A stretch of 64,000 bases of DNA from NCBI RefSeq assembly GCF_006345805.1, contig NC_042998.1, forward strand, positions 13,516,001 through 13,580,000, in the 5' to 3' direction. The notes under the pieces are model-generated. The model saw only the letters and a program-made list of their open reading frames with translations, was not told the origin of the DNA and ran no database searches. Positions 1 through 64,000 of the stretch are shown here, piece after piece. Source of the DNA: Octopus sinensis. Taxonomy: Eukaryota. Position numbers and translations under genes: made by a program. How positions within the stretch are numbered: position 1 is the first letter of the stretch; each line of letters begins with the position of its first letter.

Positions 1-438
1 CACATTATGCTATGCATGTTTCCATTGTAAGGCTTTTAATTGTTCATCAACCTATTACATAATATGGATTACAGAGCCATAATACTTTGTAAAACTACAA
101 ATGTCAGCCTGTAGAAACATTTCACACTATTCTTATTCTGTTATCACTATATGAATACTGATAGTAATTTTGTCCGTTTCACGTTTAAGTAAAGATATGC
201 TTTCATGTTCACATTCGAGCAAATTTATCGTAGTTTTGAGAGAGATTCTGTGCACCGCGACTAATTTGTAAACACAAAATATTAACATATATAAGACTGT
301 TGCATGTATCGATAAATGGAGAGATGTGCAAAAATCTAGGCTCCACGAACTCCTTCAGGAAGCTTCGAGACTACTCAGCTGGAATGTGCTACATTTTCGA
401 AATATTTTGCTCCTGTCGATAGGTAATGAAACCAGTCC

Positions 439-674
439 TGTTATATCGCAATACAACACAGTGGCAGTGTGAGCTACGAAATCCTCGACGCCGCTGTTAT
501 ATCGCAATACTACAAAGTGGCTGCGTGAGCATCTCATCCTCGACCCAACTGTTATATCGCACGTTCGGATGCGTCTAATACTCAACTCTGTTCTCTACTC
601 TGTTCTAGTCTTCTCCCTCTATATCTCACGCATCGGGATAGCCTACTTCATCGTCTGGGGGCGTCCACACAACA
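439..674 (+). mobile_element. LTR-like repeat fragment with short tandem subunits
   Basis: TGTTATATCGCA starts at 439, 495 and 550. Segment 550-674 (TG...CA ends) matches the reverse complement of 25258-25466 at both ends (tcgcacgttcggatg ... cttcatcgtctgggggcgtccacacaaca). Confidence 0.5.
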
Positions 675-1173
675 AGTCCCCTGTAGCGCAATCTGCCTTA
701 AAAAGATATTGGATATATTCTATAACACTACAAAGCATCATTGGCATATAAATATACAATTTTCCTCAACAATCTTGTCCTTAACCTCTGTTTAATCCAG
801 CTGCACTTTAAGGAAATCTGTTGTAAATCATGCTCTATATAACTGAAAAGAAAGAAATATGTACGAACACGTAAAATCGTAGGATATAAAAGTTTCGGAA
901 AATGTGAAGCAATAGAGATATTCTCGCATTATTTTCATAACTAAGAATGGATTGCATTACACACAAAAAAAAAAAACGGAAAAAAATACTTAAATTGCTC
1001 TCAGTGGTTTTATATGATGACATTTCAATATATGAAGGAAATGAAACACATAATTAGATTACGAAATAAAAATAGGATGCTATTCATGGATGAACTTGCA
1101 ATTTAGCGATATAACACGAGATACTGTAAAAATTATCGATGTAATTAAAGGATTGACAAAAGTCATATACATA

Positions 1174-1589
1174 GGCGCAGGAGTGGCTGTGTGGTAAGTA
1201 GCTTGTTTACCAACCACATGGTTCCGTGTTCAGTCCCACTGCGTGGCATCTTGGGCAAGTGTCTTCTGCTATAGCCCCGGGCCGACCAATGCCTTGTGAG
1301 TGGATTTGGTAGACGGAAACTGAAAGAAGCCTGTCGTATATATGTATATATATATATGTATGTGTGTGTGCATGTGTTTGCGTGTCTGTGTTTGTTCCCC
1401 TAGCATTACTTGACAACCGATGCTGGTGTGTTTATGTCCCCGTCACTTAGCGGTTCCGCAAAAAGAGACAGCTAGCATGAGTACTGGGCTTACAAAGAAT
1501 AAGTCCCGGGGTCGAGTTGCTCGACTAAAGGCGGTGCTCCTGCATGGCCGCAGTCAAATGACTGAAACAATTAAAAGTGGGTAAAGAGT
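1174..1589 (+). mobile_element. tRNA-derived SINE, family A (internal TA/TG microsatellite)
   Basis: Head has A-box-like TGGCTGTGTGG and B-box-like GGTTCAGTCCC/GTTC. Near-identical copies occur at 44212, 52564 and 63037. Tail is gactgaaacaa(g)taaaagag. Confidence 0.9.
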
Positions 1590-1931
1590 ATCCGATATCA
1601 TTTGTCTAACACTAAATTTCTCTGTAAATATATGTGTTTGGGTGTGTGTGTGTGTGAGAGAGAGATAGAGAGAGAGAGAGAATGTGTGTATGTGTGTTTG
1701 TATGTGTGTTTGTGTGTGTGATTCTGCATTAATTTATATATTTCTAGCTTTAACCGGTTTCACAGTTTACACTGATTTACAAAAGTACAAATAGAATGAC
1801 GTAGCTTATGTCACAGCTCTCTTGTTTCTCGCAAGTGTTTGAAGTTTACCCTGTTTTTAGAGTTCATGGCTCAAAGTATTATATGTTTTGAATAGGATTT
1901 GATTGGTAGATGTGATAGTCATATGACTAGT

Positions 1932-2127
1932 CATCGCCATGATGGATCGTTAGCCACTAAACCCATTTTCTCTTTCCTTGTTTCTCTCCTTGATTTTTCT
2001 GTGTCCCTTTCTCTAGAAGAGAGTAGGCTCGAAACGTAAGATCCTTTTTCTATTCCTGAGCGTTATACTAATACATCTGTTTGTTTTGTAAACCACCTGT
2101 CTTCGTCTTTTGTTTGTAACTCTCCCT
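1932..2127 (+). mobile_element. Short (TA)n-abutting repeat with Penelope-type hammerhead-like motif
   Basis: Near-identical to 10774-10966. Contains agaagagagtaggctcGAAAcgta and ends at a (TA)n tract. Confidence 0.55.
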
Positions 2128-2132
2128 ATATA

Positions 2133-2177
<45 letters not shown>

Positions 2178-2549
2178 ATTTCGGAATGGTCATTTTTGCC
2201 AGACTTCACATAAAAGATGTGATAATTATATGACTTGTCGTATAATTTTTTATAAGTTCGTGACTAAGACTGTGTGTAAGTATCAATTGATATTGTTTGG
2301 CGTCGTAAGTTAAGGCAATTACAGTTGTCTGAAAATGTAGAAACAATTAATGATCTGAATGTTTTCAGTCAAGTGTCTGTCGAGAATGATCACATGATTA
2401 ATTTTATGAAATTTTCTACGTTTTAAAATCGTTTTAAAATTTTCTTTGATGGAATTTGCTCTTAGCCGAAATAGCTGGGTTTCCATTCTCCATTTGTCGA
2501 GTACCATTATTTCTCAAAGTTTTTGTTTTTATTCGGGTTCATTAGCGAT

Positions 2550-2686
2550 CGACTTTGCCTTTCATCCTTTCGGGGTCGATAAATTAAGTACCAGTTACGC
2601 ACTGGGGTCGATGTTATCGACTTAATCCCTTTGTCTGTCCCTGTTTGTCCTCTCTGTGTTTAGCCCCTTGTGGGTAGTAAAGAATA
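2550..2686 (+). mobile_element. 5'-truncated SINE family C with 12-bp TSD
   Basis: Matches the 3' part of 60223-60450. Flanked by TTCATTAGCGAT at 2538-2549 and 2687-2698. Confidence 0.85.
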
Positions 2687-3884
2687 TTCATTAGCGATAG
2701 ATTTTATTTATAATTTCTTTGGGATGATGATCGGCCATTCCACTTTTCACATATTTCCGCGTTGCCTTTATTTTTAATGAAGTTCCAAACGGCAGAGTAG
2801 TTTTACATAACTGGTTGAGGTTTTGGATGTAGTGATTTGATTATAATTAAAACATGTACACTCAACGGTGTCGGCCTTCTATTTTACGCAGAAAATATAT
2901 TGTGAAGTGACGCTAATGCACGGACGCAGCGAGAAACGTACAAAAGTTATAAACTTAATCATACGTTCATTCTCTACAAACACGTGATTTTGAAATTCCA
3001 ATGAAGCTGTCTTGGACACAGATTAGAAACCGGGTCTTTCTCTATCGGCAAGAAATCTTTAAAAACAATGAATAATCACATACATGCATACGTTCTTACA
3101 CACATGGGGACGTACTTGCAAAAATATATAATTTGTGTATATATATATATATATATACATATATGATAAAATTTAAAGTTTAAATTTTAGACAGACAATA
3201 ATTAAAAATGAAGGAAACCTATTGTATATGCTTACACCCTAGAGAAATATTAAAGCTTGCAAGTGATTATTGAATAATAAAATGGACACCTTTTTCAGTG
3301 AATGCTTAGATATCCCGAGCTTTACAAATAGCACTAAAGTTTGTTTATTAAGTATAGTGTTTGCAAAGTATAGTGTAAACGCATTGCTACTCGTTAAGAC
3401 TGTAGAGTTATTATTTTGTTACTACATATACGTAAATATACATATAAATACACACAGGGACTTAGCCGAACATGCACCGATTGAGCGGTCCTCACTGACT
3501 AGTTTGAGTGATACTTGAAGTGGCCGTGGCAAGTTGCCCTTGTGTCAGCATGTGTGCATACTCTACGCGCTCTTCCTGCAGCATCAAGTGGATTTTAAGT
3601 CTTATCTCTAGCAATGTAGACGGCTCGGCATCTTAGGTCTCACTTAGTGACAAGTATGTATATATATATATATATATATATATGTAAAAAAAATACAAAC
3701 TGGGACAAGAACGCAAAACATTTAGAAGACGATACAAAAAACACGGACGGGAGACTCGAAGCCTTCAATCTTCAGTCAAGAACCGGCTCATCCTCGCAAT
3801 TTCGGCTGATTAATATATATACACGCAATAAGTTTATGTATGTATATATATATGTGAATATATATATGCATGTATGTAAATTTG

Positions 3885-3919
<35 letters not shown>

Positions 3920-3966
3920 ATTATATATCTATACATGTATGCATATATTATATATATGCATGCACG

Positions 3967-3997
<31 letters not shown>

Positions 3998-4639
3998 GAT
4001 TTTGACCTTACGAGAATGCATGTGAGTTTCTAGTTCAGTGTGTGTACTCGTATAGATATGGCTGTGTATTTGTGTGATGTTGTAGTTTTCTGTATCCAAG
4101 GAAATGGTATTCGAGTATTCTAATGGTAATGTAATTCCTTGGTGTTTTATATTACTTGCTCATGTTTTGTAGCTGATATTATCTATTTGCCAAAACGATG
4201 TTGTGACTTTTATATTGATTATACTTGATAAGTGCGGAAATTCGTTGAATATATATGTGACTACACTTGCTAAATTCACTTCACGGGATTTCACTTTATT
4301 ATTCATGAAACAGTGAAAGAAAATATCGTTTGTACTGTAGAAACACACACAAACACACGCACAGACATAAATATGTATAAAAATTACGTCTATATGTATA
4401 TAATTACATTTGTCAGTTGGTGTATTCGTGTGCGTATTTATACATTTTTCTTGAATTTAGATACCCACCTACATCATCTATATGAATATATTCAGTATAA
4501 TTCACACTATATTATATTAACACCAAACATTCTATTGGAAATATGTATTTATTCGTATATATTCGTACACATGTAGAGAGACATTGAAATACTAATAAAT
4601 AGCATTTCTAATATACGTGTGCATAAACGGATAAATACA

Positions 4640-4728
4640 TTCATATATTAACATATATGTATGTCTGTATGTATACATACACATGTATGTATGTATATGT
4701 ATATACATGAAGATACACACACATATCC

Positions 4729-4781
<53 letters not shown>

Positions 4782-4900
4782 TGTATATGTGTGTCTGTAT
4801 CCATTCTTCTATGCATCCATGTATATCTATCTACTCACTTTTTATATCATATGTATGTATGCATACATACACACACCCACATCCATATGTATGTACGCAC

Positions 4901-4974
<74 letters not shown>

Positions 4975-5022
4975 GTAACTACATATATGCATACATATAT
5001 ACGTGTATGTGTGTATACATAT

Positions 5023-5085
<63 letters not shown>

Positions 5086-5110
5086 ATATGTATACACACA
5101 CACACACACA

Positions 5111-5182
<72 letters not shown>

Positions 5183-5185
5183 TGA
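4640..5185. repeat. Compound (TA)n/(CA)n microsatellite
   Basis: Visible dinucleotide runs; source of the YIYI pseudo-ORFs. Confidence 0.95.
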
Positions 5186-7304
5186 AGAAATAAACTCTTG
5201 AGAAGTTTGTTATATAATTATTGCTCTGACCGAATAAATTTCATTTAGTGCCGTATGCATTATCGCTTGAAATGTATCATAAAACGAGGTTTCTTTTCCT
5301 CTGAATAATATTCATTTCCATTCCACTTTATGTGTATTCAACTGATGATATGAGTTCTAGACTAATCCTTTCATACTATAAATCTGAAGTATCTTCTTGC
5401 CACATTACACATGCTAATGTATTGGTACTACTGTGCAGCTAATACAAATGTTGGAATTATCCGGAATAACATGATGTATGTAATTTTGTTGGAGTTTGAT
5501 AATTTTCCGTCTTATATTTTCAGAAAAGTTTCACTATCAAGTTTCGAATCGAAATTTGAATCGTGGAACTTTCTTCATACAAGATTGGTTAAGGTTTTCC
5601 ATGTATCAATCAAACATTAGCAACAACATATTTTGTCTCGCTGTATCAGATTTTGGTAAATAATTCACTTTTGCCTGGAGATGCTAAAATGCTTATAGAT
5701 ATTGCATATATGTCATGCTTGTCCTTATTTGACTCTACTAGACTTCTTGTCGATTGAAAATAGCTTTAAAAAGTAGGTGGTCAGTATGTTCATTCTTCAT
5801 TATCAATTGGATATGACCGAAACGTTTTCAAAATATGCCAAGCCTTCTTTCAAATACGCATTTCGACAATCAATAACTAATTTGCCTTTGAATTAATTAC
5901 AACGAAAAATCCTTTCTATTTAATGATTAAATGTCGAATTATATCGATTAAGTACCATGAACCATGAATATTAATTTATTTATTTCAATTTCCTGAGTGT
6001 TTTCCAAAATAGGACGATAGCGTTTGTTTAGATAATAAGAATTTTGCCTTCCCACACTCGTTTCAGTAGAGAATCAAATATATTTCTCAAGTTGTGGTAA
6101 ACGGAAAAATTATCACTTACGCCAAATAGGTTGTTGTATAATATTTGATGTTATGTGATATATCACAAAAGACATCTTCAATGTGTGTTACATGCCAGTG
6201 ATGCTCTCATAATACTAGGTATTACGTTAAGCTTATACGTGCAAATGGTCTGTTTTTCATATTTGTAAGACATCCTGTGTCATAAAATAAAGGGACTGAT
6301 TTAGGGTGTCTAAGATGTTTCTAAAAGTAGTGTGTCCTGTTTCATAGGAACATGGGAAATGTGGATTGCAAGGTGTTAGGCAAGTTGGTTTGAGGAATCT
6401 AATTGGAAAATACGATCACTTATTTGCTTCACTCTAAAAGTAATGAGCTATTTTCCTAACGTATTGTATCGATTATTTTCGACTCCAATTATTTCAGTGA
6501 ACATATAAAATCGATTGACAATACATCTCTGCAATATTGTTACACACTTGTGTCAAATGTGGAAGATATATCCTGTAAATATGAGATATTTTTCGGTATG
6601 TAATAATCAACATATATGAAAATTTTAATTAGTGGAGGTACGTGGCTTAATGATTAGATTCTTGGTGGTTAGGTTGTGGTTTCGGTTCTGGAGTGAGCGA
6701 CGAGTTGTTTTCTTCAGCAAACCTCTTCATCTAACGTTGTTCCAGTCTACTGGGCTGACAAAAATTAGTAATCGTATGATGGACCGACATTTAGCCATGA
6801 AACCGGCAGTTATGCGTCGGTGTGCTTCGAGAGGATAACTTTATCTTTACCCTTAACAATTTTATTTCGTATTCATCCTTCGCTGCAATTTGAACCGTTT
6901 TTGTTATATCTTATTATCTTAAAATAATGGTAATATTTTAAAGAGAAATATATAGGCGCCATCGACTATTCCAGCGAGGTCAACTTTGCCTTCCATTATT
7001 CCGGCGTCGATAAAATAAATGCCACCTGAGTACTAGAGTAATAGGCTTATCCCCGAAATTCCTGGCCTTGTGACAAAATTTGAAATGAAGAGAACAACTC
7101 GCTTACGTTACAATTTATCCTTATATAATTAACTTCCATCACTGGTGATAGCAGGTAATATAGAGATAGAGGGTGAATTTATAACTGGATTTTGGATTTA
7201 TCGACTTACTTTCACCTTTCAAGCGCTTTGATAATAAATTTTCTTACTATGTTATCAGTTTTCATATCTAACTAGCCTATGGATATATCTAGATTCTTCT
7301 AAAC

Positions 7305-7612
7305 GATTATGTTTGTTCCTTCGCGAGCCACGCCTGGCTCATAAGGGCCGGTTTCACGGTGTCCTTGGTGTATAGAATCCCCACCTGGACGGGACTCCGG
7401 TCCGTCGCAGGTATGCTGCAAGATGCAGGAGGAAAGAGTGAGAGAAAGTTGTAGTGAAAGTGTCAGCAGAAGTTCGTCATTATCTTCTACCGGAGCCGCG
7501 TGGAACTTAGGTGTTTCGCTCATAAACATACACATCGCCCGGTCTGAGATTCGAACCCGCGTTCCCTCGACAGCGAGTCCGCTTCTATAACCACTAGGCC
7601 ATGTGCCTCCAC
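7305..7612 (-). mobile_element. tRNA-derived SINE, family B
   Basis: Minus strand begins ggaggcacaTGGCCTAGTGG...gGGTTCGAATCtc (A/B boxes). The 3' part reads gcgacggaccggagtcccgtccagg...gaaaccggcccttatgagcc...ggctcg. A degenerate relative lies at about 6633-6770 (+). Confidence 0.8.
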
Positions 7613-9726
7613 CTAAACGACTATACTATGCTGCTATGAAAAATAATGTTTTCGTCTGAAAACTACTAAAATTTATTTTGAGCGTAATATCAACTATAAT
7701 TACCTGGCAATTATCAAAGACCTAGGGAAAGACAGTCGTTTCACTTAAGTATTTATTGTCAGTAATTTACCGAAAGAATTTACTCTTTCTACAAATAGAT
7801 TTTCAGTGAACATCAATAACAGTATATGCAATACATTCTGTATGTCTTCATTAGAAATATGTACGAATGTATTGGTCTATATGTTGGGGAATTGCGGACA
7901 TTAATATTTAGTTATTCTTAGAAAAATCCCTTTCTGTTGTATTATTTTTAATTATTTGAGTGTTTAAGGAAAAGGGAATTTCGAATTATATCTAGAAGTA
8001 AACTGGGTTGGTGATATTTGTGATAGATCATTAGAAAGTTTATATATAATTTCAATTACAATATTAGAATGATAATTTGCATGAATAAACGGTTGAAGTA
8101 TTTTTGTCTCCTTCACTTTATATATATGAATATAAAATTCGTAATTCAACGGGGATATGAGAAAAACGATTGAGTGCATTCACCTTGAATTCATTTATCA
8201 AATTGTGTCAATGTCCATCTTCAACATGATTATTTATATATAAAACAAGAAATAATTTCTTACTTCAAATCTCTAGACTGTAATGAAATGAGTTCTTAAT
8301 TGTTAATCTAAAACGTTTAAAAAGTAGATTTCTCACAGAATCAAGCATATTTCCTTCGCTAATTGTACACATAAATAATTATGATTGCATTGAGACGATA
8401 TACTTGGCAACTGTATATAAGAAGTCATTATAGGATTAAGTGAGCGATTAGCAGAGTCTATAACATATTGTAATTATATGACAATACACACTCCTACAAG
8501 CCAAAGAAATTAAATAACACTTTATAAGTTCATTAAACTCTATTAAGTGATGTGCGAAGATGTATGAAGGTAATTATTTTTAAACCTAATTTTCAGGAGG
8601 AATCCGCAAGATTCCTTGATGGATAACAAAATCCAAATTTAGGCGAATGACGAGGTATATATTGTTTGCAATCAAATTCAATTAAATTTTCTTCCAACGT
8701 TAGTTTTCCCTAATCGATTTCTACTATCAACATCAGTTTGTCACAATATGACAGTAAACTAACTCTTACAATTGAACTTCTTATGGGAATAAAAGCCTGT
8801 AATTACTTTGAGACATGTGATGATGCCATTAAAGACTCAGATCAAGGATAATGATCCCAGTTAATTTAATACCAACAATGCATGAAGCATTGCTGTTAGT
8901 TAATGCTATAATCATTTCATGTAGAATTATATTGATGCTAGCCCTGAAATATTGCCTCATAGCCACTAAAAATTGAATGCAGCTAGGGCTGTAATTTAAA
9001 CCGAATGTTCGGTGAAGTGAAGCCTAGATTTAAATCTGTTTTTATTGCACATTACACCACATGCATACACACGCAAATACACATATGCGCACACACATAC
9101 ACAAAAATGCACACACAAGCACACGCATATACAGAGATAGGGCGGAATTCCTTCAGGTTCTGCCTTCGAAATTCACTCATAAATTATTAATCGGCCCGAG
9201 GTTATGGTAGACGTGTCCAAGCTGTCAAGCAGTGGGGCTAAACCAGAAACTATGTGGTCGGTAAGTAATTTTCATATCACACCCCCTCGGCTTTGCATGC
9301 ATACATACATACATGCATACATATATATATATATTTTATCGCAATTTGACTTGTTTATATATATATATATATATATATATTTATTTAGACAAAAATATAT
9401 CTAATAGTCGATGTGCCTCTCTCTTTCTTTTCCCATCTTTCTAGCAATGTATCTCTTTATATACATATGGGTGTGAGTGTCATTGTTACTGAGTACGTCA
9501 CCCCCACTGTTTGACAACTAGTGTTATGTTGAGCGCATTCCCATAACATAGAGATCCTTTAAACTAAAATTCGATAAAGTAAGTACGAGGCTCAAAAAGA
9601 AATAACAACTAGGGGCTATTACTTAGACTATTATTCTTCGTGACAGAACTTCAGCATGGCTGCAGTCTAATGACTGAAACAAGAAAATACATATGAATAA
9701 AGATGCAAGATATATTTGTAAGATGT

Positions 9727-9764
<38 letters not shown>

Positions 9765-9782
9765 GTATTATATATATATATA

Positions 9783-9880
<98 letters not shown>

Positions 9881-9899
9881 ATATAAGTGGATCCTCAAG

Positions 9900-10270
9900 A
9901 GATGCACGATGTGGTAAGAGCCCAAACTCTAGAGAGTGGTGAGTCGGAGACTAGAAAAACCCTCTGGGCTTTCCCAATCCAAACAGAGTAAGTGTTAGAG
10001 AATAATAGACTGGAATTTGTTGTGGTCAACAACATGCATATCATATGGTATATAATTTCTGTTGTCTGCCCCATTTACCCACGAATAATCGAGAAGGAAG
10101 GTGAAAATATAGATAAATACAACACTCTTAAGTACGAAATGGCCAGGCTATGGAAATTGAAGAAGGTGAAATTATTGCTGTGTGGAAAGAGTATCAGAAG
10201 GCATCAAGTGGAATATAAATTGGAATACAATGCTCAGTAGAACTCTTACGAATGTATTAGATAGCTGAAA
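9900..10270 (+). pseudogene. Dong/R4-like non-LTR retrotransposon remnant (restriction-like endonuclease region)
   Basis: ORF 9992-10240 reads NRLEFVVV...SVVCPIYPRIIEKEGENIDKYNTLKYEMARLWKLKKV. This fits the PD..D / KExEKxxKYxxLxxExxRLW pattern of RLE-type elements. Confidence 0.7.
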
Positions 10271-10740
10271 AGAGTGGATAGTATGGTACCGTATGCTTCA
10301 GATAGCAAACTCGCAAAGCATGTAAGATTCCAGATGCTCCAACAAAACCTGTGAGAAAGAGAAGTAATAATGGATGTATGTAATATTTAAATATTTCAAT
10401 GCATCGCTACGCTCGTTTCCACAACTCACGTTTCGTATGACCATCGTTTGTATTCCTAGCATGATAACAGCATAGTTAGTTGTATTCTTAGACATCAAAT
10501 GGGTCGCAATTCATGTGTTCATGTAATATACTTGAGGAAATGAGTTGATAGTTTCTCAATCAAAATTTCAGTTCGTCGGCGAAGATTCGAGGCATCTCTA
10601 AGGTGAAACAATACACTCAGCTAAAAATTCATTGCTTCTTTTAGCTGAAACAGCTATATGCCAATAACGCACAATACATAATTTCTGCCCCTTGCAATTG
10701 ACTTACTCTCTTAAACACACACACACAAACACAAACACAA

Positions 10741-10773
<33 letters not shown>

Positions 10774-10966
10774 GTCGCCATGATAGATCGTTAACCACTA
10801 CACACATTTTTTCTCTCCTTGTTTTTTCTGTGTCCCTTTCTGTAGAAGAGCGTAGGCTCGAAACGTAAAAGACTTTTTCTATTCCTGAGCGTTAAACTAA
10901 TACATCTGTTTGTTTTGTACACCACCTGTCTTCGTCTTTTGTTTTTTTTTTTCGTGAACTCTCCCT
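10774..10966 (+). mobile_element. Short (TA)n-abutting repeat with hammerhead-like motif
   Basis: Reads cttt-CTGTAGA-A-GAGC gtag GCTC-GAAA-CG-TA-aaag at about 10836-10871. Flanked by TA microsatellite on both sides; paralog of 1932-2127. Confidence 0.6.
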
Positions 10967-12233
10967 ATAAAATATATATATGTATATATATATATATATA
11001 TATATAATACTTTAGCCCTTATCTCTTGCAACGTAGGTTATTGTAACACACCAGTCATATTTTTGACAATCGTAATTTTCCTTTTGCATCAGATATAGCA
11101 CACTGCTGTTTAGATTATATATATATATATAATATAATATAATATAGTTCTTCGATCACAAATATATAGGTTAGTTAACTACTATATAAAAGGATATAAC
11201 CGTTTAAAGAAAACTAAGACGAGAATTAATTGAAGGGTAGGTAAGATTAAAGAGATTTCTATAAAGTATCAGACACTATTTCTGGAATTCCAATCAATAC
11301 TACTTTCTTTGAAATCGGAAACATTTAGTTTAAGAGGAATATATGAAGTATCCAATATTTTTCTTTATATTATCTTCTGGGATAATTATTAATCTAAGTA
11401 GAAAAGTAAATTTTGAAATAAAGGACACGACTTGAAAATAAAATTCCGTTTTAAGGAAACAATTAACAATTTCTTTCATCTCTACACTGCTATATTTTCA
11501 ATTAATCTGTCAACATGTTTGTTAATATATGTCAACTTTAGAGGCATTTCCTTTGTCGTTTCTTTCGGGGTTGAAATGCCGCGCGGGGTCGACGTTACCT
11601 TTCATCATTTCGGGGTCGATAAAATAAGTAACCATTGAGTATAGAGGCTGATTTAATTGACTTAGCCCCACAAAAAAAAAAAAAAATAATAACTGGCCTA
11701 TTGCCAAAACTTTGAAACTAATATTATGTCAAACTTCTGTCTTTTAATGATTTTAGAGGTCTTGGACGAAATACATATGAAAACAATTCTATTAAGAGGT
11801 AATAAATCAATGTATGGCAAAATATTTGAAGTTGAGAATTTGTGGACATTGATTCAAAAGGAACAAACATCAATTATACGACAAGGTTTCTATGAAATTT
11901 TGAATTCTTTTCTATTTCCCCTGTGGATATATATTGCAGCGAGGTATTATATTTTAATAATTTCATACAGGCGCATATCAGTAGAGCAGGAGGCACAAAA
12001 GCAAAACTGGTGACGGTAATAAATGAATTTATAAAGGATCTGGAGAAATTTGAAATTGATAACTCGAACGTTGTACCAAAGTGTAAAATCAATATATGGT
12101 GGACTGAAGGTTTTGAAAATTAAAATCGTCCACGATGACCTAGAATGGGATTGAATCTTCATCCTTGTCGTTGCAAAATAACATTCATAATCGACAGTGT
12201 ATACAACTCCGTATTCTAGCTATAATTTATATA

Positions 12234-12805
12234 CAGGGTGGCCCAAAAGTAAGTTGACAGCTATCACGTAGGCACTTTCAATTTCTTTTAAAATATTTTG
12301 CTAGATTTACATTTCTATCTTACATTCATAGTTTATGCACAGCTTAAAAAGACAATATTTAATCTCTCCGATGCTCAAAATGTTCCTCTTCAACATTGCA
12401 ACATTATTCCAACCTCTTCAGAACACTCTGAATCACAAGGCGGCAGGAATTCCGATCTCCATCAATTTCAGTGAATGCCTCAGAAATGTAATCGTTTAAT
12501 TCATTTACCCTTCAGGGATTTTTCTCATAAACCTTGTTCCTTACAACAGCCTGCAAAGACAAATCCATTGGTGTCAGGTCAGGTGAACGCGGTGGCCATC
12601 CGATGCTGCCCCGTCTTCCAAACCAACACTGTGGAACGATTTGGCTAAAGTAGTCTCTTACTGTCAACGCATAATATGGAGATGCTCCATATTGCTGAAT
12701 AGTGGTTTCCTATTTGTTTTTAAATAATTAACATCTAATCTGTTGATATATATATATGGGAAAGAGATAGTTGAATTACTGTAAACCTACTTTTGGTCCA
12801 CCCTA
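12234..12805 (-). mobile_element. Internally deleted Tc1/mariner-superfamily DNA transposon
   Basis: TIRs CAGGGTGGCCCAAAAGTA(A)G and CTACTTTTGGTCCACCCT, flanked by TA. The minus strand near 12565-12600 encodes WPPRSPDLTPMD, the motif before the last catalytic residue. Confidence 0.85.
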
Positions 12806-13314
12806 TATCAATAATACATCACTTTCACTGAAAGACAAAAACTATAATATACACTCCATTTAAATTGATGCAAAGAGGCACAAACAGCCAAAGAGGCACA
12901 TTCATATAATGCAAATGTGGGATAGTTGTGATAGTATGTTCCACGCGACATCCGATAAAACAAGACAATCAGTGTCAGAATTGTAGCTAAGCAAATCACA
13001 AAAAAACATACAATGTTAAATTAAATTCTACTATCACAATAGTCGAGTAATGCACATTGAAAACTTTGCATATGCAGATGAATTCCAAACACATAACCAC
13101 ACACACACATACACACACGCACGTACGCACGCACATGCACGCACGCACACACACGAATAAGCAATCTCATAATGCAAGCAAACTAATTGAAGGGACATGA
13201 TGGGCTTACCTTTATTAATCACATGTGAAGGCTTCGTAAATTAGTACCAATCATATATATGTATCAATATCTTAAGTTACAAAAGGAAAAATATATATAA
13301 AATCATATACTATT

Positions 13315-13530
13315 GGTGTCAAGTTTGGCACAAGGTCAGTAGAATTGGGGAAATGGTAAATCGATGACAGTAACCCCCCATGCTCAGCTGCTATATATTT
13401 TATTGCTCCCGAACGATGAAAGACAAAGTCGATTCGGGTGGAATCTGAACTCTGACCGAAAAGACGGGGGAAATGTCTCTAAGCAATTTTACCGGCGTCC
13501 CAATGATTCTGGCAGCTTGCCGCCTTATGG
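13315..13530 (-). mobile_element. SINE family C (degenerate)
   Basis: gatgaaagacaaagtcga...ctggcagcttgccgcctt is the reverse complement of the family C head and core. Other degenerate copies lie near 6975, 11585, 29900, 30680 and 31560. Confidence 0.7.
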
Positions 13531-13607
13531 AAATAATATAATGTTAAAGGAAATTTTCCTTCAAACGCATATAAGTACATACAAACACACATACACACAC
13601 AGGCACA

Positions 13608-13670
<63 letters not shown>

Positions 13671-13762
13671 GTATAAGGGTGGAAAGGAACACACGAGTTG
13701 ATAATGATATGTATAAGGGTGGAAAGGAACACACGAGTTGATAATGATATGTTGATAATGAT

Positions 13763-13865
13763 ATTTAATCGTTACAGTTGAAAAGGTCTCAAAATGACCG
13801 AAACCGGTACTGAAAGATTCACTATAAAATCATCTTAGCATTTTCTATTTTTGACTTGTTTTATC

Positions 13866-13866
<1 letters not shown>
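13763..13866 (+). mobile_element. (TA)n-abutting repeat with hammerhead-like motif (second copy 15211-15313)
   Basis: Reads cag-TTGAAAA-GGTC tcaaaat GACC-GAAA-CCGG-TA-ctg. About 100 bp is duplicated 1.45 kb away, and both copies end at (TA)n. Confidence 0.55.
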
Positions 13867-13918
<52 letters not shown>

Positions 13919-14132
13919 GGGGAGAGTGAGAGGAATACGAAAAAGGAAACCTTTCGCTGCAGCGCACCTAACTAATGCTCTATATGGTCAAAATATAACA
14001 AATCAAATTGGTGAACAGATTTTCGTAGGTCAAATTCCTTTATATTGGAAATACAAAATATATTTCTTTAAAAAAATCATCGAAATATTAGGATTGAAGC
14101 GCTCCAATATTACAATCCATAGAAAAGTAGTA

Positions 14133-14226
14133 GTACAAAATCTTACGATCGTTTCGGAGAAAGCGTTTGTATTGGGCGAATTTTCCAACCAATACAAATA
14201 GTCGCATTTCCGTCATCAGATGTACA
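14133..14226 (-). ncRNA. Type I hammerhead ribozyme-like motif (Penelope type)
   Basis: Minus strand reads gtacat-CTGATGA-C-GGAAA..tttgtattgg/ccaatacaaa..TTTCTCC-GAAA-CGATCG-TA-agattttgtac. Core is intact, helix III is palindromic, cleavage triplet is GUA. Confidence 0.65.
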
Positions 14227-14370
14227 AAGATCGATTAAAATAGTTTTAAATTTTCAGAAAGTTTAAAATATCTCCTACTTACAGAATTTAAAATCATATC
14301 GAATAATGCTATAGTTGTTTTTAAAGATGTTATAGGTTTTTTATAAAGTTCACCAGGATATAGAAATATG

Positions 14371-14411
<41 letters not shown>

Positions 14412-14775
14412 GCTTACGAGTCAGCCCTCAAGCGCAAATACATGGAGATTTACAGACGTGTACACATTCAAATATACTGGTCGCTTTATTAGGTGTTGAC
14501 GAGACTGGACGTACGAGTCAGACATTCAATAAATCCGATTTTATGAGGGGGAACCATTGTGTGTTTGTAACCAAAATGTCCTCAGTATTCCAATCTATCT
14601 GTATGTATGTGGGGGGAGAGCGAGAGAGAAAGAGAAAGAAACAAAGAAACAAAGAAGCATCGGAGGAATAAATTGAGAACGAACGAGATACATAGATAAA
14701 ATGGGAGAGATGTATGTGATTTGTGGAAATTACCTGGAGCACTTTCTTTCGTATGATTTAATTCTTCTAAGGTCA

Positions 14776-14777
14776 CA

Positions 14778-14835
<58 letters not shown>

Positions 14836-15053
14836 ATAATACATATACATATATATATATATAATATATATATATATACATATACATATATATATATATA
14901 CAATATATATATATATACATACATATAATATATATACACATATATATATATACATACATATACATATATATATATATACACATATATATATTATACATAC
15001 ATATATATATATTATACATACATATATATATATACATACATATATATATATAA

Positions 15054-15087
<34 letters not shown>
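14776..15087. repeat. (TA)n/(TACA)n microsatellite
   Basis: Visible repeat. Confidence 0.95.
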
Positions 15088-15088
<1 letters not shown>

Positions 15089-15308
15089 ACCTCGAACACA
15101 CAAGTGCAAACAAGGAGTCAGAGAAAGGCAGAATGCCACTTATATCTGAACACTACTATAGAAATATTCCTTTAAAAAAACGTTTCTTCTAATTTTTCTA
15201 AATTTAATTATTTAATCGTTACAGTTGAAAAGGTCTCAAAATGACCGAAACCGGTACTGAAATATTCACTATAAAATTATCTTAGCATTTTCTATTTTTG
15301 ACTTGTTT

Positions 15309-15346
<38 letters not shown>

Positions 15347-16376
15347 TATAGTATATATATATATATACAAATATATATTCGACACTGAGGCATAGTGATA
15401 ATCTGCATATTTTTTCTGAATTCTGTGAACAAAGCTTCTTGGAAATTAATTATTTACATGTGTGCTTAGAGCAATGTAGTTACTTAGATGATATATATCG
15501 CCAATGAGTTCCTGAAGTTAGATATAATTCTTTTCACCTACGTACAATTTGTAATTAACTTCGTAAATTCTTGCAGAATTTGTCATGTTCGTGTAGAGAT
15601 GTATATTTAGAACTCGTGTATCCACTTTTAAACAGAGAATCACGTCTTTTCCCCCTTTATAATGAAATAAACCCATTTAGAATGCTTTGTTATGACATGC
15701 TGTTTCTCGAATGGTTCAATGGAATACTATATAGGCCGTTGTAAGTTTATTCCAATCCAATATTAATTCTGAAATTTTCTAATTGCGTAATTGCAAAATA
15801 TATCAAAATTTCGAGGAACAATTTCCTTGAAGCTTGCAAATTCAGTTAGCAATAAAATTGCAAACAGGAAGAGGAATTACATTCTTTTGTAAGAAAAGTA
15901 TTTTTTAAGCTTGATACTTACCGAACTGGATAAATCTTTAGAGTGATTATAGTTACTCAGAACCCTTGGTCTGTTATTAATGTTGTAACACTTAAGATCC
16001 ATTCTGTTATTAGGGAGGATCAATTTATAGTAACTTTCGCAAAATATTCGTATACATTTAACCTGCATTATATATAAAAGTATTGATTTGTCTCCTTTAT
16101 CCAGTTTTTATAGTTCTAAATCATTAAAGCCACTTTCACTAATAACTTTTAAATTAATGTATATCGCGGCTGAATATAACGACATTAAAATATCGAAATG
16201 TTATACTAAGAATAGAATTTTGTAAAATTTAGAGTTGAAGATAGGAATTCCCATGTAAATAAAGTAATGTTTCATGTGATTTTCCATAGAAATATAATTT
16301 GTTCTTATATAATTTTAACATACTTAAATTACTATACGAACTTGCATATCAATTGTAATTTGTTCCCTAATTTCAA

Positions 16377-16482
16377 GTGTGTAGAGCCAGCTAGAGACGA
16401 AGATCTCTTGGGGCTATAAAGCTACAGTAACACCCACTCCCTAATGTGGTTAGCCATGATAAGATGGCTTCTATACTTTACA
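16377..16482 (+). repeat. ~105-bp direct repeat, left copy (host repeat of the Tx1 insertion)
   Basis: gtgt-tagagccagctagagacgaagatctcttg...gataagatggcttctatactttaca recurs with a few substitutions at 24769-24875. Confidence 0.9.
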
Positions 16483-16603
16483 TTATCGAGCGATTACTGT
16501 TTCAATCGCATTCTGAGATTTAATTATGCTTACTGTTCGTTTTTCGACATCAGTGGCAGACGCCATTAGAAAAACTTATATCTATTTGCAAAGGAGCCTT
16601 CAC

Positions 16604-16621
16604 TTTCATCGCGACCTGGTG
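16604..16621 (+). repeat. 18-bp target site duplication (copies at 22152-22169 and 24639-24656)
   Basis: TTTCATCGCGACCTGGTG occurs twice and TTTCATCGCTACCTGGTG once, exactly at the element boundaries. Confidence 0.9.
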
Positions 16622-16873
16622 TTTTTTGAATTTTTCCTCGGCGTATACCAATATTTTTCTGTTGCTGCAAATCGTTGTGTGAGTTCGTTTCCGTTTGTCT
16701 ACTCTGTCATGTTACAAGTAATATCATTGTTGAACTGTTTTTGACCCAGTAATTTTCGCCCTTCGGGGTAGAAGATTTCTGTGTGCTGTTTTGTATGAAC
16801 TCTTAACCTGTATAGGTTATTTTTGGAAAAAAAAAATTCTCTTGTCATTTGTGACAAGTTTGTGTTGTCTAAT

Positions 16874-18393
16874 ATGGAATTAGACTTAAGTTCAAAAAAA
16901 GACTTTCCCGAGATGGGAGAAAGTATAACAACTGTTAAACAAAAGGAAACACAGACAAAACCCAGTTTTTCAGACGCCGTAGGTGGCGAAGTCGAAGAAA
17001 TGGAGGTATCAATGGAAAGATTATTCAAGTTTAGATCGCTGGTGCAAAAAAGTGTGCAGAAGAAACACGATTGGTACCGCCCCCCGAAACTATACAAGCA
17101 ATAAAGGAAAAAATGGTCACCTACAGGGTGTACAATATCAAGGAAAAACGAATGACCGACGTGAAAAACGAAATGGTCGAAAAGTGTATGGCTCCAATAT
17201 GGAGTAAAGTTAGTCATGTCAACCGAGGTGCAAGAAGCGCTACAGTGGAGGCGCATTTTGAAACGGCGGAAGTAGCAAGGCAAATTCGACACAAACGTTG
17301 AAAAACGAGAGTATAATACTGCTACCCTTATATTTAGGATGCAGAACCGCAAAAGTGACCCTAGAAGATATACCAACGGGCTACGACGTGATGTGGGCGG
17401 CAACAGCGGTCATTTTTGATGTTGAATCAAAATTGACAATTTTAAGTATGAAGAGAAAAATTGCAAAACACTGGAGAGGACAGCAGCTGGAGATGATAAT
17501 CCAGGCGGAAAATGCGACGTTGGAAAGCCTACCAGACAGAGTCTTCGTGGGGGAGGGGCACTCCATACGAGTTTCGGTGGAAGGACGCAGGCCCAGATGT
17601 TTTAAGTGCGGGCAAAAGGGCCACGTTCGCTCCGTTTGCACAAAAAAAAATAATGCGGGCAACGCCCCCCCACACAAAACGCTGTGAAGAACGCAGAAAG
17701 CAGCAAAGTGGAGAAAAAAGTAACGGCTGGCGAAAACAAGGAGGAAAAAATAAACAGGTCGAACTCCAAAAAGGAGGAAGACAAGAACGAAATGCAAAAT
17801 GAGAAAGGAAAGGATGAGGAAAATAATGCAACAAAAACAAATAAACAAGAAGACATGGAATTTACGAACGTGTCCAACAAAAGGAAAAAATCCATCACCC
17901 CTGACTCCCCACCCGTATCAAAAAAAAAAACAACGCAGACGAACAAATTAAAAATATTCTCCAATCCCACCCCGGCGGTACTACACTTATAGGCCAGCAC
18001 TTTAACAAACCCCACCCCCGACTGTGTAAAGGGTTTAAACCCAACGAAAAAATTATTGCATACACCACAAAGAACGTGAGAGTAGAAACATGGGTGAAAG
18101 CAAGTACGCTGATCAGGTGCTACAAAGCGACCGAGAAGGAAGCGGAGTGGCGATATGGAAGGGTCGGCGAAGAAGGATGGAAAGACAAAACCTTACAAAG
18201 CCACGTAAAAGCCGGCTTCATTAAGGATGTCACCCAGGAGGTGACAACTGGGAAATTACCCGTTAGCCCGGCAGCCACACCAACCCAGAGCCCGGTGGCA
18301 ACGCCGGTGAAACACCCACAGCAACGGCGAGTGGGGGGGAGACAGGCAGAAGAAAGAATCTGTCAGGCTCCCTCTCGCAACCGTGAGTAAATA
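16874..18393 (+). pseudogene. Tx1 ORF1 (gag-like nucleic-acid-binding protein), split by single-base frameshifts
   Basis: Zinc knuckle RCFKCGQKGHVRSVC (CX2CX4HX4C) lies in ORF 17298-17687. The pieces are contiguous in copy 2 (ORF 22598-23938). Confidence 0.85.
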
Positions 18394-18408
18394 ATTTTCT
18401 TTTTCTCG

Positions 18409-21400
18409 ATGATTAAGTTAGGTTGTATAAATGTGCGTGGAATGGGATCGAAATGGAAACAGGCTTGTTTTCGTGACGACCTCATTTCACATAGAATCGA
18501 AGTAGCTATTGTTACCGAGTCCAAGATGAAGGGACCCCAAGCGTTCTCACCACTTCTCAATGGTTACGAGAAATTTATTTCTCCTAGCCGAGGGGGAGGT
18601 GCAGGCGTGGCAGTTCTTTTCAGGAAGAACTTGGACTTACAGGTAAGTACTGTCTTTTTGGACCCAGAAGGTAGGCTGGTTGTCCTAGATGTGACGCACG
18701 TGAGTAAGCAGTCCTTCAGGTTGGTGGCTGTCTACGCTCCTAACGGACGTGGGCAGACCGGTTTTTATCGGGAACTGGAGCACTTTCTAGTGACGTCCAA
18801 AACGGTAGTCTTGGTAGGGGATTTCAACACCATTCTCGATGCGCGGGTGATGGTGTAGGCTCGAGCGATAGGAAGGGGAATCCTGGCCTCAAGGCTCTAC
18901 TAGCGAGCTTTAATCTAGTAGACCGTTTTCGACTGGATGAGCCGAACGTTCCACAGTGGACGTGGAGTAATAACGACGGCTCACTCAGATCGTACATAGA
19001 TAGAGTATTTGTTAAGGAACGAGATAGGAATAGTGTTAGCTGTCCACAATTCTCTGTTGTGCCTTACACGGATCACAAACTTGTAACGTGTGAGGTACAT
19101 GTAGATAAATGCCATAGACAAGGTCCCGGGTACTGGAAGATGAACAAGTCTATTTTGACCTGTGAAGCTTTCCGTACCCGGATTAAGGAATTAGTACAGA
19201 GGGCATTATGTGGCACCATCATTAATAATAGATGGTGGCTCGCCCTCAAAAGAGCCATCCGTTTGGAGTCCATTAGATTTAGCAAGCAGCTAAGTTTAGG
19301 TAGGACTAGAATAGAGGGCGAATTAGTTAAGAACTTAGACGAGGCTATGGAATCTGGCTGTGCATCCGGAGTGTTGGCAGCGAGAGCGGTATTGTACCGT
19401 CACCTCAACGCCAAGCACGAGGGGTGTAGAGTCAGAGCTAAGTTACGTGCAGGAAAACGAGAAGGTATTAACGTTGCCGGATGGGCCCGTCGTGAGGAGA
19501 GTCAGAAGGGCAAAAAGTCCTGTATTATGTCCTTAACTGACGAGCAGGACCGCAAGATCTATGGACAGGAGGAGATGCAGAAGGTCCTTCACCAGCATTT
19601 CGCACGGCTGTTTGGGGGCGGTGGCCCGCTCGAGCGTGGGGAGACCTTAAAGGACTTCCTAGCTGGTGGGCCTCGGCTCTCGGCAGGTGAGGCGGAGTGC
19701 TGTGAAGGATCGATCTCTCCCGCAGAGGTAAGAGGGGCTATGGCCGAGTGCGCCGGGGAAAAGTCACCGGGATTGGATGGTCTACCCTATGAATTTTATT
19801 GTTGTATGCCGGACTTGTTCGGGGACATACTGGCAGGCGTCTATGCAAACTGGCAGCAGAATGGGAGGATTCCCAGCTCTGTGAGTCGGGGAGTTGTGAC
19901 GCTGGTCCAGAAAGACCCGAGCAAGGGGGACAGTATTAGTAATTACAGGCCCATAACTCTACTTAATGTAGAGTTTAAGATTTTGGCCAAGGTGTTAGCA
20001 AAAAGGTTGACGGCTGTCGTGAAGAAACTTGTCGGGAAGGCACAGACATGTGCAATCCCAGGCAGGTCGATCCAGGATAATCTTCACCTTCTCCGCTACA
20101 CTATAGATAGGGTCGGGAAATTAGACGGCAAGGAGGGGCATTGGTCCATTTAGACCAAAGTAAAGCGTTTGATAGGGTGGACCATCGGTACTTGGCGGCG
20201 GTTCTCGAAGCGGCTGGGCTGGGCCCTGGCTTCTGCGGGTGGATCTCAGCTATGTACAGCGGCATCAAGTCCACAGTCCAGATAAACGGTTACCTAACGG
20301 AGCCGTTTTCGATCAAGCGTTCAGTTCGACAAGGGTGCCCCTTGTCCCCGCCTGTATGTTTTGGCTCTTGAGCCATTGCTGCGGAAGCTGGAGAAGTTGG
20401 GAGGCAACCCTAATGAAATCGGATGCGGTAAGTCTGTTTCTGCCTATGCGGATGACGTCACCCTCATCGTGTCCAACGGAACACAGCTACCTCGGGTAGT
20501 AGGTGCTCTCCATAGATACGAAGCGGTGGCAGGGGCAAAAGTTAACAGGGACAAGTCCATCGGTTTGCGCCTCGGCACCTGGAGGAACAAGCAGATACCG
20601 TCCAGTGTGTTGGACACTGGACGGATGGTCCTGTTAAATTGCTCGGAGTATGGTTTGGTCCAGACTCCCAGACGAGAAGGAGAAGAATTGGAGCGAGGTA
20701 ACGAGCAAGGTGGATGCCATAGTACGGAAGTGGTCCGGAAGGCATCTTTCCTTGAAAGGGAGGGCGGAGGTGGCACAGATGTTTATAGCCTCTGTCGTCA
20801 CCTACCGCCTGACCGTCGTGCCTTGCCCCGATTCGTGGTTAAACAAGTTGGAACGACTTCTTTTCCGCTTTTTGTGGAAAGGAGGAAAGCCACTTGTGAG
20901 ACGCTCCGTGTGTTGCCAGGAACCGCTAAAGGGTGGACTGGGGATGCCTTGGCTAATGATGCGCAAGCATGCGTTGAGGCTGAGACACCTCTGGTGTTAC
21001 CTGGAGGATGATAAGGTGTGGAGTTCGCTGGCAGAGGAATTCTTCCCGCGACCGGCCTCTATGGAGGGATTTACACCCGGTCTCATTAAGGACGTAAACT
21101 GACTTCATGGCAGAAGGAGTGCCGACAGGCACTCTGGCTGATCCACAAGATGGGTAAGGCCGGCAGCGGGAATACCACCTCGGTGTTCTATAAAGGGCTG
21201 GTAGGAGGAAAAAATGACGACGTCCTAGGAAGGGCTCTGGGGTTCGATGAGGATCAACTCTCCAACCTGTTTAAGAAGACTTTCAGGCCGGGGTATTTGG
21301 ATAATTACCAAAAATCCCTGACCTGGCAGTGCTATAGGAATGCATTACCTGTTCGCGAGAAGTTATCCAGGCACGGAATGTCAGTGCCACCGACGTGTCC

Positions 21401-21800
21401 AAGATGTGGGTTGGACGATGATGAAACCGTTCAACACGCTTTTGTACAATGTCGGGAGCTGTCAGGCTTGATAAGTTACGTGGAACACGTGTTGTCGCAT
21501 CTGGGACGAGTACAGCTGTCGGCTGGATCTATGATTAAGATGATACCGCCAACTGGACTCTCAAAGGAAGGTAAGGCTTGTTTTTACTGTACGGTGGCAG
21601 TATTGAAAGAGTGTGTATGGAGAACTAGAGTGGAAGGTCTAGTGAAAGGGTCCTTTATCTCTGGCCCCGGTTTGTTAAAATACTTCGGATATCATCTGAA
21701 GAGCAAGATGGGGTTGGAGAAGAGGAGCCTGCCACAGAAAGAGTATATGGAACGTTGGAAGGATGTGATGAGAAAGGTGGGTGAGAGTAGCCCAGCTTAA
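18409..21800 (+). pseudogene. Tx1 ORF2: apurinic-type endonuclease + reverse transcriptase + C-terminal zinc finger, frameshifted
   Basis: APE motifs: INVRG, VYAP, GDFN, IDRVF, TDHK, GYWKMN. RT motifs: SPGLDGL, NYRPITLLNVEFKILAK, LDQSKAFDRVDH, RQGCPLSP, YADD. C-terminal CPRC...ETVQHAFVQC. Confidence 0.93.
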
Positions 21801-22169
21801 TCATCGAGGAGGAAAGGAGGGATCGGCTGCTGGGATTTATAGGCTGCCGGGTTCAAAATTGAAACTGGTACCTCCCATTACCTTCACTGTACATAACTGT
21901 TTAAAATAAAGAATTAATAATAAAAAAACAAATGAAAAGAAAACATACGCACTAAAAGTTCTCGTGATAAAGGCAAAAGTAAGCCAAGGTTTCGTTTCAA
22001 GGCAAAGTAAGCCAAGTTTTCGTTCAAGTGACATAAAATTTTAATTTTGTAATTTTTTAAATTTCATTCGAACTCGCATAGCATTTTTGTAACTGTTTTG
22101 TCCTGTAATGTATCCATTCTATGTTAGATCTATTGATCATAATAAAGAAAATTTCATCGCGACCTGGTG

Positions 22170-24638
22170 TTTTTTTGAATTTTTCCTCGGCGTATACCAA
22201 TTTTTCTGTTGCTGCAAACGTGTGTGAGTTCGTTTCCGTTGTCTACTCTGTCGTGTTACAAGTAATATCATTGTTGAACTGTTTTTGACCCAGTAATTTT
22301 CGCCCTTCGGGGTAGAAAATTTCTGTGTGTGCTTTTTGTGTGAACTCTTAACCTGTATAGGTTAATTTTGGAAAAAAAAAAATTCTCTGTCATGTGTGAC
22401 AAGTTTGTGTTGTCTAATATGGAATTAGACTTAAGTTCAAAAAAAAAGACTTTCCGAGAGGGAGAAAGTATAACAACTGTTAAACAAAAGGAAACACAGA
22501 CAAAACCCAGTTTTTCAGACGCCGTAGGTGGCGCGAGTCGAAGAAATGGAGGTATCAATGGAAAGATTATTCAAGTTTAGATCGCTGGTGCAAAAAAGTG
22601 GCAGAAAAGCGAAGAAACACGATTGGTACCGCCCCCCGAAACTATACAAGCAATAAAGGAAAAAATGGTCACCTACAGGGGTACAATATCAAGGAAAAAC
22701 GAATGACCGACGTGAAAAAAGAAATGGTCGAAAAGTGTATGGCTCCAATATGGAGTAAAGTTAGTCATGTCAACCGAGGTGCAAGAAGCGCTACAGTGGA
22801 GGCGCATTTTGAAACGGCGGAAGTAGCAAGGCAAATTTCGACACAAACGTTGAAAAACGAGAGTATAATACTGCTACCCTTATATTTAGGATGCAGAACC
22901 GCAAAAGTGACCCTAGAAGATATACCAACGGGCTACGACGTGATGTGGGCGGCAACAGCGGTCATTTTTGATGTTGAATCAAAATTGACAATTTTAAGTA
23001 TGAAGAGAAAAATTGCAAAACACTGGAGAGGCCAGCAGCTGGAGATGATAATCCAGGCGGAAAATGCGACGTTGGAAAGCCTACCAGACAGAGTCTTCGT
23101 GGGGGAGGGGCACTCCATACGAGTTTCGGTGGAAGGACGCAGGCCCAGATGTTTTAAGTGCGGGCAAAAGGGCCACGTTCGCTCCGTTTGCACAAAAAAA
23201 AATAATGCGGGCAACGCCCCCCCACAAAACGCTGTGAGGAACGCAGAAAGCAGCAAAGTGGAGAAAAAAGTAACGGCTGGCGAAAACAAGGAGGAAAAAA
23301 TAAACAGGTCGAACTCCAAAAAGGAGGAAGACAAGAACGAAATGCAAAATGAGAAAGGAAAGGATGAGGAAAATAATGCAACAAAAACAAATAAACAAGA
23401 AGACATGGAATTTACGAACGTGTCCAACAAAAGGAAAAAATCCATCACCCCTGACTCCCCACCCGTATCAAAAAAAAAAAACAACGCAGACGAACAAATT
23501 AAAAATATTCTCCAATCCCCCGGCGGTACTACACTTATAGGCCAGCACTTTAACAAACCCCACCCCCCAACTGTAAAAGGTTTTAAACCCAACGAAAAAA
23601 TTATTGCATACACCACAAAGAACGTGAGAGTAGAAACATGGGTGAAAGCAAGTACGCTGATCAGGTGCTACAAAGCGACCGAGAAGGAAGCGGAGTGGCG
23701 ATATGGAAGGGTAGGCGAAGAAGGATGGAAAGACAAAACCTTACAAAGCCACGTAAAAGCCGGCTTCATTAAGGATGTCACCCAGGAGGTGACAACTGGG
23801 AAATTACCCGTTAGCCGGCAGCCACACCAACCAGAGCCCGGTGGCAACGCCGGTGAAACACCCAGCAGCAACGGCGAGTGGGGGGGAGACAGGCAGAAAG
23901 AATCTGTCAGGCTCCCTCTCGCAACCGTGAGTAAATAATTTTCTTTTTCTCGATGATTAGTTAGGTTGTATAAATGTGCGTGGAATGGGATCGAAATGGA
24001 AACAGGCTTGTTTTCGTGACGACCTCATTTCACATAGAATCGAAGTAGCTATTGTTACCGAGTCCAAGATGAAGGGACCCCAAGCGTTCTCACCACTTCT
24101 CAATGGTTACGAGAATTTATTTCTCCTAGCCGAGGGGGAGGTGCAGGCGTGGCAGTTCTTTTCAGGAAGAACTTGGACTTACAGGTAAGTACTGTCTTTT
24201 TGGACCCAGAAGGTAGGCTGGTTGTCCTAGATGTGACGCACGTGAGTAAGCAGTCCTTCAGGTTGGTGGCTGTCTACGCTCCTAACGGACGTGGGCAGAC
24301 CGGTTTTTATCGGGAACTGGAGCACTTTCTAGTGACGTCCAAAACGGTAGTCTTGGTAGGGGATTTCAACACCATTCTCGATGCGCGGGTGGATGGTGTA
24401 GGCTCGAGCGATAGGAAGGGGAATCCTGGCCTCAAGGCTCTACTAGCGAGCTTTAATCTAGTAGACCGTTTTCGACTGGATGAGCCGAACGTTCCACAGT
24501 GGACGTGGAGTAATAACGACGGCTCACTCAGATCGTACATAGATAGAGTATTTGTTAAGGAACGAGATAGGAATAGTGTTAGCTGTCCACAATTCTCTGT
24601 TGTGCCTTACACGGATCTATTAATCATAATAAAGAAAA
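22170..24638 (+). mobile_element. Second tandem Tx1 copy with ~3.05-kb internal deletion (no RT)
   Basis: Near-identical to 16622-19074. At GATC (24614-24617) it joins directly to the last ~25 nt of the element (tattaatcataataaagaaaa). Confidence 0.9.
22598..23938 (+). CDS. Tx1 ORF1 of copy 2 (446-aa frame; true start probably near 22419 with upstream frameshifts)
   Basis: Contains the CCHC knuckle, a K/E/N-rich linker and a C-terminal region ending ATVSK* just before ORF2. Confidence 0.75.
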   Translation: MAEKRRNTIGTAPRNYTSNKGKNGHLQGYNIKEKRMTDVKKEMVEKCMAPIWSKVSHVNRGARSATVEAHFETAEVARQISTQTLKNESIILLPLYLGCRTAKVTLEDIPTGYDVMWAATAVIFDVESKLTILSMKRKIAKHWRGQQLEMIIQAENATLESLPDRVFVGEGHSIRVSVEGRRPRCFKCGQKGHVRSVCTKKNNAGNAPPQNAVRNAESSKVEKKVTAGENKEEKINRSNSKKEEDKNEMQNEKGKDEENNATKTNKQEDMEFTNVSNKRKKSITPDSPPVSKKKNNADEQIKNILQSPGGTTLIGQHFNKPHPPTVKGFKPNEKIIAYTTKNVRVETWVKASTLIRCYKATEKEAEWRYGRVGEEGWKDKTLQSHVKAGFIKDVTQEVTTGKLPVSRQPHQPEPGGNAGETPSSNGEWGGDRQKESVRLPLATVSK

Positions 24639-24661
24639 TTTCATCGCTACCTGGTGGTTGC

Positions 24662-24704
24662 CGCTCGTTGACGAGGGACAAACATCCCGATACTAGTTCG
24701 AGCG
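24662..24704 (+). ncRNA. Type I minimal hammerhead-ribozyme-like motif (degenerate core)
   Basis: Reads CGCTCG-TTGACGA-GGGA caaaca TCCC-GATA-CTAG-TT-CGAGCG, giving a 6-bp helix I, 4-bp helix II and palindromic helix III. It deviates from the consensus at C3 (U) and GAAA (GAUA). Confidence 0.65.
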
Positions 24705-24768
24705 TATCACTCAGGTTTGCGAGGAAGGGATGGCCCCCCTTTGCAAATACTCCAAAGACACAGATATT

Positions 24769-24875
24769 GTGTTTAGAGCCAGCTAGAGACGAAGATCTCT
24801 TGAGGCTATAAAGCTACAGTAACAACCCCCTCCCCAATGTGGTTAGCCACGATAAGATGGCTTCTATACTTTACA
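24769..24875 (+). repeat. ~105-bp direct repeat, right copy
   Basis: Matches 16377-16482. Confidence 0.9.
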
Positions 24876-25257
24876 ATAATTTATTATAAGCTATGTATTA
24901 TCCAAGACAGTATTTCATATAAAGTGGGATTAAAGTCCAGTGTTTTTCCGTAAACAATTTTGCAAATTCAGAATATCTTTTTAAAATGGTGAAGTACGGG
25001 ATTTCGAGTAATATCACATGTGGGTGTTCCTTTATATACTCTCTTGCGTATATACATCAATATATGAATACTTTTATCTGAGGAAAAATTGACACGTAAA
25101 AAAGGGAAATTTCTAAGAGTGTATGTTTCTTTTAGCAGCGGTAAAAGAATCATGTATTAGTGTTCGATGTTGAGGGCAAAAATTATATATTTGAGGAGTC
25201 ATAGGGAATCAGAAATGAGATGCTTTTATGCTAACGTCAGCGATTTTGTAGTGATAG

Positions 25258-25466
25258 TGTTGTGTGGACGCCCCCAGACGATGAAGTAAGCTAGCCCAAT
25301 ACGTAGATAGAGAAGGAGAAGCCTAGACGTCAGCAGTAGTAAAGTAACGGTGAGAGTTGAACAGAGAGAGAGACAGAGAGAACAGTTGAGTAGCAGTCAG
25401 AGTATAGTAGTTGAGAGCAGACCAGAATGGAGTTGAGTAGAGGTCATCCGAACGTGCGACGTAACA
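25258..25466 (-). mobile_element. LTR-like repeat (relative of 550-674)
   Basis: TGTT...AACA termini; both ends match 550-674 in reverse complement. Confidence 0.55.
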
Positions 25467-25493
25467 GATATGAAAATTCCGATAAACAATTGC

Positions 25494-25726
25494 TGTTTTT
25501 TTATTGCCCACAAAGGGGCTAAACATAGGGGGGACAAACTAGGACAGACAGACGGATTAAGTCGATTATATCGACCCCAGTGCGTAACTGGTACTTAATT
25601 TATCGACCCCTAAAGGATGAAAGGCAAAGTCGACCTCGGCAGAATTTGAACACAGTACGTAACAGCAGACGAAATATGGCTACGCATTTCGCCCGGCGTA
25701 CTAACATTTCTGCCAGCTCGCCACCT
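25494..25726 (-). mobile_element. Full-length SINE family C with 17-bp TSD
   Basis: Reverse complement of the 60223-type SINE. TTCCGATAAACAATTGC occurs at 25477-25493 and 25727-25743. Confidence 0.9.
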
Positions 25727-25837
25727 TTCCGATAAACAATTGCATTACGATCGCAGTATTCCCGTTTATGTTAGAAATGCAAATTTGTTTTCAATACTCT
25801 AATTATCACTGAACGAACATATTCATGCTACGTAATA

Positions 25838-26263
25838 GGGATCTTTTCGGTTTGAACGGCAGTTTTTATAAATAATTTCCACGTAACAAAACACTTTTGA
25901 ACTTCGTATACTGGTAGAATGTGTTTATAAAACATCTTTTTCTCTTGGCTTTATTGAGAAAATTCTTTACTTTATAAGATATTTGTTGTTGTTTTTTCTT
26001 CAATTTCTGCAATTTCAACCAATCAATGGCGTCTATTGACGTAAAAAACATTCTGTGCCGTATGGATATGTCCCTCGTTTAAGAAACAGAGTGAGTTTAT
26101 TTACATTTGTGAAGAAAAAAAGATACCCTTCCCCCACCCCTAAACGTAACCCTAACCCTAAAACAGATTGAAATGCAATAGATCGATACTAGGGTCATAA
26201 TTATGGGTGACAATTTCATATGACACCGCTAGAAAAAACTGCCGTTCAAACCGATAAGATCCC
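25838..26263. mobile_element. MITE (non-autonomous TIR element) with 6-bp TSD
   Basis: ~30-bp TIRs GGGATCTTTTCGGTTTGAACGGCAGTTTTT and AAAAACTGCCGTTCAAACCGATAAGATCCC. GTAATA flanks both sides. Confidence 0.9.
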
Positions 26264-29200
26264 GTAATAGAAATGACTTTCTACGATGTTTTTGAAATTA
26301 CATATCAAATATTAGTTTTGTAATTTTTAACAGGAAAATCAGAGTAAAAGTTTATATACTCTCAGTCTCATATAGATTATTTTATATTTTAAGGACTGAG
26401 CATCGAATTCCGTATTTTTGAACAGGCAAAAGGTGTTTGAACACGGATATATATCAGTGCATGATGCTCGCCAAGAAAACAAAATCCCACACTCATGTAT
26501 GCCTGAATACGTGTGAGTATATGTATAGTCATAACTGCTTGTGGTAATAAAGCAAATAATATTTGCCATAAAATACATGTTTGGTTCCCATTTGGAAGCG
26601 TATTCGTTTATGCCCGCACCATATGTAGCATATGAAATCTTTAGACGTATTGTACTAAACTTATCCTCACAATGATATTTAGATTTTCTTCCTTAGCCAA
26701 AAAAATATATAAGAAGCAAAAAAAATGCGCCTTGTAAAATAACATGTCAAATAAAATGCTTACAGATCTTTTCTTGCATTTCTCCAAATACATTTGATGT
26801 GAGCGTACAATACGTTGCATATGAAGTCGTTAGAGTCATTGTGCAAAGCTCTCAGTGCCTATTCAAGTAATGATATTTCTTTTCCTTTTCATTACTAACC
26901 AAACCGTAGTTGCGATATAATTTATCGATAAATGGATTTCCACGTTGGCAAAATAGAATGAAAGAATAAAGTAATAATTTTTAGAAGAAAAAAAAAGGTG
27001 TTTATTACATTGAGTTCCAAAGGAAGCATTAGAAACCGAGAGAGGCAGACAAATATTAAGAAATGTTCACCATCCTATTTCAAATTTCAGCATTTTATTT
27101 CAACTCTGTGACATTGGCAGTAAATTATATAACTTCAAGACATGATATTACAAGTATTTTCAATGTAATGCTGTACACGTTATTCCTTGCAGTCTTGACA
27201 TATAATACGATGATTGAGAATCAAATGAGAATTAGTAAAAAAAAAGATATAATTAAAAACAGAAAAGTAGGTTATAATGACTAAAGGAAAATAACTTCGG
27301 AAGAAATCGGATGCGTAAAATGAATAAAAAAATTACTATGGAACGAGGTGAATCTAAACATGTAACATGATAAGCAACGGCTATTTCTGAAAGCAGGTTA
27401 TTGATTCGTTCGCTTCATACATTGGCATCACAGAACATGTAATTCAATGTATGTTTATGTTACCATTAGAGTCGTCGAATTTCTCTGAATATTTATTTCA
27501 TTAATATATTTATATATATATATATATATTTTTTTTTTGCATATTTATTTAACAGTGATTTCGTTATTGATTCATGAGTGAACGCTTCATGCATAGACAT
27601 CCATACACATATTCCAATATACCAATATTAATTTGCATCCGCGTGAGAATCTTTATTTTGTTTTATGATTTCGTATCGTGTTTCAGAAAATTGCGTAAGA
27701 ATTCTTGCACAAGCAATTGCATATAGCATTTACTTATATCCTCTCGTCTCTCATCATACATAAGTCTATTCGTTCATGTTCTTTCCTATACTCATATGCA
27801 CACGAACATATATAAAGGAATAAAAGTAAACAACAATGTTTTTTTTTTACGCTGTAAAGGATTAATTAGATCGAAGAGTCGTGCGGATGCACCAGGTTTG
27901 GAAGATTGAGGTTATAATTGTTTTCATAAATACATGGCAGAATGTGTAAGAAATCTAGAGAAAAATCATTTTCAGTGCTAGGGTTGTCACGATTGTATAA
28001 TCACAGCTTATTAAGTGGATATTTCTTCCAATACAGTCCTTTAACACTGGACTTACATAATAGGAGAATTCATCCTATTCCAAGAACCAATTCTAAATCT
28101 ACGAAATGTAAATCTTTTTCAAATGTATAAGAAAGGTGCTAGTGTGTTACAGCGTACTACGTCGTAGGGAAACGCTTATTTCCCTACGGGTAACTTGTTG
28201 ACTGATGTCATTAGAAGATACTCATCATTTTTATGCTCTTTTATATTGTTACGTAGCAGGTGTAGTAACATGATTGTTCCCCAGCAACTAACACTGACAT
28301 TTAACATGCATATTTACATGTCAAAGCAGATCTTAACGAATATACATGTCAAGTCCTTCCTCTTCACATTCTCATATAGAAAGCTAAAAAAAATAATCGT
28401 GTTGCAATGTTAGATCAGTTGGGCAATTATCTCTCAGCGGGATCTAATCTAAATAGAATCAAAACACGCATGTATATATGGTATCTATTTAGAGTACAAG
28501 TCGTCATTAACACTAAAGCACAAGATTTAGCCCAGGTAAAATCAGTTGTATCTCTCAAATCCGATTCTACTGTCCACGACGGTAGTATTTTAGTTGGTAA
28601 TCAAGGCGACCAGCTGGAAGAATCATTAGTCTCCGTGTTGAGTCTGAGGACGCCTGGGAATATGAATGGAGGTATTGACTTGATGTTTAATTTTCATCAC
28701 TCTCAGTACATTTTCTCAGATTAACACCCAAATACTCTTACATGTTTGTATTGGACCTACCCGCGTTAATGCCAAGCAGTACAGTGCGTCCTTTCCAAAT
28801 TTCTGGCAGTGAATTAAGCCATGGTGTTTTTTTCACGGACGGTTCCCGTCTGACCCTACTATGCTGCTTAGTCGACAAAATCAAAAACAAATGATGCACA
28901 TCTGCGAAATTATAACTATAAACTGGCGACAATTTATCCATCGTACCCTGTATATTCACAACCAACGCATATATTTATTCCACATAAGGCGCCAAGGTGG
29001 TAAGTATAAATTAACTCTTTCTTTTCTCAAGGTACTTAAAATAAACTTATGCATATTTCACATAACGGTACAACAAAAATATATCGAGACATATCATATG
29101 CAAATGAAATCATTATGAAACACATCTGTTCAAGCACTGAGACTATAAAACTAACAACTCACACAACATATATTTTTGATATTTGACGCTCATTAATTTA

Positions 29201-32200
29201 ACACAAATAATGGATCTTCTAAATATTAATCTGATGATAAAGTACATATGAATGCATCAGGTATGTCAAGAAGATTTACGAGGAGGTAAAGCTGAATTTG
29301 AAAATGATTTTTAAATAATTGGTCAGCAGATTTATTTTTATGTACTAGCGAAACTAATTACCAAGTATAGCAGTCAGTCAGTTATAAAGTGAAGATATGA
29401 TTAAAAGTCGCAGATTTCTCCACTCAATATTTAATGAGAATGACACGTAAATGTATATAACGTGGAAACAGGAATTATTAGATTTGTCAGCAACAGTAAG
29501 TATACGAGAACTTTGTTTTTTTTTTCATATATCTACTCAATGAGATTGATCTCAACAAAAGGATAAAAGTTAGAAGTTTTACATAGAGAAATTGTGGGAA
29601 ATAAACGGTTTCTTTATCAATAATAAATCCTTAAAGCAACTGAAATCGAAGCAGGAAAATTAATTGATAAACAATATAAAGGAAAGGAAAATGTAGGAAT
29701 TTAAAAATATTTCAACAAATTACTCGTGATGAATTATGAGATGGATTCTTTCAAAAGATAATACCAGGCCATCTACCAACCTGACGTTATCTTATCAAGA
29801 ATGACGTAAACATTAATTACAAACCAATGCAACATTAAACCCTTATGAGTTCGACTGACAATTATTAACAGCGATGATTACAGTTCCTCAAAAATAAATT
29901 CTTTCTACTATACGCACAAGTCTAAAAACTTTTAAGCGGGTTGGCTAATCGATTATATCGACTTCAGTGCTGAAATGGTTCGTATTTTATCGGCCCTGAA
30001 AGTATGAACTGAGAAAGTCAACGTGGGTGGAATTTGAACTTAGTATTGACGGACGGGCCATAGATGATATATATTTTGTCAAGGTGTGCTAGCGAATCTG
30101 CTAGCACACCTAGCCGCTTTCTTCTTGAATAACAATAATGCATAGTATCAGCAGAAGAAAACAAGTCGAACGCCAAAAACAAAAGTAAAGATTTAGTTAA
30201 ATAACACAACCCGAAATTACCAACCCAGAAAAAGTTCATAATGATACGCATGGCAGTGGCAGATATGATTATCGTAAAGATGTTTCATAAGTGTAACCGT
30301 TGTGGTGAAAATGAGGAACACACAATCTTGGCATTCCTAAATGAAGAGAAATTTCACAAATTGCAGACCCTTCACGAGCTTTCTTATAATCTACAAATTC
30401 TTAATTGGCATCATACTACCGATGATCAATTAAAATATCAATAATAACAATGTCATTCTAGAATATCAGTACGTAAGCTGAGAATTAACGTTTAACACGA
30501 AATTTCAATTATTAATTAATAATGTCCTGATCAATGATTAAAAGAAGGAATTTACAGAATGCATTTTATTGCGTCCCTCCATCTTAAATGTTGAAAATAT
30601 ACATCATGATTTTCAATTGTTAAACTACAGCGAGATACGTCCAACATTTCCTTAGGAAATTACAAAGTCGAATAAAGTTACATCGACCCAAGTGCTCAAC
30701 TAGTCCTTATTCTATCGATCTCCAAATGATGAAAGGCGAAGTCGACCCCAGCTGTTTCTGTCAGAACTTATAAAAGGACTTTCGGTGTGCCAACGATTCT
30801 GACATATCACGGCCTGATTGAACTCATATATATTAAAGAGACATAAGATATATATATATAACAGTCCATCAGCATACGGTCAATGTCATGCTCAAATAGA
30901 AAGTATCATTCTCTATTTCTAGACAGTGAATAATAAAAAATTACATTCGTGGTCTTACTGAGAAGTTTAAAAATCATATCAAGGATTTATTTATCACTGC
31001 CATATATGTATTAGTGATACATTACTCTGCATAGTACGAAGTTTATTGCTTATAAACAAATTATGTGCTATAAAATTTTAAACAATTAAATCTATATTAT
31101 TTGGAAAATCTTTGCCTGCCCGTACATCATTCATTTATTTTTTACATGAATTCATCCGATATGAAAATATATATCGTATTAAACTAAGGAAACAAAGTGA
31201 ATGAAGAAGAGTGAAGAAATAATAAATTAATGTATTAAGTTAGATTTATAATACTAAATTACGAACTAGCAATGAACAAGTGTAGCATTTATGTAAAAGA
31301 AGATATATTAAAGCAGACCACTTAACGAGAAGAGTTAAGAGGAATGCTATTGACTATTCAGCCTGTTGTTAAACACTGCTGTAAAAAGAGTGTGTATAAA
31401 TTCAATGCCAACTACTGGTGCTAAGTATTTTATTTTGGAACTGAAATTAATAGAATAATTTAAAGATAAATTATCCAGGGTCATTGTAACCCATTATCCG
31501 TAATTAGACATAAATATAATAATACTGCTCAGAATACTTAGAGAAATGTGATTAATATTGGCTTCAAATTGGACGCAAGGGAATCAGATTCGAGAGAGGA
31601 TGTAAGTAGGTTATATAGACACCAGTACTCAACTGGTCCTCATTTTATCCATCCCGAAAGAGTAAAAGGCAAAGTCGACCTGGGCAGAAGCTGAACTGAA
31701 TACGTGAAGGTGGACGAAATGCTACTAAGTATTTTGTTCGGCGTGTTTCGGATTCTTCCAGCTGACGCTTTGAATGATGGTCATTAATATCAAGATGAAA
31801 AGCAACTTCATTTATATGTAAACACAGAAAACTGACGAACGTGATAACGAAACATATTTTGAGAAATTGTAGTATGAACTTCACACTAAAATAGCATTAA
31901 CATGTTATAGAAAAAAATGAGTACTAGCTTTACCATATTGCATCACCACCAATATTTGCTGTTAAAAGATGTGCTTGATAAATGTTATGATGCCTTAATA
32001 GTAATGAAAATGCTATCTTGTCAATTCTTTTAATAATTCCTATTACCTTTATCACATTTACCAGAAGAAAATGCCATGTCACATAAACTAGTCACAGAGA
32101 TATTGATTTATAACAATAAACAGGTAGTAATAACTGTTTAATCATGGCTAACGACAGTTATACTTCAACTCGAACGCGACTTTAAAACATCGCGTACCAG

Positions 32201-32319
32201 GTCTAAGCCTTTTGTCTAAGCCTTATTCAATATGAAACTGGCTGGTGCAATATAAAATATATAACGAGTAACAACGAACATTAATCAGCAAGCTCTTGAA
32301 CAATTGCAAATACTGCAAG

Positions 32320-32765
32320 GATACTACTACTACTACTACTACAAATACTACAACTACAACCAGCACCACCACTACTACAACTACTACTACTACTACTAAT
32401 GATAATAATAATAATACCATTACAGCTGCTGCTACTGATATTATCAATACTCCCCTCCTACTACTACTACTACCACCACCTACTACTACTACTACTACTA
32501 CTACTACAACTACCACCACCACCACACCACCACCATCACCACCACTACTACTAAACTTCTAATAATAATAATAATAATAATACCACTACAGCTGCTGCTA
32601 CTGATATTATCAATACTCCTCCTCCTCCTTCTACTACTACTACTACCACCACAACCACCACTACAGCTGCTACTACTACTACTACTATTATTAATACTAC
32701 AGTTGCTGGTGTTACTTTTCAACTACTAATATTGCTACTAAGATAATAACAATAATAATAGTATT
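32320..32765. repeat. Compound trinucleotide microsatellite (ACT/ACC/AAT) with internal duplication
   Basis: Visible repeat. The unit tacca(t/c)tacagctgctgctactgatattatcaatactcc occurs twice (about 32414 and 32581). Confidence 0.9.
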
Positions 32766-33544
32766 GATAAATATATAAAAAAATACAGGACTGCGAATGT
32801 TTAAATTGGGAACCTCATCTCTTAGAAAAACAAAGTGTCAGTTCATTAATCCGGGTCTTTAATCATTTATCTAAAAACTCTGCCACTTGAAATTGGATTA
32901 AAATAAAGCGGCAATTAACTTCCAATAGCTATACCTAGTTCTGTTGTTTTACACTTTTATATTTTCATTCTTTTTTATTGTATCCACTTTTACTTCATTT
33001 CAGCTGGATGTTGAAATAGTTGTATCACATTTTATAGTAACTGATTCCTGTCCAAAGTAATTTAGCTTTCGTAGAAAACAAACCTGCTCAAAATGATAAT
33101 GTGAACAGAAAAATATAAAAAAAAAACACGAAGCATACCCGGCTCTCATTATATTGCACCTTCCACTTCAAACCGAACAAGGCTGTAATGGTTTCCGGGA
33201 ATATTAATTTTACTTCCAAATATCTATTTTTATTATAGTTATTTTTTTAACCAGTTGTTTCTAAGGCTCTGCTTTCCTTATTTATTTACGGTTTTTTTTC
33301 TTCCTTCCTCTCAAAGATCATTAATGGTTAATTAATTTTATCACTAAAATTCCATACACCATTCTAACTTGCAATGGAACGAAGCTACGTCGCTCGATGA
33401 ATGGTCAGTTTATTTATCAATAATTTAGCAGAATCGGAAGAATGAATGCTTTGGAATTGCTAGCTGAATTTCCGCTTCAGAAAAAGGATGGTACGTGGAT
33501 CCATTCACAGTTGCTTTGAATTGATACCTGGTGGTTTTTTTATA

Positions 33545-33823
33545 CATGCATGCATTTATATAATATATTATATATATATATATATTATATAATATATGCA
33601 TATATATATGCATATATGTATATATATATATATATATATATGCATATATGTATATATGCATATATGTATATATATATTATATATATATATATGCATATAT
33701 GTATATATATATATATATGCATATATGTATATATATATATATGCATATATGTATATATATATATATATATATTGTATATATATATATATATATGCATATA
33801 TGTATATATATATATAATATGCA

Positions 33824-33854
<31 letters not shown>

Positions 33855-35401
33855 GCATATATGTATATATATATATATATTATATATATATGCATATATG
33901 TATATATATATATATATATATATGCATATATGTGTATATATTATATATATATCATATATGTGTATATATATATATATATTATGCATATGTATATATATAT
34001 ATATATTATATATATATATATATATATTTATATATGTAATATATATATATGTATATATATATGTATATATATATGTATATATATGTATATATATATGTAT
34101 ATATATGTATATATATATATGTATATATATATGTATATATATATGTATATATATATGTATGTATATATATATGTATATATATATGTATGTATATATATAT
34201 GTATATATGTATATATATATATGTATATATATATGTATATATGTAGTATATATATATGTATATATATATGTATGTATATATATATGTATGTATATATATA
34301 TGTATATATGTTATATTATATGTATGTATATATATATGTATATTGTTATATATATATGTATATATGTTATATATATATATGTATATATATATGTATGTAT
34401 ATATGTATATATATATATGTATATATATATGTATGTATATATGTATATATATATGTATATATATATGTATGTATATGTATATATATATATGTATATATAT
34501 ATGTATTATGATGTATATATGTATATATATATATGTATATATATATGTATATATATATGCATATATATATATGTATATATATATGTATATATATATGTAT
34601 ATTATATATGTATATATATATATGTATATATATATGTATATATATATGCATATATATATATGTATATATATATGTATATTATAGTGCAATATATATATGT
34701 ATATATTATGTATATATATATGCATATATATATATGTATATATATATGCATATATATATATGTATATATATATGCATATATATATATGTATATATATATG
34801 TATATATATATGCATATATATATGTTATATATATGTATATATATGTATATATATATATGTATATATATATGTATATATATATGTATATATATGTATGTGT
34901 ATATATATATATATGTAATATATATATGTGTATATATATATATGTGTATATATATATGTGTATATATATATGTGTATATATATATGGTATATATATATGT
35001 GTATATATATATGTGTATATATAATATGTGTATATATATATGGTATATATATATGTGTATATATATATGTGTATATATATATGTGTATATATATGTGTAT
35101 ATATATATATATGTATATATATATATGTATATATATGTATATATATGTATATATATATGTATATATATGTATATATATATATGTATATATATATATATGT
35201 ATATATATATATGTATATATATATATATGTATATATATGTATGTATATATATGTATATTTATATATGTATATATATATATGTATATATATGTATGTATAT
35301 ATATGTATATTTATATATGTATATGTATATTTATATATGTATATTTATATATGTATATGTATATGTATATGTATATTTATATATGTATATGTATATATAT
35401 G

Positions 35402-35440
<39 letters not shown>

Positions 35441-36360
35441 GTGTATATATATATATATATGTGTATATATATATAATATATGTGTATATATAATATGTGT
35501 ATATATATATATGTATATATATATATGTGTATTATATATATGTGTATATATATATATGTGTATATATATATATGTGTGTATATATGTGTATATATATAAT
35601 ATGTGTGTATATATATATGTGTATATATATCTATCTATGTATATATTATGTATATATATATGTATGTATATATGTATATATATGTATATATGTATATGTA
35701 ATATATGTATGTTATTATATATATATATGTATATATATATATATGTATGTATGTATATATATATAGTAATATATATATATGTATGTATGTATATATGTAT
35801 GTATGTATATATATGTATGTATGTATGTATAATATATATATGTATTATATATATTATGTATGTATATATATATATGTATAGATATATATATATATATATG
35901 TATGTATGTATATATATATATGTGTATATATATATGTATATATATATATATATGTATATATATGTATATGTATATGTGTAATATATATATGTATATATAT
36001 ATATATTGTATATATATGTATATGTAATATGTATATATATATATTGTATATATATATATGTATATATATATATATACATACACATATATATGTATTATAT
36101 ATATACACTATATATGTATATATATATATGTGTATATATATGTGTATATATATATATATGTACATATATATGTATATATATATATATATGAATATATATA
36201 TATATATGTGTGTGTGTATATATATATATATATATACATACATATATATATATGTGTGTGTGTGTGTGTATGAAAGTATGTATGTGCCTTGGTGTGCGTC
36301 TGTGTGAGTGTGTGTATGTGACTCTGTGTGCGTGTGTGAGTCTGGTATGCGTGTGTGTGT
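33545..36360. repeat. ~2.8-kb (TA)n/(TATG)n/(TG)n low-complexity array
   Basis: Visible repeat; generates the 647-aa YI/C/M pseudo-ORF. Confidence 0.97.
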
Positions 36361-37194
36361 GTCGCTCTCATTTTTAACTCGTAATACGACTTCAACATTT
36401 TATTATCGGTTCATCGTTTTCATCAGCAAGTTTAGTTCTTCTATTTTCTATTACTTCCAACTATTGTTCCTGTTTTTAATTTCGTTTTCTATTTCCATCT
36501 CAGTTTTTTTTTTTTTTTTTTTTTCATTATCTGATCAATAAACCAAGTGGAATAATTGATCGCATTTCATTCGATCCTTCATCCTTTTATGAATTTATTA
36601 CTGCACATCAGTTTGACAAAATGCACTATCAGAATAAAGAGGAGAGGCAATTTCAAACATGATACATGTGAAAAAATTAGGTACTCGGCAACTGAGACAA
36701 TATAATGTCAGCAACGTTATCTGGAGAAGATGAAGTAATGTGCTCAATACATTTGGGATTGAATTTACATCAATTAAATAGACATGGTTTAATGAATATT
36801 CATTTCCGATGTCTGTACTCATATCCTGCCGGGGAAATTTGGAGCCTAAAGCTATGGAAATGGGTCTTCCTTATTCGATAACCGCCCTAGGTTTAATTTT
36901 CCAAGTTACAGAACAATATTTTACCACATTAGGCTTAAATATTTCAGTTTGACAAAAATTATTTTCTACAGAAACCTCTAAATATTAGTAAAATATTGCA
37001 TCTCCGAGAAACCCTTTTATTATACTGATAGTGACGGCGTGTAAATGAAAGTGTCTTTTGCTTCACAATATCAAGGACAATGCGGAAAAATTAAACTTTT
37101 GATGAAAATTCTGGAAAATTTGTTTAGTAAAGCAGTGTCATGCTATTGAGAAAATATACACCAACATTAATGTAAGACTTAAAGACATGTATTC

Positions 37195-37407
37195 TTTATT
37201 TGTTTCAGTCATTTGACTGTGGCCACGCTGGAGCACCGCCTTCACTCGAGCAAATTGACCCCCGGGGTTATTCTTTGTAAGCCTAGTACTTATTCTATCT
37301 GTCTTTTTTGCCGAACTGCTAAGTTACGGGGACGTAAACTCACCAGCATCGGTTGTCAAGCGATCTTGGGGAGACAAACACAAACACAGAAACATATACA
37401 CACACAT

Positions 37408-37440
<33 letters not shown>

Positions 37441-37568
37441 CATATATAAGACGGGCTTCTTTCAGTTTCCGTCTACCAAAGACATTTGCCCAAGGTGCCA
37501 CTCGGTGGGACTGAACCCGGAACCATGTGGTTGATAAGCAAGTTACTTACCACACAGCCACTCCTCCC
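37195..37568 (-). mobile_element. SINE family A
   Basis: Reverse complement of the 1174-type SINE with an internal deletion. Confidence 0.85.
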
Positions 37569-37581
37569 CTAAATGTGTAAC

Positions 37582-37685
37582 ACTTACAGCACCTAGGTTT
37601 CCCAAGCGGTCAGCCATCTAAGTACTAAGTAGTCTCGACGTTGCTTAACTTCGGTGATCGGACGAGAACCGGTGCTTTCAACGTG
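37582..37685 (-). pseudogene. 5S rRNA pseudogene (5'-truncated/diverged)
   Basis: Minus strand reads cacgttgaaagcaccggttctcgtccgatcaccgaagttaagcaacgtcgagactacttagtacttagatggctgaccgcttgggaaacctaggtgctgtaag. This matches metazoan 5S rRNA from about nt 15 to the 3' end. Confidence 0.9.
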
Positions 37686-39442
37686 AAGGTGTGGAAATCA
37701 TATATACTAGCTGGGAAATATCATGATTAATTATAAAAGTTATTGAAAACAAAATGTAGCATAAGCACAGGAATTAAGGATACGATAGAATAAGTGCTAT
37801 AGCTACCGCTTTATTCAATAACGCCTCTGGCATTTATGCACTGTATAACTTTTCAAATTTTATCTACGGTTCTCTAATCTGGACTATCCTCTCCTACATC
37901 TTGGTGAGCAAATGTCATCGGCACTTCTCTAAAGTTGTTCTTTTTTTTATTATTTTGCTGTAATTAACCTTAGTGTTCTAGGTTGGAGTGTTGACTCGAC
38001 ACAAACATCGTTTCACCTTTTACCAGCGATAGTCCAGATTCGTTCTATCCCTATCGTTTAACCTGCTCAGCATGGAGACCACACTAGGAACCTGCGCTCC
38101 GTTGGTGTAGCTTCGCAGAGCCATTGAACCACAAATGCAACGACAACGTTACAAGAACTATATCTAGTGGTAGAAATATTATAGGAATACGTCGTTCCAG
38201 TGTCATAATAGGATAATAATTTTTGTTATGTTTACAGATGTAGGAGAATTAAAGTCATCGTTGGCCTTGAATTGCTCATTCATTATTGCGATCTCATTTT
38301 TGATCAAAAGATATTAAACGTATATGTGCATACTTTTCATTTTTGCTACAAGGGTTAACTAATATTGTCATATTAATTCATTCTGTAGAGTTAAATAAAA
38401 TGAGTTTTAAAGTAACTGAGAACATATCCGAGATCTTTGAGCGTTTTCTCTATAATAGGAGACACATTCTTTACCACATATTACATTCAATATTAAATTG
38501 CTAGAAAAATATATTAATATCTCATTGACTTGATATTTGCAAAGAAATGGATTTCAATTTCATTTTTTCATTTTTCTCTTCGCTATGAAAAATAAACTCA
38601 GCTACAGAAACAATTCACAAGGAGATAGATAATTGCTGTTTCGTATGAGAAATATAAGTGAATAGTGCACTGCGTATTCAAATAGAAATAAATAAGAAAT
38701 ATTATACGGTAGTCGGCATTACACCACATGATATATTTCCCTGCAGCCGTTCATTGTTTATTGGAATCTGTAACGCTAAACCACACACGATTTAGTTGCT
38801 ATATTCAATAAGAAAAATATGAATAATCAAATGTAAACAATGGTATTATGTTATTATTTGCAAATACGATTAGGTAAAGTGCATTATAACTGTTTCCTAT
38901 TAAAAATTTTCGATTCCGCTACATGTCATGCAATTATTGAACAGCACGCAAAAGCATCATATCTTTGATGACAAAAATATACAGAAAATTATTAAGAATA
39001 GATACACGCGCATCGTTCATGAACATGAACATATACTTGGAATTAAAGCTATCATCCGAAATGACATTAATATCCATAAATGTACAGCGCAGCTGCGGAT
39101 TTATAACTGATAACGTTTCTAAGTAACAACCCTTTTCGAATGGCAGGATGTAAAACATTACATATGCGTTCGTAATTTAATAATTACATTTTTAAAACAT
39201 TACATTATAGAAAAAACCGGTTCCAGAGCATTCGGCTTATATTTGCTGTATGCCATTCATCAACATTGGAGGGAATTTACTAGAGCGAAACCCATTTTAT
39301 TCAAGTAGTCGTCGAGAATGGTCAGGTCGAGCTGATCATATGAGAAAATAATGTTATCCTAAGTACTGAGAATTGTGTTCACAACACTCCTGCATCGGCA
39401 AGAGAGCGGAACGCAGAGGAAATCAGTGCACCGAAAACTTCC

Positions 39443-39542
39443 GACGACGACGACAACGACAACAACAACAGCAGCAGCAATGATGATGATAATAATAATA
39501 ATATAATAATAACAACAACAACAACAACAACAACACAACAAC

Positions 39543-39610
<68 letters not shown>

Positions 39611-39624
39611 AATAATAATAATAA
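39443..39624. repeat. (AAC)n/(AAT)n microsatellite
   Basis: Visible repeat. Confidence 0.95.
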
Positions 39625-39870
39625 TTGATTATTTTATTGGCCACAGGGGCTGACAAAATCAATTATTACATAAAGGGACAAAACAGGACGAAAGGTTACA
39701 AAGGGTTTTATCCGTTTGTGAAAAAATCGAGTAAAAAATCATTTTAACAACGAAAAAACTCCGAATAGGGGGAGGGGTTACGAAAGGTTCCTGGTAGAAA
39801 AAATCCATAAAAGCCAACGGGAGCCTGGTCAAATAGGTGGGTAGAGACCCCCTTTCTCCTTTTATATTAC
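39625..39870 (-). mobile_element. Probable 3' UTR fragment of another L1/Tx1-like element
   Basis: Minus strand ends tgtaacctttcgtcctgttttgtccctttatgt...tcagcccctgtggccAATAAAataat. This resembles the 3' end at 22088-22151. Confidence 0.45.
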
Positions 39871-40015
39871 CTTTTTAAATCACAGGTGCAACCTCAGAAT
39901 GACGCCTTTCATACTAGCCATTCTTGCGACATTTATTCACCTTTCAGCAAAATTGCTATTGGACAGCACTTCCCTCTCTACTCTGATCTTCCTTTTCAAG
40001 TGAATAATAATGATG

Positions 40016-40046
<31 letters not shown>

Positions 40047-40479
40047 TAATCTTCACCTGTTGCGAATATTCTCTCACGTTTACGTATGTCCTCAGCCACG
40101 TGGATGTAGTTAATAAAAGAATGAAAGAATAGATTTAATCCAAACAAACTCGTACGCAGGAAATATTATGAGCGCCGTAAAAAAAGACAAAATATCTCTT
40201 ATATTTAGAAATATAGACAGAAAAAAACAGGTGGGTTTGAAAATTCCATAAACTGATTATGAAGGAGTGACGCTAGAGCTATAAAAAGGTGGCATGCATT
40301 AACATAAACACTTATTAAGAACTGCATTTTTTTCAGAAAATCGAAGATCCGATTGTTAAATGAACACTTCAAATGTAACTATTAGCGTCTGCTCTTGAAA
40401 GTGGTAAGAATTTTGCTGCGTGGTGTTGTAAAGAACCAGTAGAATAAGGGTTAACATTCATGCTGACGTAGTTTTTTAC

Positions 40480-41390
40480 ACTAACAGCTGACGCTCCAGT
40501 TTTGTCATAAGTGTAAAAGTGGGGAACTGAATTTTTGTGGCGAAGAAAAAGTCCTGAGAATGACCTAAGATCTGGACGTGCTGCAACTGCAACCACCAAT
40601 GAAAACAGTCCTCTTTTTCCTTCCATGGAAATGGATGCCATCTCAAAGTTGAGAATATTCTGCATAATGAACTCATCTTGACAAACGCTTCTACCCGGTG
40701 GGTTCAACATCTACTGACACCTGATGAAAAGGGTACCATTCTGATCACATTACGGAAACAATCTGACATTGAGTTAGGAAAATGCAAGTGGTTTTCTTGA
40801 AGCTTTCCTAATCCAGAATGTGTGTTGGAGCCAAAGACAAAAAGACAATCCTTGTAGCGATGATATCCCTACAACCCTGCTCCACAGTAACTGAAGATTT
40901 TTTATCTGTAGAGAAGATGATGTCCTCAGTTTTTTGGAATGCAAAGGACATTGTGTTTATTGACTATCTTCAACAGGGTCACAACATAAATGGAACGTAC
41001 AATGCCAATTTGTTGAGGTAGTTACGAAAATCTATGATGACTATACACTCAGCAACACTGAGTTCTTTTCAGCGTAATGTCCTAGCATACAAAACCTTAG
41101 TTTCAATGGCTGCAATACGCCACTGTGGCTTAAAATGGCTGACCATCATACCTATTCTTCCGATCTGCCCCCCCCACCCACCCATCTTATCGTCATCTGT
41201 TAGTCATCACGAAAAGATACTTGGCTAGAAACCAGTATCTCTGTGATGATGATATCATATCTGTTGATAATGGCATTTTTTCCCCAACCGGACAAAATCT
41301 TCTTCAACAATGGGATGCAAGCACTACAACGCTGATGGAAAAATTGTGTGGACGGCATGGGTTATTTGTTGAAAAATAAACCACATTTCA
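40480..41390 (+). pseudogene. Decayed mariner transposase
   Basis: Contains KMMSSVFWNAKDIVFIDYLQQGHNINGTYNANLL (mariner VFWD..G...DYL..G.TING.YY..LL), an upstream ENDLRSGRAATATT segment and a degenerate H..YSSDLPP near 41145. Confidence 0.8.
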
Positions 41391-42339
41391 TCTTCTTCCA
41401 AGTCATCATCTTCTTCAGCCGACACTCGTACATGCATTTTTTTCATGAGCACAAAATAAATACTTATAAATATGTACAAAAACTTGAAAATGAATACGCA
41501 AATGTTTGAAAAAGTATACATAAATACACCTACACCAACATGCTTATACAGAGATACCAATGTTGTTCAAGAACCTCGTAACGAGATGATGAAAATGTTG
41601 GCGGTAATAACGGAGCTCGTAGATAATGAGATGATAATATCAGAGAATGGAAGGGACCACACGGTGGGCACTCCGTTACGACAGTAATTCAAGTTATGTT
41701 GCAATATAACGTTAGCCAGTGCATGGCGTTCAGAGAAATATTATCGTGAAGTGCATGATAATAATCAATTAAAATCCAGAAAATATAAGAGCCGGAAAAT
41801 ATACGTCCGTATACTTACGTATTCATTTACATCATTAATTGTGGTTTGCAGGTGGTCACACATATTATATTTTTCATATATGATTTATATACTTATACAA
41901 GCATGCATAAAATTCAATAGTTACACAGCTAGGCACGCTTAAGATGATATTCTTTGCATTGCAAATTCGTCTGTAACGCTCAAAGCTAAATAACTGCGTC
42001 CAATACAAATTGATAAATTGGGAAAGAAATTCTTTACACAAATACATATTTACAAAAAGATAATAGAAATATGCGCCGTAAACACACCCACCCACGCACA
42101 CACACATACACAAACATGGGAATAAAACAAAAGAAATTACGAAGAATAACAAGCAAAGCGATTCTGAAAACCTGCTAAAAGTCGTAACGAGGATTTCCTT
42201 CAAAAGTAAGGTTGTTCAGGTAAAGGACATCAAAATATCTAATAATAAAAGGTATAGATTGTAAAAATACACTAAAGAAGTTATATGAAATGAAACTCAC
42301 AGGTAGAGTTTAAAGTTAAGCTAATGCATATACATGCAT

Positions 42340-42737
42340 GAGTGACTGTTTGGTAAGTAGCTTGTTTACCATCCACATGGTTCCGTGTTCAGTCCCACTG
42401 CGTGGCACCTTGGGCAAGTGTCTTCTGCTATAGCCTCTGGCCGACCAAAGCCTTGTGAGTGGATTTGGTAGACGGAAACTGAAAGAAGCCCGTCGTATAT
42501 ATGTATATATATATGCGTGTGTGTGTTTGTGTGTCTGTGTTTGTCCCCCTAGCATTGCTTGACAACCGATGCTGGTGTGTTTATGCCCCCGTTACTTAGC
42601 GGTTCGGCAAAAGAGTCCGATAGAATAAGTACTGAGCTTACAAAAGAATAAGTCCTTGGGTCGAGTTGCTCGATTAAAGGCGGTGCTCCAGCATGGCCGC
42701 AGTCACATGACTGATACAAATAAAAGAGTAAAAGAGT
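42340..42737 (+). mobile_element. SINE family A
   Basis: High identity to 1174-1589. Confidence 0.9.
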
Positions 42738-43269
42738 TGGGAGTGTTCAGTGACCGTTTTTACCGAGCTTGCAAGTCATAAATGCCAATACAGATACAAG
42801 GATATGAAACACTGCTGTAAAGTCACAAACACACGCGTAGAATCACAAGCAAAGGCGCAGCGCGAGCTTATAATTTGTTTCTAAGTATAGATACGTTACT
42901 TGGTTTAAAAAGAGACGAATTTAGATATTCATTCGTTAGTTATGAGATATACCAAGATAATAAATAGATAAAACACAATAACTGTATCAAGACAAGGATC
43001 ATATCACTAAATTATTTCGAATAGAAATAAGTAATACATGAAGTAATACGTAATAAGTAATACGTGAAAGGATAAATAAATATCACTCTTTATTTATTCA
43101 TCCTTTTCACGTATATATGCATGTATGTATGCATAAGTTGTTTTTGTTATTGTTACTATCATCATCATCATCATCATCATTATCATTATTATCATTATTA
43201 TTATTATTATGTTTTTTCCTTCTTTCTTCAAATTTGCTTCCGTTTCTCGCCGAATGTTTTCCATACACC

Positions 43270-43556
43270 TAGGAACTGCTAAGTTACGGGGACCTAAACA
43301 CACCAGCATCGGTTGTCAAGCGATGTTTGGGGGACAAACACAAACACACAAACATATACACACACATAAACACACATATATATATATATACATATATACG
43401 ACGGGTTTCTTTCAGTTTCCGTCTACCATATCCACTCACAAGGCTTTGGTAGGCCCGAGGCTATAGCAGAAGACACTTGCCCAAGATGCCACGCAGTGGG
43501 ACTGAACCAGGAACCATGTGGTTGGTTAGCAAGCTACTTACCACACAGCCACTCCT
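43270..43556 (-). mobile_element. SINE family A (3'-incomplete)
   Basis: Reverse complement of the family A head and middle. Confidence 0.85.
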
Positions 43557-44211
43557 TCATTTGTAGTTAATAACCTTTGCCAACAATCGATGGGTCTGGC
43601 ATTACTGGATGTGGTGTTAATTTCAGTACTGCAACACTTTATCGAGTGTGTATCTGAACATTAGCATATTTTTTCTTTATATTTGTGCAAATTAAAGCTA
43701 TTTATGATAATGACAACCTTCACATATTTCTGTTTGCTTCTTTGGGTTTCTTTAAAATATGTGTGGGTGTGTGTGTGTGTGTCTTGTATGTAGGTGTCTG
43801 TGTAAATATGCACGTGTGTATGGGGATACGTGCGTAAGTATGCACATATGCATGGATAAAGGTATGTAAGCTTGCAATCATGTATGCGTACGTGTGTGTG
43901 TGTGGCTGTCATTCAACACTACTTCATAACCGGTGTTGGTTTGTTTACATCCCCAGTAACATAACGGTTCGGCAAAAGAGATCGAAAGAAAAAAACAGGT
44001 TGCAAAAACTATAAAGTGCTGGTCTCGAGTAGTTTCCTTCAAATGCTTCAAGATAACGACTCGGGGAGGTCAGAGGTCATAGTCTAACGACTGAAACAGT
44101 TAAAGAAAGATAACGGAAACACACACACACACATAAATATACAGACGCACAAACATACATATATATACACACATATACATACACACACACACACATATAT
44201 ATATAGACATA

Positions 44212-44608
44212 GGCGCAGGAGTGGCTGTGTGGTAAGTAGCTTGCTAACCAACCACATGGTTCCGGATTCGGTCCCACTGCGTGACATCTTGGGCAAATGT
44301 CTTCTGCTATAGATTCGGGCCTACCAAAGCCTTGTGAGTGGATTTGGTAGACGGAAACTGTCGTATATATGTATATATATATATGTATGTATGTGTGTTT
44401 GTGTCTCTGTGTTTGTCCTCCTAGCATTGCTTGACAACCGATGCTGGTGTGTTTACGTCCCCGTCACTTAGCGGTTTGGGAAAAAGAGACCGATTGAATA
44501 AGTACTGGGCTTACAAAGAATAAGTTCCGGGGTCGATTTGCTCGACTAAAGGCGGTGCTCCAGCATGGCCGCAGTCAAATGACTGAAACAAGTAAAAGAA
44601 AAAAGAAA
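44212..44608 (+). mobile_element. SINE family A
   Basis: Full-length copy. A degenerate 3' half precedes it at about 43925-44110. Confidence 0.9.
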
Positions 44609-45827
44609 TATATATAAACGTACGTCACACACGCACACACGTATATATAACGGGAAGCTTTATGAAAATAAACAAAAGACGAAGGCAGGTGGAAAACAAA
44701 CGAACAATTGTATTAGTATGGCGCTCAATATATATATATGTGTGTGTGTGCGTTTGTGTGTGTGTGTATATGTATGTGTGTGTGCGTGTGTGTGCATGCA
44801 ATCAGAGAAACATCAATACATGCCTTTATACATTTACATGCTTGTATAGAAGAGTACTGATAAATTTACATGAACTGTTTGCTCTAACAATCTAAGGTAA
44901 GTACCTATGTTTGAAAATACATTCATCTTAGGCATTTAGTTATATGCGCTCGAGGATTTATTAAGGTGTTTTATATTTCATTTTCTTTATTTTTGGCGCC
45001 TTTGAAGAAGTGTTATTCGCTTTTAGATGTTAGAATGGCTGTTTTGAGATAATCTATACGTTGGTATATTCACAATGGTTGTTTAATTCTCTTGAAAGGA
45101 CATATTTAGAATGATGCGTTTATTCACATGATCTGCTTCCACTGTATACATTCAATGAATTACAGCTTAATTTACTAGTTGATTTTTAAAGAATACAGGT
45201 TTGAATACAATGGCAATTGGTTTGAGTGCCTCCGACTCATTGTCATAAATATCAGTCACATAAGAACAGATAATGTCACAGCAGCATAATATTTGAACTT
45301 GTGTTATTCGCCAATAACGAAAAAAAGAAAAAAGAAAGAAGGGAATAGCCATTTCGTATTTATCACATATTCAAACGATGCTAATATTGTAATAATGGAA
45401 GCGAAGAACGTTAATATGTTTCTCCAACAAGGACATGAGGTTGACAATCGTGGTATTCCAAAATGAAAACAGTGTCAGGTGTTTAAATTCAGCTCTTTGT
45501 ACAAGCAAAGTTGAAATCTATACAATTCACCACATACGATTGTATCCAAAAATAAGACAAATTGCGTGAATATCATATCTTATATATATATATATATATA
45601 TATTCTGTTTTGATTTTAATATGCTGCAAATCTAATTTTGATTATTATTTGAACGCTATTCACCAATTGTTGCATTATATTTGTTCAAAAGATTTACCGT
45701 CTCAATGAATTGGAACCGCATCTCTCCCAAATTAGGGATTGTTTTCTGCAATTTAATGTAACTATCACTACTTGCGCAAGATTTTAGAAATATAGCTAAA
45801 CATCGGTATGAAATAACAGTAATAATC

Positions 45828-45874
<47 letters not shown>

Positions 45875-45877
<3 letters not shown>

Positions 45878-46053
45878 ATAATGGCAAATATGGAGGAGAT
45901 TGTGGACACTGAGGAGAATAGACGCGATACCAATAGCAATTTGAACATTTGGAAGTATCAGCACTCAATTACCAACATGACTGAAAAAGACAGCTACAAA
46001 AATTAGCATTAGTTGGAACTGCAAAAATTCTTCGCATGGTTCTTGAAGCATGA
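45875..46053 (+). pseudogene. Dong/R4-like retrotransposon C-terminal remnant
   Basis: Translates RRLWTLRRIDAIPIAI*TFGS..., then in a shifted frame QLQKLALVGTAKILRMVLEA*. Followed by (AAT)n. Confidence 0.7.
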
Positions 46054-46133
46054 CCAGTAAACAAATGTCACCTTATTCTGTTAGCTGTGGACAGATGACG
46101 CTACGCAGCAGAATAAGATGAGGGTTTTCATGA

Positions 46134-46205
<72 letters not shown>

Positions 46206-46304
46206 AATGATAATAATAACAACAATAATAACAATAATAATAATAATAATAATAATTACAACAACAACAACAATAAAAATAATAATAACAATAACAATAA
46301 AATG

Positions 46305-46854
46305 TAGTTACAGGCAGTGGCTCTCGTGGCTTCTGATCTTAACTGATTGGAAGTGTTATGTACATTATTTTGTCTTGGTATAAAAGATGGGCTACATCAA
46401 ATATTCTGCTCAAAACCACATATTTGCTTGTCAGTTGTTTGACCTTAACCAGTTGAGCATGTCACTTAGTGGCAGACGATATGTGCATCGCTAACCAAGA
46501 GCAGAAGTAGTAGGGAAGCATTATAGCCGTGTGTTGTAAGGAATTCTTGGAGGTTTGGATATTTCACCTTTGGAAACATGGGTGGTTCGTTCATCCTCCT
46601 TAAACAATCCATATTCAGGGACCTTTTGGACGGGATGGGCTACTCGACCAGAAGAAGATTCTAACTGGGCCACCCCTGCAAGGTCATGCGCTGTTTATCT
46701 TGATATGAGATTACCATGTCGCGCACATATGGTTGTGATGTGTGAGCTTCGTGTACCCTTATCATACGGGTAGTCATGATGGGTATACTGGGCTTCGTAC
46801 ATTTTACCCCAGTGTTACTTTGACTGCCTGCACTGCTCTCTCACTCAATAATAA
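46305..46854 (+). mobile_element. Interspersed repeat embedded in (AAT)n; probable LINE 3' region
   Basis: GC-richer block bounded by AAT runs, ending ctctctcactcaataataa. No ORF recognised. Confidence 0.35.
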
Positions 46855-48087
46855 TCTCTTATTATAAAAGGCAGATTTTATCTGCCTCCCTTTGTAACTT
46901 ATAGAAATCTACAATATAGGATTTCTTCAATTACAATTTACCTAGCATTTTTAAGAGTAGAATGCATCGGGTCATGTCAGGTCCAGTTTTTAAAATTTAA
47001 ACTCCAATTAAGCAAAATTTACAGAAAACTCACATTCTGGTGTGTATGTCAAATGCTTTTCTTAATGTGGTTTACACCACACGCACACACACAGTGTGCA
47101 ACGAATAAAATGGAAGTAAATAGCGACAGAGTGATTTGAGGAAGACTAAACTGAAAGTATTTAAACCACTACTCAAAAAATAAAAAAATACAGCCAACAG
47201 AAACAAATAAATACATAACGATTTACTCCTCACAGAATTTCTTCAATTAGAGTGTACCCATGATTTTTCAGAGTACTTCAGTGGGTGATGCCATAAAAAA
47301 TTTCTTTCAATTTTACCACCAATTAAGACAAAATTCGAGAAAACTCAATATTTTAACATTTCACTCCGAAAGCATTGATGTACATGTGTGCGTGCGTGAG
47401 TGTGTGTGTGTCATTCCTCACACACACGCATACACATACATATATGAGAGTGGCAAACACAAACGTTTCAAACAACTACATACAAACACGTGTGTGTGTG
47501 TTATTAGTAAAAAAGGCGCCAAAACACAACTCACTTATCATTACAACACATTTGTAAGACACACGGACGGTGGAATTGCTATAACAATACAGAAAAGGTA
47601 AATTGGTTTTTATTTTACTCCGTATATATTTTATTATATAATATTATATATAGATATATGTATATATAATTGCAGTTTGAAACACTGTTTATGTATAAAC
47701 AGACGACACTTATATATATAGTTATTATAATAAGAGATTAATAAATGTATGCATCCGTTTAACACTTTCGTTACCAAACCGCCCGAATTTACCTATTCAT
47801 ATTTAAATGAGAATATCAGAGTAAATCTCTTTAGTACATTCGTGAAAACACGTATTATACTTCGTAAACACTTCAACTACAGTTTTGTACAAAAATCGAA
47901 GTGTAATTTTAATTCCGTGAATTATGGGAGATTTTTTTCTGAAATTTGTTCCTATTGTGTTTTCAAAATTTGTAATTCTGACAAAAAATGGATACGAATT
48001 TCATTATATCAAGCAGCGAGTCAGAATTCGAAGGATTTTCTACTGAAGACCTTCATAAATCTAACTCTATGACTGAAAAAAAAAGCA

Positions 48088-48480
48088 TCTTTATATAAGA
48101 GTGAAGTTGTGTGTCTGTCTCCTACGATTTAGATTCGTAACTACTCCCACATTTTGCGGTGCAGTTTAAGCAAAACCGGGTATCTTATAGTCGTGATTCA
48201 TATCGAGCCCTTCTGGGTATTAGCGCGCGTCTACGATGAGTCTACGATTTAAAAAAAATTTACCATCATATTTTTCCATTTTAATGCATTTTTTCGCTTT
48301 TATATAAGGGAAGTAACTCTCTAAAAATATCTACGATGTGTCAACGATTTAAAAAACATTTACCTTCATTTTTTTTCAATTTTTAATGCATTTTTTGCTA
48401 TTTTTTGGCTATAACTCTCTAAAAATGCTTATATAGTTATTTCCCTTACAAACCCGAGCAACGCCGGGCGATACTGCTAG
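48088..48480 (+). mobile_element. Non-autonomous Helitron
   Basis: A|TC 5' end, subterminal hairpin CCCGAGCAACGCCGGG and 3' CTAG|T. Confidence 0.8.
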
Positions 48481-48501
48481 TAATAATAATAATAATTATT
48501 A

Positions 48502-48574
<73 letters not shown>

Positions 48575-48645
48575 CATTATTATCATTATTATTATTATTA
48601 TTATTACTATTATTATTATTATTACTATTATTATTATTATTATAA
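48481..48645. repeat. (AAT)n/(ATT)n microsatellite
   Basis: Visible repeat. Confidence 0.95.
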
Positions 48646-49218
48646 CGATAGCAAAATTCAGAATCATTGTTCGGTGGGTCAATGAAAGGCATAAACATTA
48701 TTTAGTTTTAAGTGTGATGTACTTTTTGCTTTTGCCAAGTTACAACTGCACACCGCCAGTTTAAATGGTTCATGAAAGACTGTATAAAATTCGTTAATAA
48801 ATCGATTAAATAGAAACACTGAAAGAAGATGCACAGCTTCTTGAAATATTATCAGTGAATATCAGCTTTTCAAAGATATTTCTTTCAAATTTAACGAGAT
48901 ATTTAAACACACATAACAGAGTACTGCTTTGATTTGTTCTTTTCCTTATATGTGAAAGGACATGAATCCAGTGACCGGTCACTGTGGCAAAGAAATTGTA
49001 AAACTTTAACTAAAAAAGATCAGCAACATTATAACCGCTGTCCACTGAGGGTGATAAAATTTTGTTTCAAACGAAAGACTTTTCGTTCTTTGTAGGCGAA
49101 TTTTTGAATGATAGTGCATTAAAAGAGGCGATCTTTGAAGCCAAAAATAATCGTGAAAACGTTTTTAATAAAAAATACATTTCGGCAAATAAATAAATAA
49201 ATAAATATTTAATATTTA

Positions 49219-49342
<124 letters not shown>

Positions 49343-49546
49343 ATGTGTGTTTGCGTGGGAGAGTATATCCGAGAGCAAATGGAAGGGTGATTGCCAGATA
49401 TGAATACATATAAATGTATATGCAATACCGTACATGCCCAAATGTACATACCTACATACGTACACACAAACACACACATACATAATGCATACATACATAC
49501 ATACACACACACGCACACACACATACATACATATATATTAATATAT

Positions 49547-49928
49547 AAGTAGCTTGTTTACCAACCACACGGTTCCGGGTTCAGTCCCACTGCGTGGCAC
49601 CTTGGGCAAGTGTCTTCTACTATAGCCTCTGGCCGACCAAAACCTTGTGAGTGGATTTGGTAGGGGTAACTTAAAGAATCCCGTCGTATATATGTATATA
49701 TATGTGTATTTGTGTGTGTTTGTGTGTCTGTGTTTGTTCCCCTAACATTGCTTGACAACCGATGTTGGTGTGTTTATGTCCCCGTCACTAAGCGGTTCGG
49801 CAAAAAGAGACCGATAGAATAAGTACTGTGCTTACAAAGAATAAGACCTGGGGTCGAGTTGCTCGATTAAAGGGGTGCTCCAGCATGGCCGCAGTCAAAT
49901 GACTGAAACAAGTAAAAGTGTAAAGAGA
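49547..49928 (+). mobile_element. SINE family A (5' end clipped)
   Basis: High identity to 1174-1589. Confidence 0.88.
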
Positions 49929-50200
49929 GCATATATATTATATTGGTGGCTTATTCGAAATTTCACCATCTAAAGGCAAATTTATATTGAAAGTCACTAA
50001 AGAGGTAGAGGGTATACATTTGCTGCAGCATTGCTAGGAATAGGAGTCAAAACGATTCATAAGACACAAAAGCATTGTCTTGGTGAGCTGAGAAGGGAGA
50101 CAAAGCACTCTAAGTTGCAAACATAGTCATGTCACATTATTTCGAATTGTGATGCAGAACATCTTAATTCGTCAGTGGCTACATATATTTATATCTATTT

Positions 50201-50242
<42 letters not shown>

Positions 50243-50299
50243 ATATACTTTGATAATTTGATACTTTGATAGGGTTAGGTCTGTATTGGCGAAGACCAT

Positions 50300-51770
50300 A
50301 CCTAATTAATTGCACCACCTCGCAAAGTAAATTCAGATCAGAAATCGGACAATGTGCCCTACTCGAGGAGAGAGAGTTATTTTTTACGGAGATATATCCA
50401 GGTTCAGGAGTTTTATTCAGGATTTTTTGGAAAGAATTTGTTCAAAAATTTCTTCAACTTTTTGGGCTCTGTTTCTGCTTTAATGTGTTTTGGTGTAATG
50501 TTAATGAGAACCGGGCCAATTCAGGGGAAATAATTGTGCCATATTGTTATATGATGCGAGTATGATTTATATTGTGGGTAGATAGCACGGGGTTCAAATC
50601 TTGGGTGTATCTTAAAAGCGATGCCCATATAATTTGGGCAATGCTGATGACATATTTTCCACATCATGCAGATGATGTAGCGCTCACGGCGGTGATGGGA
50701 AGAATAAAGCTTGAGCTTTTCTAGTTGACCCGTAATAGTCATGGCCTGTTATGCCATCTATCTTTGTTTATATTTAACCTTTGTTGTGCTTCAGTTTTTT
50801 GTCACTTTGTTTCGTGCAGTGAAACCACAGTAGCTAACAGTACTCAAAGTGGAGTCAGATAAATGTAGAGTAGAGAAGGATAATTGTGTGGATATTTCTC
50901 GACTGGAAAGTTCTGAGGATCCAGGAACAAATTCTGTGGGCCATGCCAAATTTGATGTTGATATGAGCGGCCCAGCTTATTTTGTCTACAATTACTTCCA
51001 CGTATCTGATGTTGCTGGATGCCGTGACAGTTTCACTTCAAGGAAGGAAGTATGGGAGTTTCAGAGTATCCACTTTTCCGACGTAGATTACCTGAATTTT
51101 GTCCTCGTTCAGCAGCATATTCTTCCTTTCTGTCCTTTATTTATTGATGATAGTCTTCATAAATTGTTGGAAGTTATACTATTTGATTTGAGCAGGGTGA
51201 TGGCCGCCGAATTTATCTGTGGCTGTTTGCTTATCTTTTATTTTTGCTTGTCCTTTTTATTTTTCTCTAAACGTGTTTTCTGTCACGGGGAATTTTGAAC
51301 TTAGTTTTCTTCACAAACCTTGGTGGGTTGTGTTTATCGCATACGTTTGTGACATTGTCTAGAAAGATCTGTCAAGACATATTGATACTGGATGAGGCGT
51401 GTGCATGTGTGAAAGACCAGTCAACAGATGATAGATCGCTTATGATAGCGTCCCAGTCAACATCAAAGACATCCATGGTGTCAAACGTGTGGGCTGGAGA
51501 AAGGTCACATGGGTTAGACTTTTTTTTCGACTGGTGGAATTTACAGAGAAACAAGTCGTGGTCTGAAAGAAGCTTTTGTCATTGAAATATCTTGTATTGC
51601 GTTAGTGTAATTACTGAATACAAGATCTAATATGTTCTGATATCTTTTTGGTACAAGAAGTAATTGGAACAAGAAAAGACTCATTCATAAAGTCAAGACG
51701 TGACTCTACTGTTTCTTTGGGTGTGCCTGATTTTGAACAGTTTTTAGACCAATCAACACGGGGTAAGTCA
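50300..51770 (-). pseudogene. Decayed CR1-group LINE ORF2 fragments
   Basis: ORF 50521-50742 reads LEKLKLYSSHHRRERYIICMMWKI, matching the CR1-group post-RT motif L..L.LYSL.RRRERY.I...WKI. An upstream DVDWDAIISDLSSVDWS segment is typical of the APE-RT linker. Confidence 0.75.
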
Positions 51771-51818
51771 AAATAATTATGTTATTAGAATATGTGCGTG
51801 TGTGTATGTGTGTATGTG

Positions 51819-51853
<35 letters not shown>

Positions 51854-52563
51854 TTGTGTGTGTGTGTGTGTGTTTGTGTGTGTGGGTGTGTTTTGCCATA
51901 TATATATGTGTGTGCGTCTATATATGTATATATATATATATATAAAAATATATATGAGCAGGGGTGGACATGTTGTAAGAATCTTAGATCCCAGCCCTAT
52001 TGTTCTGGGTCCAGTTCAACTTCGTGGCTCTTTATAGCCTCACGCCGACCAACGATATTTGAGAGGGTTTGGGAGACGGAAACTGAAAAAAGCCCGTCGT
52101 ATACATGTGTCGTATGTATGATTATGCCTGAGAGAGTGTGAATGTATGTCACGGTGTGCCTGCAGGTGTGTTTGTGTGTGTGTGGTGTGTGTGTGTATAT
52201 GTGTGTATCCGTGTGTGTGCGTGTATGTGTCTGTGTGTGTATGAAGGACTTTTCACATATAAAAGAAAACAACGCCTATATATTATTTTTATCTTCGTCT
52301 AACCAGTTTCTTTGCACACACACATATATATACACACAAACACACATTCATACTTGAACATACATTTGTATACATACATACACACACACACCACACATAT
52401 ATATATTATATTAAATTAGAGATAAAACCACTATTAGGCAAATCAAACAATGAAAAACTTAAGCCAATACATAAAATTAATAAATTTATATTATTTTAAA
52501 TATATATCAAAATTATTAAAAATTTAATAAAAGATAATGAGTAAAACACTACGATTGTTTCAT

Positions 52564-52978
52564 GGCGCAGGAGTGGCTGTGTGGTAAGTAGCTTGCTAAC
52601 CAACCACATGGTTCCGGGTTCAGTCCCACTGCGTGGCATCTTGGGCAAGTGTCTTCTGCTATAGCCCCGGGCCGACCAATGTCTTGTGAGTGGATTTGGT
52701 AGACGGAAACTGAAAGAAGCCTGTCGTATATATGTATATATATATATGTATGTGTGTGTCTGTGTTTGTGTGTCTGTGTTTGTCCCCCTAACATTGCTTG
52801 ACAACCGATGCTGGCTGGTATATTTACGTCCCCGTCACTTAGCGGTTCGGCAAAAGAGACCGATAGAATAAGTACTGGGCTTACAAAGAATAAGTCCCGG
52901 GGTCGATTTGCTCGACTAAAGGCGGTGCTCCAGCATGGCCGCAGTCAAATGACTGAAAAAAGTAAAAGAGTAAAAGAG
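52564..52978 (+). mobile_element. SINE family A
   Basis: Full-length copy. A degenerate 5' half lies at about 51955-52100. Confidence 0.9.
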
Positions 52979-53314
52979 AAAGAGAGGGCTGTCCAATTCT
53001 TAATAATTCGAGTTATGGTTACAGTCAATCTTCAGGTGATTGAAATATTTATATAATGCACGCTGATGTTGCATACGCTGCAGAAAAGTGAACCTACATT
53101 AAAATTTGAAAGTAGTGCTGCACGATTCAGGGTTGTATACAAAGCGAACTAGATGATAAACTGGAAAACAGGAAATCCATCTTACGTAGTTTTCTACAGC
53201 AAATAGAATTTTAGTTACGTGATCCTGCACAAATCAAAGCAAAAGTTTAATTAGTTACTACGTTTTCACAACTTAGTAACTAATTAACAACTAATACAGC
53301 ATCTTATATATATA

Positions 53315-53352
<38 letters not shown>

Positions 53353-53354
53353 CA

Positions 53355-54028
53355 TTATTGGTGAATTGAGAAATGGAGCTGAACGCAGATTGAACAGAAA
53401 TCGTTTTATTTCATTCTACACGTGTTCGAAAGGCCCAATTACCAAAATCCGATTGAATAATGGGACCATATTGTGTCTTTCTCTTCAGGAAGAAAAAAGG
53501 AAATCCGTTAGAGAAACAAAAAGAACAGAGGCGGAGCAAAACCAAATCGAACTATGCTCCTAAGAGCCCATGGCGAAACTGTTTATCAGTGTATGCTGAG
53601 AACCGGTGGCTGAAGAATTCTACAGGTCAGGCATCGGTCAATCATGTGGGTGAGGGTGTATAGATGTTCTTAGTGACTTAGTGATGTTCTTAGGGGGTAT
53701 AGATGTTCTAAGAACATCTATACACCCTCACCCACATGATTGACCGATGCCTGACCTGTAGAATCTTCAGCCACCGGTTCTCAGCATACACTGATAAACA
53801 GTTTCGCCATGGGCTCTTAGGAGCATAGTTCGATTGGTTTTTGCTCCGCCTCTGTTCTGTTTTTGTTTCTCTAACGGATTTCCTTTTTCTTCCTGAAGAG
53901 AAGACACAATATGGTCCCATTATTCAATCGGATTTTGGTAATTTGTGCCTTTCGAAACACGTGTAGAATGAAATAAAACGATTTCTGTTCAATCTGCGTT
54001 CAGCTCCATTTCTTCAATTCACGAATAA
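53355..54028. repeat. ~320-bp-arm inverted repeat carrying a hammerhead motif (Penelope-like inverted terminal repeat)
   Basis: 53355-53673 is the reverse complement of 53708-54028. The ORF track shows the same peptide on both strands. Confidence 0.92.
53885..53973 (+). ncRNA. Type I hammerhead ribozyme motif
   Basis: Reads ttttcttc-CTGAAGA-GAAGACACAA...TTGTGCCTTTC-GAAA-CACGTG-TA-gaatgaaa. Core is canonical, helix III is palindromic, triplet is GUA. The mirror copy at about 53409-53496 (-) lacks one A of GAAA. Confidence 0.75.
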
Positions 54029-54179
54029 GGTTTAATTTCAATTATCCGCACCAACGCACGGTTGCAACGCCAGATGGTTGTACCTCCAACCGTGCTGTTT
54101 ACTGGTGTGATTTTTGCTACTAAGGTATCGGTTAACTTTTGATTAATCTACAACAAGATTATTCATCTTTCTATTTCAC

Positions 54180-54213
<34 letters not shown>

Positions 54214-54536
54214 GTGTGTGTGGTGTGTGGTGTGGTGTGTGTGGTGTGTGTGTGTTTGTGTAGCTATTAATATTTAATATTTCAAATATGACATTCTGCG
54301 TTAATTAGTAAAAAAATATTTCCAGTGATAATTGCTGTCCTCTATAATGTGTGCCCCGAGGACAAATAAATGAAAGTAATCAACGTTTGATCACTAGGTA
54401 TATCTAATCTGAGTCTTTGGAAAATTGTTTTCGAAATTCATTTTAAAAGATAAGTAATGAAATATGAATTCTATATGCGATAAGTACATACAAATACGAG
54501 TATGTACGTGTGCATGCATGTATGCATATACGTATA

Positions 54537-55543
54537 TCTTACTATAATTGGCCCCGTGTCCGTCCGTGCCGTCTGTCCGTTACCTTCTGACAACCAAAGA
54601 ACTGGTCACACTTGCACAAAACTTGGCAGTCTTACTAGGGACATCTTGAGAATCATTTATATCGTTTTAAAATTTCCTTGGAAAGATTTGAAGCACTGCT
54701 TCGATTCGTACGAAACTAAGGAAGCCATTTTTTATACATAAATAAAGATACATATTCAAAATAATTATACGGAAATCGGCCACAGTAGCAAAACAGAGAC
54801 AAAATCCTAAATTGCGTTTATGACAGTTCAAATAGCACTTTCAGTTCTTCTTTCATTATTATTATTCAATGGTTCTGGGTGTTGATGTGTTGTGCGAAAC
54901 ACAAAGTGTATGAGTGACGCACAAGGAGATACAGAGAGAGTGAGAAAGACAGAGACAGAAAAACACAGACCAGAAACAGTGAGAAATTCTGTGTGTGTAA
55001 GTTTGTATGTGAGTGTGAGTCTGTGCGTGTGAGTGTAATGTATGTGTGTATGCGTTTCTTTTAACCCCATCAACACACTTCCCCTACAACGATGTCAATT
55101 TGGTACAACACCCAGGACAAAAAAATAAATATATAAAAACCATAATGTTAATGACTTATGATTAAGAACTTCCCAGGAGAAGGTCGACGATATTTAAGTT
55201 CGAACACAATAATCGATGGAAATCATCACCAGTGTCCACAGGATTTCCCTAACAACTTGAATCCACCGGGACTACCTATGCAGAGTATCTCACTGATAAA
55301 GTACTGTCCTATACTGCTCCTACGAAATTTTTTTTATTTTGACCTTGCCAATAGACATTGCAACGGAACAAGATACACCGTCACGCAGCTCAATTCTCAC
55401 GTCATCGTGTTGGTGTGTTTGTACCCACTCCGATGCTAACGCACAGCCAGTTGTATATCGCTACGAGCAGAAGAACAGACTCAGTTAATTTGAAAATTAC
55501 GGTTGATCAAACACAAACCATCGTTTACAAAGAAGTTTTGTAA
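54537..55543 (+). mobile_element. Helitron remnant with PIF1-like helicase C-terminal fragments
   Basis: A|TC start at about 54537. ORFs 55158-55439 (NNLNPPGLP..LIKYCPILLLRN..CNGTR) and 55358-55543 (VGVFVPTPMLTHSQLYIATSR..IVYKEVL*) match the Helitron RepHel C-terminus. Confidence 0.85.
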
Positions 55544-55724
55544 ACGTAATAATATCATGAATATGTAGTATGTAAAGCTGTACACAACTATAGCAAAAGC
55601 CAACCGTTATTTAAATTTTGTTACATTTCCCATGACATATTTCAGTATAAATACATTCATTTCAAAGTTTTGTTATTATTTTCACCTTCCTTTCATTTAC
55701 CATCGTAGATGGATAGGTTTGAAA

Positions 55725-55773
<49 letters not shown>

Positions 55774-55776
55774 CTT

Positions 55777-56282
55777 TTTTAAGCACAGAAAATTCAACAA
55801 AATCTGTTACTCTGATTTTCTCGTTGCCGTTCAATCAGACAGTTTTTGCTAGAATGGAACATATATATTAATTCAATCTATACTCTTACAAACGCTACAC
55901 CTTAAAACAAATGGACTTGTTTGATTGGCCCTTTAGAAAAAACGGTCAATCTTCGAGCGATAAACAAAAAGGTCAAAAATATATGTTATATATATAAAAA
56001 AAACTTATAAAAATTATAAAAATTATAAAAATTATAATTTTTATAATTTTTATAAGTTTTTTTATATATATATACATATATTTTGACCTTTTTGTTTATC
56101 GCTCGAAGATTGACCGTTTTTTCTAAAGGGCCAATCAAACAAGTCCATTTCTTTAAAGGTGTAGCGTTTGTAAGAGTATAGATTGAATTAATATATATGT
56201 TCCATTCTAGCAAAAACTGTCTGATGAACGGCAACGAGAAACTCAGAGTAAAACATTTTGTTGAATTTTCTGCTGCTTAAAA
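55777..56282. repeat. ~500-bp palindrome carrying a hammerhead motif in each arm
   Basis: The left half is the reverse complement of the right, centred near 56030. The right arm reads ctgt-CTGATGA-ACG gcaa CGA-GAAA-CTCAGAG-TA at 56217-56250. Confidence 0.9.
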
Positions 56283-56355
56283 TAAAGCATATTACTCTAC
56301 ACTGGTATTTGAGTACTCTTTTTTTCCACTGTTTCACATTTATGTTTTTACTCCG

Positions 56356-56399
<44 letters not shown>

Positions 56400-56403
<4 letters not shown>

Positions 56404-56600
56404 ATCCAAACAAGAAAGCACAAAAAAAACACAACAAAGCGAGGTCGTGGAAAAATATAGTATTATTGGACGCTCAGGAAAGAAGGAGAGTTCAAAGTTT
56501 CGAGCGGAGCTCTACGTCGGAAACATAGTAGGAAAGATCCAGAGAAGGGAAGACGGAGGAAAAAAATCACCAACGGTACACACGCAGTTACATTTTGAAT
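56400..56600 (-). mobile_element. (TA)n-abutting repeat related to 1932/10774 with degenerate hammerhead-like motif
   Basis: Minus strand reads tttccgacgta-GAGC tcc GCTC-GAAA-ctt...ttcctgagcgtccaataatac. It shares ttcctgagcgt..taatac with 10774-10966. Confidence 0.5.
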
Positions 56601-56611
56601 ATATATATATT

Positions 56612-57005
56612 ACTTGTTTCGATCATTCGACTGTGGCCATGCTGGAGCAACACCTTTAGTCGAGCAAATCGACCCATCATTCATTCTATAGTTTCTATCG
56701 GTTTCCTTTGTTGAACTACTAAGTTACGGGACGTAAACACAATAGCATCGGTTGTCAAGCGATGCTAGGGGGACAGACACAGAAATACAAACATTTACAC
56801 AAACACACACAAACACACACACACACACACACCACATATATATATATATATGACGGGCGTCTTTCAGTTTCCTTCTACCAAATCGACTCACACAACTTTG
56901 GTCGGCCCGAAGCTGTAGTAGAAGATACATTCCCAAGGTGCCATGCAGTGGGACTGAAAATGCAACCATGTGGTTGGTAAGCAAGCTATTTACCACAGAG
57001 CCTCT
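56612..57005 (-). mobile_element. SINE family A (diverged)
   Basis: Reverse complement of family A. Confidence 0.8.
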
Positions 57006-57007
57006 CC

Positions 57008-57065
<58 letters not shown>

Positions 57066-57643
57066 GTGTGTGTGTGTGTGTGTTTCTGTACATGAGAATC
57101 CGATTAATCAGGCACTTAAAACCTATGTAACAGGGCGAGTCGGAATATAAAATGTTTACACAACCAAACTAGAGGAATAAATTAGCGGGTAACGATATAC
57201 AGGGGAAAGACATTCTGTTTATGTATATGATCACCAGGACGCAGCTGCCTATATCATGAGCCTTAAGGATCATTTAGAAACCAAATTTTGCACTAAATGT
57301 ACGGTACGTAATATAAATCGGATCCTCGCAAGGAACAGGTTCGGAGTGAGGTGAATACTAAATAAATAAATGACAGGAGCTGGAAAATATGTCAATCCAT
57401 TTTTTACAGATTAATGGAGAATTTTGCATCATTAGAAAAAAAACGTTTCCACCAGGTGAATACATGAATCACGACATTTAAAAACACTTAAAACTGTTGG
57501 CGTTTGAATGATTTTCTATGTTGTGATTCTTGTATTCAGCTCGTGATCATTTTTTCTTATGTTGCATTTTCTCCATCAATGAATTAAAAACACGTTGGAA
57601 ACAGCTGTAATGGATCGACACTTTATCCATCTGTTGCTTTATA

Positions 57644-57685
<42 letters not shown>

Positions 57686-58817
57686 ATAGAAAGATACTGA
57701 GGGTGAGAGAAAGAGATGTATATATAATTATATATATATATATATATATATACATACATACACACATATATGTGTGGGTACGCATGTATATACGCATGCC
57801 CGTGTATATATATATCCAGTACTATTCAAATATGTATACATGAGAAACTAATGCACACAAATGCATCATCTGAAGCCCAAACGCAGAAGATATTTATAGA
57901 TTCACAACCTGAAACATTAATAAATAACACGTCATTGTATTTATACTTACAGAATATCTATTGATAATCCATATATATGTGTATATATATATTTATATAA
58001 TGTAAATATCAGTACATGCACGTTTATATCTTAGTGCTGGAAGATATGTACGTATATGCCACACACAGTCCCGCGCGCATACATGCACACAATCACACAC
58101 ACACGTACCGAGAGAGAGAGAGAGAGAGTGACAAACAGAGAGACAAAGAGAAAGATAGAAGGAGATATAACTATAAGCTCTCTTAGATCTCTTTACATTT
58201 ATATATTACCTGAGTGTGTCATATATAAATATTCGCCTCCTACGCACTCATTCATAAGTATTTATATACACTCTCATAAACATAGGCAAGGACACGCCTA
58301 TTCATAAATGCATTTTCAAATGGGTTTTGTGTAAATCTTCGTAAAGTTAATGACATTTCCTAAATTTCCTTAATGTTTCCACATTTTAAAATCAATGAGA
58401 AATATATACATTTCTATAACCATTTACTTCCATTAAGTTGCAACATCCAGTTTGATTACTATACAGGATAGTTGCATGTACATTGTAAGACAATGTACAT
58501 GCAATATTCCCATTTGTTTATTTTCCTTAATAATAAATGTGTTCTACAATATATTTTTGCAAAAATGTGGCGCAAATTAACAAAGATCGTTAATTATATG
58601 ATGAATAACTTTCTTTAATCACTGTTCCATTTTCTTTTCCGATGGATATATTTTGAAATCTGAAAGCACGGTTTAATTAGACACTTATACAAATTATACC
58701 GAATGAGGACTCTCTTTCTCTTTTGTAATCTCAATATATATATATGCGTGTGTGTATTCGTGTGTGTATGCATATAAACTTACATATATGTATGTGTTTC
58801 CCTGTATGCATATATAC

Positions 58818-58860
<43 letters not shown>

Positions 58861-60222
58861 TATATATGAAATATATAATGAATAAACTTATATAAAAATA
58901 AAATATATATATATATATATATATAATATATATATATATGAAATATATAATGAAATAAATATAAATAAAATAAAATATATATATATATATATGAAATATA
59001 TAATGAAATAAAATTGTAATAAGATAATATATATATATGTGCATATTATATATATTTTATAAATATAAGTATATATATATGCATATATATTTACATACAC
59101 ACACACACATACCGAGAGAATCGCTGAAAAGATATAACACCGGTAAATAATTGATTATCTTATATTCTGACTTTTATCTTGGCAAATGTATGAAACCTGT
59201 ACACCATATCAAACAATCTATACATACAAACACACACACACACGCACGCACATATATATATGGACACATGCATATACATACAAATATATGTGTGTGTGTA
59301 TGTAAGCATATATATATACATGTATACGTGCGTATATGCATACATACATACATATATGTGTGTATTATTGCATGAATGCATGTAGGTGCTTATATAACAA
59401 ACTATCCCTTGATGTACGAAAAATTGGTATGCTGACTGAACACAATTTTTCCTGGCAGAGCAAATCTGATAATAAAACAGTACAAACCTATATTTCAGGT
59501 CCATGTATAACACAGTATATGGTTTTTTTTTTGTGAGTGTATCTCGACAGCTGAAGTGTGTATTTCCTTTCACATACCACAAAATCCATGAATTTCTTTT
59601 GATCCGTAAATTTAAGTAGAAATTTTGACACTTCGATCCACAGAAGTCGTAACATTGCAGTCTGACAGTGTAATTACCTCCTTCAGATTTTCTGTTTGTA
59701 TTCCCTTTTGTTTTCCAAGAATATACCGCTGTAAATTCTGATAGGTGAATCCTGGTCATTCATTTGAATTTCGAAACAATAATGGAACATTTTTCAAGTT
59801 AATATTTTTGGGGGTAAGGTCTCAATGTATGTTTAACATCGAATAATTATTTTTTCTTGCTTGGATGTTATGTGATAGTTGTTCAATAATTAATGGCTGC
59901 TTAAACAATAAATGACATATAAAGCATAAAATCATGCATTCTCTGTGAAATATTTGATGAATCTATTATATTACATGCTGCTCATATATTATCATGAATT
60001 TATATTAATATTTGATACGTTATCATACTTTTTCTATTGGTTTAATACTTTCAATTAATCTAGTCGATTTGCTTTATTGATCGTTTCGAAATTTTAGCAA
60101 AAGTTTATAATTTTAGCCCTGTAACTATTCAGCAAATTTTTGAATGTGTATATATTATCAATCCTTCAGTCGAACGAAATCCCAATTGGAATCTATATAT
60201 ATTTCAATATTTGTTGCAATAT

Positions 60223-60620
60223 AAGGCGGGGAGCTGGCAGAAACGCTAGCACACCGGGCGAAATGCTTATCGGTATTTCGTCTACCGTTACGTTCTGAGT
60301 TCAAATTCCGCCGAGGTCGCCTTGCTTTTCACCCTTCGGGGTCGATTAAATAAGTACGCACTGGGGTCGATGTAATCGACTTAATCAGTTTATTTGTCCT
60401 TGCTTGTCCCCTCTGTGTTTAGTCCACTTGTGGGTAGTAAAGAAATAGGTATTTCGTCTGTCTTTACGTCCTGAGTTCAAATTCCGCTGAGCTCGACTTC
60501 GCTTTTCATCATTTCGTGGTCGATGATTAATTAAGTACCAGTTGCGTACGGGGGTTGACTAATCGACTGCCCTCACCCCCCAAAACTTCGGGCCTTATGT
60601 CTAGAGTAGAACAGATTATT
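60223..60620 (+). mobile_element. SINE family C, full copy plus tandem partial copy
   Basis: Reads aaggcgggagcTGGCAGAAAcg...gAGTTCAAATTcc (A/B-box-like), core ttcggggtcga, tail gtgggtagtaaagaaat. The sequence restarts at ggtatttcgtct at about 60448. Confidence 0.85.
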
Positions 60621-62773
60621 TGTTGCAACATAGGAAACACCTAGTTCATTATAATGAAGCACGATTTTATTGCACTGTAGATATGAAATATACCGTAAGG
60701 TTATGTCAAATGTAATTTTTTTCTGGAAAAGAAATGTTCATTTACAACATTCTTGAATCCTGAGGGTCACTCTGGTATTGCAATTGGAGAGAAAGCAAGC
60801 ACTCTCAGAGGATGACTCAAATTTTAGGCACTGCTATGTAGCAAGGAATGTCATTTATCATGACTTGTTGCATTATATGCAACCTAGGAGCTGATGAAAA
60901 TATACCTTCTATAAATGATGTTTCATTATTTTAAACAGTCTCCCTTTAAACATTCAATATTTGAAAAATATGTTTTATTTCATTCAGAAGGCTTTTTCTC
61001 CCTTTGCATCAAGCCAAGATTTGAAGCTGATGTCTTCTCTAGATATTGTTAAAGAATCCTTTACAGATTGGCTTAATACCATTTTTAGGTCATGGAATTT
61101 CCAATCTCAGTGATTTTTCCAAAACAATTATATTCTTTGCATATTTCTCATAAGCCATATACAGAACTCTTCAATGCAGTGTAATTCTTCACTTTGCAAT
61201 ATTTCTGCGAAAACTAATTCCGAAATGAAGTGTGCTTTCTGGACCAGACGAACTGAATTTCAAGGTCTCCTACCCCAAGCGAATCGTGCTCTCTATGAGA
61301 GTGTCATTTGATTATTCCAAATGAAACAAATATGATGATGAATAATGTATACCGCAAGCAAGTGTAAAACAGCATACTATAATCCCATTTAAAGGGTGTT
61401 ATTGAATTCGTTGAGTTCTGGTCCTTAAATCAAGCGTGATTCTAATCTGTGCTATCGCTTTTTCCTGGAGTTCCCATTTGTGACAAAGAGATTAAATTCA
61501 CTAAAAAGGAATTACTGTTTTTGGCTGATGTTATTTATTTTGCATGGAATGCTTTTAACAGTCATCTGATAAAAATCTATAAACGAGATATCATCAACAA
61601 AAGGGAACAACAATCATTCTAAATTTACATGTTTGAATTCCCCACAATCATCTTTCGTTAGAGCTTCGTGGAAATTCGTCTGACTTATAAAATTGGATAA
61701 CCAGTCAGATGCATCAAACTAATGAGTCATAAATGATATATGCAATTCTTCAAACATCTTTAATTGCTCCTTCCCTGAACGAGGTAAGCAGGCAGCTCTA
61801 ACGAGAATATGTTACCATATGCTTGCTTTCTTCTTTTGTTCATCTACACAAATATTTCAATCCCAATAAATCATCCCTAACTAATCAGTGTATAATTAGT
61901 CCAAATGCTATTCCAGTATAAACCACGAAAGTGACATTAACAATATTACATTCAGAATGTATGCCCTGTTATATAGCTGATGTATATTATTACATATCTC
62001 GCAGGATAAATATGTCGTTCATAAGAGAAACAAAGGAATCTCTTTTAGTCCTCACGAATATCTACTCAATTCCTTTTCTCTTGTCGTCTATATCTCCGCT
62101 TTCTATTCTTGTGCATCCGCTTCTACAATCCAACACTTTTATTTCCCACCGCATCAACACCTATTCTGTTCCGCCCCCATCATCTTCCCCACTTGTACCC
62201 ATTTCTAATCCCCTTCCAGCAACATTCTCCAACACTCCCATCTATCGTTTGTTACTCTAATTCTTCACTAGCCTCTTCTTGATATTGAGCGATCGCTTAT
62301 TTTTATAAGTTGATTTTTTAGACCTTAAACACATATCCAAGTGATGGGTCGCTTTTTCGTCTCTCACTGTTACTCACCACGCCACATCTCACGTCACGCC
62401 TTTCCGCTCTCTGCCTGCAGCTATTTTCTCTCTGCATAATTTCCCTCCGGTATTAATCAGGGGACTATATATTTCCAAATAAAGAGGCTCTCCAAGCGTG
62501 TAATAAACGTTTTCAAAACACTTTATACTACATTTGCTCTACATCTATATTTACTTGCTTTCATTCATCAGCTTCTACTTTTACGGATATTATAGCTGTT
62601 ATGCCATCTTTATATAAATATATTCTTTTATTCTATCATTTGTTTCAGTCATGAAGCTGCAGTCATATAAGAGTGGCACAGTGGTTTAGCTAATTTCATC
62701 CGGAAGAGGGGTTTCATATAACTACTCCTGTATGTACCTTCCTTGATTCCGCTGCCTTCGTCCGTACCTAATG

Positions 62774-63036
62774 CTAGGCCGTTGGTTCATCCAGTATTGT
62801 GAAGGGGAGGAGGTTTACTTTTTTGATGACATATAAATCTAAATAATGTAGATTTCTTATTTTTCCCAGCAGAGCATCGAAGAGGTGTGAGCCTTTCAAT
62901 CTTAGGCTATTGCAGTGCCTGATCCTCAATTTGGTCGGAATGGATGGTGCATTTGGTACAATATCATAGCGTCCACTTCTGGCATTTGTATAACATTCAA
63001 TACCGAAGTTAGGAACTCGGCCTTCTAGAGTTATCA
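62774..63036 (-). pseudogene. CR1-group LINE 3' ORF2 remnant
   Basis: LEGRVPNFGI...NSLRLKGSHLFDALLGKIRNL...ILDEP resembles the CR1-group C-terminus (G..LFN.LP..IRN....+PDEP). Confidence 0.7.
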
Positions 63037-63263
63037 CTTTACTCTTTTACTTGTTTCAGTCCTTTGACTGCGGCCATGCTGGAGCACCGCCTTTAATCGA
63101 GCAAATCGACCCCAGAACTTATTCTTTGGAAGCCTAGTACTTATTCTATCGGTCTCTTTTTGCCGAACCACTAAGTTACGGGGATGTAAACACACCAGCA
63201 TCGGTTATCAAGCGATGTTGGGGGGACAAACACAGACAAACACACACACACACACACACACAC

Positions 63264-63306
<43 letters not shown>

Positions 63307-63469
63307 CGACAGGCTTCTTTCAGTTTCCGTCTACCAAATCCACTCACAAGGCTTTGGTCGGCCCGAGGCTATAGTAGAAGACACTTGCCCAAGGTGCCAC
63401 GCTGTGGGACTGAACCCGGAACCATGTGGTTGGCAAGCAAGCTACTTACCACGCAGCCACTCCTGCGCC
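63037..63469 (-). mobile_element. SINE family A
   Basis: Full-length reverse-complement copy interrupting the LINE remnant. Confidence 0.9.
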
Positions 63470-64000
63470 TATGTGTAGATTATTACTTATCAGTCGCACC
63501 TTCACTTGAGGGAGTAAAGTCGCAGTTTTGTCACCCTCTCGCTGCAGCTCATTCACTGCATTGTTTCAATCTTTTATTGTAGTGCCGTTAGAATGCTTGA
63601 AGCTCCGATGTCAGTTTGGCACTATGTGGTTACCATAGCAGGCGGCTGAGAACAACATAACTTCCTGTGAATCGTCTGTACTTCGTTGCCATCTTGGTAT
63701 TATGCACATGACATGATGCATCATTGCACACACTGACACCCACGTCTTCCACTGTCAGTGACTTTCGGATTGGATTGACTTCAGATCTTGCATATGCAGG
63801 TTGCATTACATTCTGAAGTTAATAGTGCAGAGCCTGAAACTTTCCATCATTAAAGTGCCCGTTGTTTACTTCAGCCGACTCGTATTCAGTACCACTGTAA
63901 GTTTGCGAGTCATCTGGACATTTTATAGCCTGTGTAAACTTGTTACCATCGGGTAGCTAGTAACAATGGCTGTCAGAGTGACCATGTGCATATTTAATAG

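What the first reader, a model, noticed from the sequence alone, without database searches (positions are those of the whole stretch)
16377..24875. Tx1 retrotransposon appears to target a hammerhead-ribozyme (retrozyme-like) repeat
Seen in sequence: removing the two Tx1 copies leaves a ~357-bp unit (16377-16621 + 24657-24768) followed by a ~105-bp repeat of its own start. The 18-bp target lies 5 nt upstream of a type I hammerhead-like motif (24662-24704). Established: many Tx1-clade families are sequence-specific for multicopy targets (snRNA, tRNA, rRNA genes, microsatellites, other transposons). Metazoan retrozymes and Penelope pLTRs are short, terminally redundant, hammerhead-bearing repeats. 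Inference: this is a site-specific LINE family whose target is a ribozyme-bearing parasitic repeat, a target class I do not recognise as described. The target does not resemble U1, U2, 5S or a tRNA.
Basis: partly seen in the sequence, partly recalled or inferred. Interest (0 to 1): 0.9.

Follow-up and report, generated by a model that had tools for sequence, protein, structure and literature searches.

The report
LINEs target ribozyme repeats' start sites
A family of LINE retrotransposons in this animal genome inserts at one fixed spot in small hammerhead-ribozyme repeats (retrozymes) and occasionally at the start of U1/U2 snRNA genes, a spot that is likely the repeat's snRNA-type transcription start, so the LINE likely borrows the promoter of another genomic parasite.

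Summary
Confirmed and extended. Two L1-group (probably Tx1) LINE copies sit tandemly in a 357-bp hammerhead repeat with 207 exact empty sites genome-wide. Of 47 element 3' ends, 36 run into a hammerhead unit, 10 stack on another LINE at the same target motif, 1 sits at +1 of a U2 gene, none elsewhere. The hammerhead covaries across subfamilies (11 of 20 pairs; C3-G8/U3-A8), but the window's copy has a mutated core. Copies show Penelope-type partial tandems and inversions: a non-LTR retrozyme. Element 5' ends carry the host's first 14-17 nt; one copy kept the retrozyme head inside a U2 gene. Sister LINE families hit U1 +1 and two unrelated hammerhead repeats, one with a U2-type promoter motif at the same spacing. 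Best reading: site-specific insertion at snRNA-type start sites, likely capturing the promoter. No expression or biochemical test; Repbase not searchable; Tx1 clade not tested by phylogeny. New variant of a known kind.

The parts
16377..16603 (+). Upstream part of the 357-bp retrozyme unit (promoter side)
   Evidence: 96-98% matches in many loci; tandem empty arrays (L154)
16549..16558 (+). PSE-like motif ATCAGTGGCA, 59 nt before the predicted +1
   Evidence: same motif at -56..-59 in U1 and -57..-61 in U2 promoters of this genome; promoter function inferred
16577..16584 (+). AT-rich element at about -31 (PSEB/TATA-like)
   Evidence: seen in sequence; similar AT-rich stretch in U1/U2 promoters; function inferred
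16604..16621 (+). 5' target copy: 4 nt of flank plus 14-nt head starting at predicted +1 (16608)
   Evidence: head differs from the 3' target at the polymorphic G/T site
16622..22151 (+). LINE copy 1, full length, frameshifted; ORF1 about 16874-18390, ORF2 about 18409-21800; ends AATAAAGAAAA
   Evidence: nearest solved structure human L1 ORF2p (on a sister copy)
22152..22169 (+). Target copy between the two elements
   Evidence: same tandem junction at 4 other places
22170..24638 (+). LINE copy 2, internally deleted (ORF1 and endonuclease kept, joined at GATC 24614-24617 to the element's 3' tip)
24639..24656 (+). 3' target copy (original site)
24654..24710 (+). Type I minimal hammerhead with extended stem I; core 24662-24704; predicted cut after 24698; this copy has GATA for GAAA; last 3 nt of the target form part of distal stem I
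   Evidence: alignment, pair counts
24711..24768 (+). Rest of the unit, including a hairpin
   Evidence: fold; conserved in copies
24769..24878 (+). 110-nt terminal repeat of the unit start (Penelope-type partial tandem end)
   Evidence: copies end at this point or about 45 nt further

Best explanation
The LINE inserts at one fixed site in 357-bp hammerhead retrozymes, a site that is likely the retrozyme's snRNA-type RNA polymerase II transcription start, and it is likely transcribed from that captured promoter. Shown: fixed insertion site, 18-nt duplication (-4 to +14), tandem stacking, several LINE families using the same site, one insertion at U2 +1 and a sister-family end at U1 +1, PSE-like motif at the U1/U2 spacing, and 5' heads that begin at the host's first nucleotide. 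Inferred: the APE endonuclease nicks near +1 (reading a short degenerate U1/U2-like sequence, probably helped by open promoter chromatin or RNA-DNA pairing), target-primed reverse transcription copies the RNA including its 14-nt host-derived head, the head replaces or adds to the 5' duplication, and the downstream copy of the target rebuilds an intact hammerhead behind the element. The retrozyme, spread by Penelope-like elements, supplies a renewable pool of promoter-bearing sites.
For: Target counts: (36 unit, 10 stacked, 1 U2, 0 other of 47 element ends; 3 of 50 pattern hits were not elements). Empty sites: 207. Promoter likeness: ATCAGT at -56..-59 in 14 of 18 U1 loci (two more have ATCATC; one is LINE-filled, one lacks it) and -57..-61 in all unfilled U2 promoters listed, -59 in the repeat; the unrelated repeat C has AGTGGATGTA at -54, a 10-mer found in 7 of 7 repeat-C loci, 11 U2-promoter loci plus L114, L169, L217 (and nowhere else) among 315 loci. 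Heads: in the U2 insertion the 5' junction is U2 +1..+14 followed by the retrozyme head; a family-C copy carries U1 +1..+17 at a non-U1 site while 98%-identical (endonuclease DNA) copies carry 17 nt of repeat C; 11 of 34 insertions scored by hand have a 5' head differing from their 3' target, five at the same G/T polymorphism. A 5'-truncated copy inside an array has a plain duplication (L115). Precedent: newt satellite 2, a hammerhead repeat, has an snRNA-type promoter (cited in PMC2220036).
Against: No transcript start was mapped; no run on record as RNA holds the unit. ATCAGTG also occurs once on the opposite strand of the unit and ATCAGT-N50-56-ATCG is expected about once per 64 kb by chance, so position, not the motif alone, carries the argument. 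Repeat D, hit by a fourth family, lacks the motif at -57. The U1-headed copy sits at an ATACTT site without a PSE. U1/U2 heads on Tx1 elements can also arise by template jumping (PMC4494074 sections 16-17). Ten of 40 sister-family ends lie in non-hammerhead sites.
Confidence: 0.7

Rival explanations
1. Pure sequence recognition and safe harbour: the endonuclease reads a U1/U2-like 12-18-mer that happens to occur in the retrozyme; the element has its own promoter and the PSE likeness is incidental.
For: Targets of families A and B share AT(C/A)..N..YYGG with U1/U2 starts; off-promoter ATACTT insertion; Tx1 specificity is generally ascribed to the endonuclease (PMC4494074 passage).
Against: The loose shared motif occurs 1704 times (control 1424), many listed hits being outside the repeat, including inside the LINE itself, yet none of 47 ends lay at such sites; family C uses two sequence-unrelated targets at the same promoter spacing; heads begin exactly at U1 +1.
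Confidence: 0.2
2. Tethered targeting: ORF1p/ORF2p is brought to snRNA-type promoters by SNAPc or the pre-initiation complex, as Ty3 and Dictyostelium TRE elements are brought to Pol III genes (recalled), with only weak sequence preference. Compatible with the best explanation; it concerns how the site is found.
For: 98%-identical family-C endonuclease genes with U1 and repeat-C heads of no sequence likeness; same spacing to PSE-like motifs; the off-target U1-headed copy lies between two U2 genes (L128/L144).
Against: Repeat D lacks the PSE; the two family-C branches differ at several endonuclease residues, which could change specificity; only 1 of 30 U2 and 1 of 18 U1 loci are hit.
Confidence: 0.3
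3. Passive cargo: one or few insertions were amplified as composite retrozyme-LINE RNAs by Penelope-like machinery, so the shared flank does not reflect repeated targeting.
For: Four of five 5'-truncated copies read (L097, L100, L111, L120) lack the upstream part of the unit and abut unrelated DNA; some of these end like Penelope-type insertions.
Against: The same family sits in different repeat subfamilies and in U2; four families use such sites; tandem stacks; head/target mismatches; L115 truncated copy with duplication inside an array. Later deletion also explains the truncated copies. It may add copies but cannot explain the pattern.
Confidence: 0.08
4. The repeat is the pseudo-LTR of an autonomous Penelope-like element rather than a free non-autonomous retrozyme.
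For: Partial tandems, inverted 5' pieces, ends in AT-rich sites, as described for PLEs (PMC8557442 passages); intact RT+GIY-YIG ORFs of 762-883 aa exist in the genome.
Against: No shared coding flank among 90 loci or 20 further regions chosen at empty sites; in 46 GIY-YIG loci the only unit-like matches (L200, L210) are separate insertions in AT microsatellites.
Confidence: 0.1

Closest known systems
Keno (Tx1 clade) and Utopia, U2 snRNA-gene-specific non-LTR retrotransposons (PMC4494074, PMC4640811 passages)
   Same: Site-specific LINE in a multicopy small-RNA transcription unit, tandem insertion at the site
   Different: Keno/Utopia cut inside U2 (downstream flank starts at nt 39); this family cuts at -4/+14 of the start, and its main host is a retrozyme, U2/U1 being rare targets
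Tx1L in Tx1D and crocodilian Tx1-Mar in Mariner-N4_AMi (PMC4494074)
   Same: Tx1 elements targeting another non-autonomous transposon; Tx1-Mar families carry U1/U2 heads
   Different: Hosts there are DNA transposons; here a ribozyme-bearing retroelement with an snRNA-type promoter motif, and heads match the host start
Non-LTR retrozymes / newt satellite 2 (PMC7229834 passages; bioRxiv 10.64898/2026.07.22.740005 parts 1-2; Coats 1994 via PMC2220036)
   Same: About 350-bp non-coding units with a type I hammerhead, tandem or dispersed, Penelope-related; satellite 2 uses an snRNA-type promoter
   Different: No site-specific LINE parasite found described in the papers searched; self-cleavage and circular RNA untested here
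R2 in 28S rDNA (recalled)
   Same: Depends on the host unit for transcription; host sequence on the RNA 5' end templates the 5' junction
   Different: R2 has a restriction-like endonuclease and its own HDV-like ribozyme; here APE endonuclease, Pol II-type host promoter, host-encoded hammerhead downstream

Membership tests
L1-group non-LTR retrotransposon | ORF1 with CCHC knuckle; ORF2 with APE endonuclease, RT, C-terminal zinc-binding domain | tested here: met
   Pfam (zf-CCHC just under cut-off; PF03372, PF00078, PF13966); PDB top hits human L1 ORF2p
Tx1 clade | RT phylogeny grouping with Tx1L/Keno/Kibi/Koshi | not testable with these tools
   No named reference proteins returned; assignment rests on domain layout and site specificity (recalled)
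Target-specific non-LTR family (Kojima criterion: one flank type in more than 20% of copies) | Shared flanking sequence at insertion sites | tested here: met
   36 of 47 ends directly in the repeat, 10 stacked at the same motif
Target-specific non-LTR family | Endonuclease cleaves the target in vitro | not testable with these tools
   needs purified protein
Type I hammerhead ribozyme | Three stems around the YUGANRA/GAAA core, NUH triplet, covariation | tested here: met
   92% cells paired, 11 of 20 pairs with two-sided change, 0/500 shuffles, slid controls 20-52%; core pair CG 11, UA 6, UG 8; window copy itself has GATA
Type I hammerhead ribozyme | Rfam hammerhead model above cut-off | tested here: not met
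   none; HH9 31.2 bits vs 52 in L031
Type I hammerhead ribozyme | Self-cleavage | not testable with these tools
   needs in vitro transcription
Non-LTR retrozyme | Short non-coding unit with one type I hammerhead per unit, in tandem and dispersed copies | tested here: met
   (L154, L155 arrays)
Non-LTR retrozyme | Circular/monomeric RNA expression | tested here: inconclusive
   only contigs of runs guessed to be RNA
pLTR of an autonomous Penelope-like element | Unit bounds an RT-GIY-YIG ORF | tested here: inconclusive
   not seen in the loci examined; search not exhaustive
snRNA-type Pol II promoter | PSE about 55-60 nt upstream of +1 | tested here: met
   motif and spacing shared with U1/U2 genes; function untested; not met for repeat D

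The most novel reading that the evidence does not exclude
A radiation of LINE families in this genome finds its targets by promoter position (tethering to the snRNA-type initiation complex) rather than by sequence, hops between U1, U2 and at least two unrelated hammerhead retrozymes, and borrows both the host's promoter for its 5' end and the host's ribozyme for its 3' end: a hyperparasite of Penelope-dependent retrozymes.
Probability: 0.3. Interest if true: 0.88.

Novelty: new variant of a known kind. Interest (0 to 1): 0.74.

Why it matters
It adds a target class (ribozyme-bearing retrozymes, and the +1 of snRNA-type transcription units) to the short list for site-specific LINEs, and gives a three-tier parasite chain: Penelope-like element, retrozyme, LINE. 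The element heads act as a natural map of retrozyme start sites, suggesting that snRNA-type promoters, known from newt satellite 2, drive retrozymes in a mollusc too. Near-identical endonucleases with unrelated targets offer a direct test of how APE-type LINEs switch specificity (sequence reading versus tethering), relevant to site-specific gene insertion tools.

Tried and rejected
Rfam: no hammerhead in the window at either threshold. Minimum-energy folds of single units are not better than shuffles for two A/B copies (z 1.33, -0.29; repeat C -2.87, repeat D -1.44), as expected for minimal hammerheads; covariation was used instead. Autonomous Penelope partner: not found; a Penelope-specific Pfam accession was not in the library. 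U6 promoter comparison: top U6 hits were mostly promoter-less copies or a divergent cluster, no ATCAGT seen, so Pol II versus Pol III could not be settled; T6 at the element start argues against Pol III read-through (inference). The 5' end and endonuclease of the U1-inserted copy were not at the expected distance. Sequencing runs: no RNA holder listed; contigs of four runs show the empty-site joint in three and the tandem joint in one, and one contig spans the 3' junction, which says nothing on expression. Named Tx1 references not retrieved. PSE weight-matrix scan, scripted head/target table and family tree were not obtained (script machine lost); the table was scored by hand. Earlier-findings look-ups were empty. 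Coats 1994 itself was not held.
Full report
Observation. The window (G000:C2; an animal genome, probably an octopus-like cephalopod since the best named protein relatives are from Argonauta and a cuttlefish) holds two tandem LINE copies at 16622-22151 and 22170-24638, 97.8% identical over 2490 nt. Copy 1 is full length but frameshifted, with zf-CCHC, APE endonuclease, RT and zf-RVT matches; copy 2 lacks about 3 kb, joined at a GATC microhomology. An 18-nt target flanks and separates them. Removing them leaves a 357-nt unit and a 110-nt repeat of its start. L1-group membership is shown; the Tx1 label is recalled from domain layout and site specificity and was not tested by phylogeny.

The host repeat. 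The unit is multicopy: 1231 first-look candidates, 40 scored; 207 exact empty junctions against 0 for the control pattern, including arrays spaced 356-357 nt. Copies are partial tandems, often with an inverted 5' piece, ending at two preferred points in AT-rich DNA, the pattern described for Penelope-like elements (PMC8557442, passages). No shared coding flank was found, although intact RT+GIY-YIG ORFs exist. It fits a non-LTR retrozyme (PMC7229834, passages; bioRxiv 10.64898/2026.07.22.740005, parts 1-2 of 5). In 26 hand-picked copies from subfamilies 70-97% alike, the hand-drawn type I hammerhead has 92% of cells paired and 11 of 20 pairs changed on both sides (0 of 500 shuffles; slid controls 20-52% paired), including the core pair C3-G8 (11) versus U3-A8 (6), with 8 U-G. 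Against: Rfam does not call it (one sub-threshold HH9 hit), single-copy folds are unremarkable, and the window's copy has GATA for GAAA.

Target specificity. A 17-nt 3'-end pattern gave 50 hits; all were read. Three were not elements. Of 47 element ends, 22 run into subfamily A units, 14 into diverged subfamily B units at the same position, 5 are stacked on the same family, 5 on another LINE family behind the same target motif, and 1 is at +1 of a complete U2 gene. Five further ends lacking the exact pattern: four in units, one (L056) with a broken 3' flank but the unit on its 5' side. A loose motif common to these targets occurs 1704 times (control 1424), many listed hits lying outside the repeat, so a minimal motif does not explain the specificity.

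Why this site. U1 promoters here carry ATCAGT at -56 to -59 (14 of 18 loci read) and U2 promoters at -57 to -61 (29 of 30 U2 loci, the exception being the filled one, with L147 not listed and L091 supplying the filled gene's promoter: strictly 28 of 30 fetched loci match); the repeat carries it at -59 from the same A, and the diverged subfamilies keep it. Alone the motif is weak (about one chance hit per 64 kb; a second ATCAGTG lies on the other strand of the unit); by hand, the chance of it in a 7-position window at a fixed site is about 0.002. Newt satellite 2, a hammerhead repeat, is reported to use an snRNA-type Pol II promoter (passage and reference in PMC2220036; original not held).

Element heads. 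In the U2 insertion the 5' junction reads U2 promoter, U2 +1..+14, then the 14-nt retrozyme head, then the element: the cut is staggered -4/+14 and the copied RNA began at the retrozyme's ATCG. Scored by hand, 11 of 34 insertions with both ends have a 5' head differing from the 3' target, five (including the window) at the same G/T polymorphism; left out were L086/L056 (broken flank), L103 (duplicate), L117 (altered junction), stacks without a fetched outer end, and L025 and L017 (not scored). A 5'-truncated copy inside an array has a plain duplication (L115). Template jumping onto small-RNA 5' ends, proposed for U1/U2-headed crocodilian elements (PMC4494074, sections 16-17), could also give heads, but would still mark ATCG as an RNA 5' end.

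Sister families. A related 3'-end pattern gave 159 hits; 40 of the first 100 listed were read: 12 of one family (C) enter a different 361-bp hammerhead repeat (1121 exact sites), 12 of family B plus 1 relative enter A/B units (one of them stacked on another LINE), 5 of family D enter a third repeat (hammerhead read in full in one locus, L307), and 10 lie in other sites. Repeat C has AGTGGATGTA 54 nt before the head; this 10-mer pattern occurs in 7 of 7 repeat-C loci, 11 U2-promoter loci plus L091's promoter counted among them (-54 to -57), and 3 other places in 315 loci (pattern chosen after seeing the data). A family-C tail sits at +1 of 1 of 18 U1 loci (L257), and a family-C copy carries U1 +1..+17 as head at an ATACTT site without a PSE, between two U2 genes; its endonuclease DNA is 98% identical to that of a repeat-C copy whose head is 17 nt of unrelated sequence. 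Repeat D lacks the PSE-like motif at -57 and has a TATA-like stretch instead, so the rule is not universal.

Mechanism. Shown: fixed site, duplication, stacking, heads starting at host +1, promoter-like motif at snRNA spacing. Inferred: promoter capture; nicking by the APE endonuclease; head-templated 5' junction. The insertion point lies in the distal arm of hammerhead stem I, and the duplication restores the ribozyme behind the element, so read-through RNA would be cut about 60 nt past the element's end; whether that is used is speculation (the element has its own AATAAA). Four of five 5'-truncated copies read lack the upstream half of the unit, so some copies may have travelled as Penelope-mobilised cargo or been trimmed by deletion; this may inflate the counts but cannot produce several families, subfamilies and snRNA genes hit at one position.

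Literature. Ten full-text searches returned no paper describing a LINE that targets retrozymes or pseudo-LTR hammerheads; PMC4640811 (passages, 2015) lists only Keno, Utopia, Dada-U1 and Dada-U6 as snRNA-gene targeting; PMC13282606 (passages) counts L1-Tx1 families in an octopus without targets; PMC8869645 and PMC2837043 (passages) added nothing. Repbase Reports and supplements were not seen, and Fig. 3 of PMC4494074 lists satellite-targeting Tx1 families that could be unrecognised cases.

Verdict. Real, site-specific, and broader than reported: new variant of a known kind; interest 0.74.

Noticed in passing
L134:254-319, L129:2319-2382, L137, L139, L142, L152, L153: A common repeat ending in a hairpin plus CTAGT (non-autonomous Helitron-like; label recalled) shares a 69-nt segment (80-87%) with the retrozyme unit, suggesting capture; tandem 392-nt copies in L134.
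   Followed up: partly
L204, L205, L206, L208, L209, L210: Young Penelope-like elements with intact 775-883 aa RT+GIY-YIG ORFs, several preceded by a second 280-479 aa ORF of no known family and followed by about 92-nt tandem repeats.
   Followed up: partly
L300-L306: Second retrozyme family (361-bp units, 1121 exact sites) with a U3-A8 core hammerhead and its own site-specific LINE family.
   Followed up: yes
L307-L309: Third hammerhead repeat with a TATA-like upstream region, ATCAGT inside the LINE target, and a T5 run just after the ribozyme; promoter type unresolved.
   Followed up: partly
L262, L263, L264, L266, L270, L272, L278, L283, L287, L289; L168: Further sister LINE families insert at sites starting ATAACTT or ATACC, and one at a (TC)n microsatellite; targets not identified.
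   Followed up: no
L138:1695-1850: A related LINE's 5' part begins about 50 nt after the 3' end of a U2 gene.
   Followed up: no
L229-L239 (C1:141.92-141.95 Mb): Tandem cluster of divergent U6-like genes with 1.1-2.5 kb spacing.
   Followed up: no
window 37581-37698 (-): 5S rRNA-like sequence (Rfam 71.5 bits), possibly a 5S-derived SINE head.
   Followed up: no
L102, L103: A distant LINE family is inserted at the predicted hammerhead cleavage site itself (just after the GUC triplet); the two loci look like one duplicated segment.
   Followed up: no
L110, L096, L105, L107 and window: All full-length copies checked have ORF2 broken by indels despite 94-99% identity, which may partly be assembly error.
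   Followed up: partly

Follow-up and report, generated by a model that had tools for sequence, protein, structure and literature searches.

A hammerhead retrozyme family with a conserved rod-like hairpin in octopus, and a LINE that inserts at its predicted transcription start

Transcription and mobilisation of animal retrozymes are described as an open question in the available text of two sources (PMC7229834; bioRxiv 10.64898/2026.07.22.740005). For the green anole element PAc, the accessible part of one account demonstrates in vitro two internal reverse-transcription starts that bound a tail, and finds cleavage to be dispensable for insertion (PMC11167929). The newt satellite 2 is reported, in the text available, to use an snRNA promoter (PMC2220036). 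Target-specific LINEs of the Tx1 clade, as far as the accessible text describes them, include Tx1 in Tx1D, Tx1-Mar in Mariner-N4 and Keno in U2, and a figure legend also lists a 'satellite' target (PMC4494074; PMC4640811). In a search of article texts, no published precedent was found for a hammerhead retrozyme as a class of LINE target.

The locus studied here lies in a 64-kb stretch of octopus DNA (the window, that is, the whole stretch analysed) and is a single copy of an abundant small repeat with a hammerhead motif and a conserved long hairpin. We are fairly confident that the rod formed by this hairpin is part of a 357-nt hammerhead retrozyme, which likely has its own snRNA-type promoter and is likely copied to new sites by an enzyme of Penelope type, and that the point where transcription of the retrozyme is predicted to begin is the insertion site of an L1/Tx1-type LINE. 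The features of the locus are the following, with unit position 1 being the first base after GUU.

16377..16621, + strand: retrozyme insertion, left part, covering unit positions 71-315
16549..16555, + strand: ATCAGTG motif, predicted snRNA-type proximal element, 59 nt ahead of the predicted start; also found, at the same distance, upstream of U1, U2 and U5 genes
16583..16594, + strand: 5' strand of the rod outer helix, upstream of the predicted start
16604..16621, + strand: first copy of the 18-nt target, with the G variant at 16613; transcription predicted to begin at 16608
16622..22151, + strand: full-length L1/Tx1-type LINE of 5,530 nt; a zinc knuckle in ORF1, and AP endonuclease, RT and zf-RVT domains in ORF2, which is frameshifted in this copy
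22152..22169, + strand: target copy 2, G variant, separating the two LINE copies
22170..24638, + strand: second LINE copy, internally deleted; its 5' 2.45 kb (97.8% identity to copy 1) joined to the element's final ~25 nt
24639..24656, + strand: third target copy, with the T variant that most of the family carries
24662..24704, + strand: hammerhead of type I, made up of helix I, the UUGACGA core (with a U at position 3), helix II, GAUA and a palindromic helix III; predicted GUU site after 24698
24705..24749, + strand: 3' strand of the rod, with the outer helix 24738-24749 at its end
24769..24875, + strand: terminal redundancy, 94% to 16377-16482

The LINE at 16622-22151 terminates in AATAAAGAAAA without a poly(A) run, and the deletion junction of the second copy (22170-24638) is a GATC microhomology. 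Position 24875 is the first of the two fixed 3' ends of the family, a putative reverse-transcription start. No clear target duplication was found around the window's own retrozyme insertion.

The initial annotation had claimed that sequences now 8 kb apart pair once the insertions are removed. All of the pairs lie where it had placed them, 16583-16594 being the exact reverse complement of 24738-24749, and its helix I was likewise recovered (CGCTCG at 24662-67 with CGAGCG at 24699-704, core UUGACGA at 24668-74, GUU ending at 24698). The joined 132-nt site folds at -62.5 kcal/mol, where shuffles give -36.4 +/- 3.6 kcal/mol (z = -7.2) and none of 300 does as well, and the joined 357-nt unit also folds better than its shuffles, both linear (z -5.5) and circular (z -6.3), with 0 of 200 as good in each case. 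The reconstructed empty site is not an artefact, given that uninterrupted natural copies, which lack the LINE insert, exist in the genome and fold likewise: the z values of five natural rods, drawn from four families, run from -3.5 to -6.6, and those of natural monomers from -3.3 to -8.2, with 59-65% paired. The excess stability resides in the rod: the remaining 225 nt, taken from a natural monomer, reach a z of -1.3. The reverse strand folds well too (z -5.1) and, therefore, folding energy alone cannot assign the strand. Helix III and the active core are absent from the minimum-energy fold.

Across four related families, a sample that holds few events, 8 of 37 rod pairs are altered on both sides, and helices I and II covary between families. 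These compensatory changes bear out the proposal that the unit is of retrozyme type, having a type I hammerhead and a rod that is both long and conserved. Since the predicted start is downstream of the outer helix, the covariation of this helix would require RNAs of at least one whole unit.

The core of the family A hammerhead, UUGACGA/GAAA/GUU, was found in 50 of 149 cores and has a U at position 3 and a helix III of one or two pairs, while sister families carry the canonical CUGAUGA, GAAA and GUC. Helix III is palindromic in the commonest form of every family and, position by position, 46-48 of 48 loci have an unaltered core. The window copy has one hammerhead only and carries a private A14U at 24691 (GAUA versus GAAA in the family), seen in 1 of 48 loci; the earlier suggestion that this unit is transcribed, cleaved and circularised can, therefore, hold for the family only. 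The Rfam hammerhead models gave no match in the 64-kb window at the gathering threshold and none in four loci at E<=1. Because almost all copies carry the GUU|CGAG join uninterrupted in their DNA, back-spliced reads at GUU are not diagnostic of a circle.

The 357-nt unit defines a type I hammerhead non-LTR retrozyme family with 1,221 candidate copies. Tandem units occur with a period of 356-357 (8 exact dimer matches at 6 places and one 3.9-mer). Among 30 loci, 15 have their 3' end at unit 176-181, 12 at 220-231 and 3 elsewhere, giving two fixed 3' ends ~45 nt apart, and the same pattern is found in LINE-filled loci and in family B. The copies, usually cut within 300-500 nt, show 5' truncation, an inverted 5' arm and AT-rich insertion sites, which is the Penelope signature, and an autonomous Penelope-like family of the same genome has an identical two-end pattern. 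Subfamily variants agree between the repeats of one locus in 161 cases and disagree in 15, where 66.5 disagreements are expected if the repeats were independent; such shared haplotypes fit a one-unit, possibly circular template. Assembled contigs from runs guessed to be RNA cover the retrozyme unit and parts of the LINE; as contigs do not preserve ends, strand or circularity, they carry no weight in the reading given here.

Among 98 GIY-YIG/PLE loci, drawn from more than 5,000 candidates, none showed the homologous end expected of an autonomous Penelope partner. The PLE beside one retrozyme locus (L064) and the family of another PLE (L205) were rejected as partners, being unrelated neighbours; in the L205 family, a unit-like match at E<0.01 occurs in just 3 of 30 loci, and none is the element's own end. 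A viroid identity was also rejected: in place of autonomous RNA-to-RNA replication without a DNA form, there are more than 1,000 candidate DNA copies with retrotransposition marks.

These observations suggest a cycle in which transcription would begin at the predicted start (16608) and the RNA would continue through tandem or redundant units. Hammerheads, probably paired via the palindromic helix III, would excise the 357-nt monomer, and the rod, by keeping the two ends of the monomer close to each other, would promote their ligation to form a circle. A Penelope-type RT would then start internally and read round the one-unit template; this last step is proposed because copies end at two fixed internal sites, span the cleavage site, show 5' truncation or inversion, and can be as long as 3.9 units.

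The insert is an L1/Tx1-type LINE, the Tx1 label being that of the initial annotation, given from architecture and behaviour. ORF1 carries a zinc knuckle and ORF2 the APE, RT and zf-RVT domains, the best solved relative being human L1 ORF2p (E 2e-62); no named Tx1 reference appeared among the 120 homologs listed. The insertion spot is exact and near-universal among copies: 38 of 39 LINE 3' ends lie at the retrozyme target and the remaining one at base 1 of a U2 gene, where the carried piece of retrozyme starts at unit 301-302. This spot is likely the retrozyme's own transcription start. No member of the LINE family was found at 20 U1 or 20 U5 loci, nor at further U2 genes of the array. Target duplications measure 14-18 nt, some LINE copies bear 14-15 nt of target at their 5' end, and a G/T mismatch between two target copies recurs at one position (4 of 26 loci). 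The 5' end is intact in 38 of 40 copies. The LINE occupies the same single site in several diverged retrozyme families, with LINE bodies 96-98% alike lying within retrozymes merely 67-79% alike. A count of LINE ends by pattern (552 versus 389 in the control) was swamped by chance. The idea that a long leader (up to 315 nt) is copied with the LINE found no support, as the 5' and 3' flanks of filled loci differ no more than the repeats of empty loci and share haplotypes.

The motif ATCAGT stands at -57 to -60 in the U1, U2 and U5 genes and in retrozyme families A, B, C and E. Measured in the snRNA genes from base 1, the distance has its counterpart in the 57-59 nt that separate ATCAGTG from the LINE target in each retrozyme unit. 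A matrix trained on snRNA genes gives the -58 site its highest rank in families A and C and the third rank in B, and does not place it among the best three in E. The search for an snRNA 3' box in the unit gave no score above 4.7 bits, and no distal motif common to retrozyme and snRNA genes was found. In family A, all 21 filled targets have at least 171 nt of the unit upstream, compared with 7 of 26 empty targets with at least 140 nt (p 1e-7); the motif is absent from 2 of the 21 filled sites. One filled site (L096) keeps just 23 nt upstream. The initial annotation had placed the LINE target on the 5' strand of an extended helix I. The position is correct, while the helix as a reason for targeting gives way to the position of the predicted promoter, given that the distance of the motif and the upstream length of filled targets indicate that the LINE site is likely a transcription start rather than a helix target. 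The retrozyme piece that begins at unit 301-302 in the U2 insertion and the recurrent G/T mismatch between target copies also favour a promoter there.

Other readings of these data were weighed. It is possible, though we lean against it, that no circle is involved, and that a linear, uncleaved read-through RNA serves as template for a Penelope-type RT that starts internally and re-reads or jumps, the rod being a folding or binding element of the linear RNA. Tandem arrays able to yield such an RNA exist, the family A core looks weak, and the accessible account of the anole element describes hammerhead mutants that inserted normally and no RNA ends at the cleavage site (PMC11167929). A linear master with redundant ends does not readily give new subfamily variants in both repeats of a locus, as seen in the agreement described above, and the near-complete conservation of the core also speaks against this reading, as do the mussel retrozymes of 350-390 nt that accumulate as circles according to the text available (PMC7229834). 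It is very unlikely that the outer arms are conserved for their DNA sequence, through octamer-like TTTGCA words present in either orientation, and not as an RNA helix. The arms do contain TATTTGCA / TGCAAATA, which we take to be close to the octamer word, and both strands fold; the compensatory change in the outer arms of family E (CA to TG with TG to CA) destroys the word and retains the pairs, and one-sided G-U changes are seen on the + strand.

Regarding the choice of target, we consider it unlikely that the LINE endonuclease recognises plain DNA sequence, aided by target-derived RNA ends, with the promoter position incidental and U2 an off-target via the shared ATCGCT. All targets have (T/A)(T/C)ATCG-like bases at the nick, the LINE joins the target precisely at its 3' end and shows no poly(A) variation there, and the 20 U1 and 20 U5 loci are without insertions, all of which this reading accommodates. 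It leaves unexplained why fewer than 140 nt of upstream unit are found in 0 of 21 filled versus 19 of 26 empty family A targets, and the targets in A, B, C, E and U2 diverge widely after the first 4-5 bases. Least probable, and already largely refuted, is the spread by retrozyme mobilisation of a composite that arose from one or few LINE insertions. The two 5'-truncated LINE copies with non-retrozyme flanks (L065 and L099, of 40) would suit such spread; the near-identical LINEs within diverged families do not, nor do 5' ends that are nearly always intact when retrozyme copies are usually cut so short, nor flank lengths and inversions that vary by locus.

A LINE placed at the predicted start of the retrozyme could borrow its promoter, and the LINE may be guided to active snRNA-type starts and itself be transcribed from the retrozyme promoter. 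We put forward tentatively, at somewhat less than even chances, a system of three tiers: a circular ribozyme RNA with its own snRNA-type promoter would parasitise Penelope enzymes, and the LINE would dock on SNAPc-bound starts, pick promoter-complete copies only, use that promoter, and owe its final 3' end to cleavage by the downstream hammerhead, 60 nt into the target. If true, an animal LINE of the APE type would be choosing its targets under the guidance of a promoter, and the presence of the LINE would be a direct read-out of active retrozyme copies. The dependence of the LINE on upstream length suggests targeting by promoter state, beyond sequence alone, which is of interest for the biology of site-specific LINEs and for tools. 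The family also supplies named positions: the predicted start (unit 302), the predicted cleavage site, two putative RT starts, and the rod joining the monomer ends.

Like newt satellite 2 as described in the available text, the octopus family is a hammerhead repeat (~330 nt in newt); the snRNA-type promoter that is reported for the newt repeat (PMC2220036) is, in the octopus, predicted from sequence. We know of no LINE targeting of newt satellite 2. With metazoan non-LTR retrozymes, as the accessible text describes them, the family shares a non-coding unit of 350-357 nt, a type I hammerhead, copies from monomer to multimer, a strongly self-paired fold and Penelope-like elements in the same genome, and its helix III resembles the amphibian dimer-type motif (PMC7229834; bioRxiv 10.64898/2026.07.22.740005). 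Unlike those retrozymes as described, most octopus copies are of 0.8-1.4 units instead of long arrays, the family is known here from DNA, and it combines a pair of fixed 3' ends with an snRNA-type motif and with a LINE dedicated to it. The accounts of PAc, as far as available, match it in a tail that follows the hammerhead and is delimited by two internal RT starts, putative ones in the octopus (PMC11167929), and in AT-rich targets, truncation and inversion (PMC11167929; 10.1101/2021.04.23.441226), whereas the octopus unit encodes no protein and its tail is of ~45 nt. The LINE resembles Tx1-clade LINEs, in the features that the available text gives for them, by its ORF1 and APE-RT ORF2, its fixed site in a multicopy repeat, its target duplication and its tandem stacking. 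Its target, unlike theirs, is a hammerhead retrozyme, entered at the predicted start and in dependence on upstream length; its sole U2 insertion lies at base 1.

The retrozyme, a non-coding hammerhead repeat unit of 357 nt numbered from the first base after its GUU cleavage site, is interrupted between 16621 and 24657 by a LINE of 5,530 nt, an 18-nt copy of its target, an internally deleted second LINE and a further target copy. With these inserts taken out, the rejoined 132-nt rod, a long hairpin capped by the hammerhead, folds far better than shuffled sequence (z -7.2), and every base pair listed in the initial annotation was found in its place. The rejoined unit gives z values of -5.5 (linear) and -6.3 (circular), while its non-rod remainder is not above shuffles (z -1.3). 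Copies without interruption were found elsewhere in the genome, with z values of -3.5 to -6.6 for natural rods (n=5) and -3.3 to -8.2 for natural monomers (n=3). The window also holds a 5S rRNA gene or pseudogene at 37581-37698 on the minus strand (71.5 bits).

A DNA search of the 2.72-Gb genome with the retrozyme unit returned 1,221 candidates, 40 of which were scored, and its sister families, 67-79% alike, gave 4,296, 2,392 and 1,986 candidates, counts that overlap each other and are not copy numbers. The commonest of 149 distinct hammerhead cores are UUGACGA with GUU (50), CUGAUGA with GUC (31, 9 and 9) and UUGACGA with GUC (23); Rfam gave no score for the motif. Compensatory changes among genomic copies, proposed as a check on the fold, were observed: in 11 chosen copies from four families, 91.5% of the cells are paired versus 37-55% in slid controls, and both partners had changed in 8 of 37 pairs, two of which belong to the outer helix. 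These changes reflect few independent events; one middle helix, shifted in register between families, was left out. The proposal of a retrozyme or viroid-like circular RNA is supported in part, families and covariation bearing out the retrozyme. The window copy carries GAUA in place of GAAA, present in 1 of 48 loci, and only one hammerhead, and is therefore probably dead.

The LINE target coincides with a predicted transcription start. Most of the U1, U2 and U5 genes retrieved carry ATCAGT 57-60 nt upstream of base 1, and the motif lies 56-59 nt before the ATCG of the target in family A, that of the window, and in the sister families B, C and E; the described layout of snRNA genes places the proximal element some 60 nt ahead of the start (PMC4494074).

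16549, + strand: ATCAGT motif, 59 nt before the predicted start at 16608, from sequence comparison with snRNA genes

A matrix built from 10 snRNA promoters places the motif site at rank one in A and C and at rank three in B; in E it falls below the third rank. Speaking against such a start, neither a 3' box in the retrozyme unit nor a distal word common to retrozyme and snRNA genes was found. The shortest upstream stretch retained in sites filled by the LINE ends at 16437-16475 (unit 131-170) and holds GTGGTTAGCC, a possible distal element that resembles two words located some 280-300 nt upstream of the U2 gene at locus L061; no such word was found before U1 or U5.

In family A, every filled target (21/21) retains 171 nt or more of the unit upstream, versus 140 nt or more in only 7 of the 26 empty targets from the retrozyme DNA search (p 1e-7), or 16 of 42 when all empties are counted. 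Long upstream stretches are likewise present in 4/4 filled and 9/26 empty targets of family B (p 0.03). The exceptions are L096, filled with only 23 nt upstream, and two filled sites without the motif. At base 1 of a U2 gene in L061, the LINE is flanked by a 14-nt duplication and its 5' end carries 15 nt of retrozyme target, beginning at unit 301-302. This carried piece, together with a G/T mismatch between 5' and 3' target copies that recurs in 4 of 26 loci, including the window, fits a LINE RNA starting at the retrozyme's start. As a further point against the start model, this LINE was not found at 20 U1 loci, at 20 U5 loci or at the remaining genes of the U2 array, which comprises at least 10 genes (L061 2038-7583; G000:C3 around 19.69-19.74 Mb).

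The LINE encodes ORF1 and an APE-RT-zf ORF2, for which L1 ORF2p is nearest among solved structures; it appears to be of L1/Tx1 type, with putative Tx1 membership. The closest named relative of its protein, at 65% identity, comes from Argonauta hians, which suggests an octopod host. Searching with the LINE 3' end alone, no flank included, yielded 222 candidates; of the 40 scored, 38 have an intact 5' end and 39 have a 3' end. This 3' end adjoins a retrozyme directly in 29 copies, a target copy and another LINE in 8, an unrelated fragment after 10 nt of target in one, and U2 gene base 1 in one. LINE bodies 96-98% alike occupy retrozymes 67-79% alike, which favours repeated targeting over hitchhiking with the retrozyme. 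Other LINE lineages, about 60-83% alike, are stacked head-to-tail at the same target (L063, L066, L099-L102, L108-L110), so targeting would be old. The target-LINE join is also found in one contig from a run with another species label. Large internal LINE deletions occur at short microhomologies at 24614-24617 and in L069, where the deletion runs into the retrozyme itself. Both window LINE copies (the full one at 16622-22151) have many single-base frameshifts, often in homopolymers; these may be assembly errors, given that L078 retains a 1,134-aa ORF2 at 99% identity.

The LINE target lies on the 5' strand of the rod because the predicted start sits there. If transcription starts at 16608, the outermost 25 nt of this strand would lie upstream, and the outer helix would therefore form only in RNA that covers the unit completely. 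When natural monomers are delimited at GUU, their 5' and 3' ends are paired with each other through the rod, a geometry that would favour ligation. Since the downstream remnant retains helix I and the core after insertion, its hammerhead could cleave LINE RNA that reads through, 60 nt beyond the LINE end.

Retrozyme 3' ends in 30 loci fall at unit 176-181 in 15, at 220-231 in 12 and elsewhere in 3, the query itself having forced ends past 176; the same two sites recur in filled loci and in family B, selected by other means. The 5' ends of these 30 loci are variable, with an inverted arm in about a third. The two fixed ends match what was reported in vitro for an anole Penelope-like protein, with reverse transcription starting at two internal sites that delimit a tail (PMC11167929). 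An autonomous Penelope-like family of the same genome (L209-L238), young and with a 775-aa open frame, also has 3' ends at two fixed sites within TA repeats, separated by about 28 nt, and a hammerhead-like motif with a CCGAAGA or CTGAAGA core and palindromic helix III. No autonomous partner with a homologous end was found in this genome's Penelope-like loci examined. In L064 (2034-3200, minus strand), a Penelope-like RT and GIY-YIG fragment adjoins a LINE 3' end with only 10 nt of target between.

Multimers are present as dimers and one 3.9-mer, and repeats diverge by 2.2% within one locus and 3.7% between loci. At nine subfamily positions, position 307 being excluded, repeats within a locus agree 161 times and disagree 15 times, with 66.5 disagreements expected, consistent with a template read round a single unit. 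The simplest such template would be a circle, for which back-splice reads are indecisive because the join already exists in DNA. A linear RNA read repeatedly could instead have served, and the reported dispensability of cleavage in the anole system (PMC11167929) speaks for it; we regard this as possible but somewhat doubtful. Inverted and direct arms with different subfamily haplotypes in L008, L079 and L089 suggest that two template molecules contributed to one insertion.

As a retrozyme, the unit adds a new member to an already known class; what appears new, judged from sequence, is the combination of a Penelope footprint with a predicted start of snRNA type and with LINE targeting that depends on upstream length. 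No paper on LINEs targeting retrozymes was found in a literature search that lay outside Repbase and papers' supplements; a published LINE target list includes an unnamed satellite (PMC4494074). The predicted promoter resembles that of newt satellite 2, cited as using an snRNA-type promoter (PMC2220036), and helix III, palindromic in each family's main form, resembles the likewise palindromic helix III of amphibian hammerhead motifs, which are described as cleaving as dimers (PMC7229834).
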